Assembly (NCBI GenBank): GCA_964291265.2
Contig: OZ219747.1
Coordinates: forward strand, 1,152,001-1,216,000
Direction of reading: 5' to 3'
DNA: 64,000 bases
Origin: Alphaproteobacteria bacterium
GTDB taxonomy: Bacteria > Pseudomonadota > Alphaproteobacteria > SP197
Shown: positions 1 through 64,000 of the stretch, in pieces
How positions within the stretch are numbered: position 1 is the stretch's first letter
Layout of the letters: each line of letters starts with the position of its first letter
Notes under the pieces: model-generated
The model's input: the letters and a program-made list of their open reading frames with translations, nothing else
What the model was told of the DNA's origin: nothing
The model's database searches: none
Program-made: the position numbers and the translations under genes

Positions 1-157
1 ACCCTTCGGAGGTCACCGGACTGATGACCCACCACCTCGTTCATGACGCGGCATGCCACGCCTTCATCGCCCGATTCGTCCATACCGTTGCGCGGCACCC
101 GGCAGGGCGCTGGCTTTCTGCAGCCACGGTGTTTGGCGCTACGAGGCGAGCGGACGC

Positions 158-691
158 ATGAAGGCACCAGGCGCCCTGCGCTATGGCATCCGGAGCATCG
201 CTGCCGACTACGTGCGCGCGGCGTTCGGAGCGTTGGTGTGCCTCGTTCCGCCGGTGTTCATGAACGTGGCGGCCGTGCTGGCGTGGGTTCTCGTGGCGGC
301 GGGTGCGCTGTTCGTGGCCTTTGGCCTGAGAACCCTGCTGCGCCACCTGACCACCTATGAACTCTCCCCGGAAGGGGTGAGAGCCATGGGTCCGCTCGGC
401 GCCACGGTCTCCTGGACGGGTCTGACAGCCATCAGTCTCGCCTACTTCCAGACGCGCCCGAGGCGCAGGATCATCGCAAGGTCTCCGGGCGGCTGGATGG
501 AGCTCACCCTTCGCGAAGGGCGGCAGGCCATCAGGATCGATTCCTCCCTCGAAGGATTCGATGACATCGTCGGCGAGGCCGCGCGGGTCGCCCGCAAGCG
601 CGGACTGACGCTCAATCCGGTCACTCTCGCCAACCTGGCGGCCATGGGATTCGTCGAGGCTTCAGAAGACAAGGAGGAGGTCCCGTCGTGA
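158..691 (+). CDS. hypothetical membrane protein (two N-terminal TM helices plus soluble domain)
   Basis: ATG at 158 (MKAPGALRYG...); hydrophobic segments; stop overlaps the GTG of the next gene (GTGA). Confidence 0.7.
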   Translation: MKAPGALRYGIRSIAADYVRAAFGALVCLVPPVFMNVAAVLAWVLVAAGALFVAFGLRTLLRHLTTYELSPEGVRAMGPLGATVSWTGLTAISLAYFQTRPRRRIIARSPGGWMELTLREGRQAIRIDSSLEGFDDIVGEAARVARKRGLTLNPVTLANLAAMGFVEASEDKEEVPS

Positions 692-2556
692 TCCCCCTCA
701 TCGAGGTCAGGGATCTCCACATCCGCTTCCGGGTGGGAGACGGCGCCGTCGAAGCTGTCAAGGGAGCGTCACTGACCATGTGGCCGGCGCGCACCCTGGC
801 GCTGGTCGGTGAATCGGGCTCCGGCAAGACCGTGATTTCCCAGGCGATCATGCGCATTCTGCCGCGGGCAGCCGAGATTACGTCGGGCCGCATCCTGCTT
901 CACGATCCCCGGCAGCGTGGCGAAGCGCCGGTCGACATCATCTCTCTCGACGAGAATGGCCGGGCGATGAGAGCCATCCGCGGCGGGCGCATATCGGTGA
1001 TCTTCCAGGAGCCCATGACGTCCCTGTCGCCATTGCACACGGTAGGTGACCAGGTCAGCGAAGCGCTCCATCTCCATCGCCGCTGCACGAGGGCAGAAGG
1101 CCGTGAACTCACCATCGACATGCTGCGCCTCGCCGGTTTTCCGGATGCACGCGCCGCCTTCGACAGCTATCCCTTCGAGCTTTCCGGCGGCTTGCGCCAG
1201 CGCGCCATGATCGCCATGGCGCTGGTTTGCCGTCCGGCATTGCTGATTGCCGATGAACCCACCACCGCGCTCGATGTCACCATCCAGGCGCAGATCCTCA
1301 AACTGGTGAACGACCTCAAGGACGAGCTCTCGATGGCGGTGCTGATGATCACCCATGACCTGGGTGTTGTCGCCAACGTCGCCGAGGACATCGTCGTCAT
1401 GTACCACGGCAGGATCATGGAACAGGGTTCCCTCGACGACATCTTCCGCCGGGCCCGCCATCCCTATCTCAAGGGCCTGCTGGCGGCCGTGCCGCGCCTT
1501 GGGCTGGGTCCCGGGGAGCGTCTGGTCCCGCTGCGCGAGATACCGATGGCGAACATCGCTGCCAAGGACCGCACGGAGGCTCGCGGGAGCGCGGGTGAAA
1601 CACTGCTTTCGGTCAAGGGACTGACGAAGACCTTCACCATGCGCAAGTCCGGCTTCATATCCCGCGCCAGGGCCCGGCGATGTGCGGTCAACGATGTCAG
1701 CTTCGAGGTGCGGCGTGGCGAGTGCCTCGGTTTGGTTGGCGAATCGGGGTGTGGCAAGACCACGACCAGCAAGCTCATACTCAAGGCCCTGGAACCCGAT
1801 GCGGGAACCATCACCTTCGTTGACGACGGCCAGCCACGGGATGTCGTGGCGCTGAGGGACACGGATCTCTTCGCTTACCGCAGGAAGGTGCAGTTCATCT
1901 TCCAGGACCCCTTCGGATCGCTCAATCCGCGCATGACGGTGTTCGACATCATCGTCGAACCATTGCTGATTCACGGTGTGGAGAGCGCCGAAGGGCGCGC
2001 TGACAGGGTCAAGGACCTCATCAGTGTCGTCGGCCTGGATGTCCGCCACCTGCGTCGCTATCCGCACAGTTTTTCCGGCGGACAACGCCAGCGGATCGGC
2101 ATCGCCCGGGCCCTTGCCCTCGAACCGGAACTGTTGATCTGCGATGAACCGGTCTCGGCTCTCGACGTCTCGATCCAGGCGCAGGTCCTCAACCTGCTGA
2201 AGGACCTGCAGCGGGAACTGGGACTCACCTACATCTTCATTTCGCACAATCTTGCCGTGGTCGACTACATGGCGGACCGCATAGCCGTCATGTGCGCCGG
2301 GCGACTCGTCGAACAGGCAAGCCGCGAGGAACTTTTCGGCAATCCGGTGCATCCCTACACGAGGGCCCTGCTGGACGCCGTTCCGGTGCCCGACCCGCAA
2401 CGCCGCCTTGACCTGTCACTGCTCATGGAAGGCCGCGCCTCCGTTCCGGCCGAGTGGCCCGAGCCCTTCCGGGAGACCGGGGGTCTCGGCAGGGTGCTCG
2501 TCGGTGACGGTCACTGGGTGCGGGCCACGGCCGCTCCGGGGAGTGTCCTGTCTTGA
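688..2556 (+). CDS. peptide/nickel ABC transporter ATP-binding protein, fused double ATPase (DppD/DppF-like)
   Basis: Two Walker A motifs ([16 protein letters not shown]); signatures LSGGLRQR and FSGGQRQR; DEPTTALD and DEPVSALD. Confidence 0.95.
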
Positions 2557-4439
2557 GCGTGCGGGTTACCGCGGCGCTCCTCGTGGTGCTTCTTGCCATG
2601 CCGGCCCTCGCCGAGGAAGCGCCGTGGCTCGCCTCTCGTGTCAGGGCCGGAGACCTGCCGCCCCTTCACGAGCGCCTGCCGGATGAACCTCTCGTCGTCG
2701 TCGACGGCCGGGCAACGGGCGACTACGGTGGTGACTGGAACATGCTGATCAGCCGCGCCAAGGACACGAGGATCCTCGCTGTCTTCGGATACGCCCGGCT
2801 GGTCGGATATGACGGGTCCTTCTCCCTGGTGCCCGACATCCTCGACTCCTTCACCGTCGAGGACGGGCGCATCTTCACCTTCCGGTTGCGCCGCGGCCAT
2901 CGATGGTCGGATGGCCGTCCCTTGACCTCGGAGGACTTTCGCTACTGGTGGGAGGACGTTGCGGGACACCCGGAGCTCTCTCCGTCGGGCCCTCCCGCGG
3001 CGATGCGCGCCGGAGGCGCCCTGCCGCTCTTCGAAGTCATCAGCGACGAGATCGTGCGCTATACCTGGCCCACTCCCAACCCTGATTTCCTGCCGGCGCT
3101 GGCCGGCGCCGCTCCCCTCTTCATCTACCGTCCGGCCCACTACATGAAGCAGTTCCATGTGGATCATGGCGACGCCGGGACGATCGCGCGTCGGGCCGCC
3201 GAAGCCGGCAAACCGGGCTGGGCGTCGCTCCACAACGCTCTCGACAACCTCTATCGCTTCGACAATCCCGACCTTCCCACCCTGCAGCCATGGACCATTA
3301 CCAACGAGGCGCCGGCCCAGCGGTTCATCGGTGAGAGGAATCCCTTCTATCACAAGGTGGACGCCCGGGGCCGGCAGCTCCCTTACGTTGACCGTGTTGT
3401 CATGACCGTCGTTGACAGCAAGCTCATCCCTCTCAAGACGTGGGCGGGGGAAGCCGACCTTCAGGTGCGGGGACTGGCCTTCAACGACTACACCTTTCTC
3501 AAGGAAGGAGAGGAACACAACGACTATGAGGTGCGGCTGTGGCAGACGGCAAGAGGGAGCCAGCTTGCTCTCTATCCCAATCTCAACGTGGCTGATCCGG
3601 TGTGGCGCACGGTGCTGCGGGACCTCCGCTTCCGGCGTGCCCTTTCGCTGGCCATCAACCGCCGGGAGATCAACCAGGTCATCTACTTCGGTCTCGGCCT
3701 TGAAGGGCAGAACACCGTTCTTCCCGCATCGTCCCTCTACCGCGCCGAGTTTCGCGACGCCTGGGCCCGATTCGATCCCGAGGAGGCCAACCGTCTGCTC
3801 GACGACATGGGGCTTGCCGTCGACGACGGCATGCGCCTGCTTCCCGACGGCAGACCCCTCGAGATCATCGTCGAGACTGCCGGCGAGAACCCCGAAGAGA
3901 CCGACATACTCGAACTGATCCACGATTCCTGGGCAGTGGTCGGGATCAAGCTCTACCCCAGGCCCCTGCAGCGCGAGGTCCTGCGCAACCGCGTCTTCGC
4001 CGGCAAGACGGTGATGGCCATGTGGTTCGGCCATGAGAACGGCGTGCCGGTGGCGGACATGAGCCCCGGCGAGTTCGCGCCCACCACCCAGCAGCTGCTG
4101 ATGTGGCCGCGGTGGGGCCAGTACCACGAAACCGGCGGCGCCGCCGGGGAGCCCATCGACATGGAAGCGCCCCGACGTCTCATGGATCTCTATCTTGCAT
4201 GGCGCGACAGCCGGACCGTCGATGAGCGCCGGACCATCTGGGAAGAGATGCTGGAACTCTACTGCGACGGCGTCTATTCCATCGGCCTGGTTGCCGGAAT
4301 CCCCCAGCCCCTTGTCGTCTCGAACCGGATGAGGAACGTGCCGCAGGAAGCCGTCTACAACTGGGATCCCGGCGCCCAGCTCGGTGTATGGCAGCCCGAC
4401 ACGTTCTTCTTCGTCGATGGCGACGACGGCCGGCCATGA
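2553..4439 (+). CDS. ABC transporter substrate-binding protein, family 5
   Basis: Signal peptide, LPPLHERLP, FTFRLRRGHRWSDGRPLTSED, FRRALSLAINREEI-like motif. Confidence 0.93.
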   Translation: MSVRVTAALLVVLLAMPALAEEAPWLASRVRAGDLPPLHERLPDEPLVVVDGRATGDYGGDWNMLISRAKDTRILAVFGYARLVGYDGSFSLVPDILDSFTVEDGRIFTFRLRRGHRWSDGRPLTSEDFRYWWEDVAGHPELSPSGPPAAMRAGGALPLFEVISDEIVRYTWPTPNPDFLPALAGAAPLFIYRPAHYMKQFHVDHGDAGTIARRAAEAGKPGWASLHNALDNLYRFDNPDLPTLQPWTITNEAPAQRFIGERNPFYHKVDARGRQLPYVDRVVMTVVDSKLIPLKTWAGEADLQVRGLAFNDYTFLKEGEEHNDYEVRLWQTARGSQLALYPNLNVADPVWRTVLRDLRFRRALSLAINRREINQVIYFGLGLEGQNTVLPASSLYRAEFRDAWARFDPEEANRLLDDMGLAVDDGMRLLPDGRPLEIIVETAGENPEETDILELIHDSWAVVGIKLYPRPLQREVLRNRVFAGKTVMAMWFGHENGVPVADMSPGEFAPTTQQLLMWPRWGQYHETGGAAGEPIDMEAPRRLMDLYLAWRDSRTVDERRTIWEEMLELYCDGVYSIGLVAGIPQPLVVSNRMRNVPQEAVYNWDPGAQLGVWQPDTFFFVDGDDGRP

Positions 4440-5434
4440 TCACCTTCACCGTCCACCGGCTCATCGTCATGGTGCCGACGCTGATCGGCATCAGCCTCAT
4501 CACGTTCATCATCATCCAGCTGCCGCCCGGGGATTTCCTGTCGACCATGATCGCCGAATGCGAGGCCCGGGGTGAGTCGGGCTGCATGGAACAGGTCGGC
4601 ATTTACCGCCAGGAGTTCGGCCTCGACCGGCCCATGTGGCAGCAGTACGTGATCTGGGTCGCCGACCTTGTCCGGGGCGACATGGGAATCAGCTTCGAAT
4701 ACAACAAGCCGGTGGCCGAGGTCATGGGCGAGAGTCTCTGGCTCACCATCATCGTGTCCGGCGCGACCATCGTCTTCACCTGGGTCGTCGCCTTTCCCAT
4801 CGGGGTCTACTCGGCGACTCACCAGTACTCCTGGGGAGACCACGGGCTCACCTTCCTCGGTTTTCTTGGCCTGGCCACGCCCAATTTCCTGCTGGCCCTT
4901 GTGCTGCTGTTCCTCGCAAACGTGTGGTTCGGGACGTCGATTGGCGGGCTCATGGATCCCGTCTACATCGATCAGCCCTGGACCCGGGGGAAGGTCCTCT
5001 CGATCCTGGAACACCTGTGGATTCCGGTGGTGGTGATCGGTACGTCCGGTACGGCGGGCATGATCCGCCGCCTGCGCGCCAATCTGCTTGACGAACTTCA
5101 CAGGCAGTACGTCGTCACGGCGAAGGCGAAGGGGCTGCATCCGGTGAGAGTGCTCGTGCGCTATCCGCTGCGCATGGCGCTCAACCCCTTCATCTCGGAT
5201 ATCGGCAATCTGCTTCCCCAGGTCATCTCCGGAGCGGTGATCGTGTCGGTGGTGCTGTCGCTCCCCACCACCGGACCGATCCTGCTGCGCGCCCTGCAGA
5301 CCCAGGACATGTATCTCGCTGGCTCTTTCCTGATGTGCCTGGCGCTGCTCACCGTCCTCGGGGTGCTGGTCTCGGATCTGTTGCTGGCGCTGCTCGATCC
5401 ACGCATCCGCCTGGGCAGCAGTGGGAGCCGGTGA
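4436..5434 (+). CDS. ABC transporter permease (OppB/DppB-like)
   Basis: ATGA overlap with the SBP stop; IIQLPPGDF, YVVTAKAKGL (EAA loop), C-terminal LLDPRIR. Confidence 0.93.
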   Translation: MITFTVHRLIVMVPTLIGISLITFIIIQLPPGDFLSTMIAECEARGESGCMEQVGIYRQEFGLDRPMWQQYVIWVADLVRGDMGISFEYNKPVAEVMGESLWLTIIVSGATIVFTWVVAFPIGVYSATHQYSWGDHGLTFLGFLGLATPNFLLALVLLFLANVWFGTSIGGLMDPVYIDQPWTRGKVLSILEHLWIPVVVIGTSGTAGMIRRLRANLLDELHRQYVVTAKAKGLHPVRVLVRYPLRMALNPFISDIGNLLPQVISGAVIVSVVLSLPTTGPILLRALQTQDMYLAGSFLMCLALLTVLGVLVSDLLLALLDPRIRLGSSGSR

Positions 5435-6597
5435 TGCGCGACGCATCCGGCCATCTCGACCACTGGACCGATACCGGGCCCTGGGACCCTCATGATGTCG
5501 ACACACTGACGCCGGAACTCGAGCGCTTCTATCTCGCCAACCAGTGGACGCTGATGTGGTGGAAATTCCGCCGCCACCGCCTTGCCGTCATCTCCGGCAT
5601 CATCCTTGTGGCCACGTTCGTTTCCATCGCCATTTCGGAGATTCTCGCCCCCTACAATCTCCACACGCGCCACACCGACCACATCTATGCGCCACCGCAG
5701 ATGGTGCGGCTGTTTCACGAAGGCCGGTTCGTCGGGCCCTTCGTCTACGGCTACGACCACCGCCTTGACATGTCCAACCTGCAGCGTGTCTACACCCCGG
5801 ACCGGACCAGGGTCGAACGTCTGCGGTTCTTCTGCCTGGGCGATGCGTACACTTTCTGGGGCATGGTCGAGATGCGGTTCCACGTCGTCTGCCCTGCCGA
5901 GGGCGGCACGCTCTTCCTGCTGGGGAGCGACAGGCTGGGACGCGATCTCCTGTCCAGAATCCTCATGGGCGCGCGGATATCGCTCACGGTGGGCCTCATC
6001 GGCATCGCCATCAGCTTCTTCCTGGGAGTCGTCCTGGGTGGCCTCTCGGGCTACTGCGGCGGCTGGGTCGACGGTCTCGTGCAGCGCATGATCGAGATCA
6101 TGCGCAGTTTCCCGGAATTGCCCCTGTGGATGGCGTTGTCGGCGGCCCTGCCGATCACCTGGAGTCCGGTCCTGGTCTACTTCGGCATCACCATCATTCT
6201 CGGCCTCTTCGACTGGACCGGACTGGCGCGGGCCGTACGCTCCAAGCTGCTGGCCCTGAGGGAGGAGGACTTCGCCACCGCTGCCGTGCTCATGGGTGCG
6301 AAGCCGTCACGGGTCATCTTCCGTCACCTGCTTCCCGGCTTCACCAGCCATCTCATTGCCTCGGCGACCCTTTCCATTCCCGGCATGATCCTCGGCGAGA
6401 CGGCGCTCTCCTTCCTGGGCCTGGGTCTGAGGCCACCGATCACGAGCTGGGGCGTTCTCCTGAACGAGGCCCAGAACATCAACATCGTGGCGCTCTACCC
6501 CTGGCTCATGCTCCCCGTCGTTCCCGTCATCATTGTCGTTCTCGCCTTCAATTTCCTCGGCGACGGATTGCGCGACGCCGCCGATCCCTACCGCTGA
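5434..6597 (+). CDS. ABC transporter permease (OppC/DppC-like)
   Basis: LGSDRLGRDLLSR, ETALSFLGLG, FNFLGDGLRDAADPY. Confidence 0.93.
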   Translation: MRDASGHLDHWTDTGPWDPHDVDTLTPELERFYLANQWTLMWWKFRRHRLAVISGIILVATFVSIAISEILAPYNLHTRHTDHIYAPPQMVRLFHEGRFVGPFVYGYDHRLDMSNLQRVYTPDRTRVERLRFFCLGDAYTFWGMVEMRFHVVCPAEGGTLFLLGSDRLGRDLLSRILMGARISLTVGLIGIAISFFLGVVLGGLSGYCGGWVDGLVQRMIEIMRSFPELPLWMALSAALPITWSPVLVYFGITIILGLFDWTGLARAVRSKLLALREEDFATAAVLMGAKPSRVIFRHLLPGFTSHLIASATLSIPGMILGETALSFLGLGLRPPITSWGVLLNEAQNINIVALYPWLMLPVVPVIIVVLAFNFLGDGLRDAADPYR

Positions 6598-7663
6598 CGG
6601 GGAGCCCTTCCTTGGCCCGGCGGTCAATCCATCGGATGGCCATGACAGCCAGGCACGCCCCACGATCGTTCGGAGGCCCCGCGTCCTCATCGATTCGCCC
6701 GGTGAACGCGGCTGAGCGCTCTTCGGGTCAAGGACGTGACGGTGCAGGCTCATGGCCGGATGGCCGGCGGTTTCCTGTCGGCTCACCCGACGGGCACATC
6801 GAGGCGATACGCGCAGAACCTGATGTTGCTCGCAGCCAGGTACACCGACGCCACCCGTGAACCTCCGGCCGAAGAAGCGCACCGAGGACGGAGTCGTCTC
6901 GGCACAGCAGAAGCCAAGCGGCGGACGTCGCCGCGAAGAACAGGTGTTGGGCGCGTGCGGCTTGCGCGGATACCGCGCACTGTGAAGGCGACCGCCGCCA
7001 TGCCGGCATCCCTCCAGGTGGCAGCGCTCCGCCTCGGCCGCATCAATCCTTATCAAGGAGAGGCCAGACATGGGCGCAGGAAAGCATGGAACCCGGGAAG
7101 GAAACGTGCGACATTGACTGGCCTCCGCTGATCTCATCGTCACGGAGACAAGCCCCTCGGCCGACTTCTTGCAGGTCGGTCGAAGGGCAACCACCCCAGA
7201 CCAGCAGACAATTCAAGCAGAACCGACGGAATCCACGTCAGAAATCACGCAAACGCTTTCTGGCGCACCTGGAATCCGTCATGTCCGTGGTGTTGCTGTC
7301 GCGGGATTCACCCCGCCTTCAGCGTGATTTCGCCAACTCCAGGAACTGGCGTTTCCGTCTCGCTTCTCACGGCGGTGGTTCCTGCATCCGCGAGCAGTCC
7401 GTGATGGAAGGTGGGGACAACACGCCGGGGGCGGTGCTCTGCGAACGTTCAGGACCAGGTGCTGCGCAGAAACGGCGTCACTTTCGGCCCCGGCGACCCG
7501 TAGTGTTCCCTGTGGAACCTGCTGGCACTCGCCGGCATCGACGAAGACGACTGGACGCCTGAGGTTTCGATACTGGACCCCGCCGGGAACGCTGGATGAT
7601 GGGCGAGAAGAGCGGCCGGGCTTGCGGGTTCTTGGCGCCCTCCCGGAAGGCGCCCTTGCGGAT

Positions 7664-8743
7664 TCAGATGCCGATGTCGCGCCGGATGTCGAAGGCGCGT
7701 TCGGCACCGGGATAGCGCCCCAGGAGTTCACGGACATGCGGTCGGTCAAGGAATGCCAGCCTGCCGCACCTCCAGTAGTCCTCTCCGTCAAGGGAAACCG
7801 TCGTGTCGAAGAGAGAGATCGCGACATCGCCAGGTGCGGTTCCGCAGGCATGGAAATGCGTGTAGCGCGGGCTGCCGAAAACCATGTCGGCCCACTTCTC
7901 GATATCGTCCTCGGCACACCCGTTGAAGAAGACCGTTGGATTGATGCCGGCATGCCAGGAGTGGATCCTGAAGGCCTCGCCCCCCGTGCGGGCGGCGACA
8001 CTCTCGAAATGCCGGCGGACACGATCGACGTCTTCCGTCTCGCCGCAGATGGCAACGATCCTGCCCTCCTCAAGCCGCAGGACGAGAGGAACGGGCAAGG
8101 GCAGGAGGCTGTCGTCGTAGAGATGGGTGGAGGTTGACAACAGCCACCTGGAAAGGACGATGCGCCCGGACAGTCCGCGGGCCTCGATCGGTGGAACGAT
8201 CATCACCGGGAACTGCCTGACGCTGAAGTCCTCCAGCTCCGCGGCATCGCCGGACACCGGGCCGGCGAGCTCGGTGCCCTCGGGACAGGTGATGCGGCAG
8301 TGCTGGCCCCGGGCGATCTCCCGTCGAAGAAGTCTGCAGACCTCGCTCAAGGCGCCGTACGGCGCGCGAGCAAAGGGATGGCGCAGATACTCGATGTCGT
8401 GGAGGTAGCACATCGTCCTGGTGCCCGGACCCTCCATGTCGCTGAACCGCACCTGATCACCGAGCCGGGAAACGAAGATCGTGTGGTCCACCTGGGCCAT
8501 GACCCGAGCGACCTCATCCGGAACGTCCTCGGGCCCATTCGTTTTCCGTGCGATCACGGTTTGTGGTCGGCCTCCCAGTTCGCGTGCCGCCGTGGCGAGA
8601 ACCCGGCAGACGCTGGTATCGAAGAACGCGCGCCGGTGGTCTTCTCCCACGAAAAGCACATCGTCGCCCCTGCGCATGCCGACACAGTCAAGAAGCAGGT
8701 TGCGCGCACCGTCGCGCAGGTCGTCATCGAGGAGGGCGTTCAT
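7664..8743 (-). CDS. uncharacterised metalloprotein, M29 aminopeptidase / NicX (2,5-dihydroxypyridine dioxygenase)-like fold
   Basis: Motifs ITCPEGTEL, SWHAGINP, YTHFHACG...GD, DTTVSLDG; ATGA-coupled to the upstream oxygenase. Confidence 0.6.
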   Translation of the reverse strand: MNALLDDDLRDGARNLLLDCVGMRRGDDVLFVGEDHRRAFFDTSVCRVLATAARELGGRPQTVIARKTNGPEDVPDEVARVMAQVDHTIFVSRLGDQVRFSDMEGPGTRTMCYLHDIEYLRHPFARAPYGALSEVCRLLRREIARGQHCRITCPEGTELAGPVSGDAAELEDFSVRQFPVMIVPPIEARGLSGRIVLSRWLLSTSTHLYDDSLLPLPVPLVLRLEEGRIVAICGETEDVDRVRRHFESVAARTGGEAFRIHSWHAGINPTVFFNGCAEDDIEKWADMVFGSPRYTHFHACGTAPGDVAISLFDTTVSLDGEDYWRCGRLAFLDRPHVRELLGRYPGAERAFDIRRDIGI

Positions 8744-9705
8744 GTGGTTCCATCGTCATAGGAGAATGCTCTGGCGAACCGCGATACCAGATAGTCGCCG
8801 CAGGCAATCGGAGCGTGACCGGGAACCTCGCCCTTCGCGCACGACACCGAAGGATCGATCAGGGTGTCGAAATCAGGGTCGAATGCCAGAACGATCGACA
8901 GTCTCTCGCGTCCCGACCGGTTGATCACCCGGTGCGGTGTCGAACGCAGCTTGCCGTTGCTCCACCTGGCCAGCAGGTCCCCCACATTGACGACAAGCGT
9001 GCCCGGAACGGGAGGCGCCGCGATCCAGTCGCCTGCGTAGTCCTCGACCTGGAGGCCTCCGACCTCGTCCTGGCAAAGCACGGTCAGAACTCCGAAATCC
9101 GTGTGCGGGGACACGCCGAAGACCTCGGGGCCCAGTGTCGCCGGTTGAGGTGGATAGTAGGCCAGTGAAGCCCGACTGAGCGGCCTGGAGGTCCGTTGAA
9201 GAAAGGTGTCGGCTGCGAGGCCAAGCCCCAGGGCGCAACCGCGCAGGACATGTCGGGCAACGTCGCTGCCGGCAACGAGATAACGTTCCAGAACCGGACG
9301 CAGGTCCGGTACCGACATGGGCCACTGGTTGACACCTTCCAGGGGCCTCATCCTCCGTGATGGGGGGAAATCATGGCCCCACACGAAGCTCTCCTTGAGA
9401 TCCGGAATGGCGTCATCATCCATCCTGGAGGCGCCGGGTCTGAGGTAGCCCCGGTGATCCCTGTTGATGGAGACTTCCCGCTTGACCTCGCCGTTCTGCC
9501 GAAAGAACGTCAGTCCCGTGCGATGCGCTTCGGCGATCAGCTGCGGATCGATCCCGTGATTGCGGATGTAGAGGAATCCGACCTCCCGGCTTGCCTCGTG
9601 GATCTCTCTCGCCACACCGAACTCCGTGGAACCGTCGCGCAACGGACCGATATCGATGATCGGTATGGCAGAGGTGTCGATCTCCCTGTGTGCGGCGTAA
9701 CCCAT
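8740..9705 (-). CDS. 2OG-Fe(II) oxygenase, isopenicillin N synthase family
   Basis: IPIIDIGPL, GFLYIRNHGI, intact PHTDFG (HxD), STPHRV, RERLS. Confidence 0.92.
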   Translation of the reverse strand: MGYAAHREIDTSAIPIIDIGPLRDGSTEFGVAREIHEASREVGFLYIRNHGIDPQLIAEAHRTGLTFFRQNGEVKREVSINRDHRGYLRPGASRMDDDAIPDLKESFVWGHDFPPSRRMRPLEGVNQWPMSVPDLRPVLERYLVAGSDVARHVLRGCALGLGLAADTFLQRTSRPLSRASLAYYPPQPATLGPEVFGVSPHTDFGVLTVLCQDEVGGLQVEDYAGDWIAAPPVPGTLVVNVGDLLARWSNGKLRSTPHRVINRSGRERLSIVLAFDPDFDTLIDPSVSCAKGEVPGHAPIACGDYLVSRFARAFSYDDGTT

Positions 9706-9706
9706 G

Positions 9707-10306
9707 TCAGGTCGCTCCAGTCGTCTCACCGGCCGGGGTATAGTATCCCACCACGTCACCCTCGAGGGTCACGCCGAGCCCGTTGAGCAGGCGGTTGACG
9801 TAGTTGAAGTAACCGCAGATCTGGTTGACTTCAAGAATCGCGCCGTCCTCAACGCCGCAGTCCCGCATGGCTGCAAGGTCCTTTTCGACCATCGTGCCGG
9901 GTTCAAGGGTCAGTTTCCGGGCATAGCGGAGCATGGCAAGTTGCGCCGCCTCGAAGGCCGCCTCCGGACGTCCGGCCCTGAGCGCGGCGAGGATGGTGTC
10001 GGCACGTTCGTCATCTGCGATGAGATGACGCGCGTTGGCGAAGTGGTTGGTGAGGGAATAGTCACAGAGGTTGAGAATGCTGACCCAGGAGGCGATCACT
10101 TCCTGAAACCACATCGGGAGCCGGTTGCCGTCGTTGTGAAGGACGCTCGTGTAGAGTTCCCAATGGCCCGTCATGGTGTGTGGCCGAAGCGAATGGACAC
10201 GCATGACGTTGTCCACCCGACCGGATGGGCTGCGGGTCTTGTCGAGAATGGCCCTGAGCTCGGGCGAGGCCTTCGAATCTTCGATCATGGTGATCCAGGC
10301 CGTCAT
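9707..10306 (-). CDS. peroxidase-related AhpD/CMD-family protein
   Basis: EVIASWVSILNLCDYSLTNH; YARKLT...P; FNYVNRLLNGLGV. Confidence 0.85.
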   Translation of the reverse strand: MTAWITMIEDSKASPELRAILDKTRSPSGRVDNVMRVHSLRPHTMTGHWELYTSVLHNDGNRLPMWFQEVIASWVSILNLCDYSLTNHFANARHLIADDERADTILAALRAGRPEAAFEAAQLAMLRYARKLTLEPGTMVEKDLAAMRDCGVEDGAILEVNQICGYFNYVNRLLNGLGVTLEGDVVGYYTPAGETTGAT

Positions 10307-10630
10307 GGATTGTCTCCTCTGCGTGCGTCGCCATCAGGCGGCAAACCGCCAGACTGTCGGGATTGTCCGTACGAGTCCACGCCGAATTCAGAAACGATCA
10401 GGACATGGGTCCCGTCAACCTCCATATGACCGGCGCCATTCCGGTCATCTGCCTTTCGGGTGTGGCATCGCTGGAAGGGGCTCCTGCCTCCTGCAGACGC
10501 GGGCGTGACGATCAGGTACCGGTCGGATGTAAGTCGACTGCCGCGGTCAACGGGACCTGGAGACGGGGGCGCTGAAACGCCAGCTTCGTGGCTTTCGTCC
10601 GGCGTCGTCGATGGGACCTGCCCACTGTTC

Positions 10631-12097
10631 TCATTCTCGTGCTCCATCATGCGTCAGGCGGTCGCCTGTATCGGCAAGCAAGGTGACGGTACGGCGTATG
10701 TCGTGTTCGCTGGTGCGGGGGTTGATGACGCACATGCGCAGGACCATGCGACCGCCCAGAACGGTTGATGTGACGACGGCCTCGCCGGTCGCCATGATCT
10801 CCTGCGGTATCGCGGCGTTGATCTCGTCTAGCCTCGCGCGCCCCTCGGATCCGTTGCCGACATAGCGAAAGGTGACGATGCCGAGGCAGGCCGGCGACGT
10901 CACCTCGAACCGGTCATCGTGCCGAACTTCACGCTCGGCCATCTCCGCCAGGACAATTCCCCTGTCGATCGCCTCCCTGATGGCATCCAGCCCCAGGCAC
11001 TGGAGGGTCACCCAGAGCTTGAGGGCCCGGAATCCGCGGCTCAACTGGATGCCGTAGTTGCAGAAGTTGACTTCCTGCCCGGTCGTCTTCGCATCCTGCA
11101 TATAGTCGGCCGAGGTGCGGAAGGTCCCGGCCAGCAGGGTCTTGTCACGAACCAGGACGGCACCGATTTCGAACGGCTGGAACAACCACTTGTGAGGATC
11201 GAGAACCAGGGAGTCGGCACGCCCGAGATCCGCCACCAGGTTCCCGGACCGCCGGGAGAGCGCCACGCTCGCACCGTAGGCACCGTCAACGTGAAACCAC
11301 ATCCCCTCCTCGATGCAGATGTCAGCCAGAGGAGCCAGTGGATCGACGGCGCCGGTGTTGGTCGAACCCGCATTGGCAACGACACAGAACGGCCTCCTGC
11401 CCCGGGCACGGTCCCTGGCAATGTTCTGGCGAAGACTGTCCGGATCGAGCCTGAAATCGCTGTCGGTTCCGATCCGGCGAAGTTGATGCGATGAGAAGCC
11501 GAGCAGGTAGAGCGCCTTGTCGACGGACGCATGCACCTGATCGGAGCCATAGATGACGGCGTCGGTCGTTCGGTCATCGAGCCTGTCATGGCGCGCAACC
11601 GCCAGACCGGTCAGATTCGCCACTGACCCGCCACTGACAAACAGCCCCCCCGATCGTCGCGGCAGGCCGACCGACCGGCACAACCAGTCAATCATGGAAA
11701 GCTCGAGTGCAGAAGGCCCGGAGCTTTCGAGCCAGGTGCCGGTAAAGACGTTGAAGCCGGATGCCAGTACATCACCCAGTACGCCGTAGAAATTGCTGGG
11801 ACCGGGCACGAAGGCGAAATAGCGCGGATGGTTGCAAAGCAGGCTGTTGTCGAAGATGTCCTTCCGGACATGTGACAGGACATCCGAGAACGGGCGTCCC
11901 TTGTCGGGTGGATCAGCGGAAAAGAGCCCGGTCAACTCGTCTGCGGAACCGACATGACCGACCGACCGATCCGCGAGCGTGGCGAGGTGGTCCACCAGCA
12001 CGTCGATGGCGGCATGGCCGTCACGTCGCATTTGCTCGAGGTCGGGCTCAAACCGCCCGTCCCCGGGCAGGCGGCCTTGCTCTGTCCGACGGTTCAT
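10631..12097 (-). CDS. PLP-dependent group II (aromatic amino acid-type) decarboxylase
   Basis: HPRYFAFVP, SGGSVAN, HVDGAYG, DPHKWL (PLP lysine), SRGFRALKLW. Confidence 0.92.
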   Translation of the reverse strand: MNRRTEQGRLPGDGRFEPDLEQMRRDGHAAIDVLVDHLATLADRSVGHVGSADELTGLFSADPPDKGRPFSDVLSHVRKDIFDNSLLCNHPRYFAFVPGPSNFYGVLGDVLASGFNVFTGTWLESSGPSALELSMIDWLCRSVGLPRRSGGLFVSGGSVANLTGLAVARHDRLDDRTTDAVIYGSDQVHASVDKALYLLGFSSHQLRRIGTDSDFRLDPDSLRQNIARDRARGRRPFCVVANAGSTNTGAVDPLAPLADICIEEGMWFHVDGAYGASVALSRRSGNLVADLGRADSLVLDPHKWLFQPFEIGAVLVRDKTLLAGTFRTSADYMQDAKTTGQEVNFCNYGIQLSRGFRALKLWVTLQCLGLDAIREAIDRGIVLAEMAEREVRHDDRFEVTSPACLGIVTFRYVGNGSEGRARLDEINAAIPQEIMATGEAVVTSTVLGGRMVLRMCVINPRTSEHDIRRTVTLLADTGDRLTHDGARE

Positions 12098-13545
12098 GGC
12101 GCCGCTCCCAGGACATCGTCAAGGCGTGCCTTCAGGCGGTCCCTGAGAGCGACGCTTCCCGATTCACGCCACATGTCGACGTCGGACCGGTCAAGCAGCC
12201 CGGGAAACCACATCTCGCTCAAGTAGCGTTCATGGGTATGTTCGTCGCTCAGGAAACTGTTGTCCCCGGCGGCGCGTGCCACGACATCGACCGCCAGGCT
12301 CGAATCGTCGACGGAGATCCCCGAGGCGAAGCGGCTTGCCATGCCAGCCAGTTCGTCCGCCAGGACAAGCATTTCGAGCGAGCCTGTCCTGCCGGCCGAA
12401 AGATAACCCAGATTGTGAACGAAGGACGTACCGGACAGAACCGCTGTCGTCATGTTGGCCGCGGCCTCGGCCGCAGCCTGCTGGTCGACCACGTGGGAGT
12501 CACTGCAGCCAGCGGCAACCCAGCTGGGAAGGTCCAGATGGCCGAAGAACTCGGCAGCCCCGAGACCGGCCTGGCTGTACTCCGGCGAGCCATAGGTCAG
12601 GTCGGCCTGGCGCAAGTCCATGGGAAGAATGGCGGTGCCGGACATGAGTGGCGCGCCTCGCCGTTCGTTCTGGTGGACGACGAGCCCAGCCAGTGTTTCG
12701 GCACTCGACTGGGCAATCGACCCGGCCAGCGTGATGGGACCCGACATGCCGGGGAAGAGTGCGGGATAACAGACGATCGGCAGGGACAGTCGGGCAGCAT
12801 CGCGCAGGCGCCGGCAGGTTTCGACGCCGAGTTTCAGCGGCGATACGGGTCCGACCAGATCGATGCCCGTGGGTTTCTCCGCAAGTGCATCGCCTCCGCC
12901 GGCGACCTCGCTCAGATGGCGCCAGATGCGCCGGGTCGCCGTTTCGTCATGACCGGTAAAGGCGACCGGTTTCACGGTGTTCTCGACCAGTGTGCGCACC
13001 GTGGCGACCGCCTCGTCTTGCGGCGGCACATCGCTTGGATATCCCAGGGACGCCGCGACATCGAGATTGGCGAGGGATTCGCAGACCCGGCCCGTGGCGG
13101 CGATGTCGGCAAGAACGCAGGCCCGGTGCTCACCGGTACGGTGGTCGAGTGTCCTGATGCAGTTGACGCCAGGACAGAAACGCGGCAACGCGTCCGAGGT
13201 GTCCATGGCGAGCGCACCGTTGCGATCATAGAGCACGACCTTCGAAGGTGCGGTCTCCAACGCCTGTTCCACCAGTTCCGGCATCATCGCCAGGCGACCG
13301 CCCTCGATTTCGCGGCAGCCGGGCCGGGCCAGCAACGCGGCGCGTGTCTCATCGTCCTCGATGACAACGCCGACCCTCGCCAGGATTGCCAGGGTCGCTG
13401 AGCGCAGGAGATCCAGATCGGACTCGCTGAAGATCCGCAGGCGCAGCGTCCGGGCGAACCGGCTCGGAGGTGGCGGCGTACTCTTCCTGCGGCGGCGCCT
13501 GCCGGAGGCCCCCTTGCACTCCTTGACAAACTGGTCAGCAGTCAT
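12094..13545 (-). CDS. trimethylamine methyltransferase (MttB superfamily), non-pyrrolysine
   Basis: PVSPLKL, GMSGPITLAGS, DLRQADLTYGSPE, GCSDSHVVDQQAAAE, HNLGYL; uninterrupted ORF with no in-frame TAG. Confidence 0.9.
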   Translation of the reverse strand: MTADQFVKECKGASGRRRRRKSTPPPPSRFARTLRLRIFSESDLDLLRSATLAILARVGVVIEDDETRAALLARPGCREIEGGRLAMMPELVEQALETAPSKVVLYDRNGALAMDTSDALPRFCPGVNCIRTLDHRTGEHRACVLADIAATGRVCESLANLDVAASLGYPSDVPPQDEAVATVRTLVENTVKPVAFTGHDETATRRIWRHLSEVAGGGDALAEKPTGIDLVGPVSPLKLGVETCRRLRDAARLSLPIVCYPALFPGMSGPITLAGSIAQSSAETLAGLVVHQNERRGAPLMSGTAILPMDLRQADLTYGSPEYSQAGLGAAEFFGHLDLPSWVAAGCSDSHVVDQQAAAEAAANMTTAVLSGTSFVHNLGYLSAGRTGSLEMLVLADELAGMASRFASGISVDDSSLAVDVVARAAGDNSFLSDEHTHERYLSEMWFPGLLDRSDVDMWRESGSVALRDRLKARLDDVLGAAP

Positions 13546-14141
13546 GACGCCGGCGGTTCGTCACGCTTGCGACCAATGGCCTCGTTGCCGATCCGAATGC
13601 CCAGACCGTTGATGATGCGAACCCAATAGGAAAAGCACGCCGCGACCTGGGCGGCCTCGAGAACCTCCACATCGTCGGCGCCGGCGTCGCGGACCCTGGA
13701 GATGTCGTCCTGCGTCATGGCGTCCGGTTCATGGGCGAGCTTGCGGGCGTAGGCGGCCAGCGCCGCGAGCTTGCCGTCCAGAGCATCCGTTTCCCTGCCA
13801 TCCGCCGTCGCGTCCACCATGGCGTCGGCCCTGGCGGAATCGCCGACGAGATGGCGAAGATTGGCGCCGTGGTGGGCCTGGGCGTAGGCGCAGCTGGCGA
13901 GCCGCGCGACCATGGTCGCGATGAGTTCCAGAAACCACTCGGGCAGGATGTTTTCGCTGTTGTGCAGAACAGCGCGATAGTGGCCGTCGGCCCAGCGGAT
14001 CGGTTCCGGGCGCAAGGACATGGCCTTGTAGAGATTGTGTACCGATCCGTCGGTACGCCGGACCAGATCGTAGGTTTCGGCGAGCAGGCCGTCGGCATCC
14101 TCCGGTTCAACAATGCCAAGCCAGCAGATCGGATCGGTCAT
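13542..14141 (-). CDS. peroxidase-related AhpD/CMD-family protein (second paralog)
   Basis: ELIATMVARLASCAYAQAHH; YARKLAHEP; FSYWVRIINGLGI; ATGA-coupled to mttB. Confidence 0.85.
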   Translation of the reverse strand: MTDPICWLGIVEPEDADGLLAETYDLVRRTDGSVHNLYKAMSLRPEPIRWADGHYRAVLHNSENILPEWFLELIATMVARLASCAYAQAHHGANLRHLVGDSARADAMVDATADGRETDALDGKLAALAAYARKLAHEPDAMTQDDISRVRDAGADDVEVLEAAQVAACFSYWVRIINGLGIRIGNEAIGRKRDEPPAS

Positions 14142-14294
14142 CTTGATTCTTCCCCCCGGAGGTCCGTCGTGACGCATGCGCACGGCACCGCTCCTCCTTG
14201 ATCGCCAGCCTAGTCAGCCGGTCCGACGCGCGTCAAGACTGTGATCACAGATTGACAGGAAAGGGCAGGACCGAGCAGATTGCCGGGACGTACC

Positions 14295-14627
14295 GTGGCC
14301 CCCTGTTCCTTCCTACACCTGATGGCGACAGCTCTCGGTCTCGGTCCCCGCCCGGGTCCCGTGTTCGGCCGGGCCGTTCTCCGCAGGCGATACGACGTCG
14401 CGATCATGGGCGGCGCAGGTCACGGTCTTGCGGCCGCATACTACCTGGCCGATGAGCATGGTGTCAGCGATGTCGTGGTCATGGAGAAGGGCTGGTTGGG
14501 CGGTGGCAATACGGGGCGCAACACGACCATGGTGCGCGCCGACTACCTGCTGCCGGACAACCAGGAGTTCTTCGGCCATGCGCGCTCCATGTGGCCGCCC
14601 CTGTCACGCGAGCTCAACTTCAATGTC
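14295..14627 (+). pseudogene. soxB: sarcosine oxidase beta subunit, N-terminal fragment
   Basis: YDVAIMGGAGHGLAAAYYLA, EKGWLGGGNTGRNTT, LSRELNFNV; similarity ends abruptly after about 110 codons. Confidence 0.85.
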
Positions 14628-15152
14628 ATCGATGTCCCGCCCGAGGCGCTGTCGTTTCCGGGATACCCGGTTCGACGGCGTTCGTGCGCGTGTCTTCCGC
14701 ATCAGCTACTCCGGCCAACTGGCCTACGAAATCCATGTCGGCGCGAAGCACGGCGAACGGTTGTGGGATGCGGTGGCGGCGGCCGGCACGCCCTTCGGCA
14801 TCGCGCCCTATGGCGTCGAAGCCCTTGATGTCATGCGGATCGAAAAGGGCCATTGCGCCGGCAGCGAGTTCGACGGCCGCACGGCACCCGCTGAACTGGG
14901 CCTCGACCGCATGACAGGGCGTGTAAGCGCCAGCATTCCCTTCATCAGCTGTTGGTCGGGTTTCGTCGGACCGGCGCACACCCATTCCTCGCGGCGCGAT
15001 TCTCGTGGCCGGGACGGCACGATCCGAAGCTCTGGGCCACGTGACCGCATCCGTCATCGGTCCGACGCTCGGTCAGCCCATCGCGTTGGCCATGCTCCGG
15101 GGATCGATCGGCGACGATGAACTCCGTGCCGTCTCGTCCGTCGCCGGCCCTC
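14628..15152 (+). pseudogene. soxA: sarcosine oxidase alpha subunit, C-terminal (GcvT-like) fragment, frameshifted and interrupted by the IS21 element
   Basis: RVFRISYSGQLAYEI, PYGVEALDVMRIEKGH, DGRTAPAELGLDRM. Confidence 0.85.
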
Positions 15153-15201
15153 TGTTGATGGCTGCATAGAACGGCGGGATTTCGGCGATTTGCCGCGCTT
15201 T
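15153..15201 (+). repeat. left terminal inverted repeat (IRL)
   Basis: 34/49 identity by hand alignment to the reverse complement of 20430-20478, with a perfect core TAGAACGGCGGGAT (15167-15180). Confidence 0.9.
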
Positions 15202-15220
15202 GTCAGGGTCGTGTTTCTTC

Positions 15221-15312
15221 CCTGTTGTCAGGTCCTATTGTCACGTCCTGTTGTCGTGGGTTCAGTGTTCGGCTGATTGTCTCCCCGAGCGCCGCCCGTT
15301 TTCCTATTGTCG
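15221..15312 (+). repeat. subterminal CCT(G/A)TTGTC repeats
   Basis: Copies at 15221, 15234 and 15247 (13-bp period) and at 15303; an inverted partial copy ACAATAGG lies at 20340-20347 near the right end. Confidence 0.7.
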
Positions 15313-15636
15313 TTTTGGTCCGGTTCGGATTGTTCCGTCGGCCTCTGCTTCGGTCTTGGTGACGGTTGCCGGGAGGGTTTCGGTTCCGAGGCACTCGCGG
15401 GATCGTCTGTTTTCCCTGTGGTCTGGGTCGTGTTGTCCGGTCCCGGGGCGGCGTTTTTGCCGCCGCCCCGGGTGGATGCTAGATCGGCATCGAAAGAAAG
15501 AGCGATGCGATGCCGGGCAGAGTTGTGATGACGCCCCCCGGCGCAGCACCCGGACGAGCCGGTCACGGGGGACCGAACTCCCGTGTATTGTCGAGCCATT
15601 TTGCGTCCGGGTCCACCCCCGCTCTCGAGACGGATC

Positions 15637-16113
15637 GTGTGCACGACGGGACGACTGTTCAACTGCAAGCGGTGTCAGCGGCAGGTTGTTCTCTGCCGGT
15701 CGTGTGACCGGGGGCATGTGTATTGCTCCGATGAGTGCAGGGAGCGGTCCCGGATCGAGCGGCGCCGCGCGTCGCGTCGTCGCTACCAGAGCACGCTGAG
15801 GGGCCGTGAGACGGGCCGTCACCGCCAGCGGCGTTACCGGCTCCGCAAGGCGGAGGAGGCGCGTGCGTTGAAGGCCAGGGCGGCGATGCTTGCCGAGATC
15901 ATGGGCACGCAGACGTCTGCTGTGGTGCTGCTTGGCGACGTTCCGGCGGTGTCTGGAGACGCCGGTTCCGAAGAAATCGTTACGGACCACCCTTCCCGAC
16001 TGCTGCCGACCTCCCTACCTGCGGTTGTGAAGGCGCGAGAGCGACGCGAATCGCCGCTTCGGTGCGCCCGGTGCGGACGGGTCGTGACGCATGTGGTGCT
16101 GAGGGACCTGTGA
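15637..16113 (+). CDS. Cys-rich, basic hypothetical protein (putative Zn-binding) upstream of istA
   Basis: LFNCKRCQRQVVLCRSCDRGHVYCSDEC, an Arg-rich helix, and C-terminal CARCGR; start codon uncertain. Confidence 0.7.
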   Translation: MCTTGRLFNCKRCQRQVVLCRSCDRGHVYCSDECRERSRIERRRASRRRYQSTLRGRETGRHRQRRYRLRKAEEARALKARAAMLAEIMGTQTSAVVLLGDVPAVSGDAGSEEIVTDHPSRLLPTSLPAVVKARERRESPLRCARCGRVVTHVVLRDL

Positions 16114-16145
16114 TGCGGCGTTGAGGAACCAAAGGGAGGGAGTTC

Positions 16146-17639
16146 ATGGCGATCGACGAGGACACGCGGGCGACGATCGTGCGGCTGTCGCGGGCCGAGG
16201 GCTGGGCTGTGGGGACGATTGCCCGGCATCTCGGCGTGCACCACGGCACGGTGACGCGGGCGCTCAAGGCGTCGGGGCAGGAGCGGCGGCCGCGGGCCAA
16301 GCTCATCGACCCCTTCGTTGCCTTCCTCGGGGAGCGTCTTGAGGCGTCGCCGGACCTTCCGGCCAGCACGCTCTGGCGACAGGTCGTGGCCCTGGGCTAC
16401 CGCGGCGGCGAGGATCACTTCCGTCACGACCTGCGCCGCCTCGGGCTGAGGCCGGTGAAGAGGCCCGAGCCGTCGCTGCGGCTGAGCTTCCTTCCGGGCG
16501 AGCAGGCGCAGGTTGACTGGGCCGAGTTCGGGAAGGTCCGCATTGGCCGGGCGGAGCGCAGGCTCATGGGGCTTCTCGTCACCCTCAGCTACTCGCGCCA
16601 GACTGTCCTGAGCCTGTTCCACGACGCGCGGATGGCCAGCTTCCTGCAAGGCCATGTCGAGGCTTTCGCGGCATTCGGGGGTGTGCCGCGGAGGCTTCTG
16701 TACGACAACCTGAAGAGTGCCGTGGTGACGCGCCGCGGCAAGGCGGTCACCTATCATCCGATGCTGCTCGGCCTCGCGGCCCACTATGCCTTCGAACCGA
16801 GCGCCGCCTGGCCCAGGAGCCCGCAGGAGAAGGGCCGCGTGGAACGCCGTGTGCGCTTCGCGCGCACCGGGTTCTTCGCCGGGCGCGACATCACGGTCCC
16901 GCTCGGCGAGCTCAACGCCGCGGTTCGGGAGTGGTGCTTCGGCGCCGCCGCGGAGCGGCCCTGGCCGGACGACGACAGTCTCCTGGTGCGGGACGCCTTC
17001 GCCCGGGAGAGGGAGCACCTGATCGTCCTTCCCGTCGACCCCTTCCCGCATCACGAGGTCCGCCCGGTGCGCATCGACAAGACCTGCCACGCCCGCTTCG
17101 ACACCAACGACTACAGCGTTCCGGGTAGCTTCTCCAAGGCCCTGCTGACGCTGGTCGCCGACCGCGACGAGGTCCGCATCCTCGACGGCGCCGACGAGGT
17201 CGCGCGCCACCGACGCTCCTACGACAGGAAGCAGGCCGTCACCGATCCGGAGCATGCCAGGGCGATCGCCGCGGGCAAGCGGCGGGCCCGCTCCATGAGC
17301 GTCCGCGACCGGGTCCTGCGCACCGTGCCGCGGGCCGAGGAGATGCTGGCGCGCGCCGGGACCAACGGGCGCAACGTGGCCTCCTGCGCCCGGATGCTGG
17401 AGACGCTTCTCAACGCGCACGGCGCCGACGCTCTCGACCGGGCTGTCGCCACGGCGCTGGAGCGCGGCTCGTGCCACCCCGAAACCGTGCGCGTCATCAT
17501 CGAGGAGCGCCGCCGGGAGCAGGGCCTGCCGCCCCTCAGCATCGCCGACGACGGCCGCGGCGGCCGTGGCACGACGCCGCGGGGGACCGCTCTCGACGCC
17601 TACGACAGGCCCGAAGCCAGCGCCAGGAACAAGACATGA
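16146..17639 (+). CDS. istA: IS21-family DDE transposase
   Basis: N-terminal HTH (IARHLGVHHGTV); PGEQAQVDW, LLYDNLKSAV, KGRVERRV (DDE); NDYSVP; SD GGAGGG. Confidence 0.95.
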   Translation: MAIDEDTRATIVRLSRAEGWAVGTIARHLGVHHGTVTRALKASGQERRPRAKLIDPFVAFLGERLEASPDLPASTLWRQVVALGYRGGEDHFRHDLRRLGLRPVKRPEPSLRLSFLPGEQAQVDWAEFGKVRIGRAERRLMGLLVTLSYSRQTVLSLFHDARMASFLQGHVEAFAAFGGVPRRLLYDNLKSAVVTRRGKAVTYHPMLLGLAAHYAFEPSAAWPRSPQEKGRVERRVRFARTGFFAGRDITVPLGELNAAVREWCFGAAAERPWPDDDSLLVRDAFAREREHLIVLPVDPFPHHEVRPVRIDKTCHARFDTNDYSVPGSFSKALLTLVADRDEVRILDGADEVARHRRSYDRKQAVTDPEHARAIAAGKRRARSMSVRDRVLRTVPRAEEMLARAGTNGRNVASCARMLETLLNAHGADALDRAVATALERGSCHPETVRVIIEERRREQGLPPLSIADDGRGGRGTTPRGTALDAYDRPEASARNKT

Positions 17640-18337
17640 GCGAGCTCAGGGAGCGTGCCCGGGCGCTCGGCCTCCACGGGCTCGTCGAACGCTGGGACGA
17701 GGTCGCCGGGACCGCATGGATCGAGGAGGTGGTCAGCGGCGAGGAACAGGCCCGCAGGGCCCGCAGCCACGAGCGCCGCCGCGCCGCGGCGCGGCTGCCC
17801 GCCTTCAAGCCCCTGGCGGACTTCGACTGGACATGGCCGCGCGACATCAGCCGGGCTCATGTCGAAGCGCTCCTCGGCCTCGGCTTCGTCGACCGTGCGG
17901 ACAACGCCGTGCTCGTCGGCGGGCAGGGCACCGGAAAGACCATGATCGCCGCCAACGTGGCGCACCAGGCCCTGCTGCACGGCCACACCGTCCGCTTCGA
18001 GAAGGCGCCGGAACTGCTCGAGGCACTCGCCGAGACCGTCTCGCGCAGCGAGCTGCGCCGCCGCCTCGCGATCCTCGCCAGGCCCCGCCTGCTCGTCCTC
18101 GACGAAATCGGCTACGTGACCCTCGAAAGCCACCATGCCGACATCCTCTACGCCATCGTCTCGCGGCGCTATCAGCGCCGCTCGACCATGGTCACGACAA
18201 GCCTCGCCTTCGCCCAGTGGGACCGCGTCTTCCCCAGCGCCTCCGGCATCGCCGGCACCGTCGACCGGCTCATGCACGACGCAACCCTCATCTCCATCGA
18301 CAGCGACTCCTGGCGGCTCAGGCGTGAAACCCGATAA
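17636..18337 (+). CDS. istB: IS21-family AAA+ helper ATPase
   Basis: ATGA overlap with istA; KPLADFDW, GGQGTGKT, LLVLDEIGY, DRLMH, SWR. Confidence 0.95.
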   Translation: MSELRERARALGLHGLVERWDEVAGTAWIEEVVSGEEQARRARSHERRRAAARLPAFKPLADFDWTWPRDISRAHVEALLGLGFVDRADNAVLVGGQGTGKTMIAANVAHQALLHGHTVRFEKAPELLEALAETVSRSELRRRLAILARPRLLVLDEIGYVTLESHHADILYAIVSRRYQRRSTMVTTSLAFAQWDRVFPSASGIAGTVDRLMHDATLISIDSDSWRLRRETR

Positions 18338-19217
18338 ACCCCGCCGCGTCGACTTCGACGCCGTCAAGCGCATGCCGTTCGAACGCATCGCCGCCGACTG
18401 GGGATACGTCCGCGACGAACAGGCCTCGACACGCGCCAACCCCGTCCTGTGCGCACCCGGCCTGCCGAAGCTCGTCACGAAGTGCCTCAACAACGGACAC
18501 TGGGTCTACTTCAACACCCAGAACGATGAAGACAACGGAACCGTCATCGACTTCATGCTCAACCGCGGACTGGCCTTCGCCGACATCTGCACCCGCTTCA
18601 CAGCACCCGACACCGCGCCACGCGACTTCCGCAGCCTCTGGGCCGCGGCAACGCCCGATGCGGCCCCGGACTGGCTCACCGGGCGCGGCATCCTCCCGGA
18701 GACCCTCGACACCTGCCGCCCCCTGGTCCGCCGCGACCACAACGGACGCGTCCTCTTCGCCCATCGCAACAGGAAGCGAAAGCTCACCGGCTTCGAGATC
18801 GGTCCCCCCGACGGACCGAAACGCTTCGCCACCGGTGGAACCCGAAGCCTGTTCGCCGTCCGCGCCGGAACCGCCGCGGACCTCGAGGCCCTCGTCATCA
18901 CCGAAAGCGCCGTCGACGCCCTCAGCCTGGCCCAGATCGACCAATGTCCCCCCAGCCACGCCTTCCTCTCCACCGCCGGGGCACCCTCGCGAAGACAGCA
19001 CGAACAGATCAGCCTCGCCGCAAGCAGCCTGCCCAACGTCAGGACCATCGTCCTCGCCCAGGACCACGACGAGGCCGGAGAGCGACAGGCCGAAACCCTG
19101 CGCAAAAAGATGAAGCTCCCCTCCCACGTCTCGTTCCACAGACGCAGACCGCCGGAAAACGCCGACTGGAACGACGTCGTCAACGCCAGGACCAAAGAAC
19201 CACAAGCGAGATCATGA
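18324..19217 (+). CDS. Toprim-domain primase-like protein (DUF3991/Toprim_2-type)
   Basis: GTG overlapping the istB end; GTVIDFM, WLTGRGI, VITESAVDALS, VLAQDHDEAG (DxD), DWND. Confidence 0.85.
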   Translation: MKPDKPRRVDFDAVKRMPFERIAADWGYVRDEQASTRANPVLCAPGLPKLVTKCLNNGHWVYFNTQNDEDNGTVIDFMLNRGLAFADICTRFTAPDTAPRDFRSLWAAATPDAAPDWLTGRGILPETLDTCRPLVRRDHNGRVLFAHRNRKRKLTGFEIGPPDGPKRFATGGTRSLFAVRAGTAADLEALVITESAVDALSLAQIDQCPPSHAFLSTAGAPSRRQHEQISLAASSLPNVRTIVLAQDHDEAGERQAETLRKKMKLPSHVSFHRRRPPENADWNDVVNARTKEPQARS

Positions 19218-19534
19218 CCACGTCCGTCACAAGGAGACCACTCATGCCCCTCACGCCCGCCGAAAAGCAGCGGCGATACCGGGAACGGCGCAAGGCCGGC
19301 ATCCCTCCCGTCCACACCCCAAAGCATCGTGACCGGCGCTCGCGACCGCAACGCTGGAACGACGCCGTGGCCGAACTGCGCGCCCTGCAGGACGAATGGC
19401 GTGACCGCCTCGACAGCATCCCCGAAACCCTCCGTGACACGCCTTACGGAGAACGCCTGCAGATCGTCGCCGATGCCGACATCGAGGCCCTCGAGGACAT
19501 CGAACCGCCACGCGGCTACGGAAGGGATACGTGA
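19214..19534 (+). CDS. small hypothetical protein with basic N-terminus (possible DNA-binding)
   Basis: ATGA-coupled to the Toprim gene; PLTPAEKQRRYRERRK...RPQRWNDAVAEL...PPRGYGRD. Confidence 0.75.
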   Translation: MTTSVTRRPLMPLTPAEKQRRYRERRKAGIPPVHTPKHRDRRSRPQRWNDAVAELRALQDEWRDRLDSIPETLRDTPYGERLQIVADADIEALEDIEPPRGYGRDT

Positions 19535-20104
19535 TCCCGCAAGACCCTTGAACGCGGTCACGCGTTACCATCCAGGAATGAGAACGTCTCACCCCGACGC
19601 GCCGCTCAGCCTCCCCGGGAAACTCCCGGGCCGTCCAAACGACACCGCATCACGAGACTGCCGCAGCCGCTGGCCGGACTGGCTTACAGGTCGCAGCATC
19701 CGCCCGAAAACACTCAACGCCTGCCGCACCCTGCAGGACGAATGGCGTGACCGCCTCGACAGCATCCCCGAAACCCTCCGTGACACGCCTTACGGAGAAC
19801 GCCTGCAGATCGTCGCCGATGCCGACATCGAGGCTCTCGAGGACATCGAACCGCCACGCGGCTACGGAAGGGACACGTAATCTCGCAAGACCCTTGAACG
19901 CGGTCACGCGTTACCATCCAGGAATGAGAACGTCTCACCCCGACGCGCCTCTCAGCCTCCCCGGGAAACCCCCGGGCCGTCCAAACGACACCACATCACG
20001 AGACTGCCGCAGCCGCTGAGCCGCAGCAACGCCCGATCCGCCGCCGGACTGGCTCACAGGTCGCAGCATCCGCCCGAAAACACTCGACGCCTGCCGCACC
20101 CTGC
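19383..20104 (+). repeat. tandem duplication, 346-bp period
   Basis: Copy 1 starts at 19383 and copy 2 at 19729 (CCCTGCAGGACGAATGG...); near-identical, with copy 2 carrying about 24 extra bp near 20018-20042. Confidence 0.92.
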
Positions 20105-20330
20105 GCCGCCGCAACCGCAACGCACGCAGCCTCTTCGCCCAGCGCAACAGAAACCGTCAGCTCTCCAGCCTCGAGATCGTCCCGCCCGACGAACCACGAC
20201 GAGGACGGAGAACGCCAGAACGAAACCACGCGCAAAAGCCTGAAGCTCCCCTCCCACATCACGTTCCACAAACGCCGAACGCCAGAAAACGCCGACCGGA
20301 ACGACATCGTCAACGTCAATGCAAGACCAA
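19987..20330 (+). pseudogene. degenerate, internally deleted copy of the Toprim gene
   Basis: Aligns codon-for-codon to 18609-18813 (with TGG changed to TGA) and then to about 19062-19195. Confidence 0.85.
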
Positions 20331-20429
20331 TGGGATCCAACAATAGGCAGAAAACAAAGACCGGGCGGACCTTCGTCCAATGCCGCACGTTCTCCTGTCG
20401 TGGTCACCCACTCACACGATCAGCGCCCA

Positions 20430-20478
20430 AAAGAGCGGTTCTCCGCCAATATCCCGCCGTTCTAAATCGCCGCCGACA
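20430..20478 (-). repeat. right terminal inverted repeat (IRR)
   Basis: ATCCCGCCGTTCTA at 20451-20464 is the reverse complement of the IRL core; the end is ACA followed by CCCTC. Confidence 0.9.
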
Positions 20479-20550
20479 CCCTCGATTGTCGCGGTGGAGA
20501 CCACCGGTCTGCCCTTCTACGATGCCAACGGCGGCAGGATGCGTGCATGA
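20479..20550 (+). pseudogene. soxA: extreme C-terminus of soxA, displaced by the IS21 element
   Basis: Reads IVAVETTGLPFYDANGGRMRA*, matching the SoxA-type terminus PFYDxxGxRxxx*. Confidence 0.75.
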
Positions 20551-20790
20551 CCGCGTTGTCGGATATCGCAGCGCAGCCATCAACACATGGACCGGATCAG
20601 GCACGAGCTGTTGACACGGATCAGCGAAGCCGCGCACGAGAGATCAAGGACGGTGATGATGCTCGGCGGACAGCGGAATGGCTCATCCTGGACGGGGAGT
20701 CAGATGGTGTGGCGACTGCTCAGCCGTTCATCGTGTTTGAGGAAAGCGACGCGTGGGAGAAACCGTCGCACGGTTCTGCCCGATCGATGC
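20547..20790 (+). pseudogene. possible sarcosine oxidase gamma subunit remnant
   Basis: ATGA overlap with the soxA stop, in the position expected for soxG; only weak motif support (EWLIL). Confidence 0.35.
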
Positions 20791-20935
20791 CGGCGCTGAC
20801 ACGGGATTCGAAGGAACTGCCTGGGCCGCCGGTTTCGCCAGACAGCCATCGTGATGCCACGATCAGCCGGCGAGATCGCGATCCTCGTACCGCGCAGCTC
20901 CGCGGCGTCCCTCGTCGTCCTGGTCCGTGACGCGA

Positions 20936-21649
20936 TCACGCGCTCCGATTCGTCGATGCGCTCCGGCTGACCGATACGTCGCTGTCGGCCAGTTGATCGT
21001 AGACCTTCATGCCCCAGCCAATGTCCTGTTCGACCAGATCGCGTGCCAGCCTGGCGTTGCGGGCCCGAATGGCATCGGCAATGTGCGCGTGGAGCAGGCG
21101 CCAGTCCTCGGTCGTCTCCAGGGCCCGTACCACATCGGCAAGGTAGGGTCCCGACTGCGCCCACAATCCCTCGATGATCGACGTCATCTCCGGATTGCCG
21201 GCGCCGGCATAGATGGTGAAGTGAAAGGCGTAGTTGTTGGCGAGATAATCCCCCCTGACGCCACTCTCGATGTCCCTGTTCGTCTGGTGCGCAAGCGTCT
21301 CCAGCCGGTCGATCCCGGCCAGGGTCATGCGCGGCGTGGCGAGTTCCGTTGCCGCGCCTTCCAGGTTGGCGCGCAGGAAGAAGAGATCGGAAACGCGCGC
21401 AGGATCGAGCTTGGGAACGCGGAACGAGCGGTTCGCGGAGGCGATGAGGGCGCGTTCCGATGCCAGGCGCTTGAGCGCTTCGCGTACCGGCGTCATGCTG
21501 GTGCCCACCCTCTCGGCCACCGTGCGGATGGACAATGCAGCGTCAGGGCCGTGCTCGCCGACGATCAGCGACCACTTGAGCCGCTGGTAGATCTGATCGC
21601 TGAGCGACATGTCGCTCAGCGTGGATCGTGAGTTCCCGCCGCGCCCCAT
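20936..21649 (-). CDS. GntR (FCD-type) transcriptional regulator
   Basis: LSDQIYQRLK, VGTSMTPVREALKRL, NYAFHFTIY. Confidence 0.92.
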   Translation of the reverse strand: MGRGGNSRSTLSDMSLSDQIYQRLKWSLIVGEHGPDAALSIRTVAERVGTSMTPVREALKRLASERALIASANRSFRVPKLDPARVSDLFFLRANLEGAATELATPRMTLAGIDRLETLAHQTNRDIESGVRGDYLANNYAFHFTIYAGAGNPEMTSIIEGLWAQSGPYLADVVRALETTEDWRLLHAHIADAIRARNARLARDLVEQDIGWGMKVYDQLADSDVSVSRSASTNRSA

Positions 21650-23304
21650 CAGTTTCCGGCGGCGTGCTGGCCGGTCCGGCGCCGGTGTTCCATGACGGTC
21701 TCGAGCCAGCCGACCCTGAGGTCGGGAACGGACCTCAACAGGAGATCGGTGTAGTCATGGTGGGGCGGCCGCAGCACCTCGGCCGTTGGACCCGTTTCCA
21801 CGATTTCGCCGTCACGCATGACCGCCACCCGGTCGGCGATGCGCGCGATTGTCGAGATGTCGTGGGAGATGAAGATGTAGGCCACGTTCAACCGGTCCTG
21901 CAGGGAAACAAGGAGATCCAGGATGGCTTCGGCCACCACCGTGTCGAGGGCCGAGGTGATTTCGTCGCAGATGATCAGCCGGGGATCGGCGGCAAGCGCC
22001 CGGGCCAGGTTGACCCTCTGCTTCTGACCGCCTGACAGCTCGCGCGGAAAGCGCCGTGCCATGGCGGGGTCGAGACCGACCAGCTCCAGGAGTTCGCCGA
22101 CCCGGCTCTCGATCGCCCGGCGATCCGCACCAAGATAGAACGCCAGCGGGCGACCCAGGATCTTCGAGACGGCGTGCCGCGGATTGAGCGCCACATCGGC
22201 CATCTGGAAGACGATCTGAACCTCGCGCAACTCGTCGCGTGTGCGTTGCTTCAGCGAGGCGGCGAGCGGCCGTCCCCTGAGGAGAACCCCGCCTTTCCAG
22301 GGCGCCATGAGGCCGCTGATGACACGGCCAAGTGTCGATTTTCCCGAACCGGATTCACCGATGACGCCGACGGTCTCCGCGGCACGCACGTCAAGGGAGA
22401 CATCGCGCAAGGCCGGCACCTCCCGCTGGCGACCATACCCGGCCGAGACACCCTTGACCGAAAGCAGGTGCGCCCCGTCGCCCCGCGATGTTCTCTGCGT
22501 CACCTCCGCCGGCATGACATGGGCGGCGGCGATCAACTGCCTTGTGTAGTCCTGTCGCGGAACGGTGATGATCGTTTGCGTGGGGCCGTACTCGACCATG
22601 CGGCCGTCCCTGAGCACCAGAATCTCGTCGGCGATCTGGGCAACGACGGCGAGGTCATGACTGACATAGATGGCCGAGGTCCGGTTTTCGCGAACCAGGT
22701 TCTTGAACGCCTGCAACACGTCGATCTGGGTCGTGACGTCGAGTGCGGTGGTCGGCTCGTCGAGGATCAGGAGCTTCGGGCTGCACATCATCGCCATGGC
22801 TGCCATCAGGCGCTGCAACTGGCCGCCGCTGACCTGGTGGGGGTAGCGTCGGCCGATGGTTTCCGGCGACGGCAAATCCAGTTCGCCATAGAGCGCGGCT
22901 GCCTTGCGGGTAGCGTCATCCTGGCTCATCAGGTTCCGGATCTGCGGGACCTCGGTGACCTGGCGGTTGATCGAGAGCGCGCTGTTGAACGACGCGGCGG
23001 CACTCTGGGCGACGTAGGAGATGTCGACGCCACGAACCTGTCGACGACCGGCGAGGTCCAATTGCAGCACGTCGGTGCCGTCAAGCAGGATCTCGCCTCC
23101 CTTGAAGGCACAGCCTGGACGGGTATAGCCCAGACAGGCAAGCGAGATGGTCGTCTTTCCCGATCCGGACTCACCGATCAGCGCGACCACCCTGCCGGGA
23201 GCGACCGAAAACGAGACATTCTGGACGATCGGTGTGCGTTCGCCGCGTTTGGCAATGGCGTCGATCGACAGGTTCTTTACATCGATGACGTTGCCGGTCA
23301 TCAC
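21649..23304 (-). CDS. peptide-type ABC transporter ATP-binding protein, double ATPase
   Basis: GESGSGKT and GESGSGKS; VSGGQLQR and LSGGQKQR. Confidence 0.95.
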   Translation of the reverse strand: MMTGNVIDVKNLSIDAIAKRGERTPIVQNVSFSVAPGRVVALIGESGSGKTTISLACLGYTRPGCAFKGGEILLDGTDVLQLDLAGRRQVRGVDISYVAQSAAASFNSALSINRQVTEVPQIRNLMSQDDATRKAAALYGELDLPSPETIGRRYPHQVSGGQLQRLMAAMAMMCSPKLLILDEPTTALDVTTQIDVLQAFKNLVRENRTSAIYVSHDLAVVAQIADEILVLRDGRMVEYGPTQTIITVPRQDYTRQLIAAAHVMPAEVTQRTSRGDGAHLLSVKGVSAGYGRQREVPALRDVSLDVRAAETVGVIGESGSGKSTLGRVISGLMAPWKGGVLLRGRPLAASLKQRTRDELREVQIVFQMADVALNPRHAVSKILGRPLAFYLGADRRAIESRVGELLELVGLDPAMARRFPRELSGGQKQRVNLARALAADPRLIICDEITSALDTVVAEAILDLLVSLQDRLNVAYIFISHDISTIARIADRVAVMRDGEIVETGPTAEVLRPPHHDYTDLLLRSVPDLRVGWLETVMEHRRRTGQHAAGN

Positions 23305-24158
23305 CGGAGATCCTCCGGTGAGCTGGCGTCGTTGCGGCGCAGGTACCAGTCGACCAGGAGGTTGATGCTGATGGTGGTCGCGGCGATGCAGAGCGCCGGA
23401 TAGAGCGGCGTGAATGTACCGTAGAGGAGACCTTGCATGTTCTCCCGGATTAGGACTCCCAGGTCCGCCTGCGGCGGCTGGACGCCAAGGCCGAGGAAGC
23501 TCAGCGCCGAGATGAACAGGATGGCATAGGTGAAGCGGATGCCGAATTCCGCCGCCAGCGGGACCAGGGTGTTGGGCAGGATTTCATGCCACATGAGCCA
23601 GCCAAACCGCTCGCCTCGTACGGTTGCGGCCTCGACATAGTCCTGGACCACGATATCGACGCCAAGCGCCCGGGCAACCCGGAAGACCCGGGTCGCATCG
23701 ATGAAGGCGATGGTGACGACAAGAACCGGGATCGACGGCCCGAGCGCCGTGATGACGATCAGCGCCAGCATGATCGCCGGGAAGGCGATGAGGGCGTCGA
23801 CCAGACGGCTGATCAGCATGTCGAACCGGCCACCGATGACAGCGGCCAGAAAGCCGAGACTACAGCCGACGAGGAAGGCCAGCAACGCGATCGTGAGAGA
23901 GACGGCGACGGTGAGTCTCAGACCGTAGAACAGCCGGGAAAAGAGGTCCCGTCCCAGATAGTCGCTGCCAAGCAACAAGCCCTCGCCCGGTGACACGAAA
24001 CTGCCGGTCGTCAGGATCTCGCCTTCCCTGTGGGGTGCCAGGAATGGCGCCAGGATCGCGGCAAGCAGGATCAGACAGATGATCGACAGGCACAGCGTGG
24101 CCGTCGGCGTCAGATCGCGCCTGGCCTCGCGAAGCGCCATGACAACGCGCTCGACCAT
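23301..24158 (-). CDS. ABC transporter permease (OppC-like)
   Basis: LGSDYLGRDLFSR, YVEAATVRGE, LSFLGLGVQPP. Confidence 0.93.
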   Translation of the reverse strand: MVERVVMALREARRDLTPTATLCLSIICLILLAAILAPFLAPHREGEILTTGSFVSPGEGLLLGSDYLGRDLFSRLFYGLRLTVAVSLTIALLAFLVGCSLGFLAAVIGGRFDMLISRLVDALIAFPAIMLALIVITALGPSIPVLVVTIAFIDATRVFRVARALGVDIVVQDYVEAATVRGERFGWLMWHEILPNTLVPLAAEFGIRFTYAILFISALSFLGLGVQPPQADLGVLIRENMQGLLYGTFTPLYPALCIAATTISINLLVDWYLRRNDASSPEDLR

Positions 24159-25112
24159 CTACTTCGGGTGCCTGACGCGTGGATTGGCGATGAGCGAGAT
24201 GATGTCGGCAGCCAGATTCAGCACGACATAGGTTGAGCAGAAGATCATCGCCGCAGCCTGCACCAGGGGGATGTCACGCGTCGTCACTCCTTCGACCATC
24301 AGTCTGCCAATGCCCGGAAAATTGAACATGGACTCGATCACGACTATGCCGGTGATGAGGTAGGCAAGGTTGAGCGCGATGACGTTGATGATCGGTGCAA
24401 TGGCGTTGGGCAGCGCATGAACCAGAATGATCCGCCATTTCGGCACACCCTTGAGGACAGCCATTTCTATCGGCGACGAGGTCAGCACGTTCAGGACAGC
24501 GCTGCGCGTCATCCGCGCCATGTGCGCCATGACGGTGAAGGAGAGCGCAGTCACCGGCAGGGCGAGAACGCGCGCGTACTCGAGAAATCCGTCGACGCGG
24601 TTCAGGTTGGCAATGGCCGGCAGCCAGCCGAGCTGAACGGCAAACAGCGATACGAGAAGGACCGCAATCAGGAAATCGGGCACGGAAATGAGCGCCAGGG
24701 TCGAGGTCGAGATCAGGCGGTCAATCGCGCTGTCGGGCCGGGTCGAGGCCATGAGTCCGAGCGCGATCGAGAGCGGCACGGCAATCGCCGCCGTGACGGC
24801 TGCCAGCAGAACCGTATTGCCGATGCGCTCGCCGATGACATCGTTCAGGATCGCGCCGTTGGCCAGAGAGGTGCCGAGGTCGCCACGCAACAGTTCTCCC
24901 AGCCAAGCAAGGTAGCGCAGGTGGGCCGGCTCATCGAGGCCCAGCCGTTCGCGGATGTTGGCGACCAGTTCCGGTGTCGCTCCCTGCCCCAGGATGGCGT
25001 AGGCGACATCACCGGGCAGTATCTCGGTGCCGACAAAGACCAGGATCGAAACGATCAGCACGGTGAGGATGCCCAGCCCCAAACGCTGCACGATGACGCT
25101 GAGGATGTTCAT
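24159..25112 (-). CDS. ABC transporter permease (OppB-like)
   Basis: EILPGDVA, RLGLDEP, IEMAVLKG, NPRVRHPK. Confidence 0.93.
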   Translation of the reverse strand: MNILSVIVQRLGLGILTVLIVSILVFVGTEILPGDVAYAILGQGATPELVANIRERLGLDEPAHLRYLAWLGELLRGDLGTSLANGAILNDVIGERIGNTVLLAAVTAAIAVPLSIALGLMASTRPDSAIDRLISTSTLALISVPDFLIAVLLVSLFAVQLGWLPAIANLNRVDGFLEYARVLALPVTALSFTVMAHMARMTRSAVLNVLTSSPIEMAVLKGVPKWRIILVHALPNAIAPIINVIALNLAYLITGIVVIESMFNFPGIGRLMVEGVTTRDIPLVQAAAMIFCSTYVVLNLAADIISLIANPRVRHPK

Positions 25113-25164
25113 GGATTGCGCTTCGCGCTCCTCCCGCTCCCAGCCGCTTCCAGACTACCATGGA

Positions 25165-25201
25165 ACGGCCACCGCGGAAGCGACGCCCCCGTGGCGGCCG
25201 T
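25165..25201 (-). terminator. GC-rich intergenic stem-loop downstream of the SBP gene (mRNA stabiliser/attenuator)
   Basis: Imperfect 13-bp arms ACGGCCACCGCGG / CCGTGGCGGCCGT; no U-tract. Confidence 0.4.
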
Positions 25202-25225
25202 CGCAGGTCACACCGACGGTCAGAT

Positions 25226-26824
25226 TCAACTCTCGGTGCGTTCAAGCCACGCAGTACGGGCCATCTGGTAGAAACCGAGCGGCCCGGACGGGTGCGGCAC
25301 GATACCCTGTACTTCGGTTCGGGAGGCGTCCATGTAGTCGCTGAACGCCATGGTGATATGGCCGCCGTCGTCCTGGAGCATGCGCTGCAGTTCGCAGTAC
25401 ATTTCCTTGCGCAAGTTGAAATCGGTGACGCCGCGCGCTTCGACCATGATCTTGTCGAAGTTCTCGTTGTTCCACGCCGTTTCGTTGTACGAGGCGCCGC
25501 CCGCGAAGGCGATCGACAGGATGAGATCGGGCACGGGCCGTCCGTCCCAACCGGAAACGCACATGGGTTTCACCAGCCATGCAGTCTGCCAATAGGTATC
25601 GGCCGGTGGCTGGATGAGGTTGATGTCGATACCCGCGGCCCGCGCCGATTCCTGGAAAACCTGGCCGGCGGCAAGGCCACCCTGGCCCGGCACGTCGGAG
25701 GCGTAGAAGTCGATGGGCGTGCCTTCGAGTCCGGTCTTCCGAAAATGGAACCTGGCCTTGTCTGGATCATGGACGCGCTGTTCGATGTCACTGCAGTAGT
25801 AGGGATCGATCGGCGAGATCGGGTGATCGTTGCCGACATGAGCGAACCCCTTCATCACGTTTTCGATGATCGCCTCTCGGTCAATGGCATGCTTCATCGC
25901 GAGGCGGAAATCGGGATCGCTCGTCGGCTCGCGGTCGAGCATCATGGCGATATTGAGGAACGAGGCGCTCTTCGAGTTCAGCACCCTGACGTCGTCGCGC
26001 TGCTCGATCAGGCCGACGGCCTTGGGATCGAGATAGAGCAACACGTTGATGTCGTCGGACAACAGCGCGTTGGTCCGCGCCGTCGGATCGCCGACCGCCA
26101 CCGTCTCGAACTCGTCGACCCAGGGTCCGTCATCACCCCAGTAGTTGCCGTTGCGCTCGAAGACATAGCTCAGGCCGGCCTGGAAGTCCTTGACCTTGAA
26201 CGGTCCCGTGCCGGATGTGTTGTTGCTGAAGTCGGTCCAGCCTTCCTGGGAGACGTGGACGCGCGTATCGCTGAGGACGATGGGAAAGTCCGCGTTGGGT
26301 GAGGACAGCCTGAACTTGACGACGTGATCTCCGTCCTTCGCCATCTCGGCGATCTGCCCCAGATAGGCCTTGGCAGGCGATTCCGAACCCTCTGCAAGGT
26401 GGCGACTGAAGGAGAAGATGACATCGTCGGCATTGAACGTCTTGCCGCTGTGAAAGGTGACGCCCTTGCGCAGCTCGAAGGTCCACTCGGTGGCGTCGTC
26501 GCTGACGTCCCAACCCGTGGCGAGCCAGGGAATCGGACGCAGGTCGGGGCCGCGGTTGACCATGAGGTCATAGACCGAAAATCCGCGCAGGAGATCGGAG
26601 GTCGAGTAGAACGCTGTCGGATCGAGTGAATCGACGTTTTGCGCGGCCTCGACACCAACCGTGAGACGACCGCCCTTGACCGGCGACTGCGCCCTGGCGG
26701 CGCTCGTGATCAGGCCCGGAAGGACCGAGGCGCCGACTCCGGCAGCGGCCATGCGGCCAGCAAACTCGCGTCGCGAAATGCGCCGCTTGACGAACAGGTC
26801 AGTCAGATAGTCGATCTTTGACAT
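25226..26824 (-). CDS. ABC substrate-binding protein family 5, Tat-exported
   Basis: MSKIDY...ISRREF twin-arginine signal; [15 protein letters not shown]; GTGPFK; SD GAGGAAG. Confidence 0.93.
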
Positions 26825-26982
26825 GGGTGCTTCCTCTTCAGTCTCATGGCTGCCCGTGCAGGACAATGGTGCGATCAACTCGAATCTGTGATCACACATC
26901 ATAGGGGCTCGTTGACGTGGTTCAAGAACAATGCGGACAGCAGCGATCGGACGATTTTCACCAGGGATCGGTTCGCGCAACA

Positions 26983-26996
26983 CCCCCCCCCCCCCC
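26983..26996. repeat. poly-C/poly-G homopolymer, 14 bp
   Basis: C14 run read directly from the sequence. Confidence 0.85.
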
Positions 26997-27281
26997 GTTC
27001 TGCGGACCACGGTGGCGCACGATTCCTCGGCGAGGACTGACGGCGGGGACGCGGGCTCCGGGAATGGTCGGGAACCCGATCGCACGGCTCCAGGAGAGGT
27101 CGGCACCGGAAGGACTTCGATTCCTTCGTTGCCGTCCAGGCGACGCGCGAGTGTTCCAGAGGACGTTTCCGGGTTGCCCTCGTGTACACCGAACACGTCG
27201 AAGAAGGCGTTGCAGAAGCTTTCAGTGCTCGGTGAAGGCGGCGCCGCGGGCGCGAACCTCGTTCCATGACAGGCGCACGGC

Positions 27282-28211
27282 TTACGGCGCGTCCTGATCG
27301 AAATAGTCTTCGTCGATCCGCTTGACCTCGTAACGAAGCTGTGTCCGCACACCGATTCCGTGCCGAACCATGAGCCGCGCCAGTTCTTCGCCGTCGATCA
27401 GGACGATCCGCTTCGGACTCCGCGCCACATAGTCCCTGGCGGCGCGCGTGAAGCCGGAAGTGGTGACGAAAACGCCCTTCGTCGTGCCTGCGGCGTCGAT
27501 CGCGCCCGCAAAGTTGCGCAGCTCGCCTTCGCCCACGGTGCTGCCTTCCGCATATCTCTTCGCCTGCACGTAAACCTCGTCCAGACCGAGCGCATCCTCC
27601 CGGATCGTGCCGTCGATTCCGCCATCGCCAGAACGTCCCGTCACGCGGCCTCTCTCGGCATCGCCGCCGCCATAGCCCATCGCGATCAGCAAATCGACAA
27701 CCGCCCGTTCGAGAAACTCCGGCGCCGCATCACGAACCCGATGCAGCACTTCGGCTTCCAGAGCGCTGCTCAGCTGTCGCTAGGCCTGGCCCAGAGCTTC
27801 CTCCGGGGTGTCGGCAAGTTCTTCGTTCTGCCCGGATGTCGCATCCTTGCCGGGAGGCGGAGCTTTCGCGCGTTGCCACCATTCGGCGAAATCGGGGTAC
27901 TCTGTGAGCAGGTTCAGGTCGATGCGCGAAGGCGCACGAGACAACAAGTGTTGACCTTTGTCCGTGAGCCGATAGACACCGCGACGGACCCGTTCCAGAA
28001 GCCCGGCTCGTTCCATGTGGCTCATGGCCCAACTCACACGGTTCGCGAACACCGCCTGCCGACCGCTCGGGAGCATTTCCCGGACATCTTCCGCCGAGAG
28101 TCCCTCGGCGGCGGCGATACGCTCGCGGGCTTCGGAAAGTGACAGCTCCCCATCGCCGGCGAACGCCTTGAGAGCGGGGAGCATCAGCGACTGGAAATCA
28201 GGGACGGGCAT
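27282..28211 (-). pseudogene. mrr: Mrr type IV restriction endonuclease with one in-frame amber stop
   Basis: Mrr_N (MPVPDFQSLMLP, LPSGRQAVFANRVSWA) and catalytic domain (GDGGIDG, VYVQAKRY, FVTTS, LIDGEEL) lie in the same frame, separated by TAG at 27780-27782. Confidence 0.92.
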
Positions 28212-28434
28212 CGCATGCCGCCCTTGTTGTCGCCACCTGCCGCGGCGTCACGCAGTTCGCGATCTCGCGGCCCGCCGCGATCTCCGCCTGGCGAAGCTCC
28301 CAGGTCTTCTGCAAGTTCATCCAGAATTCGCCCTGCGCTTTCGACAGCGCATTGGCCGACAGGTCAAGCGCTTCGATTTCGTCGCGTAGCACTTCGCCGG
28401 GATGTAGCGACCTCATGCTATTCCTCGTGTTCAT
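28198..28434 (-). pseudogene. higA: HigA antitoxin with in-frame deletion of the HTH core
   Basis: HPGEVLRDE...SANALSKA is joined directly to EFWMNLQKTWEL; the usual ~30-aa segment containing ALRL is absent. Confidence 0.8.
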
Positions 28435-28444
28435 GTTCGGCCCC

Positions 28445-28723
28445 TCAGTGACAGTCCACGATCTCGACCTCGCATGGCCCGTCGTCGGTTCGGCGGAAGC
28501 AGGTGCGCCATTTCGTGTTGATCCGGATGCTGCACTGCCCGGCACGGTCGCCCCGCAGCGCCTCCAGCTGGTGCGCGGCAATGCGGCAAGGTCCCCGAGC
28601 GTCTCTGCGCCGTCCAGCAGGATCAGTCGACGCACCGCCTGATCGGCGAAACCTTGAAACACTGCAACTCATCGTTTCTCGAAGAAGCGCCGCGTCTCCC
28701 GATCCTTGTAGACCTCGAATCAA
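28445..28723 (-). pseudogene. higB: HigB/RelE toxin, frameshifted
   Basis: Fragments spread over different frames: QAVRRLILLDGAETLGDL and LEALRGDRAGQCSIRINTKWRTCF...VEIVDCH. Confidence 0.82.
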
Positions 28724-28942
28724 GCGCGCCGATCGTAACTCATGCCTGCGCTTTCCGTAAAGAACGCTGCGGGGCTTGTTCAGCAAAGCGAATCCCAGAC
28801 ACGGCTTCCTCTGACATCGGTCGGTGCGTGACGATCAAGACCCGACAGGCACGAATCGCCAGACCGCCGACGGAGCCTGATCTGTGCCTGTCATCGGGGG
28901 TTCGGCTCAAGCTCTCGGCATATGTGCCCGCGGGAGCGGTCC

Positions 28943-30007
28943 TCACAGGCGCTGACCAGTTGCCGAGTCGAAGATGTGCAGCTTTCCCGGCACCACGCGC
29001 AGTCGAACCGTGGCGCCGGACGTAACCATGGAATCGCGCGGCACCGTGGCAACAAAATCTGCGCCGCCAATGACAAGATGCAAGTTGAGATCGGCTCCGG
29101 TCTTTTCGGCAAGAACGAGTTTGCCCTCGATGTCTCCGGCGTCGTCAAGCGTCAGGTCAGTCGGCCGCATGCCGCAAACCAGCTTCTGCCCCGGCTTCGC
29201 GCCACTCGGTGAAGGAAGTGGCAGCTCGAGACCACCACCGACGAAGCTCAGGGTCGTGCCACTGGCGGCGGCTGCACCGTCGATGAAGTTCATGGTCGGT
29301 GAACCGATGAAATCCGCGGCAAAACGGCTGCCAGGACGATCATAGAGTTCGTCAGGGGTGCCGACCTGCTCGATGTCACCGCCCTTCATCAGCACGATGC
29401 GGTCCGCCATGGTCATCGCCTCGATCTGATCATGCGTGACATAGATCGTGGTGGCACCGAGGCGGTCATGGAGCCTGCGGATTTCGAAGCGCATCTGTGC
29501 CCGCAGTTTGGCATCAAGGTTCGACAACGGCTCGTCGAACAGGAAGACCTCGGCGCTTCTCACCATCGCCCGGCCCATGGCGACACGCTGGCGCTGCCCA
29601 CCGGACAGTTCCCTGGGATATCGATCCAGGTGGTCGGAGAGATTGAGAAGGGCCGCAGCCTCTTCGACCCGGCGCCGCACGTCATCCTTCGGCAGCTTCT
29701 TGATCTGGAGGCTGAAAGCGATGTTGTCGAACACCTTCATCGTCGGATAAAGCGCATAGTTCTGGAACACCATCGCGATGTTGCGGTCACGCGGATGCAC
29801 CTCGTTCATGGGGACGCCGCCGATGTGAACCTCACCGCCGGAGATCGTCTCAAGGCCGGCGGTCATGCGCAGCAACGTGGTCTTGCCGCATCCCGAGGCG
29901 CCAAGAAGAACGACGAATTCTCCGTGGTCGATCGTCAGCGACAGATCACGGATCACTTCTACCGGCCCGTAGCTCTTGGCAACGCCGCGGTACTCGACAC
30001 TCGCCAT
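28943..30007 (-). CDS. carbohydrate ABC transporter ATP-binding protein (MalK/UgpC-like)
   Basis: GASGCGKT, VFQNYALYP, LSGGQRQR, DEPLSNLDAKLR. Confidence 0.95.
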   Translation of the reverse strand: MASVEYRGVAKSYGPVEVIRDLSLTIDHGEFVVLLGASGCGKTTLLRMTAGLETISGGEVHIGGVPMNEVHPRDRNIAMVFQNYALYPTMKVFDNIAFSLQIKKLPKDDVRRRVEEAAALLNLSDHLDRYPRELSGGQRQRVAMGRAMVRSAEVFLFDEPLSNLDAKLRAQMRFEIRRLHDRLGATTIYVTHDQIEAMTMADRIVLMKGGDIEQVGTPDELYDRPGSRFAADFIGSPTMNFIDGAAAASGTTLSFVGGGLELPLPSPSGAKPGQKLVCGMRPTDLTLDDAGDIEGKLVLAEKTGADLNLHLVIGGADFVATVPRDSMVTSGATVRLRVVPGKLHIFDSATGQRL

Positions 30008-30379
30008 CAGCAGTCCTCGTGTTCCGGCATCAGCAGCGCTGCCGCGGTGTCGTCGGCAAGAACTCCTGAATCTGCGCGGTCTCCAGCACAGCCAGCGGGG
30101 TCACGGGCAACGCTGTGCGCTACTCCCCTTGCTTCCTTATCGGCTGCGTCCGCCTTGCAGCTCGCCGGAGACCTTGTCTTCGAGGATACGGCATTCGCGG
30201 CTTTCCGGCGACAAGGATCATGACATGATTCGCACGGCAAACCGATGACGGCGCCGGTCGGATTCGTCATCTCGAACGCGATGACACATCCATTGCCGAC
30301 CATGGGTGGCGATCGACTCGACCGCCGGACGGGATCCGTGGGGCAGATGCGTGTCCGCCCCACGGATGGAACCTTGTGC

Positions 30380-31885
30380 TCAGCCGCCTCGAACGATCGT
30401 GTCCGCTGCCTGAGCGATGTCGTCCATGGCTTCTCGCGCCGAACCATAGTCGCCGGCGAAATACTTGCCGAGGCGGACCGGAATGGTGTCGTTCGACAGT
30501 TCCGCCCACGCCGGCAGATCCGGTTCGGACCCCATGTCGTTGGCAATGGTCTCGCGCACCACATCGAGGTGGCGTGTCGTTCCCGGACCGACGCGTCGAT
30601 TGGCAATGATGCGCGGATCGTCATAGACGCTGGCGCGTGTCGGGCCGGTGCCTCCACCGAGTGCCGTAATCAGAACCTGGGTATCGTAGGATGTCGCCCA
30701 CTGCATGAAGATCCATGCCGCGTCCGGGTTTTTCGAATTGCGCGATACCGCAAGCGACGAGCCGCCCTGGTGGCCGACACCCGGGATCTCGCCGAAGCCG
30801 GTCTGATCGACCGTGCGCAGTGGATGCTTGGGTTGCGGACAACGTACGGCCTCCATCAGCCCCGACACCTTGGTGGCGGAGGGGTCGTCGAAGTAGGGAA
30901 AGAACTCGCCCCAACTCATCATGGTGGCGGCAACCCCCTGGGCGATCGACTGCCCTTGACCATCCCAGGTCCAGCCGGTGACGCCCGGCGGCATGGTCTT
31001 CCACAGGCGCGTCCAGTATTCCATTGCCTCCAGGCCCCGGTCATCGTTGCCGGCGAAATGCTCATCGCTGTCGAAGATCGAGCCGCCATGGCCCCAGAGC
31101 CAGGCCGTCCAGTCACACTCCAGAGAATAGTGACCGGATTTCATCTGTCCGGTGGAGCCGTACATGTCCGGCCCCATCTCGTCGGTGATGGCCTTGGCCT
31201 GTTCGTAGTATCTCTCGAGCGTGGCCGGCGGTTCGAAGCCGAACTGATCGTAGATGTCCTTGCGGTACATGAAGATGAAGATCGGGATGTCGTACGGCAC
31301 GCCAACAAGACGATCCTCGAAACGCGCGATGCCGTCGACCAGCGCCGGCAGGAAATCGTCCATGTTGTAGTCGGGCATCGCAAGATCCGGCTTGTCCGCC
31401 ATCTGCTCTCGCGGGTCGAACACGTCTCGGGACGTGAACGCCGCCCAGGACTGGTCGATGTAGTAGAGATCGTAGGTGCCGAGCTGCGAGGCGATGTCGA
31501 GCGTGAGTTTCTGCAGCACCTGCTCGAGCGGCAGGACCTCGATCTCGACGGTCATCCCGGAGGCTTCCTCGAAGTAAGGCTTGAGCTGGCTGTTGATCGC
31601 GTTCGACGGCGGTGTCGACTCCGTCGCGAGCTTGAGCGTCGTGCCGCGAAACGGTGCGGAGACATCCCTGACCCAGGCGAGCACCTCATCCGACGGCTTC
31701 AGGTCGGCTGCCAACGCGTCGGGAAAGAACGAACCGCCGAAGGGGCGCCCCATCCCCAAGCCAAAGGCACCCAGAGCAAGACCGAGTTGCCCGGAACGAC
31801 GCATGAAGTCCCTTCTGCCGATCTCTCCTCTGACATAGGCATCGGTCAAACCTGCAACATACTGCTTGCGATCACTGTCGCGCAT
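30380..31885 (-). CDS. carbohydrate ABC substrate-binding protein, Tat-exported
   Basis: GRRDF twin-arginine signal; YRKDIY; AAWIFMQWAT; SD AGGAGG. Confidence 0.92.
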   Translation of the reverse strand: MRDSDRKQYVAGLTDAYVRGEIGRRDFMRRSGQLGLALGAFGLGMGRPFGGSFFPDALAADLKPSDEVLAWVRDVSAPFRGTTLKLATESTPPSNAINSQLKPYFEEASGMTVEIEVLPLEQVLQKLTLDIASQLGTYDLYYIDQSWAAFTSRDVFDPREQMADKPDLAMPDYNMDDFLPALVDGIARFEDRLVGVPYDIPIFIFMYRKDIYDQFGFEPPATLERYYEQAKAITDEMGPDMYGSTGQMKSGHYSLECDWTAWLWGHGGSIFDSDEHFAGNDDRGLEAMEYWTRLWKTMPPGVTGWTWDGQGQSIAQGVAATMMSWGEFFPYFDDPSATKVSGLMEAVRCPQPKHPLRTVDQTGFGEIPGVGHQGGSSLAVSRNSKNPDAAWIFMQWATSYDTQVLITALGGGTGPTRASVYDDPRIIANRRVGPGTTRHLDVVRETIANDMGSEPDLPAWAELSNDTIPVRLGKYFAGDYGSAREAMDDIAQAADTIVRGG

Positions 31886-31927
31886 GTCATTTCCTCCTGA
31901 TGTTGACGATTGGCATTCCCGGCTGCC

Positions 31928-32806
31928 CTAATGCTTCAGCGAGCCGAGTGTCAGTCCGCGGACCAGCTGCTTCTGGACCAGCAGAATGAAGACAAAGGCC
32001 GGCACCATGGCCGCGGCGCCGAGCGCCGCCATGTTTCCCCAAGCTGTTCCGGTCGAGGTGACGAAACTCGATGAGACGACAGGAACCGTCTTGAGACCGG
32101 TTTGCGTAAGGGTAAGGACGAAGACGAACTCCGTCCACGAAAAGATGAAACACAGGACTGCCGTGGCGGCGATCCCGCCCTTGGCCATCGGCAGGACCAC
32201 GCGGCGAAAGATCAGCCAGCGCGAGGCGCCATCGATGAGGGCGCTTTCGTCGATCTCCTTCGGGATGTCGTCAAAGAAGCTCTTCAGAAGAAGCACCGCG
32301 AGCGGCAGATTCATGACGGCGTGAACAAGGATGACGCCGAGATAGGTATCGATCAGACCCACGTCTTTGTAGATGAAGAACAACGGGATGGCGACGGCCA
32401 CCGGTGGCATCATGCGTGTGGACAGCACCCAGCCGACGAAGGCGTGGCGTCCCCTGAACTCCATGCGCGACAGCCCGTAGGCGGCAAGCGTCGCGATCAT
32501 GATGGAGAGTGCCGTCGAGCCAAGGGCGATGATGATCGAATCCCAGAGTCGCGGCGCCATGTAGAAGTTCCCGCCGCCCGGGAGGACTTCCTGTTGGTGG
32601 AGGAAACCCAGGGAGACGCCGAACACTTCCTCGAAGTTCCGCACCGTCGGCTCGAACACCCAGACGGTGGGCGGCAGGTTGAAGATTTCCTTGGCGTTCT
32701 TGAACGCCGTCGTGATCCAGTAGTAGAGCGGAAACATGAAGATTCCCACCACGGACCAGGCGGCGATCATGCTGGCGCGGCGCCGGGTTTTCGACTGCAC
32801 GATCAC
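31928..32806 (-). CDS. carbohydrate ABC permease (MalG-like)
   Basis: IDESALIDGAS (EAA loop), FIFSWTEF, LVRGLTLG. Confidence 0.93.
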   Translation of the reverse strand: MIVQSKTRRRASMIAAWSVVGIFMFPLYYWITTAFKNAKEIFNLPPTVWVFEPTVRNFEEVFGVSLGFLHQQEVLPGGGNFYMAPRLWDSIIIALGSTALSIMIATLAAYGLSRMEFRGRHAFVGWVLSTRMMPPVAVAIPLFFIYKDVGLIDTYLGVILVHAVMNLPLAVLLLKSFFDDIPKEIDESALIDGASRWLIFRRVVLPMAKGGIAATAVLCFIFSWTEFVFVLTLTQTGLKTVPVVSSSFVTSTGTAWGNMAALGAAAMVPAFVFILLVQKQLVRGLTLGSLKH

Positions 32807-33732
32807 CAGCGTACCTTCGAAACGTAGATGAACAGGTTGGCAACCACGAGGATGATCACCAGGCTCACGAGACTGATTGACGCGCCGTAGCCCCACTTGA
32901 TGAAGCTGAACGTCTGTTGCCACGAGTAGAGACTCAACACGTAGGTTGACGTGCCCGGCCCACCCGACGTCATGACGAAGACATAGTCGAACATGCGGAA
33001 CACATCGATGCCGCGGATCAGAACGGCAACGGCGATGACCTTCGACATCAGGGGAAGGGTGATGCGCAAGAAGGTCTGCAGCGCGGATGCGCCATCAAGC
33101 ATGGCCGCCTCGTAGGGTTCCGGCGGCAGCGACCGCAACCCGGCAAGGAAGATCAGAACCATGAATGGTGTCCACTGCCAGACATCGGCCACCATGACGC
33201 CGATCAGCGCGGTCGATGCGGTCGCCAGGATCGGCGACTGGCCGTCGAGAATGCCAACAGCTTCCAGCACGTACGTGAAGACACCGAACTCCGGATCCTG
33301 GAGCAACAGGAACATCATCCCCGTGATGGCCGGCGGAACCACGAGGGTCAGTGTCAGCAGGGCGCGCAGCACCCCGTAGCCGGGTGCATCGCTGTCAAGC
33401 AGCAGTGCAATCAGCATCCCGAGCACGAGCTGAACCGACAAGACGATGGCGAAGTACACGAAGGTGACGCTGACCGAACTCCAGAACCGGGCATCTTCCA
33501 GCAAGGTTGCCCAGTTGCTCCAGCCGACGTACTCGAGCCGCCGCTTGAAGGGGGCATACTCGTGGAAACTCAGCCACACGTTGTAGAACAGCGGATAGAT
33601 CGTGAAGAGAATCAGCAGCGCCAGCAACGGCGCGATCCACGGCAGGGGGCGATCCAGAGACAACGAGCGCCGCAGTCCGGCCTGCACGAGGCCGAACCGA
33701 GGTTCACGAACATCGCCTGTCGCGCAGGTCAC
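32803..33732 (-). CDS. carbohydrate ABC permease (MalF-like)
   Basis: DVWQWTPF, YEAAMLDGAS, TSGGPGTST. Confidence 0.93.
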   Translation of the reverse strand: MTCATGDVREPRFGLVQAGLRRSLSLDRPLPWIAPLLALLILFTIYPLFYNVWLSFHEYAPFKRRLEYVGWSNWATLLEDARFWSSVSVTFVYFAIVLSVQLVLGMLIALLLDSDAPGYGVLRALLTLTLVVPPAITGMMFLLLQDPEFGVFTYVLEAVGILDGQSPILATASTALIGVMVADVWQWTPFMVLIFLAGLRSLPPEPYEAAMLDGASALQTFLRITLPLMSKVIAVAVLIRGIDVFRMFDYVFVMTSGGPGTSTYVLSLYSWQQTFSFIKWGYGASISLVSLVIILVVANLFIYVSKVRW

Positions 33733-34448
33733 ACCACCTGTTTCCGTGCAGGTGCCTTGCGGGACGACCGCACCTTGCCGGTCCCCGGGTTTCCCTGGTC
33801 CTGAACTCCGTATCCCGCAAAGGCCGCGATGGTCTCATCGATTTCGGTGTCGCTCAGCAGGACCGGGCCGCCAATCTGGAGCGTGAAGTAGTACTGCTTC
33901 GCAATGGTCTCAAGCTCGACGGCCCGCCACATTGCCCTGGCAAGCGTGTCGCCGATCGTGATCATGCCGTGGTTCGCCAGGAGGCAGGCGGTACGGTCCT
34001 TCATGGCAGCGACTGCCAGCAGGGACAAGTCGTCGGTCCCGAAGCGCCTGTAATCCGCGCAGCGCACACTGTTTCCGCCAAAGGAGGCAATCATGTAGTG
34101 GCAGGCCGGGATTTCCTTGCGAGCGATGGCAAGGGTCGTGCAGTAGGTCGGGTGCGCATGCACCACGGCACCGGCATCGGGTCGCTCGCGCATGATCCTG
34201 TGGTGAAACGGCCACTCCGTCGATGGCTTGAGGGGACCCTCCCAGGCGCCGCTGTCGTCGTCGAGTCGCATCGAAGCCACCATGTCGGGCGTCATCACGT
34301 CGTAGGGTATCGCCGAAGGCGATATGAGCATGCGGTCACCGAACCGCACCGAGATGTTGCCGGATGTCCCCTGGTTGATTCCGCTCGCGTTCATTTCGCG
34401 GCAACGCTCCACCAGCGCCTGTCGCAGTTCTTTCTCCGATTTGGTCAT
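33729..34448 (-). CDS. class II aldolase (L-fuculose-phosphate aldolase-like)
   Basis: GTSGNISVR, KPSTEWPFH, VVHAHP, LLANHG. Confidence 0.92.
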   Translation of the reverse strand: MTKSEKELRQALVERCREMNASGINQGTSGNISVRFGDRMLISPSAIPYDVMTPDMVASMRLDDDSGAWEGPLKPSTEWPFHHRIMRERPDAGAVVHAHPTYCTTLAIARKEIPACHYMIASFGGNSVRCADYRRFGTDDLSLLAVAAMKDRTACLLANHGMITIGDTLARAMWRAVELETIAKQYYFTLQIGGPVLLSDTEIDETIAAFAGYGVQDQGNPGTGKVRSSRKAPARKQVV

Positions 34449-35281
34449 GACATCCTCTTCTCTGGGAATATGATGGGGGCCATCGCCTTGCGGGCATCCA
34501 GGATGACCGCGGCGAGTTCGACGAAGCCGGCGCCGCCGCGAGACGGCGCAACGAAAGCAGGCTCGGCTTCCAGGCACCCGGCAAAATCGCGGACATTGGC
34601 CACGCCACAGGCATTGGGGAAATGACGAAACATCGGTGCGTCATTGGGGCTGTCGCCGCAGAACATGATGCGGTCGCGGTCGGCGTCCATGTCGACGGCC
34701 AGGACCTCCGATCCGAAGCGGCGCGTCATGGACAGCTTGTCATGGTCTCCGAACCAGCCGTTCACATGGATCGACGATACCTTGGCGACGGCGCCGTTTT
34801 CCTCGAAAATTTCCTTGATCCGCGCGACGGCTTCCGGGGGGAGCCGTCGGACGTCTTCACAATAGTCGATTGCAAGGTCGGCCTCCCGATAGGGCTGGTC
34901 GGCCGCAACGGCCGCACCGGGAACTTCGGAAAGAACCTGACGGCGAATGCTCTCCAGGTGGTCGCGGTTCGACATCCTGCGCGTCTCGCAGACGGCATAG
35001 ACCCTCCTCATCGTCCGCGCGCCCCCGTCATAGGCGAAGTAGAGCGCCCCGTTTTCCCCGACAACGCCGTCAATGGGCCAGAAGCGGGCGATCATGTCGC
35101 ACCAGCCGGCCGGCCGACCCGTGACGAGTGCCACCGCCAGCCCCTCCTCGTGGAGGCTCTCCAGTGCTCCATAGGCATCCGCCGGAAGACGACCATCCGT
35201 GGTCAGGGTATCGTCGATGTCCGCGAGGACAACAGCGATCATGGCCGCGGTCTCGGGCGGCATGTCGGCGAGTGCGCGCAC
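34445..35281 (-). CDS. HAD-IIB family hydrolase
   Basis: DIDDTLT, VTGRPAGWCD, GENG, GDSPND. Confidence 0.9.
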   Translation of the reverse strand: MRALADMPPETAAMIAVVLADIDDTLTTDGRLPADAYGALESLHEEGLAVALVTGRPAGWCDMIARFWPIDGVVGENGALYFAYDGGARTMRRVYAVCETRRMSNRDHLESIRRQVLSEVPGAAVAADQPYREADLAIDYCEDVRRLPPEAVARIKEIFEENGAVAKVSSIHVNGWFGDHDKLSMTRRFGSEVLAVDMDADRDRIMFCGDSPNDAPMFRHFPNACGVANVRDFAGCLEAEPAFVAPSRGGAGFVELAAVILDARKAMAPIIFPEKRMS

Positions 35282-36684
35282 TACGCCGCCTCGGCCGCAA
35301 AGTCGTCGAGAAGACCTGCATCGCAGGCGATGTCGACGAACGAGAAACGGTTCCTCATCTCGTGTGCATGTCGAACGGCCTCCCGGTAGAACGCTGCATC
35401 CAGCCCGAGTTCCGCGGCGGTGGTCGCGCCGCCCGCCGCTGCCAGTCGCTCGCGCATCGTCTCCACGGGAACGGAGAACGCAAGACACTCACGACGCAGG
35501 GCAGGCCAGATGTCCTGCAGTTTCTCGTTCAGCACGGCGGCCTTTGGTGCGTCGAGCCCCTTCTTCGCGTACTCCACGGCGCATGACCCGGCGACGTCCC
35601 GACCCATGCGCCGCGCCATGTCGTCCTCGTCGAAACGCGTGGGCCGCAGCGTCGGCGCCGTCGGCTGTTCAAGCAGCCACTGCTGCAACCGCGCCATCGT
35701 GATGCTGGCGACGCCGACCTGTTCGCCGTGCAGCGTGCCGGGATGCCGCTCCCGGGCGAAGCAGTCGATGTAGTGTGATATCTGGTGTTCGCTCATCGAC
35801 CCGTGATTCGAGACGCCCGTGAAACCGATGCCGAGACCCGACAGGGTCAGGCCGCGAACCAGGTAGCCTGTCGCCTCGATCTCGCCGCGACTGATGGCAG
35901 CGGCGCGGGCGTTCATGTCCATGTCGTTCTCGGCCGAGATGACATAGGGTTCGTCCCGGTAGAACGTCCCCAGCAAGCGATGCGACATCCACCAGTCGAT
36001 CCTGGCCACCGAGGTGCACAGGCAATCCCCGAAACCTGCAGCGGCCATGCGGGACGGTGCCTTCGCCATGGTCTCGAGTTCGAGAAAGACGCCTTTCGGT
36101 GCATGGGCTCCGAGTGACGTCCTCGGTCCACATCGCTGCCGCATCGAGGCGGTGGACGATGTGTAACCGTCCATAGACGCAGCCGTCCCGAAAACCGAGC
36201 AACTCCGCCCGTCCTGCGCGGTGACGAACTTGCAGAGGTCATTGATCGTGCCGGAGCCGACGGCAACGAGATGGTCGGCGTGACGGACTCGGTCGGCCAG
36301 TGCCGCGGCGGTATCGAAGTCCGCATGCAATGTCTTCCCGAGAACCACCTCACTTGCCGCGAGGCCACCGGTCAGGCAGGCCTCATGCACACGTCGCCCA
36401 AGAATCTCCCAGGTGTTGGCGTCCGCAACGACCGCAACGGCCTTCGCCGCGTTGCCGAGAGCGCGCAGCAGCCCGGCCTCGACGCCCTGCAAGGTCTCGG
36501 CGATCACGATGTTCTCGATGGGACTCCGGGGGGCGTTCCTGCCGGTCGCCGGGTTCACCCAGCGACCGAGGTAGATGTCGTCGATCAGCGCAGTCCAGCC
36601 ACCGGTTGGACCGGGCCCGTCAGAACGGGAAGGAGCGGGCTTCACCTCAGGCGTCCCATCGCCGGGTTGTCTGACGATATGCAT
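35281..36684 (-). CDS. glycerol-1-phosphate dehydrogenase-like (dehydroquinate synthase-like/Fe-ADH superfamily) oxidoreductase
   Basis: AVGSGTINDLCK, TAASMDGY, GSMSEHQISH, LHGEQVG; start uncertain. Confidence 0.85.
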   Translation of the reverse strand: MHIVRQPGDGTPEVKPAPSRSDGPGPTGGWTALIDDIYLGRWVNPATGRNAPRSPIENIVIAETLQGVEAGLLRALGNAAKAVAVVADANTWEILGRRVHEACLTGGLAASEVVLGKTLHADFDTAAALADRVRHADHLVAVGSGTINDLCKFVTAQDGRSCSVFGTAASMDGYTSSTASMRQRCGPRTSLGAHAPKGVFLELETMAKAPSRMAAAGFGDCLCTSVARIDWWMSHRLLGTFYRDEPYVISAENDMDMNARAAAISRGEIEATGYLVRGLTLSGLGIGFTGVSNHGSMSEHQISHYIDCFARERHPGTLHGEQVGVASITMARLQQWLLEQPTAPTLRPTRFDEDDMARRMGRDVAGSCAVEYAKKGLDAPKAAVLNEKLQDIWPALRRECLAFSVPVETMRERLAAAGGATTAAELGLDAAFYREAVRHAHEMRNRFSFVDIACDAGLLDDFAAEAA

Positions 36685-37577
36685 GGGCGGAATCCCGCGT
36701 GTTGTCAATTGATGTCTTCCGATATCCCTTGACAATCGCATGCACGTGCGGAGTGTCTTCCCGTCATGATGCCAGTGGCGACACAGGGGGACAGGCATGT
36801 CGCCGAGCCTCCAGGCGGCATTCATCGGTGGTGTGCCGATGCCCGAGCGACCCGGAATCATGTCGAGAAGACCGTGCGTGTGCTCCTGTCGCCGGCGATG
36901 GCAGGTGACGGTCAGCCGGAACAGGTTGCCGACCGTACGTCTGATTCCGACAAGCCCTCCGCGCTCCCTGACCTCGATGCGCCGCCGGCAACCGAGGAGG
37001 CGGTCATGTTGCGGCACCGATCCGGACCGGCCGCCCGGGTACCTGCACCTCATATGCGGCTCGACCTCGTGACCGGAGCGCGCGGAAACGGACGACACCA
37101 AGACTGCAGGCCTCGGGAAATGCCCTGGATGATGAAGACTCCTTGCGGAGCGTCCATCGCAGCCGCCGCCTGCCGCCATCACCGTGCGGTTGTCCTCACG
37201 AACCCGGATGTCCGTGGACCTCGGCCACCGTTGGCGGAACCGATCCGACGACGGCATGTCGAACATCCGGGCGTCCGTGAACTCGTGGTCCGCGACGTGG
37301 CCGAACTGACCCACGACGGACACCGGTCCGATGCCTTGAAGCCGGCTGGTTCGACCGTCGATCACGCCGGGGCAATGTGGCGCCGACGATCGAGAGGTGG
37401 CCGATGCGATCACGACATTGCCATGGCTTCCCGCGAGCTGCGTGCGGCGCTAACGCGCTTATGCGTCACGGGAGAAACCGCAAGGTGCAAGGCTGTCCGG
37501 GACACGCCAACAGGTGAGTACGCTGCCCTCCCGAGGAGCGATGCGGCGACGGCCCAACGCCTGCCGGGGCGAACGAC

Positions 37578-39125
37578 ATGAGCAGAAGCAGCGACCTGGT
37601 GGTCGGTCTTGACAGTTCCACCCAATCGACCAAGGCCATTGCATGGACGCGCGAGGGCAAGGCGGTCGCCGAGGGACGGGCGCCGGTTCCGATGTCGACG
37701 CCGCGCCCCGGCTGGTTCGAACAGGATGTCGAAGACTGGTGGTCCTCGGCCTGTACGGCGTTGACGAAGATGACAGCGGCCATCGACCCCGGTCGCATTG
37801 CGGGTCTTGCGGTCTCCAACCAGAGAGAGACCGTGGCTCTGGTCGATTCCGCTTTGTGCGCGACGCGTCCGGCCATGGTATGGCTCGACGAACGCGCCCG
37901 AGACGAGGTGCGGCTGCTCACCGACGAGTTCGATGGTGATCGCCTGCATGCAATCACGGGCAAGCCGCCTGACGTGACACCGGTCGTCTACAGGTTGAGC
38001 TGGCTGCGTCGCCACGAGCCCGCAAGCCTCGACAGGGCCGCGAAAATTCTCGATGTCCACGGCTTTCTGACGGGCCGCCTGACCGGCCGGGCGGTGGCAA
38101 GCTGGACCAGTGCCGACCCGTTCGGCATCTTCGATATCAAAGCCAGGAGGTGGTCGGCGCCGATCCTGTCGCATCTGGAACTCGACGCAACGCGATTCCC
38201 CGGTCTCGAATCTCCGGGGGCGATGGTCGGCCGCGTTGGCAAGGAGGTGGTGGCACAGACAGGACTGACAGCCGGCACGCCCGTCTTCGCGGCAGGCGGC
38301 GACGGTCAGTGCGCGGGCCTGGGCGTCAATGCCGTGCGGAAAGGCGTCGTCTACCTCAATCTCGGGACCGCGATCATCACCGGCGCCTGGTCGGCGACGC
38401 CGCGCATCGGCCGGGCGTGGCGGACCATGACGTCTCCCGACGGCGAGGGTTACTTTCTGGAAGGCGTGCAACGGGCAGGAGCCTTCTTCATCGACTGGTT
38501 CGTCGACACCTTCGCCGAGGGTCGAGACGATCCCGGGGTGTTCGCCAGACTGGAGGAACGTGCCGCGTCGCTGCCGATCGGGTCGGACGGGGTCGTGGTG
38601 TGTTCGTATCTTTCGGGATGCATGGACCCGCATTGGGATCCCGATGCCCGTGCCGCCTTTCTCGGCCTCGCGCCCCGACATGGGCTGGCACATCTCTACC
38701 GTGCCAGTCTGGAAGCGCTGACGCTCGAAACAGCACGTTGCATTGCTGCCATGCGGTCCGACGGCCTGTCGCCGGAGCGTATTCTTGCTGTCGGAGGCGG
38801 CGCGAACAGCGATCTCTGGTCGCAGATGATCGCCGATGCGACTGGTCTTCCTCTGACAAGGAGCAGGAGCCTCGAAGCATCATCGCTTGGCGCCGCCATC
38901 ACCGCTGCAGTCGGTGCCGGGTGGTTCCCGGGCTTTGCCGAGGCCGCATCGGCCATGTCAGGGAACGGTGAGACGCGATTGCCGGACAGCAAGGTCAGAA
39001 CGAAGTGGATGTCCCTGCTGGAGCGGCAGGCGCGGGTCTATCCCGACGCAGCACGCAGCGGAATCGGCCTTCATCCAGCAGTGAGCGATGTGTTTCGAGA
39101 TCTCGAGAACGACGCAGGTTCGTGA
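37578..39125 (+). CDS. FGGY-family carbohydrate kinase
   Basis: VGLDSSTQSTKA, SNQRET, GGGDGQCAG, VGGGANS. Confidence 0.92.
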   Translation: MSRSSDLVVGLDSSTQSTKAIAWTREGKAVAEGRAPVPMSTPRPGWFEQDVEDWWSSACTALTKMTAAIDPGRIAGLAVSNQRETVALVDSALCATRPAMVWLDERARDEVRLLTDEFDGDRLHAITGKPPDVTPVVYRLSWLRRHEPASLDRAAKILDVHGFLTGRLTGRAVASWTSADPFGIFDIKARRWSAPILSHLELDATRFPGLESPGAMVGRVGKEVVAQTGLTAGTPVFAAGGDGQCAGLGVNAVRKGVVYLNLGTAIITGAWSATPRIGRAWRTMTSPDGEGYFLEGVQRAGAFFIDWFVDTFAEGRDDPGVFARLEERAASLPIGSDGVVVCSYLSGCMDPHWDPDARAAFLGLAPRHGLAHLYRASLEALTLETARCIAAMRSDGLSPERILAVGGGANSDLWSQMIADATGLPLTRSRSLEASSLGAAITAAVGAGWFPGFAEAASAMSGNGETRLPDSKVRTKWMSLLERQARVYPDAARSGIGLHPAVSDVFRDLENDAGS

Positions 39126-39487
39126 TCGTTCATCTGCATCATGATTCGGGGCGCTTCGAAGCTTGATGCCACACCGCAAGTCGACCCGTGCCTCGGGAAT
39201 GTTCTGGAATGAGTGTCCCCGTATTCAGCGGGTTCACCAGGTCGTGGAGCGCCTGTTCACCGGAATCGCATGACCCGAAGTCGGCAAGGTGACCCACGGT
39301 GCGCCGTCGCTGGCACGCCCTTTGCGGATGTCGACGAACCGGAAGGAACGCCGGGCCCTGTGCGGCAGACTGGGCAAGCACGGGACCCCTGCTGCGCCTC
39401 GCTCGCAAGGTGATGGGAGGGATCGAAGAACGATACCACGCACGACGCCAGACAGGATCGCAAGGAATGGGCGTGGAATCGGCATGG

Positions 39488-39527
39488 TTGACAAGGTGCC
39501 TGCAATATATTCTGCTACAGAAATATT
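39488..39527 (+). promoter_or_regulatory. candidate sigma70 promoter with overlapping palindromic operator
   Basis: TTGACA at 39488; AT-rich imperfect palindrome AATAT(A)TTCTG-CTA-CAGAAATATT at 39504-39527, just upstream of the regulator. Confidence 0.5.
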
Positions 39528-39555
39528 TTTCGGGGATCGGGTTTCGGTGACGCGG

Positions 39556-40551
39556 ATGGAAACATCGCCTCGTGTACATCGCGAAAGCGAATACGTCGCT
39601 CGGGCCGCCTGGCTCCACTTCGTCGGCGGCCTGACGCAGAGCGAGGTCGCAAGGCGCCTGTCGATTTCCTCGAGCCGTGCACATCGTCATATCGCACGGG
39701 CGCAGGCCAGCGGCCTGGTGCGGGTCTTTGTCGATGCCAGGGCCGAATCCTGCATGGCGGTCGAGAGCACACTCATGAGGCGCTTCAACCTCGCACGATG
39801 CCATGTCGCGATGGAAGTCCCCGAGGAAGGGTCCCTGCCATTGGTGGCGCTCGGTGTCACGGGGGCGGACTTTCTCATGCAGGCGATCGCTTCTGATCGG
39901 CATCGCGTGATCGGTGTGGGCAATGGACGGACGATCGCCGCAGCGGTGAACGCGATGGTGCGGATGCATGCACCGGGAGTTCGCTTCGTGTCCATGCTCG
40001 GGGGGCTGACCAGGTCCTTTGCCGCCAACCCCTACGACGTCATTCACCGCCTGGCGCGAAAGACCGATGCCGAGGCCTACCTGATGCCCGCGCCGCTCTA
40101 TGCGGACACACCCGAGGACAAGCAGATGATGATGGCCCAGAGCGCCATCGCCACCACCATGGATCTCATGGCGCAGGCCAGCCTCATGGTGGTCGGCGTC
40201 GGAAATCTCGACCATGTCGCCGGCGCCACGCCGACGACCGCGGTTCGAGGAAAACGGGAAATCCACGAACTCCGTGGGGCGGGTGCACGGGCGGAGATCA
40301 TCGGACAGTTTCTCGACGCATCCGGCGCCATCATGAAGACCCGGCACGATGCCTGCGCCATGGCCCCTGCTCTCGAGACCCTGCGAGGACGGGACATCGT
40401 GGCCATGGCGGGAGGGGCCGGCAAGAGCGAGGCGGTGCTGGCGGCTCTCAGGAGCGGCCTGCTGACCGGATTGATCACCGACGAGGCGACCGCAAGACGC
40501 ATCGTCGATGATTCGCAGGCGGATGAACCGACTGCGGAACGGCAAGACTGA
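39556..40551 (+). CDS. eryD: SorC/DeoR-family sugar-binding transcriptional regulator (EryD-like)
   Basis: RAAWLHFVGGLTQSEVARRL HTH; PAPLYAD; GGAGKSEAV; ITDE; eryA/eryB context. Confidence 0.75.
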   Translation: METSPRVHRESEYVARAAWLHFVGGLTQSEVARRLSISSSRAHRHIARAQASGLVRVFVDARAESCMAVESTLMRRFNLARCHVAMEVPEEGSLPLVALGVTGADFLMQAIASDRHRVIGVGNGRTIAAAVNAMVRMHAPGVRFVSMLGGLTRSFAANPYDVIHRLARKTDAEAYLMPAPLYADTPEDKQMMMAQSAIATTMDLMAQASLMVVGVGNLDHVAGATPTTAVRGKREIHELRGAGARAEIIGQFLDASGAIMKTRHDACAMAPALETLRGRDIVAMAGGAGKSEAVLAALRSGLLTGLITDEATARRIVDDSQADEPTAERQD

Positions 40552-40569
40552 ACAACGGAGGAGAGATTC

Positions 40570-42009
40570 ATGCACGACAAGGAAAAGGACCTGATCAAGG
40601 CATTCCGGCGCGGCCAGATGGACCGCCGCGAGCTGGTCAGGGGTCTGGGAATGCTGGGCGTGACCGCCACCACGGCCGGCACACTGACGAACCTGGTTGA
40701 AACGCAAGCCCTGGCAGCCAATTTCGACTGGATGAAGCATGCGGGCAAGAGCATCAAGCTGTTGCTCAACAAGCATCCCTATACGGATGCGATGCTTGCC
40801 AACCTTGACAACTTCAAGTCCCTCACGGGGATGGAGGTCAGCTACGACATCTTTCCCGAAGATGTCTATTTCGACAAGGTGACGGCCGCACTGTCCTCGC
40901 GATCCAGCGAGTACGACGCCTTCATGACCGGGGCGTACATGACGTGGACATACGGTCCGGCGGGGTGGATTGTCGATCATAACGAATGGATCATGGACGA
41001 CTCCAGGACCAACCCGGATTACGGCTGGTCCGACATGATCGAGGGTGTGCGCAGATCCTGTGCCTGGAACGGACGGCCGGGGGGAGAACTCGGTTCGGAG
41101 GATGCACGGCAGTGGTGCATTCCCTGGGGCTATGAACAGAACAATCTCACCTACAATGCCGTCATGCTGGACAGCGTCGGCGTGGAAGTACCCACCGATC
41201 TTGACGAATTGCTGGACGCGGCAGCCAGGGCACAGGCCGGAATCGATGGCATCTATGGCATCGGTGTTCGTGGATCACGCAGCTGGGCGACGATCCACCC
41301 GGGCTTCCTCTCGGCCTACGCCAATCTTGGCGAGACAGACCTCAACATCTCTGACGACGGCAGGCTTTCGGCGGCCATGAACACAGGCACCTCGAAGGCG
41401 TTCCATGCCAAGTGGGTCAAGATGATCCAGGATTCCGGTGCCGCTGATTGGTCCACTCACACCTGGTATCAGGTGGGAACCGATCTCGGCGCCGGCAAGT
41501 CGGCGATGATCTATGACGCGGACATCCTCGGTTACTTCATGAACGGGGGAGACAACGCCATGGCGGGGCAATTGGCCTATGCTCCGTTTGCCGCGTCCGG
41601 CAATGGCGCACCGACGCCGAACATCTGGATCTGGTCACTCGCCATGTCGGCCTTCTCCAGGGACCTCGATGCGACATGGTACTTCATGCAGTGGGCGTCC
41701 GGTACCGAGCACGGGCTGTTCGGCGCACGGGAAATGGACTTTGTCAATCCAGTGCGGCAGTCGGTCTGGGATGATCCAATGTTCCGCGACCGCATTGCCC
41801 GGAGCTATCCGGGCTATGTCGAGATGCACGATGTCTCCGCGCCCGGTGCAGCGATCAAGTTCACGGCGCAACCGCTGTTCTTCGACCTGACGACCGAATG
41901 GGCGGCAACGCTGCAGAAGATGGTTGCCAACGAGGTGCCTGTTGACGAAGGCCTTGACCAACTGGCCGAGAGTGTCGACCGTCAACTGAAGGACGCCGGA
42001 CTGGGCTGA
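40570..42009 (+). CDS. polyol/sugar ABC substrate-binding protein (MptA-like), Tat-type signal
   Basis: DRREL signal; SD GGAGGAG; family 1 SBP features. Confidence 0.9.
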   Translation: MHDKEKDLIKAFRRGQMDRRELVRGLGMLGVTATTAGTLTNLVETQALAANFDWMKHAGKSIKLLLNKHPYTDAMLANLDNFKSLTGMEVSYDIFPEDVYFDKVTAALSSRSSEYDAFMTGAYMTWTYGPAGWIVDHNEWIMDDSRTNPDYGWSDMIEGVRRSCAWNGRPGGELGSEDARQWCIPWGYEQNNLTYNAVMLDSVGVEVPTDLDELLDAAARAQAGIDGIYGIGVRGSRSWATIHPGFLSAYANLGETDLNISDDGRLSAAMNTGTSKAFHAKWVKMIQDSGAADWSTHTWYQVGTDLGAGKSAMIYDADILGYFMNGGDNAMAGQLAYAPFAASGNGAPTPNIWIWSLAMSAFSRDLDATWYFMQWASGTEHGLFGAREMDFVNPVRQSVWDDPMFRDRIARSYPGYVEMHDVSAPGAAIKFTAQPLFFDLTTEWAATLQKMVANEVPVDEGLDQLAESVDRQLKDAGLG

Positions 42010-42036
42010 GGGCCCGACCGGCACGGCAGACAGTCA

Positions 42037-42063
42037 CCTCCCCCGGTGTCAGTCCGGGGGAGG
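42037..42063 (+). terminator. perfect 10-bp stem-loop after the SBP gene (mRNA stabiliser/attenuator)
   Basis: CCTCCCCCGG-TGTCAGT-CCGGGGGAGG. Confidence 0.65.
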
Positions 42064-42088
42064 CTGCTCCAGCGAACGAGCCAGGCAC

Positions 42089-43006
42089 ATCACTACAGCA
42101 CTGCCTCCGACAACGTATCGTGCACCGGTTTCGCGGCGGCTGCTCCCGTACCTGCTCAGCCTGCCGGCTCTGCTGGTCTGCATTGGTATCCTGATCCCCT
42201 TCGGAACTGCGGTCTGGTACTCGCTGCAGCGCTACCGGCTGTCCCAGCCCTGGAATCGGGGATTCAACTGGGGCGAAAACTACCTGAGTTTTCTCGGTGA
42301 CCCCGGTTTCTGGAACACGTTGAAGGTCAGCCTCGTCTACGCGGGGCTGACCGTGGTGCTGGAACTCCTGCTCGGCCTCGGCATCGCGTTGCTTCTCCAG
42401 CGCCGCACGCGATTCAACAATATCATCTCCGTCATGCTGCTGATGCCGCTGATGACGGCGCCGGCGCTGGCGGCTCTGATGTTCAAGCTGATGACCAACC
42501 CGAATTTCGGCATCCTCAGTCATGTCATGCGACTGCTCGGTTTCGCGGATTTTCGCTGGGGATCCGATCCGTCGACCGCGCTCTTCACGGTCCTGCTGGT
42601 TGACATCTGGGTTTACACGCCATTCATGATGATCCTTCTGCTGGCCGGCCTGCGCTCGTTGCCGACCCAGCCCTTCGAGGCCGCCGCCCTGGACGGTGTA
42701 CCGCGATGGCGCCAGTTCTGGCGCATCACCCTGCCGATGCTCATGCCCTACATGCTGACGGCCTCACTGTTCCGGCTGCTCGACTCCATCCAGCAGTTCG
42801 ACATCATCTATGCACTCACGCAAGGCGGGCCCGGCGACACGCTGATGGTCTTTCAGGTCGAGGCGTATCTGAACTTCTTTCAGTCCACGAACATCGGGCG
42901 CTCCGCAGCCTTGCTGGTGATCCTCTGGGCGATCACCTTCTTCCTCTCCAACCTGTTCATCAAGAACTGGCTGCGCCTCCGGGAGCGCACGCGAGCGGAA
43001 TTCTGA
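42089..43006 (+). CDS. sugar ABC permease (MalF-like), lacking a canonical start codon
   Basis: The frame is open upstream of TTG 42320 through TM1 (LLPYLLSLPALLVCIG); ATC at 42089 sits where ATG is expected; DIWVYTPF, FEAAALDG. Confidence 0.8.
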   Translation: MTTALPPTTYRAPVSRRLLPYLLSLPALLVCIGILIPFGTAVWYSLQRYRLSQPWNRGFNWGENYLSFLGDPGFWNTLKVSLVYAGLTVVLELLLGLGIALLLQRRTRFNNIISVMLLMPLMTAPALAALMFKLMTNPNFGILSHVMRLLGFADFRWGSDPSTALFTVLLVDIWVYTPFMMILLLAGLRSLPTQPFEAAALDGVPRWRQFWRITLPMLMPYMLTASLFRLLDSIQQFDIIYALTQGGPGDTLMVFQVEAYLNFFQSTNIGRSAALLVILWAITFFLSNLFIKNWLRLRERTRAEF

Positions 43007-43010
43007 AATC

Positions 43011-43868
43011 ATGCAGCACCAATCAACGCTTGAAGTCTGGTTGCGCTGCACGGCACTCGCGACGGTTGTGGTCTTCTTCATGTTCCCGATTGTCTGGATT
43101 CTCCTGATGAGTCTTCAGACCAACGAGACGATCCTGCGGTCGCCCCCATCGATGGTCTTCACTCCGACATTGGGAAACTACGAGGCGATTCTGGCGGGAC
43201 GTCTGGACTCCAATGTCGCCAGCATGGGTATCGAGTTCATGGGGAACCTGTGGAACTCCGTCATCCTCGCGGTCGGTTCGGTCGGACTCGCCTTGCTGCT
43301 CGGGGTGCCGGCGGCCTATGCCTTCGCCCGACACAAGTTTCGGGGATCGGAAGACATTGCCTTCACCCTGCTGAGTTTTAGGTTCGCGCCGCCCTTGCTC
43401 GTGCTCCTGCCGCTGACGACGTACTTTCAGGTTCTCGGAATCGCCAACACCTACGTCGGGTTGATCTGGATCTACCAGCTGATCTGCCTGCCATTGATCC
43501 TCTGGATCGTGCGCGGCTATTTCGAGGACATCCCGGTGGATGTGGAACATGCCTATCGTATTGCCGGCCATGGGTGGTTCGCGACATTCCGCAAGATCGC
43601 GCTGCCGCTGGCACGCCCGGGAATCGCGGCAGCCGGACTTCTCGCCTTCATCTTTGCCTGGAACAACTTCATCTTCGCGCTGGTGCTGGCGAGCGCGGAC
43701 AAGCAGCCGGTGACCGTTGGTGCACTTGCCTTCGTGACAGCAAGCGGCATACAGTATGGGCAGATCGCGGCCGCAGTGGTTCTCTCGATCGCACCGACGC
43801 TCGCCCTTGCGCTCTATGCGCAACGCTATCTGGTCGAGGGACTGTCCCTCGGAGCGGTGAAGGGGTGA
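43011..43868 (+). CDS. sugar ABC permease (MalG-like)
   Basis: FIFAWNNF, YLVEGLSLGAVKG. Confidence 0.93.
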   Translation: MQHQSTLEVWLRCTALATVVVFFMFPIVWILLMSLQTNETILRSPPSMVFTPTLGNYEAILAGRLDSNVASMGIEFMGNLWNSVILAVGSVGLALLLGVPAAYAFARHKFRGSEDIAFTLLSFRFAPPLLVLLPLTTYFQVLGIANTYVGLIWIYQLICLPLILWIVRGYFEDIPVDVEHAYRIAGHGWFATFRKIALPLARPGIAAAGLLAFIFAWNNFIFALVLASADKQPVTVGALAFVTASGIQYGQIAAAVVLSIAPTLALALYAQRYLVEGLSLGAVKG

Positions 43869-44968
43869 AAGGCGTGGAGGGCCTGTCCGTGGAGGGCCTT
43901 ACCAAGCGTTTCCGGAACGAACGCGTTCTCGACGATGTCTCGCTCGCGGTTCCCAAGGGAAGGACGCTTGTGCTGTTCGGCCCCTCCGGTGCCGGCAAGA
44001 CCGTGTTGCTGCGCTGCATCGCCGGCGCCATAGACCCCGACTCCGGTATCGTCCGGATTGACGGGGAAGACGTGACCCACATGCCACCCGAAACCCGCGG
44101 GATAGGCATGGCATTCCAGAATTTCGCACTCTTTCCTCATATGAGTGCGTTCGAGAACATCGCCAGCCCGCTGCGCGTGCGCCACCGCTCCCGTTCCGCG
44201 CTGGAAGAAGATGTGGAATCCGTGGCGAGACTGTTGAAGATCGACCATGTCCTCGAGCATCTGCCAAGGGAGCTGTCCAACGGCCAGAAGCAGCGAACCT
44301 CGCTCGCGCGGGCCCTTGCGGCCGAGCCGGGGTTGCTTCTGCTCGACGATCCCTTGCGCAATGTCGATGCCAAGCTCCGGTTCGAGATGCGGCTCGAGCT
44401 TCCGCGCCTGCTGGCCGGTCGCGGAGCGACGGTTGTTCACGTTACGCAGGATTACAGGGAAGCCATGGCACTCGGAGACCGGATCGCCGTGCTCGAGGAT
44501 GGACGAATCGCGCAGATCGGCTCCGCCACGGACATCTATTGCCGCCCGGCCAGCGTTGCCATTGCACGGCTTTTCGGCGACCCGGTCATGAACCTTCTCG
44601 AGGTCGTGCCGGCAACGGATTCCGACGGCGCGTTCGTTGAACTCTCTGATCGGCGCCTCCCGCTTGCACCGGAACTGGCGGAGACCGCGGGACGATCATG
44701 CATGATCGGCATCCGGCCCGAGGCCATTGGCATCGACTCGCTGGATGCTCCGGGAGCGATCCCGGTGACGATCGAGGCCGAAACCCCTCTGAACGAGAAG
44801 ACTGTCACCCTCGCGGTCACGAAACGCGGACGCGAACTGCTTGCCTCCCGCCCGGCTGGCACCGAAGCCCCGCGCGCGGGGCAGGTCGGATTCGTCGTCA
44901 AGGCGGACGCCGTGCATCTTTTCGACCGCGAGAGCGGGATGAGGATCAGTCCGGACGAGGCGGCATGA
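43865..44968 (+). CDS. sugar ABC ATP-binding protein
   Basis: GPSGAGKT, FQNFALFP, LSNGQKQR, DDPLRNVDAKLR. Confidence 0.93.
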   Translation: MKGVEGLSVEGLTKRFRNERVLDDVSLAVPKGRTLVLFGPSGAGKTVLLRCIAGAIDPDSGIVRIDGEDVTHMPPETRGIGMAFQNFALFPHMSAFENIASPLRVRHRSRSALEEDVESVARLLKIDHVLEHLPRELSNGQKQRTSLARALAAEPGLLLLDDPLRNVDAKLRFEMRLELPRLLAGRGATVVHVTQDYREAMALGDRIAVLEDGRIAQIGSATDIYCRPASVAIARLFGDPVMNLLEVVPATDSDGAFVELSDRRLPLAPELAETAGRSCMIGIRPEAIGIDSLDAPGAIPVTIEAETPLNEKTVTLAVTKRGRELLASRPAGTEAPRAGQVGFVVKADAVHLFDRESGMRISPDEAA

Positions 44969-45849
44969 TGCTCTTGTCGAGCGGCGGTCTTGCGATTTTT
45001 CTGGAAGCATGTTCGGTGCCGGAGCATGGCCCACCGGACGTCGATGCACCGTCTGGCGGGAACGATGACGGCACGGTTGTGCCGTGTTCCCCCGTACCGC
45101 TTGCGGTCGTGGGAGGTGCGGCTGTCGGGATGGCCGAGGGAGGATCAGGCGATTGGGGAGAAGACGCGTTCGAGCACCTTGCCGCCGCCGCTGGCCCGCC
45201 CGGGGAACCCGACCTTGTCGAACTGGGACAGCACCGGAGCGAGGGTGTCGGTGGAGCGGGAGAGGGGACCTGCGTCGACGATCAACCCGGTGGCGAGCAC
45301 GATTCCGATGTCGGTCAGGCTGCGGGTGGGGGCGGGGTGGTCGAGAAGGTCCATCGGCTCGCTGTCGCGGTCCTTGAGACGGGCGCGACAGGCAGGCGTT
45401 CCGGCGGCCGGCACGGCGATACCGCCGACCGCGTCGAGTCCGACCCGTGTGTTCCCGGGCAATCGGGCCAACTCATCAACCAGGTCGTCGATCATGGTCG
45501 GTGTGGTCCCGGGTCTGCGGTCGATCGGGACGACGCCCGCCGCTTCGATGGCGGTGATCCCGTGGGGCTGCTCGGCGATGTTGATGGGGATGATGATGGC
45601 ATCATCCGATGGTGGGTCGACGCCCGGTCCCCGGCATATGCCGTCCTAGCCCTGCACAGTGATGATCCGCAGGGTTCGATCGGCACCCGAGGCGAGCTGC
45701 GGCGCTGGAGGTGCTGGCTCCCGGCCCATGTCGTGCGGCCGGCATGCAACCCGTCCCGGCGCCACCGAACCGGGACCACGGCGTACCGGGGTCACGGCAC
45801 CACGCACCACACACAGCCAAGGCTGTACCCGAAGGGCAGGATCTCATGA
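44969..45849 (-). mobile_element. internally deleted, degenerate IS110-family element, 881 bp
   Basis: Flanked by CATGA at 44964-44968 and 45845-45849; minus-strand IS110 transposase relics: HPAPTRSLTDIGIVLA, LAPVLSQ, SLGHPDSRTSHDRKR, RHNRAVIVPARRCIDVRWAMLRHRTCFQ. Confidence 0.8.
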
Positions 45850-46979
45850 GCGTGGCAATTCTTGATCTCGACCGCGTCAACAAGGTCTATCGCCCGTCAG
45901 GGCGCGCTCCCGTCCATGCGGTGCGGGACTTCTCGCTTTCTGTTCGGTTCGGCGAGGTCGTCGCGCTTCTCGGCTCTTCCGGCTGTGGCAAGACGTCGGT
46001 CTTGCGCATGATCGCAGGCTTCGAGGAGGTCACGAGCGGTTCGATACGTCTCAAGGACCGCAAGATCCACGGACTTGCGCCGTTTCGGCGCAATGTTGCC
46101 ATGGCCTTCGAGGGCTATTCCCTTTATCCGCCCATGACGGTGAACGAAAACATCGCGCTTGCCCTCAAGTCACAGGGCGTTGCAGCCCATGATCTTGCCG
46201 AGAGGATCCGTACGATCGCCCGGCTCCTGGACATCGAAGGCATCCTTGATCGCTACCCTTCCTCGATCTCGGCAGGACAGCAGCAGCGAGCGGGACTTGG
46301 CCGGGCCCTGATCCGGCAAGCCGACCTGCATCTCCTTGATGAGCCGATGGGGCAGCTGGAACCGCAGTTGCGCGCCGTGCTGCGGGGGAGAATCAAGCAC
46401 TACATCAAGGAACGGGAACTCGCCGCAATCCTCGTGACCCACGATCAGGCCGAAGCGAATGCGCTCGCTGACCGCATCGCGGTGATGGACGATGGTGTCC
46501 TGCAACAGTTCGACGCGCCGGAGGTGATCAAGGCAAGGCCGGACAATCTCTTTTCCGGCACCTTCATGGGCGAGCCGCCGATGAACGTCTTCGAAGCCGA
46601 AGCCGAAGCCGGACTGGACGGCGGTTTTCTCGACTTTCGTCTTCGTGACGGTGTTGTTCTGAGCTACCCGGAAGTCGCGTTTGAAACGGGCTTGCGCGAC
46701 AAACTGCTCCGTCGACGACGGGTGGTGATCGGTGTACGACCACATTCCGTGCGTCTGGGTGGGCAGGGACCGAAAGCGACCGTCTTTGCAAATCAGTGGC
46801 TGGGGGACCAGTCTCATGTCGCGGCACACTTTGCCGGCGGAAGCGTGATTTCGGTCGCCCATGACCGGGTCCCGTTCGGCACGGGAGCGGCCGTAGGCAT
46901 TGAGTTCCCGGTTGACGCGCTTCATGTCTTCGACGCGCGGGATGGTTCGGCGATCGGTCACGGGGGGACTCCGGCATGA
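45846..46979 (+). CDS. sugar ABC ATP-binding protein
   Basis: GSSGCGKT, ISAGQQQR, DEPMGQLE, VTHDQ. Confidence 0.92.
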   Translation: MSVAILDLDRVNKVYRPSGRAPVHAVRDFSLSVRFGEVVALLGSSGCGKTSVLRMIAGFEEVTSGSIRLKDRKIHGLAPFRRNVAMAFEGYSLYPPMTVNENIALALKSQGVAAHDLAERIRTIARLLDIEGILDRYPSSISAGQQQRAGLGRALIRQADLHLLDEPMGQLEPQLRAVLRGRIKHYIKERELAAILVTHDQAEANALADRIAVMDDGVLQQFDAPEVIKARPDNLFSGTFMGEPPMNVFEAEAEAGLDGGFLDFRLRDGVVLSYPEVAFETGLRDKLLRRRRVVIGVRPHSVRLGGQGPKATVFANQWLGDQSHVAAHFAGGSVISVAHDRVPFGTGAAVGIEFPVDALHVFDARDGSAIGHGGTPA

Positions 46980-48535
46980 GTTCCGACCTGCTGATCGGAA
47001 TCGATGCAGGAACATCCGTGGTCAAGGCGTTGGCCTTCGACACGGATGGACGCCAGTTGGCCAGCGCGAGTCGCCCGAACAGCTATCGTGTATTGCAGAA
47101 CGGCGGCGTCGAGCAGAACATGTCTCGCACCTGGGACGATGCCATCGGTGTCGTCTCCGATCTGGCTGCGCAGGTCGAGAACCTGGCGGATCGCGTGGTT
47201 GCGTTGGCGGTCACGGGGCAGGGGGACGGCACCTGGCTGATCGACGCCGATGGCAAGCCTGTTCATGACGGTTGGCTCTGGCTTGATGCTCGTGCCGCGT
47301 CCGAGGCCGGTTCACTTGCGGCGTGTGAAGGCATCGACGTGGTTTATCGCCACACGGGGACCGGCGTGAACCTGTGCCAGATGCGTACGCACCTGCGATG
47401 GATGCAGCGCCATGACCCGGCCCTCCTGGAGAGGGCCGCGGCGGCGCTCCACTGCAAGGACTGGCTGTACTATCGCTTCACGGGAGTTCTCGTCAGCGAC
47501 CCGAGCGAAGGCGTGTTCACGTTCGGCGATATCCGCACCCGCGATTATTCGGAGGAGGTGATCGCGGCACTCGGCCTCTCGGCATTGCGCCGACTGTTGC
47601 CCCCCATTGTCGACGGATCTCGCGAAGCGCATCTGCTGACGGCAGAGGCGGCTCGGGTGACCGGGCTTCCGGAGGGCTTGCCCGTGGTGCTGGGATATGT
47701 CGACATCGCCTGCTCGGCGATGGGCTCCGGCCTCTACGATCCGGAGCTCCGTCCTGGTCTTTCCGTCCTCGGCTCGACCGGCGTGCATATGCGCTTTGTA
47801 CCGGATGCCGAATCGGTCGTGCTCAATGCGGAGCGAAGCGGCTACACGATCGTGCTGCCGGATGGCGCCTGCGCACAGATGCAGACCAACATGGTTGCGA
47901 CGATCAATCTCGACTGGTTGCTTGATGTCGGCTGCGAGTTGCTGGCATGCCAGGGGCTCACTAGGACGCGTCTGGACCTCCTTCATGGTATCGACGAGCA
48001 AGTGCTTGAGGCGAGACCCGGCGCCGCCATCTATCACCCCTACATCTCCAGTGCGGGGGAACGAGGCCCGTTCATGGAACCGCGGGCGAGGGCCTCCTTC
48101 ACCGGTCTGGAGCGGACTGTCGGCTGGATCGACCTGATCCGGGCGGTCTATGATGGCCTCGCGATGGCCGCGCGTGACTGCCATGTCGCGATGGGACCGG
48201 TCCCGGCAGAAATCCGACTGGCCGGTGGTGCTGCCCGCTCGTTCGCCATGCGCAAGATCCTGGCTGCTGCGCTCGGTACGCCCGTGCGACCCCTGCGGCA
48301 GGAGGAAACCGGTGCGGTGGGTGCCGTGATGCTCGCCGCCGTGCAGCAGGGGCATTTTTCTGACCTGACCGCGTGCTCCGAAGCATGGTTGAAGCCGCGT
48401 CTCGAGGATCCCGTGCAACCGGACCCTTGCCTGGTCTCGACCTACGACACGATGTTCGAGGCCTTTCTCGAGACCCGTCAGGCGATGTCGAACGTGTGGG
48501 CAGCCCAGACCCGAATGAGGAACGTGATGTCGTGA
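46976..48535 (+). CDS. eryA: FGGY kinase, erythritol kinase-like
   Basis: IGIDAGTSVVKA, TGQGDGTWL, LHCKDWLY, GERGPF; upstream of an eryB-like gene. Confidence 0.8.
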   Translation: MSSDLLIGIDAGTSVVKALAFDTDGRQLASASRPNSYRVLQNGGVEQNMSRTWDDAIGVVSDLAAQVENLADRVVALAVTGQGDGTWLIDADGKPVHDGWLWLDARAASEAGSLAACEGIDVVYRHTGTGVNLCQMRTHLRWMQRHDPALLERAAAALHCKDWLYYRFTGVLVSDPSEGVFTFGDIRTRDYSEEVIAALGLSALRRLLPPIVDGSREAHLLTAEAARVTGLPEGLPVVLGYVDIACSAMGSGLYDPELRPGLSVLGSTGVHMRFVPDAESVVLNAERSGYTIVLPDGACAQMQTNMVATINLDWLLDVGCELLACQGLTRTRLDLLHGIDEQVLEARPGAAIYHPYISSAGERGPFMEPRARASFTGLERTVGWIDLIRAVYDGLAMAARDCHVAMGPVPAEIRLAGGAARSFAMRKILAAALGTPVRPLRQEETGAVGAVMLAAVQQGHFSDLTACSEAWLKPRLEDPVQPDPCLVSTYDTMFEAFLETRQAMSNVWAAQTRMRNVMS

Positions 48536-49567
48536 GCACGGAGGTCGCAATCATCGGTGACCGTTTCATGCTGTCCAGGGCGTTCGCGATTGCGATCAGA
48601 GAGGCATGTGGCGATGCGGTGATCTGCCGCACGCTGGGCCTGCAGTGGCCGGATGGGCTGATCGAGCACGGTCATGCCACGAAGGGACTACACGGTCTCG
48701 AGGAACACCCGGGATCGTCGGAGCAGGTTGTTGCCCATGCAGGTGCGGCTCCGATGCTCCTGGTTGATCTGGCGCCGCTGTCATCCGTGATGCTCGATGC
48801 GATGCCGAGTCTCCGGTGTGTCGCGGGGAGGCTCGGTGAATTTCGACCTCGAGGCGGCCCGTGCCCATGGCGTGACGGTGGTCGATGCGCCCGGCCACAA
48901 CGCCTCGGCGGTCGACGAATTCGCCATCGGTGCAATCCTGGCCGAAACCCGCAGCATCGCCCGTGGACGTGAGGTGCTTCGAGAGGGGGCGTATCGGGGT
49001 GATCCCTATCGATTCGACCTCGCAGGATTCGCGTTGTCCGAGATGATGGCCGGCGTCATCGGGCATGGCGCGGTCAGCAGGCGTGTCGTGCGTCTGCCGA
49101 GGGTGTTCGGATGGCGAATCCCTGTGCACACCCCTCACGCCGGGCTTGGTGCAAGGGGCGTGGCCGAAGGCGTGGCGGCACGCTCCTTCACAACCCTGCT
49201 GGCCGAGTCCGGCATTGTGACGTTCCATCGGCCGGTGACGGGGAAGACAACCGGATTGATTGGCAGCAAGGCGCTCGCGACGATGAAACCGGGTGCCACG
49301 ATCGTCGACACGGCGCACGGTCCCCTGATGGACCATGAGGCGCTGGCGAGCGGCCATCTTCGGGGTGCGATGCCGGAGACGTGTGCCGTTGAGCCGACGC
49401 CGCCGGACTGGCCGCTCCTCAAGTGGCCGAACGTGACACTGTCCCCGCACGTTGCGGGGACATCGCGAGGGACGGTTCGAACTAAAGCGATGATGGCCGC
49501 AGAAAAGGGGCGGCGCCGGCTGAAGGGCGGACCGCACGCTGCATCCCTGCCGAGCCATGTTCGATGA
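48532..49567 (+). pseudogene. D-2-hydroxyacid dehydrogenase family protein (RbtA-like), frameshifted
   Basis: N-terminal part VAIIGDRFM...LRCVA; frameshift near 48820; then SRGGSVN, APGHNASAV, GVIGHGAVS, TLSPHVAG; many eroded motifs. Confidence 0.85.
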
Positions 49568-51084
49568 GCGATATCGTCGACCTCCTCGTCATCGGTGGCG
49601 GCATCAACGGATGCGGCGTGGCGCGAGACGCAGCCGGGCGCGGCCTGTCCTTGGTTCTCTGCGAAAAGGGGGACCTTGCCGAAGGCACATCGTCGCGCTC
49701 GGGCAAATACATCCATGGCGGGCTGCGATACCTTGAGCATCACGAATACGGTCTGGTGCGCGAGGCGCTGATCGAGCGGGAGGTCGTCCTTGCGGCAGCG
49801 CCCCATATCGCCTGGCCGGTGCGGCTTGTTCTGCTTCACAGCCCCGAACAGCGGCCGCGATGGCTGATCCGTCTGGGTCTGTTTCTCTACGACAACCTCG
49901 GTGGCCGCAAGCGGGTGCCGAGGACCAGGTCGCTCGACCTGCGGCACACCCCCGAGGGAGCGCCGGTTCGTGACGAATTCACGAACGCCTTCGCCTACCA
50001 CGACGTCTGGTGCGACGATGCACGGCTGACTGTCCTCAACGCCATCGACGCTCATCGGCGCGGCGCGGAGATCCTGACCCGAACCGAATGCGTCGCCGCC
50101 GAGCGGACCGACCATCATTGGCGCATCACGCTCCGCGACCTGACGAGCGGCACCGAACGCACTGTTGCGGCTCGTGCGATCTTCAACGCTGCCGGCCCAT
50201 GGCTGGAGCAGGTCATGGCCAACGTCGTCCGTCTGAACTCCAGATACGGCATTCGCCTCGTCAAGGGCAGCCACCTGATCATGCGGAAATGGTGGAGCGG
50301 ACATCACGGCTATGTCCTGCAGGCAAGGGACCGCCGGATCATCTTCGTCAATCCGTGGTTTGACGATGTGGCACTGGTCGGGACGACAGACATACCGTAC
50401 AGCGGCCGCCCGGAGGATGTGGACACGGACGATGATGAAATCGACTATCTCCTGGACATCCTCAATCGGTACTTCATCAGAACGCTGACACACGCGGACA
50501 TCCTGGGTTGCTACTCCGGAGTCCGGGCGCTCTACGACGACGATTCGTCGAAAAGTGCCTCGACCGTCACCCGTGACTACACCTTCGAGATCAACGCCGT
50601 CGGCAACCAGGCTCCGATCATTTCCGCCTTTGGCGGCAAGATCACGACCTTCCGCAAACTCGCCGAACACGGAATGCGTCGGCTAAGGCCCTTCCTGCCC
50701 GAGATGGGGCCTGACTGGACGGAAACGGCACCGCTGCCGGGCGGCGACATTCCCGATGCCGATTTCTGCAGATGGTTCGACGAGTTTCGCGGCCGCTACC
50801 CGTGGCTGCCGGAACCGCTTGCGGATCACCTCGCACGCAATTTCGGCTCCGAGGCCGTGCAGCTGCTCGGGAAGTCCGACGGCATGACGGATCTTGGTTG
50901 CCACTTCGGAGGCCAGTGCTACCAGAGGGAGATCGACTGGCTCATCGACCACGAATGGGCTCGCACCGCGGAAGATGTGCTGTCCCGGCGAACCCGGCAC
51001 TCGCTGTTCCTTGATGATGCGCAGCAACAGGCGGTGGGGGCCTACTGCCGTCAGAGAAGCGGAAGCTCCAGGACGCGCGCCTGA
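49564..51084 (+). CDS. eryB: FAD-dependent glycerol-3-phosphate/erythritol-phosphate dehydrogenase
   Basis: IGGGINGCGVARDAAGRG, GTSSRSGKYIHGGLRYLE, GGKITTFR; could alternatively be named glpD. Confidence 0.75.
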   Translation: MSDIVDLLVIGGGINGCGVARDAAGRGLSLVLCEKGDLAEGTSSRSGKYIHGGLRYLEHHEYGLVREALIEREVVLAAAPHIAWPVRLVLLHSPEQRPRWLIRLGLFLYDNLGGRKRVPRTRSLDLRHTPEGAPVRDEFTNAFAYHDVWCDDARLTVLNAIDAHRRGAEILTRTECVAAERTDHHWRITLRDLTSGTERTVAARAIFNAAGPWLEQVMANVVRLNSRYGIRLVKGSHLIMRKWWSGHHGYVLQARDRRIIFVNPWFDDVALVGTTDIPYSGRPEDVDTDDDEIDYLLDILNRYFIRTLTHADILGCYSGVRALYDDDSSKSASTVTRDYTFEINAVGNQAPIISAFGGKITTFRKLAEHGMRRLRPFLPEMGPDWTETAPLPGGDIPDADFCRWFDEFRGRYPWLPEPLADHLARNFGSEAVQLLGKSDGMTDLGCHFGGQCYQREIDWLIDHEWARTAEDVLSRRTRHSLFLDDAQQQAVGAYCRQRSGSSRTRA

Positions 51085-51786
51085 TCCTCGCACCACCGTT
51101 GTGTTGACGACAGTTGCGTTGCTGTCGCAGGACCATGGGGGAGGGCATCCCCTGGCAGTCCCGGCCATGCGCCCGGCGCCGTGATGCATGACTCCCACTG
51201 CATGCCGGGACAACGGCTGGTCGCGGCAAGGACTGTGCAGAAGTGCGGTCCGGGCCGTCCGGGCGTGATGGGGAACAGGAAGCGGGTGCCGCTCCGCACG
51301 CAGTTGCAGCTGTTGCCAGTCCCCGTTCATCGTGAAGGTGGATCAGGTCATCCTCAGAGCGGCAGCGAGGGTGTCATGACGGGGCGATGGTGGCACCTCC
51401 CACATGGGACACTCCCATCACCACATGCCAAGCAAGATCCGCACAGGAGCAGCCGGACTTACAGGAAAACAGTGGACTTCCTGACGGGTATGATGACTGC
51501 CTCCTCAGGAGATCAGGTCAGGATATCCGAGCCTGACCCGACAGTGTCCGGTTGTGTTGCAAGGTCGTGGAGTGGCGCATGGGACCGGTGATTCGCGGCA
51601 TCCTCCACCACCTGCGGGAGCGCATTCCAGGGCCTGTCATTGGATGCCTGCATCCCGGACAGACCGCCAGCTCATGGTGCCGCCCCGGAAGATCCGGTTC
51701 TTGCCGGGTACCGTGATCAAGATTCAATGACATGGCACGCAGGTTCGATCTGCGCAGGATCCGGACAGAGCGTCAGGATCCTGATG

Positions 51787-52434
51787 TCATGACCCCTGAT
51801 CCTTGTGGGTGGCAATCCACTCCGCATAGACAAGCTGTGCGCTTGGCCGGGACATGACGGCATCGGCGATGCGCCTGACATTGGGGAATTCCGCCGTAGT
51901 TGGATGACCGAGTGACGGAACAAGCCAGGTGGTCAACATGAACAGGTAGATATCGACCGCACTGAACCGTTCGCCCAGGACCCACTCGTTGTCGCCTATC
52001 TGATCGTCGATCACTTTCCACGACTGGCGCAACCGCCTGATGCCCCGTCTTCGCGCACTCGATTTATCAGCGGGCGTGTCGACGAAACGGTCTGGATAAT
52101 AAAAGGTCTGGTAGGCCGTCTGCACGGTGTTGGAAAAATACACCAGCGTCTGAAGGTACCTTCCGCGCTCCGGCTCATCGAACCCGGGCGCCAGGTTTGC
52201 CTCGGGATGACGATCGCACAGGAACACCGTGATCGCGGCACACTCGTACATGCCGTTGTCGTCCCACAAGAGGACCGGTACCCAGCCATTGGGGTTGACC
52301 GCCAGCTGTTCCGGCGGACGCGGCTTGTTCATGTCTATCGTCGACTGGACCAGTTCGTAGGGCTTGCCGATTTCTTCCAGGATCACCCGAACTCCCATGG
52401 CGGCACTGCCCTGTGCATAGAAAAGCCTGTACAT
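51787..52434 (-). CDS. glutathione S-transferase family protein
   Basis: NPNGWVPVL, ECAAI, FSAVDIYL; SD GGAG. Confidence 0.9.
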   Translation of the reverse strand: MYRLFYAQGSAAMGVRVILEEIGKPYELVQSTIDMNKPRPPEQLAVNPNGWVPVLLWDDNGMYECAAITVFLCDRHPEANLAPGFDEPERGRYLQTLVYFSNTVQTAYQTFYYPDRFVDTPADKSSARRRGIRRLRQSWKVIDDQIGDNEWVLGERFSAVDIYLFMLTTWLVPSLGHPTTAEFPNVRRIADAVMSRPSAQLVYAEWIATHKDQGS

Positions 52435-52509
52435 CTGGAACTCCCTTCCGTTCGTCCGGGGTTTGTCTCGGCAAGGTCACGTTCTCGTGCAGGACAACGC
52501 CGCGCATTC

Positions 52510-53475
52510 TCAGGAGGCGGACGGATGCCGGCGACCGGCCCTGTCCCGGGCGAGGTTGCGGAACAGCTCCTCCTCGCGCTCCCGCAGCAGCGCCGCGCCG
52601 TCGCGGACGCTCCAGTCGTACACGCCCCGCCCCGACGGCAGGCCGCGATGCCCAGCGTCAACCAGCTCGGTCACCGCCGAAGCGGGTCGGGAACCCGTCT
52701 TCAGGTGCGGCATGAGGTAGGCTCCGAATGCGTGCAGCGTATCGAGGCCTCCGATGTCGGCCGACTCGATGGGTCCGGTGATCGCCAGACGTCGCCCGAT
52801 GGACGCCTTGACCACCGTGTCGATCGCCTCGGCCGATGCTGCGCCGTCCGCCCAAAGTTCCCAGGCCTCGCGGAGTATCGCGTACTGAAGGCGGTTGCCG
52901 ATGAAGCCCGGAACCTCCTTGTCGACGATCACTGGCTCCTTTCCGGCTGCCCTAAGGACGTCGCAGAGCCATGGCGCCACGTCCGAGTCGCTCTCCGGCC
53001 CGGCGCAGACTTCGACGAGGGGAATGAGCTGCGGCGGATACCAGAAGTGGGCGGCGACCACGCGCCCGCGGTGCGTGACGTGCGACACGAGTTCACTGGC
53101 GGGCTGCCCGCTCCCGGAAGCGAGAACCGCCGGCGGGGCGCAGATTTCGTCCAGCCGCCCGTAGACCTCGTTCTGCACATCTCGATCGGCCGGAACCGCC
53201 TCGAGGACGAGTTGCACATCCGCCGCGTCCTCGAGTCTGGTCGAAGTGCGGATGCGCCCGAGGGCGGCGTTCACTTCGCCGGACGTGATGAGCCCCTGCG
53301 CTTTGAAAGCGGCGAGGCTTTTCGCGATCTTGCTTGTCGCTGCGGCGAGGCTCTCTTCGCGCCGGCCGATCATGACGACCCGGTGGCCCGCGACCGCGAA
53401 AACCTGGGCCATTCCGTGGCCCATGAGGCCATTGCCGACGACGGCAACGGTATCGAGCGTTACGGGGACCGTCAT
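52510..53475 (-). CDS. 3-hydroxyacyl-CoA dehydrogenase family protein
   Basis: VVGNGLMG, HFWYPPQLIPLVEV, PGFIGNRLQ. Confidence 0.92.
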   Translation of the reverse strand: MTVPVTLDTVAVVGNGLMGHGMAQVFAVAGHRVVMIGRREESLAAATSKIAKSLAAFKAQGLITSGEVNAALGRIRTSTRLEDAADVQLVLEAVPADRDVQNEVYGRLDEICAPPAVLASGSGQPASELVSHVTHRGRVVAAHFWYPPQLIPLVEVCAGPESDSDVAPWLCDVLRAAGKEPVIVDKEVPGFIGNRLQYAILREAWELWADGAASAEAIDTVVKASIGRRLAITGPIESADIGGLDTLHAFGAYLMPHLKTGSRPASAVTELVDAGHRGLPSGRGVYDWSVRDGAALLREREEELFRNLARDRAGRRHPSAS

Positions 53476-53609
53476 GGGACTCTCCTTCGCACGCGCCTGT
53501 CACCGCACCGAGGCGGCAGGAGCGTCTGTGGAAGTATGTGGACAGTTCCACCGGATGCAAGCGCACTGTTCAGTGTTCAGGCGTCCTCCGCTGGCGTCAG
53601 TCAATCGCG

Positions 53610-53812
53610 CCAGGCAATCCGAATGGCCGGAGAGGGGCCACAACCTCCATGGGCATGGCATTGGACGGTTGGCGAGGAGGCGCGCTCCATGGCGCTGCCG
53701 GTATATGCATGCCTTCCTGGCTGAACTTGCCTTCAGCGCGACGGACTTCATGGCGATTGGTTGTCTCTGCTTGCGTCACACCAGATTTCGACTCAGCCAT
53801 CTTCCGGTCTGA
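53610..53812 (+). pseudogene. degenerate copy of the 3' end of the MFS gene (57440-57658)
   Basis: Direct-orientation similarity ending in the identical TTCGACTCAGCCATCTTCCGGTCTGA. Confidence 0.85.
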
Positions 53813-55291
53813 CCCGCGACAAGCCTGGGTCCGGGCCACGGACAAGTGCGGTTCGTGGCGAAACGGCGGCAGGGGATGGTCGTTGTCGAAGGAAGGCTCA
53901 GTTCCTCCATCCTCTGTCACGAGCCGACAACGGCGCCTGCAAGGGAGATTCATCACTTCGAAATCGCCGCGCAGGGATGGTTCAGACCAGGATGTCCCAA
54001 GCGAGCCCGTTCGGGACGGGAGTGGCCTTGCCGGCCACCAGGGTCGTTTCTCCTGATGAAGCCGATGTCGACATGGGCAGCCGCCAGCACTGCCGTGCCT
54101 CCCGACCGATGTTGTCCTGCACGGACAGGACCTGGAGGCCCAGGAGCAGCGCGAGAGAACGCAAGGCAAAGCAGCACGACAACGCCCGCGTGGATGATGA
54201 CCCTGAGCGCGACGCAACCTCGGTGTCTCTGCACTCCTGCCTGACTCCCCGGCGCATCCACTGAGGGTCTCGCACTGTCGGGACGCGTGGAGCGCTTCAC
54301 AATCGAACGGTGGAACGGATCCCTGGCGGCTTTCCGGCAGGTCCGACGCCGGGCGGCTGCTGGGAAGCGCCGGGCACGCCGACCGGGCGGCGGGTCGAGT
54401 GTCGACGCTGCGAGGATCCCGCGGCTCCGGGCCGGGCAACCCGCCCGCCGGCTGTCGTCCGAGGCATCGCGCGGCCTGGTCCTCGGGGTGGCGCTGCTTG
54501 GCCAGACGGAACCGTGGGACATGCGTCAAGCAGGGGCCTGATCCACAACCGGGCCGCTGTGAGGATGCCCGACCGTTCCCGATGGGAGCCCGCAGGGTCG
54601 ACCCGAACCTCGGCGTTGCGTTCGTGTTCCGAGGCAGACCCTGCATGGGCTTGACCTGCCTGGAGTTGGACGATGCTGACGAGGGTTCGGAAGTGGGGCA
54701 GGGTTCGTGGGTCACGAAGATGCTCTTGGATGAAGCCCGCATCCACGTGGACGACGAAGTCGATGTGTCGGCCGGAGAATTTCAACTGGGTACCGCCGGC
54801 CGGCAAGGAGTTCCGGCAGGTGGCACGATACGTTCCGGAGAAGGAGGTTTCCGTGATCCTGACGTTCGACCCGCAGGCCGGGCGGGAGCAGCGGGGCGCC
54901 GCTCCGCCTTGATGTGCCCGATCATCGGTACGTGCAGGGAGTGAATTCGTTTGTCCACCCCCGTTTTGCCAGGGAGCGTTCCTCACGCGGCATCCAGTCG
55001 TTGAATGTCGTCACGTCGTTGTCATCGCATACCATCTCGATCTCGCGACCTCCGGGCATCATCCTGTTCCGAACGTCACGCTTGCGCATTTCTTCAAGCC
55101 CGGGGATGGAGTTCTCTGACGGACACGAACCACGATGACACTCTCCCTGATCCTTCGCGGGTGTCCATGTCCGGTCCGGTCCCGACGCGCAGCAGACGGT
55201 GGGTGGTTCTTGACCGGTCCCGACGGGTTCCGCACTGTATCGTCGCCGTCCGGAACCACGGCGTTTCGCGCAACAGGGCCACGATTTGCCA

Positions 55292-56316
55292 ATGATGGAG
55301 ATCGGACCATTCCAGGCACCTCTTCCACACTCGGGGCGGTCGATCTGTCACCACTGTTCGATGGCACCGAAGCCGATGCGGCCGAAACGGGAGTGGCCAT
55401 GTTGGCGGCCATGGAGACATCCGGCGGCTTTGTCGCGACAGGTCTGCCCGGCGCCGCGTCCCTCGATACCCGGATCGGCGACGTGCTCCGCTTCTTCGAA
55501 CTGCCCGAGACCGAACGGTTGGCCATCGCCACGCGACGGCACCGCGCTGACGCCGAACATTGCTACCGTGGCTACTTTCCGTTGCCCGAAGAGAGGGGCT
55601 GGGCCCACAACGAGATCTTCGATTTCGGACCCCATGAGCCGTCCCGTGCTCCGCAAGGTCATCCGGCAAGGCGATTCCTGGAAGAGACGAACCAGTGGCC
55701 GGCACGCGAGCCCCATGCGGGATGGCGCAACTCGGCCGAGAGGCTCTTTGACGATCTGCGCACACTTTCCGTTGCGGTCATGGCCGCGCTTGCCGGCGCG
55801 CTCAACGAGGATGCGGGGGCCGTGATGAGCCAGTTCGACGACGGCAACGGCACGCTCCGCATCCTGCACTATCCGCCACCAGCCGATGGCTGCGCCGCCG
55901 CGCACGGGGAGACCCTTCCAGAGAGGGTCGACGTCGCGGGACGACGCATCATCACCCACCGCCGCATCGATGCCTGTGTACTGTCGGTGCTCTGGCAGGA
56001 CCGGACCGGCGGTCTGCAGTACGAGAGCCGCGACGGTGCATGGCACGAGGTGCCCTCAGACAACGGGTGGCTTTCGATCCACGCAGGGCGCGCCATGGCC
56101 CTGATGACCCGCGGTCGTATCGCGGGTACGCCGCACAGGATCGTCGGTACGGGTCTGGACCGCTGTTCCCTGGGCTTCTTCCTGGAGCCGGGTTTTGCCG
56201 AGACGATTGCCATTGACGAGGACGAAAAGCCGTTCACCTATGCCGATCACATGAAGGATGACTTCGCCGATCTGGACGTCTACGCCGGCGTCATGGGAGA
56301 TGCGGTGGCGGCGTGA
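55292..56316 (+). CDS. 2OG-Fe(II) oxygenase, IPNS family, probably degenerate
   Basis: VDLSPLF, YRGYF, LRILHYP, GGLQ, TPHRIV, RCS; the HxD site reads RID; the start is unclear (possible 5' frameshift). Confidence 0.7.
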
Positions 56317-56428
56317 GGGAGCAATACGATGACCGTCCCGGTCCGCTTCGACCGCGCCGGACGCCTGGCCAGGTCTTCATGGCTCCTGTCTGTCAGGCAC
56401 CACCCTCGGCTCCTGAAGCGCGGATGTC

Positions 56429-57658
56429 ATGATCCGGCGCGCTGACAGCGTCGAGGTCCGCTACGGCTGGGTCATCCTCGCCGTGTCCCTGGCGATCGGG
56501 ACCATCGCCATGGGGGCACCCAACATCCTCTTTGTCAGCCTGAAGGACATTGCGTCCGACTTCGGGTGGCCCCGTGCGGGACCCTCCCTGGCGTATTCCC
56601 TGCTGATGATGGGCAGTGGAGTGGGTGGAATCGCCATGGGCCTGTGGATGGACAGGCGAAGCGTCATCGAGCCGGTCCTGTTCGGCTCCGTCATGATCGC
56701 TCTCGGCGCCATTGTCGCGAGCCATGCAGGCGGGCGATGGGATTTCTATGTCGCCAACGGACTGCTGATCGGTGCCTTTGGCGAAGCGGCAATGATCGCG
56801 CCGCTCATCGCCAATGCCACACGGTGGTTCGATCGGCGTCGGGGTCTCGCCGTGGCGATCATCGCGTCGGGCCAGGGCGTGGCCGGAGCCATATGGCCGC
56901 CGGTCATAAGGTATCTGAACGATTCCGTGGGGTGGCGGGAAGCTTACCTCTGTTTCGGGTTGTTTGCACTGGCAACACTTGTGCCGCTTGCCTTGTTCCT
57001 GAAACCGAAACCACCGATGGCGCCTGCCGAGGCGAGTCGGGGCTCCGGCATGGGTGAATACTCCGTGCTGGGATATTCTCCAGTGACGGTGCAGACCTTG
57101 TTGTGTCTGGCGGTCGTGGGTTGTTGTACGGCGATGGCGATGCCGATCGTGCATCTCATCAGCCATGCGACCGATACGGGGTTCTCGCGCTCTACCGGTG
57201 CCAGCATGTTGTCGGTGCTGTTCGCCGCATCGTTTTTCAGCCGCATCGGCTTCGGTTTGCTTGCCGACAGGATCGGGGCGGTCAGATCAATGCTGATCGC
57301 TTCGGGTGCCCAGGCGGTCATGTTGTTGGCCTTCGCTTTCGTGACTACCGAATTCGGTCTGTACCTTGCCGCATTCATGTTCGGCATCGGCTTTGCCGGA
57401 ATCATGCCCAACTACGCCTTGATGATCAGACATTGGTTTCCAGGCAATCAGATTGGCTGGAGAGTGGGCACAACCTATCTGTTCGGGGCCATAGGCATGG
57501 CGTTGGGCGGTTGGCTGGGAGGTGCACTCCATGATGTCACCGGTACATACATGCATGCCTTTCTTGTCGGATTTGGCTTCAACGCGGTGAACTTCATGGT
57601 GATCGGTTACCTCTGTCTGCGTCAGACCAGGCTTCGACTCAGCCATCTTCCGGTCTGA
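56429..57658 (+). CDS. MFS transporter
   Basis: About 12 TM segments; GLWMDRRS, WFDRRRGLA, GLLADRIG. Confidence 0.92.
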   Translation: MIRRADSVEVRYGWVILAVSLAIGTIAMGAPNILFVSLKDIASDFGWPRAGPSLAYSLLMMGSGVGGIAMGLWMDRRSVIEPVLFGSVMIALGAIVASHAGGRWDFYVANGLLIGAFGEAAMIAPLIANATRWFDRRRGLAVAIIASGQGVAGAIWPPVIRYLNDSVGWREAYLCFGLFALATLVPLALFLKPKPPMAPAEASRGSGMGEYSVLGYSPVTVQTLLCLAVVGCCTAMAMPIVHLISHATDTGFSRSTGASMLSVLFAASFFSRIGFGLLADRIGAVRSMLIASGAQAVMLLAFAFVTTEFGLYLAAFMFGIGFAGIMPNYALMIRHWFPGNQIGWRVGTTYLFGAIGMALGGWLGGALHDVTGTYMHAFLVGFGFNAVNFMVIGYLCLRQTRLRLSHLPV

Positions 57659-57807
57659 TTGCGGTTTCAGGCTGGATACCCGGCGGTGCGCACGTTCCGG
57701 GAAGGCGGTCTGGCCTGCTGCCCGGTCGCTGTTGACGGACCCGATCAGTCTTTGCCGAGCCCGGGGCAAGTGTGGTCCGCGCCGAAGGAGCGGCAGGGGA
57801 AGGTGAG

Positions 57808-59340
57808 TTATCGAAGGAGGGCGTGCGCCTCCGTCCTCTGCCACGCCTCGCGATAGCTGCGCTGGTATGCGAGGAAGGGATCGCTGGTGACCGCGTAGTC
57901 CCACGCCGGAGGCCGGCCGCGCCTGTTGGCTTCGAAGATCGTCGCGCGGCGCCGGACGCTCTCCTCCACGATTCCCGGCAAGCCGGTCACATCCCACTGC
58001 TTGAGGATCTCCTGCTTGAGGTCCTCCCGCAATGGCGCATGGGCGGCGTCCTGCGCCAGATCGACACGCTCTTCGGGATCCCGGGCAAGGTCGAACAGCA
58101 AGGGGGCCGTTGTCTCGCAATGAACGAACTTGTGGTGACCGCGCCTGATCATGAACCACGGCGCCGGCACGCCCTCGCCGCAGTACTCCGCCAGCACGTC
58201 GCGCGGAGCGAGTGCGCCGTTTCCGTAGAGAACATGTGCGAGACTCCTGCCGTCAACCGGACATGCGATGCCGTTTGCCTCATCGTTGACGGCGAGGTCC
58301 AGCAGCGTCGGGAGCACATCGACGAGCGAGACGGGTGTCCGCACCCGCCTCGCCGCAAATGCGGCGGGACAGTGGAATATGAGAGGCACCCGTTCGGCCC
58401 ACTCGAAGAAGGTGCGCAACCCCCAGAGACCGCGCTCCCCCAGCATGTTTCCGTGGTCGGCGGTGATGACGACGATGGTGTCGGTGTCGAGACGGGAGGA
58501 CTCGAGCGCACCGAGAATCTGTCCGATCCTGTCGTCGATGTGACTGAGCATCGCGTAGTAGGCGTGACGGGCCCGGCGAACATGGACATCGGTCACGCCG
58601 GCCTGACCCATGCCGCCGTATTCATGGAGATGACGGCTCAGTTCATCGTGGGCGTCGACCGGGGTCGGAGCCACCGCCGGCATGGGGATTTCCCCGTCGT
58701 CGTAGCGGTCCCAGTACTCGGCTGGTGAAGCGAAGGGAGGATGGGGCTGGATGAACGAGACGGTCATCAGGAAGGGCCGGTTGTCGTCTTCGCGTGCCAG
58801 CTGGTAGATCCTGTTGACGGAGGTGAAGGTCACCTCGTCGTCAAAATCGACTCCCAGGCAGCGCACGCAGGGGCCTGCATCGATGACCTCGTCGAGATTC
58901 GGGTAGTCGGGAAATCCCTCGTCTGCCCAGCGTGCGCCTCCAGGCGGCGGCCCCCAACCAAAGTCCGACGGCACCACGTCGGTCGTCAGCCGCTCCTCGA
59001 AGCCGTGCAGCTGGTCGGGGCCGACGAAGTGCATCTTGCCGGAGAGAATGGTCCGGTAGTCCGCCAGACGCAGGTAGTGGGCAAGGGTGGGAATACTGGC
59101 CGGGAGCTCGCTGCCGTTGTCGAAGACACCCAACTTCGAGGGCAGGAGCCCCGTCAGCAATGACGCGCGGGATGGTCCGCACAACGGAGCGTTGCAGTAC
59201 GCGTTCTCGAAGACGACGCCCTCTTCGCCGAGCCGCTTCATGTGAGGCGCCCTGATCGTGCCGTCGCCGTACATCGGCAGTGCCAGGGCGCTCATGAAGT
59301 CGGCCATGATGATCACGATGTTGGGTTGGGTCCTGGTCAT
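57808..59340 (-). CDS. betC: choline-sulfatase
   Basis: LCGPSRASL (CxPxR), GKMHFVGPDQLHGFEERLTTD, DFDDEV, DHGNMLGERGLW. Confidence 0.88.
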   Translation of the reverse strand: MTRTQPNIVIIMADFMSALALPMYGDGTIRAPHMKRLGEEGVVFENAYCNAPLCGPSRASLLTGLLPSKLGVFDNGSELPASIPTLAHYLRLADYRTILSGKMHFVGPDQLHGFEERLTTDVVPSDFGWGPPPGGARWADEGFPDYPNLDEVIDAGPCVRCLGVDFDDEVTFTSVNRIYQLAREDDNRPFLMTVSFIQPHPPFASPAEYWDRYDDGEIPMPAVAPTPVDAHDELSRHLHEYGGMGQAGVTDVHVRRARHAYYAMLSHIDDRIGQILGALESSRLDTDTIVVITADHGNMLGERGLWGLRTFFEWAERVPLIFHCPAAFAARRVRTPVSLVDVLPTLLDLAVNDEANGIACPVDGRSLAHVLYGNGALAPRDVLAEYCGEGVPAPWFMIRRGHHKFVHCETTAPLLFDLARDPEERVDLAQDAAHAPLREDLKQEILKQWDVTGLPGIVEESVRRRATIFEANRRGRPPAWDYAVTSDPFLAYQRSYREAWQRTEAHALLR

Positions 59341-59945
59341 GATGTCTCCCTCACTTCCTGCCAAGGCAATGTATCGTGCCACCGGGATCGCGGGTACGGA
59401 ACGCCTCACGGATGCTTCGGTGTCATCCCGCGCTCCGCAGGGCGAAGTCGTCAGGAATGACGACAAGGCGGCCGTGGTCCTCGAGGCGCGTCGGCGCGGT
59501 GCGGCCTCCATTCAGTTCCCCACCTCCGTGGCACGAAGACGCCGCCACCGGAGGAGCCAGACGGAATGGTGCGGGTACTCCGTGCAAACTCCAGTCTCTC
59601 CCATCTCGACGGTTCGGTCATTGCCCTCCTCCAGAGGCACCGCCGGTGGGCCATGAAGAGGATCTGCGCGCCCGAGATGGTTCCCTGCACTATCCCTGGC
59701 ATGGCAAGCGGTTCCGTCACGGTCGTATCCCGGAGTGTTCCGGTCATGGCAACCGTGGCATTCGTGGAGCCAACCGGGCAAACTGGATCCTGTCGAGAAA
59801 CAAGGGGGTCGGCATCTTGATGGCGAGGCATGTGGATGAAGATGGCACCAGCTCGGAGCCCGCGCCTCGCAATTGGTCGACCACAACGCCCGATGGCGTG
59901 GAGAGTCCTGGCACGACTGCCGGCTCTCAATTCGACACGCCATCA

Positions 59946-60062
59946 CGGGAAATCGATGGCGAGACACTTGTCCACGGGATGGGGCATCTCGTCGCCGGCT
60001 GGCGGGAGCAGCGGACCGCAGGATCGCTGATGGATGTCGTCATCGGGAGCGTGCCGGTGTGA
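59946..60062 (+). pseudogene. possible C-terminal remnant of a type I R-M HsdM gene
   Basis: DGETLVHGMGHLVAGWREQ...MDVVI resembles, from memory, HsdM C-termini (DGEPF..KM.RLVAQWREQ...LD..I). Confidence 0.35.
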
Positions 60063-60484
60063 ACATCGACACCTTCTTCCTGCGTCGGTGTATCTCTTCG
60101 CTCGAACGCGGGATCCAGGAAATCGAACGGCATGAGGGCGGCGATGATGTGCTGCATGACCTCTACCGCGCCGCCTGCGTCAAGGAGTTTGAACTCGTGC
60201 TCGAACAGAGCGGCAAGCTCCTGCGCAAGCGGCTTGGTGCGTACTTCGCCAGCAACCGTCAGGCGGACCGCCTGAGCTTCAAGGATCTGTTTCGTCATGC
60301 TGCCCGGCATGATCTGATCGACTGCGAGACTGTCGGGAGATGGCTGGGCTATCGCGACAGTCGAAATGGCACGGTGCACGGCTACGGTGAAGACTTCGCC
60401 GAAGCCACGTTGAAACTGCTGCCGACGTTCGTTGACGACGCAAGGGCGCTCGCCGACATGATTGAAGAGGCGAACAGTGACTGA
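60059..60484 (+). CDS. nucleotidyltransferase substrate-binding / HEPN protein (HI0074 family)
   Basis: RAACVKEFELVLEQ, KDLFRHA, RNGTVHGY (Rx4H HEPN motif). Confidence 0.88.
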   Translation: MNIDTFFLRRCISSLERGIQEIERHEGGDDVLHDLYRAACVKEFELVLEQSGKLLRKRLGAYFASNRQADRLSFKDLFRHAARHDLIDCETVGRWLGYRDSRNGTVHGYGEDFAEATLKLLPTFVDDARALADMIEEANSD

Positions 60485-60830
60485 TCGTCTGCATCTGTCG
60501 AGGCGACACCGACACATTCTGGAAAGTCTGATCCGGGAACACCTGCCGGACATTGACGTGTGGGTCTACGGAAGCAGGGTGACCGGGCGCAGCCATGACG
60601 GCAGCGATCTCGATCTGGTGCTCCGGGGGCCGGGACTCAAGGAGATACCGGACAGTCAATTGATCAGTTTCGCGCAAGCGGTGCACGATTCCACGATTCC
60701 GTTTCTCGTCGAGGCGCGGGACTGGGCGCGATTGCCGGAGCGGTTTCACGCGGAGATCGAGCGGGATTATCACGTATTCGTTGTCCCAGGGCATGACGCG
60801 GACATGGGGCCCCAAGCCGTAACCGATTGA
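60477..60830 (+). CDS. minimal nucleotidyltransferase (MNT, HI0073 family)
   Basis: VWVYGSRVTGRSHDGSDLDL (GSx10DxD); overlaps the HEPN gene. Confidence 0.9.
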   Translation: MTDRLHLSRRHRHILESLIREHLPDIDVWVYGSRVTGRSHDGSDLDLVLRGPGLKEIPDSQLISFAQAVHDSTIPFLVEARDWARLPERFHAEIERDYHVFVVPGHDADMGPQAVTD

Positions 60831-61065
60831 ACGGGGAAGAAGTCCGGCCCTGCTTGCTGCGGTAGGCGACGGATTGCGAGTCAGGCGGGGCTCGCCTCGA
60901 CATCCGTGGCGACGTCGACTGCGGCCCAGGATCCGCACCATGGCGTCGATGGCGTGATCGACCGAACCGTCATTGACCAGGGCCTCCACATCATCCCCCT
61001 CGCCATGTCCGGCTGTCAGCTTCAGTGTTCCACAAGGGTCACGTGAAGGCGAGGTTCCGGGTCCG

Positions 61066-61377
61066 TCAGCGCAGGCGCCAGACGATGAGAGCGGCGAACA
61101 TGAGAACCGCAACGGGCCAGTGCCAGAAGGCCATCCCGCCCTCGAGGCAGGCCAGCACCAGCATGGAACCGATGGGGAGAAAGAAGCACCCTGCCGGCGT
61201 GGCCCAGATGAGCAGCCAGTCGTTGGCAAACTCCGCCAGGAAGCGGATGACACCGGGCGCTCTCTCCGGCACCGGCACCCGGGGGTTGAGAAACAGCATC
61301 CAGATGCTCACGGCCACCACGCCGAGGGACATCAGGAAAAGCTGCAGCCGGTCGCCCTCCATGCCGGCGATGGACAT
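61066..61377 (-). CDS. small hypothetical membrane protein (3 TM)
   Basis: Three hydrophobic segments; directly downstream of the SDR on the same strand. Confidence 0.5.
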   Translation of the reverse strand: MSIAGMEGDRLQLFLMSLGVVAVSIWMLFLNPRVPVPERAPGVIRFLAEFANDWLLIWATPAGCFFLPIGSMLVLACLEGGMAFWHWPVAVLMFAALIVWRLR

Positions 61378-61398
61378 GACCTCGCCCGTGAAGAACAC

Positions 61399-62220
61399 TC
61401 AGGCGTCCACCGGTTTGCCGGTTCCCGAACCCGACATCATGCCGGCACCGGCCTTCTCCAGCATCGTCATGGAGGGATAGTCCAGGATCATCAGGCCGCC
61501 GTCGACGATGAGTGTCTGTCCGGTGACAAAACTCGCTTCGTCACTGGCAAGGAAAAGGACCGCCGCGGCGATCTCGGCCGGTGTTCCCATGCGTCCCAGG
61601 GCCGATGGCGGAAGAAACCAACCGCCGCCGCCCGAAGGCGGCTCCTCGGCGTCGCGCTCGGTGGTGATCCAGCCGGGCGAGACACCATTGCAGCGCACGC
61701 CGAGGCGGGCCCCTTCCGCCGCAAAACTCCGCACCAGCGCTTCCACCCCTGCCTTCGCAATCGCGTACGTCCCCCAGTTTCCATGCCAGGTCGCCGTCGA
61801 ACTGATGCACACGATGCTGCCGCGTCGGCGCGCGAGATGCGGCAGGGCATGCGAACTGACGAACCAGGGGGCATCAAGATTGGGACCACGCAGCTTCTGC
61901 CAGCGCACCCCGGGAGGATCGCTGTCCTCGACTCCGGCGCGCCGGCCGCCGACACCGGCGTTGTTGACGACGACATCGATGCCGCCGAAACGGTCCGCCA
62001 CCTCCGCGATCATGGCAGCACTCGCGTCTTCCGAGGAGAGTTCGCACGACCAGAAGCCGGTCTCGGCGCCCGCTGCCTCGAGCTCGCCCACAACGCGCTT
62101 TCCCCTATCGCGGTTGCGCCCGACAACGGCGACCCGTGCCCCCTCGGCGGCGAATCTCTTCGCGATTCCCCTGCCAATTCCCGAATTGCCTCCGGTGATC
62201 AGCGCCACCTTGTCTTTCAT
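61399..62220 (-). CDS. short-chain dehydrogenase/reductase
   Basis: TGGNSGIG, VNNAG, YAIAK (YxxxK), TGQTLIVDGG; SD AAGGAG. Confidence 0.93.
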   Translation of the reverse strand: MKDKVALITGGNSGIGRGIAKRFAAEGARVAVVGRNRDRGKRVVGELEAAGAETGFWSCELSSEDASAAMIAEVADRFGGIDVVVNNAGVGGRRAGVEDSDPPGVRWQKLRGPNLDAPWFVSSHALPHLARRRGSIVCISSTATWHGNWGTYAIAKAGVEALVRSFAAEGARLGVRCNGVSPGWITTERDAEEPPSGGGGWFLPPSALGRMGTPAEIAAAVLFLASDEASFVTGQTLIVDGGLMILDYPSMTMLEKAGAGMMSGSGTGKPVDA

Positions 62221-62234
62221 GTGCGGTATCTCCT

Positions 62235-63587
62235 TCACGTGTTGAGGACGGCGACGTCCATCGGTTGGGCCACCCCTTCGACATCGCACGCGGTGACAAC
62301 TTCCAGCGAACCCCCGGTCCACCCCTGCTGCTGCGCCAGATCGAGGGCGGCGCCGGTCACGACGAGTGACGAACCCTGAATCTTGCAGTGCTTTTCGAGC
62401 TTGGCGGCAAGATTGACCGCCTCGCCGATCACCGTGTACTCGAGACGGGTGTCGTCACCGACGGTGCCAAAGATGACGGTGCCCGTGGCGAGGCCCATGC
62501 CCCATGCCAGGAGGCGCTGACCGCGCGATTGCCGGCGCTGGTTCCAGGCGTTCATCTGGCGATCGATGTCGAGTGCCGCGACGATGGCGTCGGCCGCGAA
62601 ACTCCCGCTTGGCGCCGTGGCGCCAAAGGTGATCATGACTCCATCGCCCATGAACTTGTCGATGGCGCCACCATGAGTTCGGGCCGTCGACACGACGAGA
62701 TGCTGATAGCGCGACAGCATGGACAGTGTCTGACCCGGGCCGAGGCGGCCGGAGAGCGCGGTGAATCCCCTCAAGTCCACAAACAGGATCGCGGCATCGC
62801 GCAGCACGCCCTCTCCAGCCGCCAAGACATCTTCGGAATGGGTGATCCGGTCGGCGACTTCCGGAGCGAAGAAGCGGGTGAGATCCTTCGCCGCCTCGCT
62901 GACCGCCACCGAGCGGACGAGCTGCTTGTGCGCCCGGGTCAGCGCGATGACGAGAGTGCCGGTCACAAGGATGAAGGTCAGGATCTTGTCGACCTCGCCG
63001 CCAATCAGGATATCGCTGGTGTAGAGGTAGTGGACGTAGTCGCGCGTGATCTCGCTGGGAACCGGCGCCACGTAGAGCGCATAGACGAGCAGGATCAGCC
63101 ATCCGGTGATCGCCGTGGCGCCCGCCATGAGAACGTAGCGCGGATCAAAGCGCAGGGTGCGCAGCGCGATCAGGACGAAGAGGTAGAGCATGGTCGGCAC
63201 CTGGAGCGAAAAACCCGGGGGCTGGGCGTACTGCAGGTGGAAGCTCCAGATAGTCACCAGCAACACGGTGATGTCGACCACGATCGATGTGACGATGATC
63301 CAGTTGGGCAGGCGCCTGGCATGTGCGAGAACGAGTCGCATCACCGTGAAGAGGAAATAGGTGCCGAGCGCCCACGGCACCGGCTGGAGCATGGTGTCTT
63401 CGGGGAATGTCTTGGGCGAGAACGTGTAGAGCACGGCGAAGAGGATGATGCCGATCATCTGCACCCAGCCGATCAGCACCTCGCTGTCTGCCTGGTCGCG
63501 GGCTATCTGGTTCCTGACACGCTCGGGCAGGTGACCGGTGACCGGTTCGCCAAAGAGCAGGACCCGGAGTCTGGCGGCAGTGGTCAT
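62235..63587 (-). CDS. membrane-bound class III adenylate/guanylate cyclase
   Basis: N-terminal TM helices; LFVDLRGFT, DKFMGDGV, YTVIGEAVNLAAKLE. Confidence 0.93.
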   Translation of the reverse strand: MTTAARLRVLLFGEPVTGHLPERVRNQIARDQADSEVLIGWVQMIGIILFAVLYTFSPKTFPEDTMLQPVPWALGTYFLFTVMRLVLAHARRLPNWIIVTSIVVDITVLLVTIWSFHLQYAQPPGFSLQVPTMLYLFVLIALRTLRFDPRYVLMAGATAITGWLILLVYALYVAPVPSEITRDYVHYLYTSDILIGGEVDKILTFILVTGTLVIALTRAHKQLVRSVAVSEAAKDLTRFFAPEVADRITHSEDVLAAGEGVLRDAAILFVDLRGFTALSGRLGPGQTLSMLSRYQHLVVSTARTHGGAIDKFMGDGVMITFGATAPSGSFAADAIVAALDIDRQMNAWNQRRQSRGQRLLAWGMGLATGTVIFGTVGDDTRLEYTVIGEAVNLAAKLEKHCKIQGSSLVVTGAALDLAQQQGWTGGSLEVVTACDVEGVAQPMDVAVLNT

Positions 63588-64000
63588 CACGGCCGGGTCA
63601 TCCAAAGGCTGGTTTCGAGAGCGCCCGGGAGAAGCGGGAGGTCTGTGAGAACACCCGTGAGGAGACGATCCGGATGCTGTCGGGTCATGTAGTGGCTGGC
63701 AAAGAGTGGTGTCCAGGATCCTCCGGTCAGCATCGGTGCCACCACCAGCTGTTCATTGTAGCCGCGCCAGTCCCAGGAGCGGGGATAGTCGAAGGGGAGG
63801 AAGATGTCGTGGACATGAACGATGACCCCGACCGGAAGGCCGGGCACGATCCGGTTGAAGAGCTCGTCCACGTCGCTTCCCGGCATGGCGACATGGCTCG
63901 AATCGATGAACAGCATGTCGCCCTTGCCCAGATCTGTCACGACGGCGGGGTCGGCGTCGTGAAGCATGGTCTTCATCCATGAGACGCCGCGGGCGGGAAG
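63587..64000 (-). CDS. class I SAM-dependent methyltransferase, 5' part outside the window
   Basis: LFIDSSH, GSDV, VHVHDIFLP, YNEQ. Confidence 0.85.
   Translation of the reverse strand, partial: LPARGVSWMKTMLHDADPAVVTDLGKGDMLFIDSSHVAMPGSDVDELFNRIVPGLPVGVIVHVHDIFLPFDYPRSWDWRGYNEQLVVAPMLTGGSWTPLFASHYMTRQHPDRLLTGVLTDLPLLPGALETSLWMTRP

Follow-up and report, generated by a model that had tools for sequence, protein, structure and literature searches.

An IS21-family variant with a predicted DnaG-type primase gene behind istB

In the passages of PMC10122671 that treat the IS21 family, its described members consist of two open reading frames (ORFs) only, istA and istB, and passages there and in PMC11208146 liken the products, IstA and IstB, to MuA/MuB and TnsB/TnsC. 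Copy-out/paste-in is the route proposed for IS21 (in a portion of PMC11208146), and a figure-eight is converted to a circle by replication (in a portion of PMC7780238). IS21 serves as a structural model of ATPase-regulated transposition; its replicative step is a proposed one. Copy-out elements are thought to depend on host replication for this step, and replication of IS911 reportedly requires DnaG, in work attributed to Duval-Valentin 2004. Target-site duplications of IS21 elements range from 4 to 8 bp, and each end of such an element has a pair of internal repeats (L1/L2 and R1/R2).

An IS21-family element of 5,326 bp is present in the window, the 64,000-nucleotide stretch of an alphaproteobacterial genome analysed here (Table 1). 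It begins with TGT at position 15153, ends with ACA at position 20478, and is flanked by a 5-bp duplication. The inverted ends are identical at 34 of their 49 positions, and this conserved 49-nt end can be aligned across 8-9 elements. The initial annotation had placed the boundaries exactly (TGT...ACA, CCCTC duplication) and had proposed a search for further copies. The coordinates hold, and the genome contains 30 full-length copies, all bounded by these ends; the boundaries are therefore not due to chance. Target duplications of these copies are 5 bp (21 copies), 6 bp (4) or 7 bp (1) long and are absent from four; 26 of the 30 are simple insertions with matched 5-7-bp duplications. The element is active, as the 30 copies with target duplications attest, and its copies occupy 4.1% of the genome.

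Table 1. Features of the element and its flanks (positions in the window)
Feature	Positions	Strand	Remarks
Host flank: previously decayed gene, DAO and GCV_T pieces, split by the insertion	14280..15152	+	
Left target-site duplication copy, CCCTC	15148..15152	.	sequence
Left terminal inverted repeat, begins TGT	15153..15201	+	34/49 nt identical to right end; common to 49 left ends genome-wide
11-bp GC-rich hairpin ahead of leader	15443..15471	+	sequence variable among relatives
Conserved structured non-coding leader before orf1	15490..15640	+	8/32 pairs with two-sided changes, 13 sequences
orf1, 158-aa Cys-rich basic protein	15637..16113	+	probable GTG start 15637; longest frame from 15583
istA, 497-aa IS21 DDE transposase	16146..17639	+	profile match; intact in 30/30 copies
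istB, 233-aa AAA+ helper ATPase	17636..18337	+	ATGA overlap with istA; intact in 30/30 copies
DUF3991/Toprim primase-like protein, 297 aa	18324..19217	+	14-nt overlap with istB; intact in 29/30 copies
orf5, 96-aa small basic protein	19244..19534	+	longest frame from 19214; stop codon in 3/30 copies
Decayed internal duplications	19640..20318	+	19725-20018 repeats 19379-19672 (97%); 19640-19733, 19986-20195 and 20176-20318 repeat Toprim pieces (81-85%)
Right terminal inverted repeat, terminates ACA	20430..20478	-	42 right ends genome-wide
Right target-site duplication copy, CCCTC	20479..20483	.	sequence

Within the ends, the order is a Cys-rich orf1, istA, istB, a Toprim gene and a small orf5, followed by decayed duplicates, of which the 19725-20018 copy corresponds to the 3' half of orf5. 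These duplicates (19640-20318) and the structured leader (~15490-15640) are missing from the initial annotation. No relaxase, coupling protein or integrase is found among the five ORFs, the remainder of the element being leader, duplicates and ends. The last four genes had been read as overlapping one another. This stands for istA/istB (ATGA) and istB/Toprim (14 nt), but the small ORF is probably clear of the Toprim gene: it more likely starts at ATG 19244, since an AAGGAG site precedes that codon and homologues start there.

IstA passes the NCBIfam model transpos_IS21 (NF033546; 222 bits, cut-off 160) and contains D124, D187 and E233, which we take to be the DDE catalytic triad. IstB contains Walker A and Walker B motifs; it passes Pfam IstB_IS21 (171 bits, cut-off 24) and lies slightly below the cut-off of NCBIfam NF038214 (191 bits, cut-off 200). 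With IstA, a downstream IstB, CA-ending inverted repeats and short duplications, the element belongs to the IS21 family. It departs from the canonical two-gene form and is filed as a variant because orf1, Toprim and orf5 lie inside its ends. Thus, it resembles IS21 and IS5376 in its operon of an IstA DDE transposase and an IstB AAA+ ATPase, its TG...CA inverted ends, its short duplications and its many simple insertions, but differs from them in having four fixed genes (orf1, istA, istB and Toprim) plus a passenger, with a clade size of 4.05-5.3 kb.

The leader that precedes orf1 has no match in Rfam. It is also present in the Toprim-less element of G791, and so is not primase-specific; in four other Toprim-less relatives the leader model gives weak hairpin scores or none. 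A role for the leader as a primase recognition site is rejected for now, given its occurrence in G791 and the failure to find it in other primase-bearing layouts. No conserved non-coding site common to different primase-bearing layouts, which would be a candidate priming site, was found, nor was a sigma-70 promoter or terminator within 15153-16200. The orf1 product has no family in Pfam, NCBIfam or PADLOC, one weak PHROG match of unknown function, and only unnamed clusters in the ESM Atlas. Since orf1 is present in all six Toprim-less relatives, it is older than the primase capture. For orf5, too, Pfam, NCBIfam and PADLOC give no family and the ESM Atlas only unnamed clusters. The initial annotation had counted this small basic ORF as core machinery, a status that is rejected here: it is present in just one other genome's version of the element, and elsewhere it follows the transposases of IS110 and of other IS21 elements, with which it is shared as a promiscuous passenger.

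The gene behind istB had been suspected of encoding a Toprim primase-like protein. Profile searches of 18324-19217 agree: the 297-aa product scores above the Pfam cut-offs for Toprim_2 and Toprim_3 and slightly below that for DUF3991. For a role in defence, PADLOC offers only a weak partial match, which comes from the Toprim domain (E 7e-6). The predicted structure (pLDDT 91.6) consists of a zinc-free fold resembling a zinc-binding domain (ZBD) at about residues 8-95 and a T7/DnaG-type catalytic domain at residues 94-290. Its top structural match is the T7 gp4 primase (1nui; Z 15.6, rmsd 3.9, 179 aligned), and the E. coli DnaG core is matched with Z 12.6 (bacterial DnaG, about 12.5). When the N-terminal domain is compared with 48,161 chains, the top four are primase or Twinkle N-terminal domains, with Z only 6.1-4.0, the nearest being DnaG zinc-binding domains (Z 6.1 and 5.5); there is no conserved Cys and one conserved His, short of the four ligands of a zinc site. 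All five catalytic acids (E194, D198, D247, D249 and D281) are present in the window's protein, and the first four align to T7 gp4. By its modelled fold and its catalytic acids, the protein appears to be built as a DnaG-type primase. It has in common with the T7 gp4 primase domain and DnaG the catalytic fold, the aligned Glu/Asp residues and, more tentatively, a ZBD-like N-terminal fold; however, it lacks the zinc ligands and a helicase or helicase-binding domain, and one Asp toggles with Asn across its clade.

This Asp is D198. Its alignment partner, T7 gp4 D161, is reportedly essential according to mutagenesis of the T7 primase. Of the 29 close relatives, 16 have Asn in place of D198, with at least six switches on the tree. 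The same position is Asp in all 37 plasmid-type relatives. Among the close relatives E194, D247 and D249 are invariant (29/29), and D281 is kept in 28 of 29, the exception being a truncated protein. We tentatively hold, with confidence somewhat short of even, that the plasmid-type DnaG-like primase of this lineage is an accessory that primes DNA synthesis on the element's own transposition intermediate, that is, second-strand synthesis in copy-out/paste-in. It is rather less likely that the protein serves transposition by binding, in that it would hold on to single strands or branched DNA of the intermediate and either protect it or recruit host restart proteins. Binding would fit a gene that stays under selection while D198 gives way to Asn, a ZBD-like domain without zinc ligands, and five arginines (R121, R136, R148, R167 and R174) that are invariant in 26/26 close relatives; there is also the precedent of Twinkle, which when primase-dead still needs its primase-like domains (in a portion of PMC4417153). 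However, four of the five acids are invariant clade-wide, more than a purely structural function would call for, and all five are kept both in the window's protein and in 116 of 119 proteins of a second primase lineage.

A search for the istB-Toprim synteny, proposed in the initial annotation, found the gene directly after istB in 11 other genomes, at IstA identities down to 49%. When the search starts from Toprim, istB is directly upstream in 42 of 52 loci, the remaining 10 being fragments of at most 155 aa; when it starts from IstA, all complete matches of at least 49% (G785, G781 and G792) carry Toprim after istB. IstA relatives at 59-62% (P0116-P0118) stand outside this count, their gene context not having been located, and loss of Toprim within the IstA clade may therefore occur. 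In a quick tree, one branch (11 rows, SH-aLRT 100) sets the IstAs of Toprim carriers apart from the others. Values of dN/dS are 0.38 for Toprim, 0.36 for IstA and 0.32 for IstB (21 pairs from 7 sequences), and across 10 elements the IstA distances on the tree follow those of Toprim with a correlation of 0.94, in pairs that are not independent. These comparisons suggest that the Toprim gene is fixed behind istB throughout one IstA clade, where it diverges in step with IstA under equal purifying selection. The six next-closest relatives examined (IstA 42-47%) all keep orf1-istA-istB and lack Toprim, which is thus a lineage-specific acquisition. The claim that the extra genes are core machinery, not captured cargo, can therefore be upheld for Toprim only in part: clade-wide fixation and selection equal to that of IstA argue that it is no one-off cargo, but its absence from these six relatives means that it is not core.

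The source of the Toprim gene appears to be plasmid/ICE transfer regions, and the gene is accessory to the IS21 family. None of 80 metagenome loci with outgroup homologues adjoins istA/istB; a coupling protein, relaxase, RepA, ParA, topoisomerase III or integrase is a neighbour in 18 of 26 scanned loci, and 13 of 24 long homologues are relaxase fusions. The DUF3991/Toprim_2 proteins of plasmids and ICEs have family, fold and catalytic acids in common with the element's protein (26-40% identity). However, they adjoin coupling proteins, relaxases, RepA or ParA, or are fused to relaxases, whereas here the gene lies inside insertion sequence ends and is coupled to istB. Such an origin would suit a cargo gene, acquired in a single event from a plasmid or ICE and kept for a benefit to the host or co-resident plasmids or for help in establishment after conjugative transfer, with no role in transposition. 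That reading, which we consider unlikely, would also accommodate the gene's absence from six close relatives, the precedent that orf5 sets for passenger uptake by such elements, and one IS21 layout with a convergent, uncoupled primase gene. Yet a benefit to the host hardly explains selection equal to that of IstA in a gene present 30 times per genome; furthermore, the gene is retained across IstA divergence to 49%, and a primase recurs inside elements with a transposase and an AAA-ATPase.

Behind the recurrence is another lineage within this primase family, the second one noted above. Three further transposase+AAA-ATPase layouts harbour it between their ends, and one of the three also has a RepA-type helicase gene. 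These other primase-bearing elements contain an rve transposase, an AAA_22 ATPase, TGT...ACA or similar ends, and 4-5-bp duplications; in an own-genome search, tblastn gave no match between IstA/IstB and their rve transposases. Compared by description only, they resemble Tn6049, which has 12-bp ends and a 4-bp duplication (in a portion of PMC4739549). The window's element differs from the Tn6049 type in being an IS21 with a separate primase lineage. A first FastTree run placed the two primase lineages as sisters, an arrangement that was lost when more rows were added. In NBU1, a primase-like protein is said to assist excision. NBU1 and the MTnPi types of Bacteroidales mobilizable transposons are likewise small integrated elements with a primase-family gene beside a recombinase (in a portion of PMC4755523), but they use tyrosine integrases and relaxases for excision and conjugation, whereas the window's element has a DDE transposase and no relaxase. 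No paper describing a primase-bearing IS21 element was found in the literature. It is possible, though less likely than not, that bacterial DDE transposons equipped with AAA+ helpers took up plasmid-transfer primases on repeated occasions (no fewer than two primase lineages; the four layouts comprise two IS21 lineages plus a pair of the rve+ExeA type, one of the pair with a helicase) and form an undescribed self-priming class, which starts its own transposition replication and does not await the host restart primosome.

Under the priming that we favour, orf1, istA, istB and Toprim would share a single transcript and be translationally coupled, and IstA would join one strand of both ends to give a figure-eight, as in copy-out/paste-in. 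The element's primase would then lay a primer on the exposed single strand, and host polymerase would complete a double-stranded circle, the donor copy being kept. Insertion of the circle by IstA and IstB would generate the 5-7-bp duplication. Since primase-less relatives exist and the host has dnaG, the primase would raise the yield of circle completion rather than be required for it; indeed, the six next-closest relatives without the gene and the DnaG motif encoded in the host genome argue that it is not needed in principle. In the assembly, none of the 42 right ends lies within 60 nt of a left end. Three public runs from one study contain the element, as assembled contigs from which rare forms are dropped, and list no end-to-end joint; no RNA run containing the element is listed among public runs. 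Counted against priming are Asn at position 198 in 16/29, the lack of a conserved Cys in the ZBD-like domain, the six primase-less relatives, the host DnaG motif, and the lack of a circle junction and of a common priming site.

Two other routes were considered. Mu-like replicative transposition, with the primase priming the lagging strand at a Shapiro intermediate to yield cointegrates, is improbable. It draws on the resemblance of IstA/IstB to MuA/MuB and TnsB/TnsC (in portions of PMC10122671 and PMC11208146) and on a 21-kb stretch between two direct copies whose outer ends have a duplication in common (C2 4237410-4258495), although composite transposition or recombination would account for the latter equally well. 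Moreover, the 49 left and 42 right ends yield no inverted pair with swapped duplications, no resolvase gene is found within the element, and the simple insertions, 26 of the 30 copies, with their matched duplications disfavour the cointegrate route. Finally, the excised circle could replicate transiently as a plasmid, for which IstB and the primase would form a minimal initiation module. IstB is a close paralogue of DnaC/I (in a portion of PMC11208146), and a neighbouring element type pairs an AAA_25 helicase gene with a primase. However, the element contains no helicase, initiator, relaxase or iteron array, and IstB conservation matches that in primase-less relatives, which makes transient plasmid replication very improbable indeed.

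An IS21 lineage that keeps its own primase under selection offers a direct handle on the replicative step: a single gene, for which natural primase-less and Asn-variant relatives serve as controls. No biochemical study of the DUF3991/Toprim family was found in the literature, and a priming role, if true, would be the first function for this family. Priming by the element would also make transposition possible where host restart is limiting, in certain hosts or growth states, and may help to explain expansions such as the occupation of 4.1% of a genome by one element.

The IS21-family element is 5,326 bp long, extending from a TGT at 15153 to an ACA at 20478, and has CCCTC on both sides; the exact ends and the duplication claimed in the initial annotation are thus borne out by the sequence. 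The terminal inverted repeats are identical between the ends at 34 of 49 positions. A search for other copies, which that annotation had suggested, found 30 full-length copies (98-100% identity) in the two contigs (4.83 Mb) of the same genome; 26 of these have target duplications, of 5 bp (21 copies), 6 bp (four) or 7 bp (one), and four have none. The genome contains 49 left and 42 right ends, and the family occupies 197,755 bp (4.1%). Across the 30 copies orf1, istA and istB are always intact, the Toprim gene is intact in 29, and orf5 in 27. The window copy interrupts a gene that had already decayed and that retains DAO and GCV_T pieces.

Several arrangements were observed on contig C2 of this genome (G000). 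Five full copies have inserted into, or immediately next to, older copies of this element (G000:C2:295923-308929, 4058043-4075257, 4144635-4152391 and 4237410-4248078), so target immunity is weak or absent over time. At G000:C2:4237410-4258495 two direct copies surround a 5.1-kb segment, with one duplication common to the outer ends, reflecting either a composite move or recombination; the segment is itself repeat-rich, and 4 kb of it occurs again at C2:3654556. Two copies of ~4.97 kb (G000:C2:74664-79638 and 3822813-3827783) each lack one unit of a 346-bp internal duplication. In host sequence ~95 bp past the right end of the window copy, at 20573-20585, 13 nt match the left end perfectly in inverted orientation; this is one of only four such matches outside normal left ends in the genome and may be due to chance.

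Features of the window copy and of other primase-bearing transposons
Feature	Coordinates	Strand	Remarks
Structured leader, conserved	~15490-15640	+	ahead of orf1
orf1	from 15637 (probable start)	+	Cys-rich
istA	16146-17639	+	above cut-off of NCBIfam IS21 transposase profile
istB	17636-18337	+	
DUF3991/Toprim gene	18324-19217	+	297 aa; 14-nt overlap with istB
orf5	19244-19534 (19244 probable start)	+	
Debris	19640-20318	+	97% repeat of orf5 3' region; 81-85% repeats of Toprim pieces
Second transposon	G000:C2:47062-52222 (locus L222) and five further sites		
4.0-4.24-kb elements	loci L303, L306, L308, L312, L314 (genomes G782, G814, G854, G857)		TGT...ACA; Cys-rich ORF, rve transposase, AAA_22 ATPase, Toprim
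Distant IS21 lineage	L297:3056-6528, L299, L300, L302 (genomes G813, G814)		3.43-3.47 kb

IS21 members have been described in one account as having two ORFs (PMC10122671). The elements of relatives measure 4.05-4.72 kb, compared with 5.3 kb for the window copy, a difference that is due to the debris and orf5. The leader shows compensatory changes in 8 of 32 pairs and has no match in Rfam; because one helix closes just ahead of the likely ribosome-binding site, it may control translation of orf1.

In an AlphaFold2 model of the Toprim protein, built from 61 sequences (pLDDT 91.6), residues 94-290 resemble the T7 gp4 primase domain (Z 15.6, rmsd 3.9, 179 residues aligned) and DnaG cores (Z ~12.5); topoisomerase Toprim domains fit more poorly (Z 11 over ~90 residues). 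When folded alone, the N-terminal domain is nearest to DnaG zinc-binding domains (weak Z scores of 6.1 and 5.5), and its top four matches, all weakly scored, are primase or Twinkle domains; it has no conserved Cys. Residues E194, D198, D247 and D249 align with acids of T7 gp4, and D281 lies within a closing DWND motif. These positions were compared in 29 close relatives with lengths of 265 aa or more (taken from the 39 listed as P0002-P0040, after exclusion of shorter rows and one frameshifted row): E194, D247 and D249 never vary, D281 is found in 28, and residue 198 switches at least six times on the tree, 13 relatives having Asp there and 16 Asn. All five acids are intact in 37/37 distant, plasmid-type relatives.

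A one-off capture, which the initial annotation named as the contrary outcome, is not what was found. In genomes searched with Toprim, istB lies directly upstream in 42 of 52 loci, the other ten being fragments. Six named Alphaproteobacteria assemblies have the order orf1-istA-istB-Toprim intact and a further two have it disrupted, and relatives' elements with the full order have matching ends and 5-7-bp duplications. An IstA-first search, which did not select for Toprim, covered 22 congeneric genomes and gave matches in five: Toprim follows istB in G785, G781 and G792 (IstA 49-70%), istA is truncated in G788, and G791 (IstA 47%) has no Toprim. In a quick IstA tree of 40 rows, 15 of them of unknown context, the 11 Toprim-bearing rows all lie to the same side of a branch with SH-aLRT 100. 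Values of dN/dS (21 pairs of seven sequences) are 0.38 for Toprim, 0.36 for IstA, 0.32 for IstB and 0.58 for orf1, all probably overestimates since synonymous change is constrained by high GC. Over ten elements the tree distances of IstA and Toprim show a correlation of 0.94, the pairs being non-independent.

The initial annotation read the extra genes as core machinery rather than captured cargo. For Toprim a core role is not supported: the gene is stably retained within the IstA clade, but it is absent from the six relatives examined that come next in closeness (IstA 42-47%; loci L064, L065, L082, L210, L211 and L218), all of which keep orf1, istA and istB. That it is simply cargo is, given this retention, unlikely. 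In two annotated plasmid copies the position of Toprim is taken by a short hypothetical gene. Across 80 metagenome loci, of which many are short, outgroup primases (29-40% identity) never had istA or istB beside them. A neighbour scan of 72 of ~140 candidate ORFs, from 26 of these loci, found a coupling protein, relaxase, RepA_C, ParA, topoisomerase III or tyrosine integrase in 18. The best Toprim match in 449 plasmid records is ~30% identical; one plasmid copy that was inspected has mobC/relaxase on one side and a coupling protein on the other. Of 24 long homologues chosen from a representative search, 13 are fused to a relaxase. From these plasmid-transfer contexts, together with the relatives that lack the gene, it follows that an orf1-bearing IS21 lineage acquired a primase of plasmid-transfer type a single time and has retained it.

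For the small basic orf5, the claim fails: among other genomes' versions of the element only OZ241893 has it (44%), and within the genus homologues at 72-79% come after IS110 transposases and after istB genes that are unrelated. The family is a common passenger in such positions: a search of 41 genomes found it in 10, all of one genus (e.g. G000:C2:3033246-3033533). Near G000:C2:3033536 an IS110-type element with orf5, present in several copies, adjoins a reverse-transcriptase-like ORF; in genus relatives RVT_1 occurs beside IS110.

The same genome harbors a second multicopy transposon of 5.16 kb, encoding a small ORF, an rve transposase, an AAA_22 ATPase, an AAA_25 helicase-type protein and a DUF3991/Toprim protein ~30% identical to that in the window; four copies are complete, with 5-bp duplications, and two are split by the IS21 element. 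An isolated left-end fragment (89%) of this second transposon lies at window 6828-7258. Locus L219 (G785:C2:254500-261500) is a hybrid remnant, in which istA-istB and the start of Toprim run into AAA_22/AAA_25 pieces of the other element type. This second primase family has 1,705 matches, and all five acids are present in 116 of 119 examined (the rest have one Asn and two Glu changes). It is also found inside the 4.0-4.24-kb rve and AAA_22 elements (G782 has 15 Toprim copies) and in a distant IS21 lineage (IstA 31%), where the gene is convergent to istAB within ends flanked by 6-7-bp duplications. A 44-row primase tree sets the window's primase clade apart (99), closer to a plasmid/ICE group, and places the primases of the other three layouts together in a single intermixed cluster (100); thus, at least two primase lineages occur in four layouts. 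Among the elements reached by searching from the primase, each layout combines a DDE transposase with an AAA+ helper. A literature search that covered few subscription journals found no paper describing, in its title or the opening of its abstract, an IS21 with istB and Toprim, an IS21-family element with a primase among passenger genes, or a transposase, AAA+ ATPase and primase element; for the DUF3991/Toprim family it yielded one Bacteroidales paper. An ISfinder entry may exist.

The element's activity and gene order are established, as are the selection on the Toprim gene, the fold of its product and where the gene came from. Copy-out/paste-in has been proposed for IS21, and IstB called a DnaC/I paralogue, in one source (PMC11208146); in another, a figure-eight becomes a double-stranded circle by replication (PMC7780238). 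The element's primase would prime the second strand of the copied-out element, and its plasmid relatives, judging from their context, would act beside relaxases on transferred single strands. It is tentatively proposed that the Toprim protein primes in copy-out. Catalysis is argued against by the D198/N switch, the missing zinc ligands and a search that found no shared priming site. A role through binding is somewhat doubtful. Priming of Mu-like cointegrates is very unlikely, since the 26 of 30 simple insertions with matched duplications fit a copy-out route better, and autonomous replication of the circle is highly improbable. Because the host has its own DnaG motif, priming in copy-out would bring a gain in efficiency or independence and would not supply a missing function. 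The element is a genuine IS21 variant, highly active, that has stably acquired a primase-like gene as an accessory.

Follow-up and report, generated by a model that had tools for sequence, protein, structure and literature searches.

A strand-composition gradient along an IS21-family element with a primase-like gene, and its recurrence in insertion sequences of GC-rich bacteria

The element and its genes

The window, that is, the whole stretch of 64,000 nucleotides analysed here, contains an IS21-family element at positions 15153..20478 of the + strand (5326 bp, TG..CA ends), and the compositional gradient described below lies entirely within it. The coordinates 15201..20360 of the first-pass annotation lie inside the element, whose true extent is wider (15153-20478). 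The genome harbors 30 full-length copies with a mutual identity of 98-100%, which start with TG in 29 cases and end with CA in all 30, and a target duplication of 5-7 bp accompanies 26 of them; in the copy under study the duplication measures 5 bp (15148..15152 on the left, 20479..20483 on the right), and an empty site was seen in run X2. The terminal inverted repeats, with ends set by the copy boundaries, lie at 15153..15201 on the + strand (arm 15167-15201) and at 20430..20478 on the - strand (arm 20430-20464), the two arms displaying 77% complementarity. By inspection, alleles appear to be distributed among the 30 copies as a mosaic.

The DDE transposase gene istA (16146..17639, +; NF033546 222 bits, cut-off 160) and the AAA+ helper ATPase gene istB (17636..18337, +; PF01695 171 bits, cut-off 24) have reading frames that overlap by 4 bases, and against NF038214 istB scores 191 bits, slightly below the cut-off of 200. 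With an IstA transposase, an IstB ATPase encoded directly downstream, and its ends and target duplication, the element belongs to IS21. Upstream of istA, as in most related loci, lies ORF0 (15583..16113, +), which encodes a cysteine-rich protein with no Pfam match, is intact in 30 of 30 copies and falls in unnamed Atlas clusters at 0.97. Following istB, a DUF3991/Toprim primase-like gene with a putative start (18324..19217, +; Toprim_2 E 5e-13) is intact in 29 of the 30 copies. Its predicted fold resembles the primase domains of Twinkle, DnaG and T7 gp4 (E 1e-5 to 1e-3, model pLDDT 68), and the Toprim glutamate and a DxD-like motif, which we take to be the acidic catalytic residues of a DnaG-type primase, are present, the acidic residues being conserved in the element's Toprim. 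The gene is probably accessory, and its product could prime a displaced strand.

The right part of the element holds a small ORF (19244..19534, +) with no Pfam match and with a counterpart of 42-44% identity in the relatives L032-L042, a 294-bp segment in two copies 97% identical (19379..20018, +), and two decayed duplicates of the Toprim gene, one of 18608-18817 (19986..20195, +; 81%) and one of 19063-19188 (20193..20318, +; 85%). Near the left end, a 9-base T-rich motif occurs four times, three at a 13-base spacing (15221..15311, +), and these copies are possible protein-binding sites; a promoter scan returned 0 sites. Abutted element ends, indicative of a circle or an end-to-end junction, were found neither in the genome nor in the contigs of three runs, in which rare forms are dropped. 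Likewise, run X1, possibly the source sample, gave no indication from read depth of extra free copies: over the element, contigs were about 33x as deep as over the flank, and full istB matches in the genome number 37, contig depth not being equivalent to copy number.

The gradient in this element and in other insertion sequences

On the top strand, the 5' part of the element (15153..17013, +) is G+T-rich (0.62 in the left non-coding end and 0.56 in ORF0) and the remainder (17014..20478, +) is A+C-rich, with G+T falling to 0.45 in istB, 0.38 in Toprim and 0.36 in the right non-coding end; thus, the 5' part of each strand is G+T-rich and its 3' part A+C-rich. The hand counts that had first drawn attention to the locus are exact (62 T and 9 A at 15201-15360; 61 A and 13 T at 20201-20360), the T-richness of the former interval being due in part to the four copies of the 9-base motif. 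A switch from G-rich to C-rich third positions was also borne out, as four-fold G/(G+C) is about 0.7 in ORF0 and 5' istA and 0.23-0.16 in Toprim, although all genes are on the + strand, and so was the absence of skew in the flanks, where G+T over 2 kb is 0.506 and 0.503. The G+T difference between the element halves, 0.148, was matched by none of 8761 overlapping genome windows of the same size and free of this element (sd 0.022). In the non-coding ends the T/A skew exceeds the G/C skew. The skew inverts inside the element, as proposed, but as a ramp and not as a flip, since a linear model describes all bases better than the best step (AIC 7195 vs 7221); at four-fold sites alone the two are nearly equal (AIC 835.8 vs 838.2). 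Cumulative skews peak inside istA, at 17013 for G+T, 17044 for T-A and 16746 for G-C.

In order to compare elements, slopes were expressed per kb at four-fold sites and corrected for amino acids by codon-family terms. We kept 39 of 80 IS21-related loci and 28 of 60 control loci, those removed having no neighboring istB, missing both ends or being near-identical copies, and the ends of control elements were judged by eye; for the other families the loci obtained of those fetched, before thinning at 80% identity, were 26/30 for IS3, 27/30 for IS630, 18/30 for IS256, 24/30 for IS110, 11/12 for Tn3 and 23/30 for IS4. The element's slope ranks 10th among 68 IS21 elements, and it appears extreme mainly because it is long. 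The slope is -0.69 per kb in IS21 elements with Toprim (negative in 10/10), -0.58 in relatives without it (23/26) and -0.60 in two-gene IS21 (20/23), and it is constant between 2 and 5 kb (d against length, rho 0.36), so total skew scales with length. Negative slopes are also found in IS3 (-0.85, 17/19), IS256 (-1.26, 8/9), IS110 (-0.78, 16/18) and, steepest of all, IS630 (-2.06, 19/19). Tn3 transposase genes have no consistent slope (-0.05, 5/9 negative), and that of IS4 is not clear (-0.27, between-element s.e. 0.33, 14/21 negative); in this genome, a strong ramp is present in two of the five IS4-family genes that were measured and in the one from ISAs1. Among actinobacterial elements the ramp is present in IS630 (2/2), IS256 (3/3) and half of the rve-type (5/10). 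IS3, IS256 and IS110 genes below 55% GC showed no negative slope. We conclude that the gradient is a general mark of insertion sequences of several families in GC-rich bacteria. A generic within-gene gradient was rejected as its source, host genes being flat (slope 0.00, n=600; mean d 0.002 over 1266 host ORFs), as was amino-acid make-up, since the slopes persist with codon-family terms. Host replication bias was rejected as well, the copies being balanced across strands (istA leading in 15, lagging in 14) and the host gap being 0.42 vs 0.39.

These slopes bear directly on the proposal that the skew independently supports a primase, whereby the element's own enzyme would drive a mini-replicon or Mu-like replication from both ends. 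In its favor, the two most skewed units of the genome both carry DUF3991/Toprim, the second primase-bearing family combining it with a RecA-fold ATPase (AAA_25), the predicted fold is DnaG/gp4-like, and all 10 Toprim-bearing IS21 elements slope negatively. Nevertheless, IS21 slopes with and without Toprim are equal (p 0.50), the 10 Toprim elements represent only two clades in a quick tree, of which the second lacks the Toprim glutamate and still ramps, the mean slope of second-family relatives with the ATPase is only -0.26 (n=10), and Tn3 is flat. Ordinary IS21 elements had been named beforehand as the control whose sharing of the skew would unlink it from Toprim, and this is largely what was observed, other IS families ramping too; Mu-like replication finds no support in the indirect evidence from Tn3, the classic cointegrate family. 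Toprim as the cause of the skew was therefore rejected, a primase-driven origin is largely refuted and in our view highly improbable, and, as the skew no longer supports it, any case for the primase-like gene must come from elsewhere.

Single-strand exposure as a proposed cause, and its alternatives

The decayed Toprim duplicates differ from the gene at 39 sites, and at 16 of these the change is to A (15 of 38 in the first-pass annotation). The substitutions run largely in one direction, with 12 G>A to 1 C>T (p 1.6e-4) and 8 C>A to 1 G>T (p 0.09), changes which read on the bottom strand as C>T and G>T. Within the 13 own-genome families that we classed as skewed, private changes show no asymmetry (rate ratio 0.96) and those common to several copies favor the expected direction (1.34 and 1.63; Fisher p 0.019); this contrast is lost without polarising (p 0.25), the weak families are mixed (1.90 and 0.79), and the split into skewed and weak was drawn after the slopes were seen. 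With two outgroups for comparison, the four-fold changes assigned to single lineages were insufficient in number and mainly G/C exchanges. Isolated private changes are unbiased (C>T 110 vs G>A 131, rate ratio 0.99; 386 changes, 22 families), which argues against transcription-associated mutation in resident copies. In that explanation, host transcripts entering from either side would expose the non-template strand near the ends, giving the correct polarity whatever the transposition chemistry; however, an end-local decay of <=0.8 kb fits the element worse than a line (AIC 7208 vs 7195) and host genes have a G/(G+C) of 0.40, far under the 0.7 of the left arm, and we regard it as very unlikely.

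Exposure of the two halves as single-stranded DNA in opposite polarity, as originally suggested, is still the best reading, in accordance with the one-sided changes of the duplicates. We tentatively hypothesize, at somewhat less than an even chance, that the ramp arose as single strands, displaced from one end or the other in the course of copy-out, were damaged. Copy-out has been proposed for IS21 (PMC11208146; 10.1101/2023.06.07.543989), the donor may be either end in IS256-type elements (PMC7780238), and IS621 releases a single-stranded circle (10.64898/2026.08.31.748434). In such a pathway one strand would be circularised and displaced by flank-primed synthesis; since its 5' part would come out first and be copied last, this part would collect the bulk of the C>T, A>G and G>T changes, and since either end can be the donor, both strands would be exposed in mirror fashion. 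The summed exposure bias would yield a ramp whose total size rises with element length, and Toprim may prime the displaced strand without being the source of the skew. The linear shape, the scaling with length, the one-sided changes in the duplicates and the ramps of the circle-forming IS3, IS256 and IS110, Tn3 and IS4 not ramping clearly, all support copy-out. Against it stand the skewed IS4/ISAs1 genes, the ramps in non-transposase repeats, the reversed slopes of haloarchaea, the lack of negative IS3, IS256 and IS110 slopes below 55% GC, the loss of the shared-versus-private contrast without polarising, the mixed weak families, the lack of an end-to-end junction in the genome and contigs, and the fact that the steepest family, IS630, is cut-and-paste in vitro (PMC2170065). 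Furthermore, spontaneous deamination during a brief exposure appears, by a rough estimate, too slow to outweigh mutation during residence, and consequently copy-out would need a step that is long-lived or error-prone.

Several of these difficulties are met by the main rival, repeat-associated recombination of the GRINS type, in which breaks in a multi-copy unit would leave mutable single-stranded 3' tails, on the top strand to the left of the break and on the bottom strand to its right, and gene conversion would spread the changes. The polarity would then be the same for any transposition chemistry, which covers IS630, the skewed IS4/ISAs1 genes and the multi-copy non-transposase genes that ramp (-0.77, -0.59, and, across the 6.7 kb of a 3-copy gene, -0.23), and the mosaic-looking alleles fit as well. 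GRINS have been associated with RuvA variants and with gene conversion, and in 4/5 phyla no gene class is more frequent under GRINS than transposases (PMC8256042). This explanation nonetheless requires breaks concentrated within the element and predicts a total skew indifferent to length, contrary to the constant per-kb slopes of IS21, and there is no ramp in a 17-copy non-transposase gene (-0.14 +- 0.28) or in the majority of two-copy duplicates; we consider it doubtful, though a serious possibility.

The haloarchaeal slopes (+0.84, n=6; IS630 +1.04, n=4) also bear on selection at the RNA level, according to which both strands end C-rich and G-poor, letting Rho halt transcripts inside the element. 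To our knowledge, haloarchaea lack Rho, and their reversed slope, the independence from chemistry seen in IS630 and a bias in shared but not private variants are all compatible with such selection. On the other hand, T/A skew dominates in the non-coding ends and the decayed duplicates changed C to A 8 times, weakening C-rich sites. We know of no Rho in cyanobacteria either, and cyanobacterial IS630 retain a G-versus-C slope of -1.84 +- 0.56 (n=5), absent on all four-fold bases, although this sample (5 IS630, 3 rve-type) gives no clear answer on Rho-less hosts. Overall, RNA-level selection appears unlikely.

A broader form of the copy-out reading would treat the ramp as a fossil of IS copying, its polarity and slope showing which strand was single-stranded and for how long, with an unrecognised single-stranded step in IS630 and some IS4-like elements, a reversal in haloarchaea and self-priming in the two primase-bearing families; we find it rather unlikely in this full form. 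If the ramp does record single-strand exposure, the pathways of hundreds of unstudied IS families would be readable from sequence alone, GRINS skews would follow a rule and have a cause that can be tested, and many substitutions in transposon lineages would date from copying or recombination and not from residence. Self-priming insertion sequences, if true, would have their second strand made by the element's own primase.

Comparison with known systems

The element shares with ordinary IS21 members, for which structures of IS5376 are available (PMC10122671, PMC11208146), the TG..CA ends, the istA-istB pair, the 5-bp target duplication and an equal per-kb gradient, and differs from them in being twice as long and in carrying ORF0, DUF3991/Toprim, the small ORF and the decayed-duplicate tail. 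GRINS are likewise repeated units in which GC and TA skews correlate and take both signs along a single strand, most strongly at third codon positions (PMC8256042). The element borders on the published GRINS definition: its 30 copies at 98-100% exceed the required >500 bp and >80% identity, and with skew taken as a mean absolute value above 0.15 in 150-base windows (step 30), TA skew reaches 0.231 and GC skew 0.150 over the whole element, right at the threshold (0.222 for 18000-20478 and 0.117 for 15153-16600). Both skew thresholds were passed by none of 384 unique windows and by only 3 of 67 other IS21 elements. The correlation of GC and TA skew is positive over the element (r 0.59), arises from the ramp and is close to 0 within each arm. 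GRINS skews are, however, described as abrupt, and we found no orientation rule in their description (PMC8256042), whereas the element has a smooth, end-locked ramp of fixed polarity.

In the literature accessible to our search, which most subscription journals lie beyond, we found no published account of insertion sequences with a polar gradient tied to their ends, or of a primase inside IS21. A linear C>T and A>G gradient ascribed to single-stranded time is found in mitochondrial DNA, which, unlike this chromosomal element with its symmetry on both strands, is an autonomous replicon with defined origins (PMC3269015). Lastly, the primase-polymerase/helicase IEE brings primase activity to the replication step of copy-out, but it is AEP-type, encoded outside the element and promotes excision (10.1101/2023.06.07.543989), in contrast to the Toprim protein described here, which is DnaG-type by its predicted fold and is encoded inside the element.

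The IS21 element and its strand skew

The element occupies 15153-20478 on the + strand (5326 bp), with TG..CA ends flanked by 5-bp direct repeats, and encodes a cysteine-rich ORF0 product, IstA (NF033546 above cut-off), IstB (PF01695 match), a primase-like DUF3991/Toprim gene and a small ORF, besides a tail made up of Toprim fragments, duplicated and decayed. The genome contains 52 matches to it, full and other, of which 30 are full-length copies, 98-100% identical and in both orientations, 26 of them with a target duplication of 5-7 bp, and an empty insertion site is present in a related sequencing run; the element is an IS21 member on every testable feature but the circle. Its Toprim gene is intact in 29 of the 30 copies, the acidic residues are kept in the protein, and a predicted model (pLDDT 68) matches the primase domains of Twinkle, DnaG and T7 gp4. 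Directly in front, at 14280-15120, lies a gene with pieces of an aminomethyltransferase (GCV_T) that is truncated and frameshifted. In the source genome the share of repeated DNA is about 25% for contig C2 and 17% for contig C1, with numerous IS families and insertions nested in one another.

G+T is 0.62 at the left end of the element and has dropped to 0.36 at its right end, and the half-to-half difference of 0.148 is matched by 0 of 8761 other windows of the genome. Four-fold G/(G+C) declines from about 0.7 to about 0.2, running on across gene borders; in the host it stays level at 0.40 over 1266 ORFs, and the slope in 600 genes is 0.00. The first-pass annotation had described this skew, which is confirmed overall: its two hand base counts were exact on recount, the flanks are unskewed (G+T 0.50-0.51), and the decayed Toprim copy is biased to A (16 of 39 differing sites). 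The reversal that it reported inside the element holds, but not as an abrupt step, a line (AIC 7195) fitting all bases better than the best step (7221); when only four-fold sites are used, the two fits are close. Decay confined to within 0.8 kb of the ends fitted more poorly than the line. The skew crosses zero inside istA, at about 17013. This point is to the left of the element's centre, in part owing to growth of the right end by duplication. An orientation bias of insertion sequences (PMC3971601) would produce a uniform skew, and copies of the element are balanced, 15 versus 14.

The ramp and the Toprim gene

The skew had been read as fitting a primase hypothesis, with ordinary IS21 elements proposed as the control. 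Ends were delimited in 39 of 80 relatives found through IstA and in 28 of 60 other IS21 loci, and slopes at four-fold sites were taken over istA-istB with codon-family correction, at GC of at least 55% only. Elements with Toprim gave -0.69 per kb (10/10 negative), ORF0-type elements without it -0.58 (23/26) and two-gene IS21 -0.60 (20/23), and slopes with and without Toprim did not differ significantly (p 0.50). Among 68 IS21 elements, that of the window comes first in total skew but 10th per kb. Toprim-bearing elements form only two clades in a quick tree, the second of which lacks the Toprim glutamate and still displays the ramp, a linear gradient in which each strand is G+T-rich in its 5' part. 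Since Toprim-less elements ramp alike and so does the glutamate-less clade, the skew is no evidence of primase action, and primase-driven replication is a very improbable source of it. The interpretation given in the first-pass annotation is partly supported overall, but its primase link is not.

A separate IS21 clade (loci L043-L056 and L061) carries a different DUF3991/Toprim gene, its glutamate replaced and its sequence closer to the Toprim of a second transposon family. Toprim-less relatives among L046-L109 have 3' of istB one of several small conserved ORFs of 65-80, 100-130 or 140-150 residues, with no Pfam match in the seven tested.

Distribution among families and hosts

Of 15 other transposase genes in the source genome, 14 share the element's direction of slope. 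In other genomes the slopes were -0.85 for IS3 (17/19 negative), -1.26 for IS256 (8/9), -0.78 for IS110 (16/18), -2.06 for IS630 (19/19), -0.05 for Tn3 (5/9) and, at all GC, -0.27 for IS4 (14/21, between-element s.e. 0.33), counts which are not independent tests because the elements are kin. The ramp depends on the host: below 55% GC it is weak or absent for IS3, IS256 and IS110 and present for IS4 and IS630, and at haloarchaeal plasmid loci (L447-L484; IS4-type and IS630) the four-fold slope is reversed, in small samples (+0.84, n=6; +1.04, n=4). Several IS4 and ISAs1 transposases of the source genome (L015, L020, L021, L022, L024) bear an N-terminal DruA domain (PF14236), and three of the five ramp strongly; an IS66 element holds a D12-class adenine methyltransferase-like gene (L013, 449-1126).

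The second family (C2:47062-52221, equal to L011 1063-6222, genes on the minus strand) ramps at -0.70. It has four full copies and some partial ones, target duplications of 4-5 bp, and genes for a cysteine-rich ORF, an rve transposase, an ExeA-like ATPase, an AAA_25 RecA-fold ATPase and DUF3991/Toprim. Its relatives with AAA_25 average -0.26, and Toprim matched in none of the 15 scored. Of the 12 relatives whose downstream sequence was long enough, 10 have the AAA_25 gene, which suggests a family carrying a helicase-like gene. A remnant of one of its ends, 89% identical, lies at 6828-7258 of the window.

Some multi-copy non-transposase genes of the source genome also ramp and others do not: a gene of 2250 residues in three copies (C2:2339603-2346350, 3663578-3670343) and a lipoprotein-like gene (C2:2512-4632) do, whereas the multi-copy fibronectin-III surface genes are uniformly G-rich, unlike the ramp.

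Origin of the skew and its relation to GRINS

Among 35 changes in the decayed Toprim duplicates, polarised with two outgroups, G>A outnumbered C>T 12 to 1 (p 1.6e-4), C>A outnumbered G>T 8 to 1 (p 0.09), and T>C stood at 3 against no A>G. Read on the bottom strand, the G>A and C>A found here are C>T and G>T, as would be expected for DNA in single-stranded form. Selection for Rho termination is an unlikely explanation of the skew, and read-through mutagenesis a decidedly improbable one. Changes private to one copy were symmetric (ratios 0.99 and 0.96 in two sets), whereas those shared between copies were biased in the ramp's direction (ratios of 1.34 and 1.63; p 0.019 versus private), a contrast lost when unpolarised (p 0.25) and resting on a family grouping fixed after the slopes were known. 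Taken together, symmetric private and biased shared changes seem to tie the bias to the passing of variants from copy to copy, which is suggestive only of its entering with such events and not during residence.

Copy-out transposition, as outlined in PMC7780238, involves nicking at one end, by which a single strand is joined into a circle that replication then converts; PMC11208146 and 10.1101/2023.06.07.543989 propose this route for IS21, and IS621 is described as releasing a single-stranded circle (10.64898/2026.08.31.748434). We tentatively hypothesize, at somewhat less than even confidence, that the ramp stems from strand exposure during copy-out. If copied late, the displaced strand would be exposed longest at its 5' part, and use of either end as donor would give a symmetric line whose total size rises with element length; growth of total skew with length is seen within IS21. 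Nevertheless, copy-out would require a long-lived or error-prone step, and it does not cover the haloarchaeal reversal, the ramps of non-transposase repeats or that of IS630, reported as cut-and-paste in vitro (PMC2170065). Ectopic recombination among copies, which yields the same polarity and covers more of these cases, is a possible though rather doubtful origin.

Literature searches found no description of such polarity, linear shape, constant slope or family and host pattern. With mean absolute GC and TA skews of 0.150 and 0.231 (r 0.59), the element is at the threshold of GRINS, a published class of skewed repeats which are reported to overlap transposases (PMC8256042). The skew is a GRINS-like variant of a known yet unexplained phenomenon, to which this analysis adds a rule of polarity, a linear form, a slope per kb that is constant within IS21, and the dependence on family and host.
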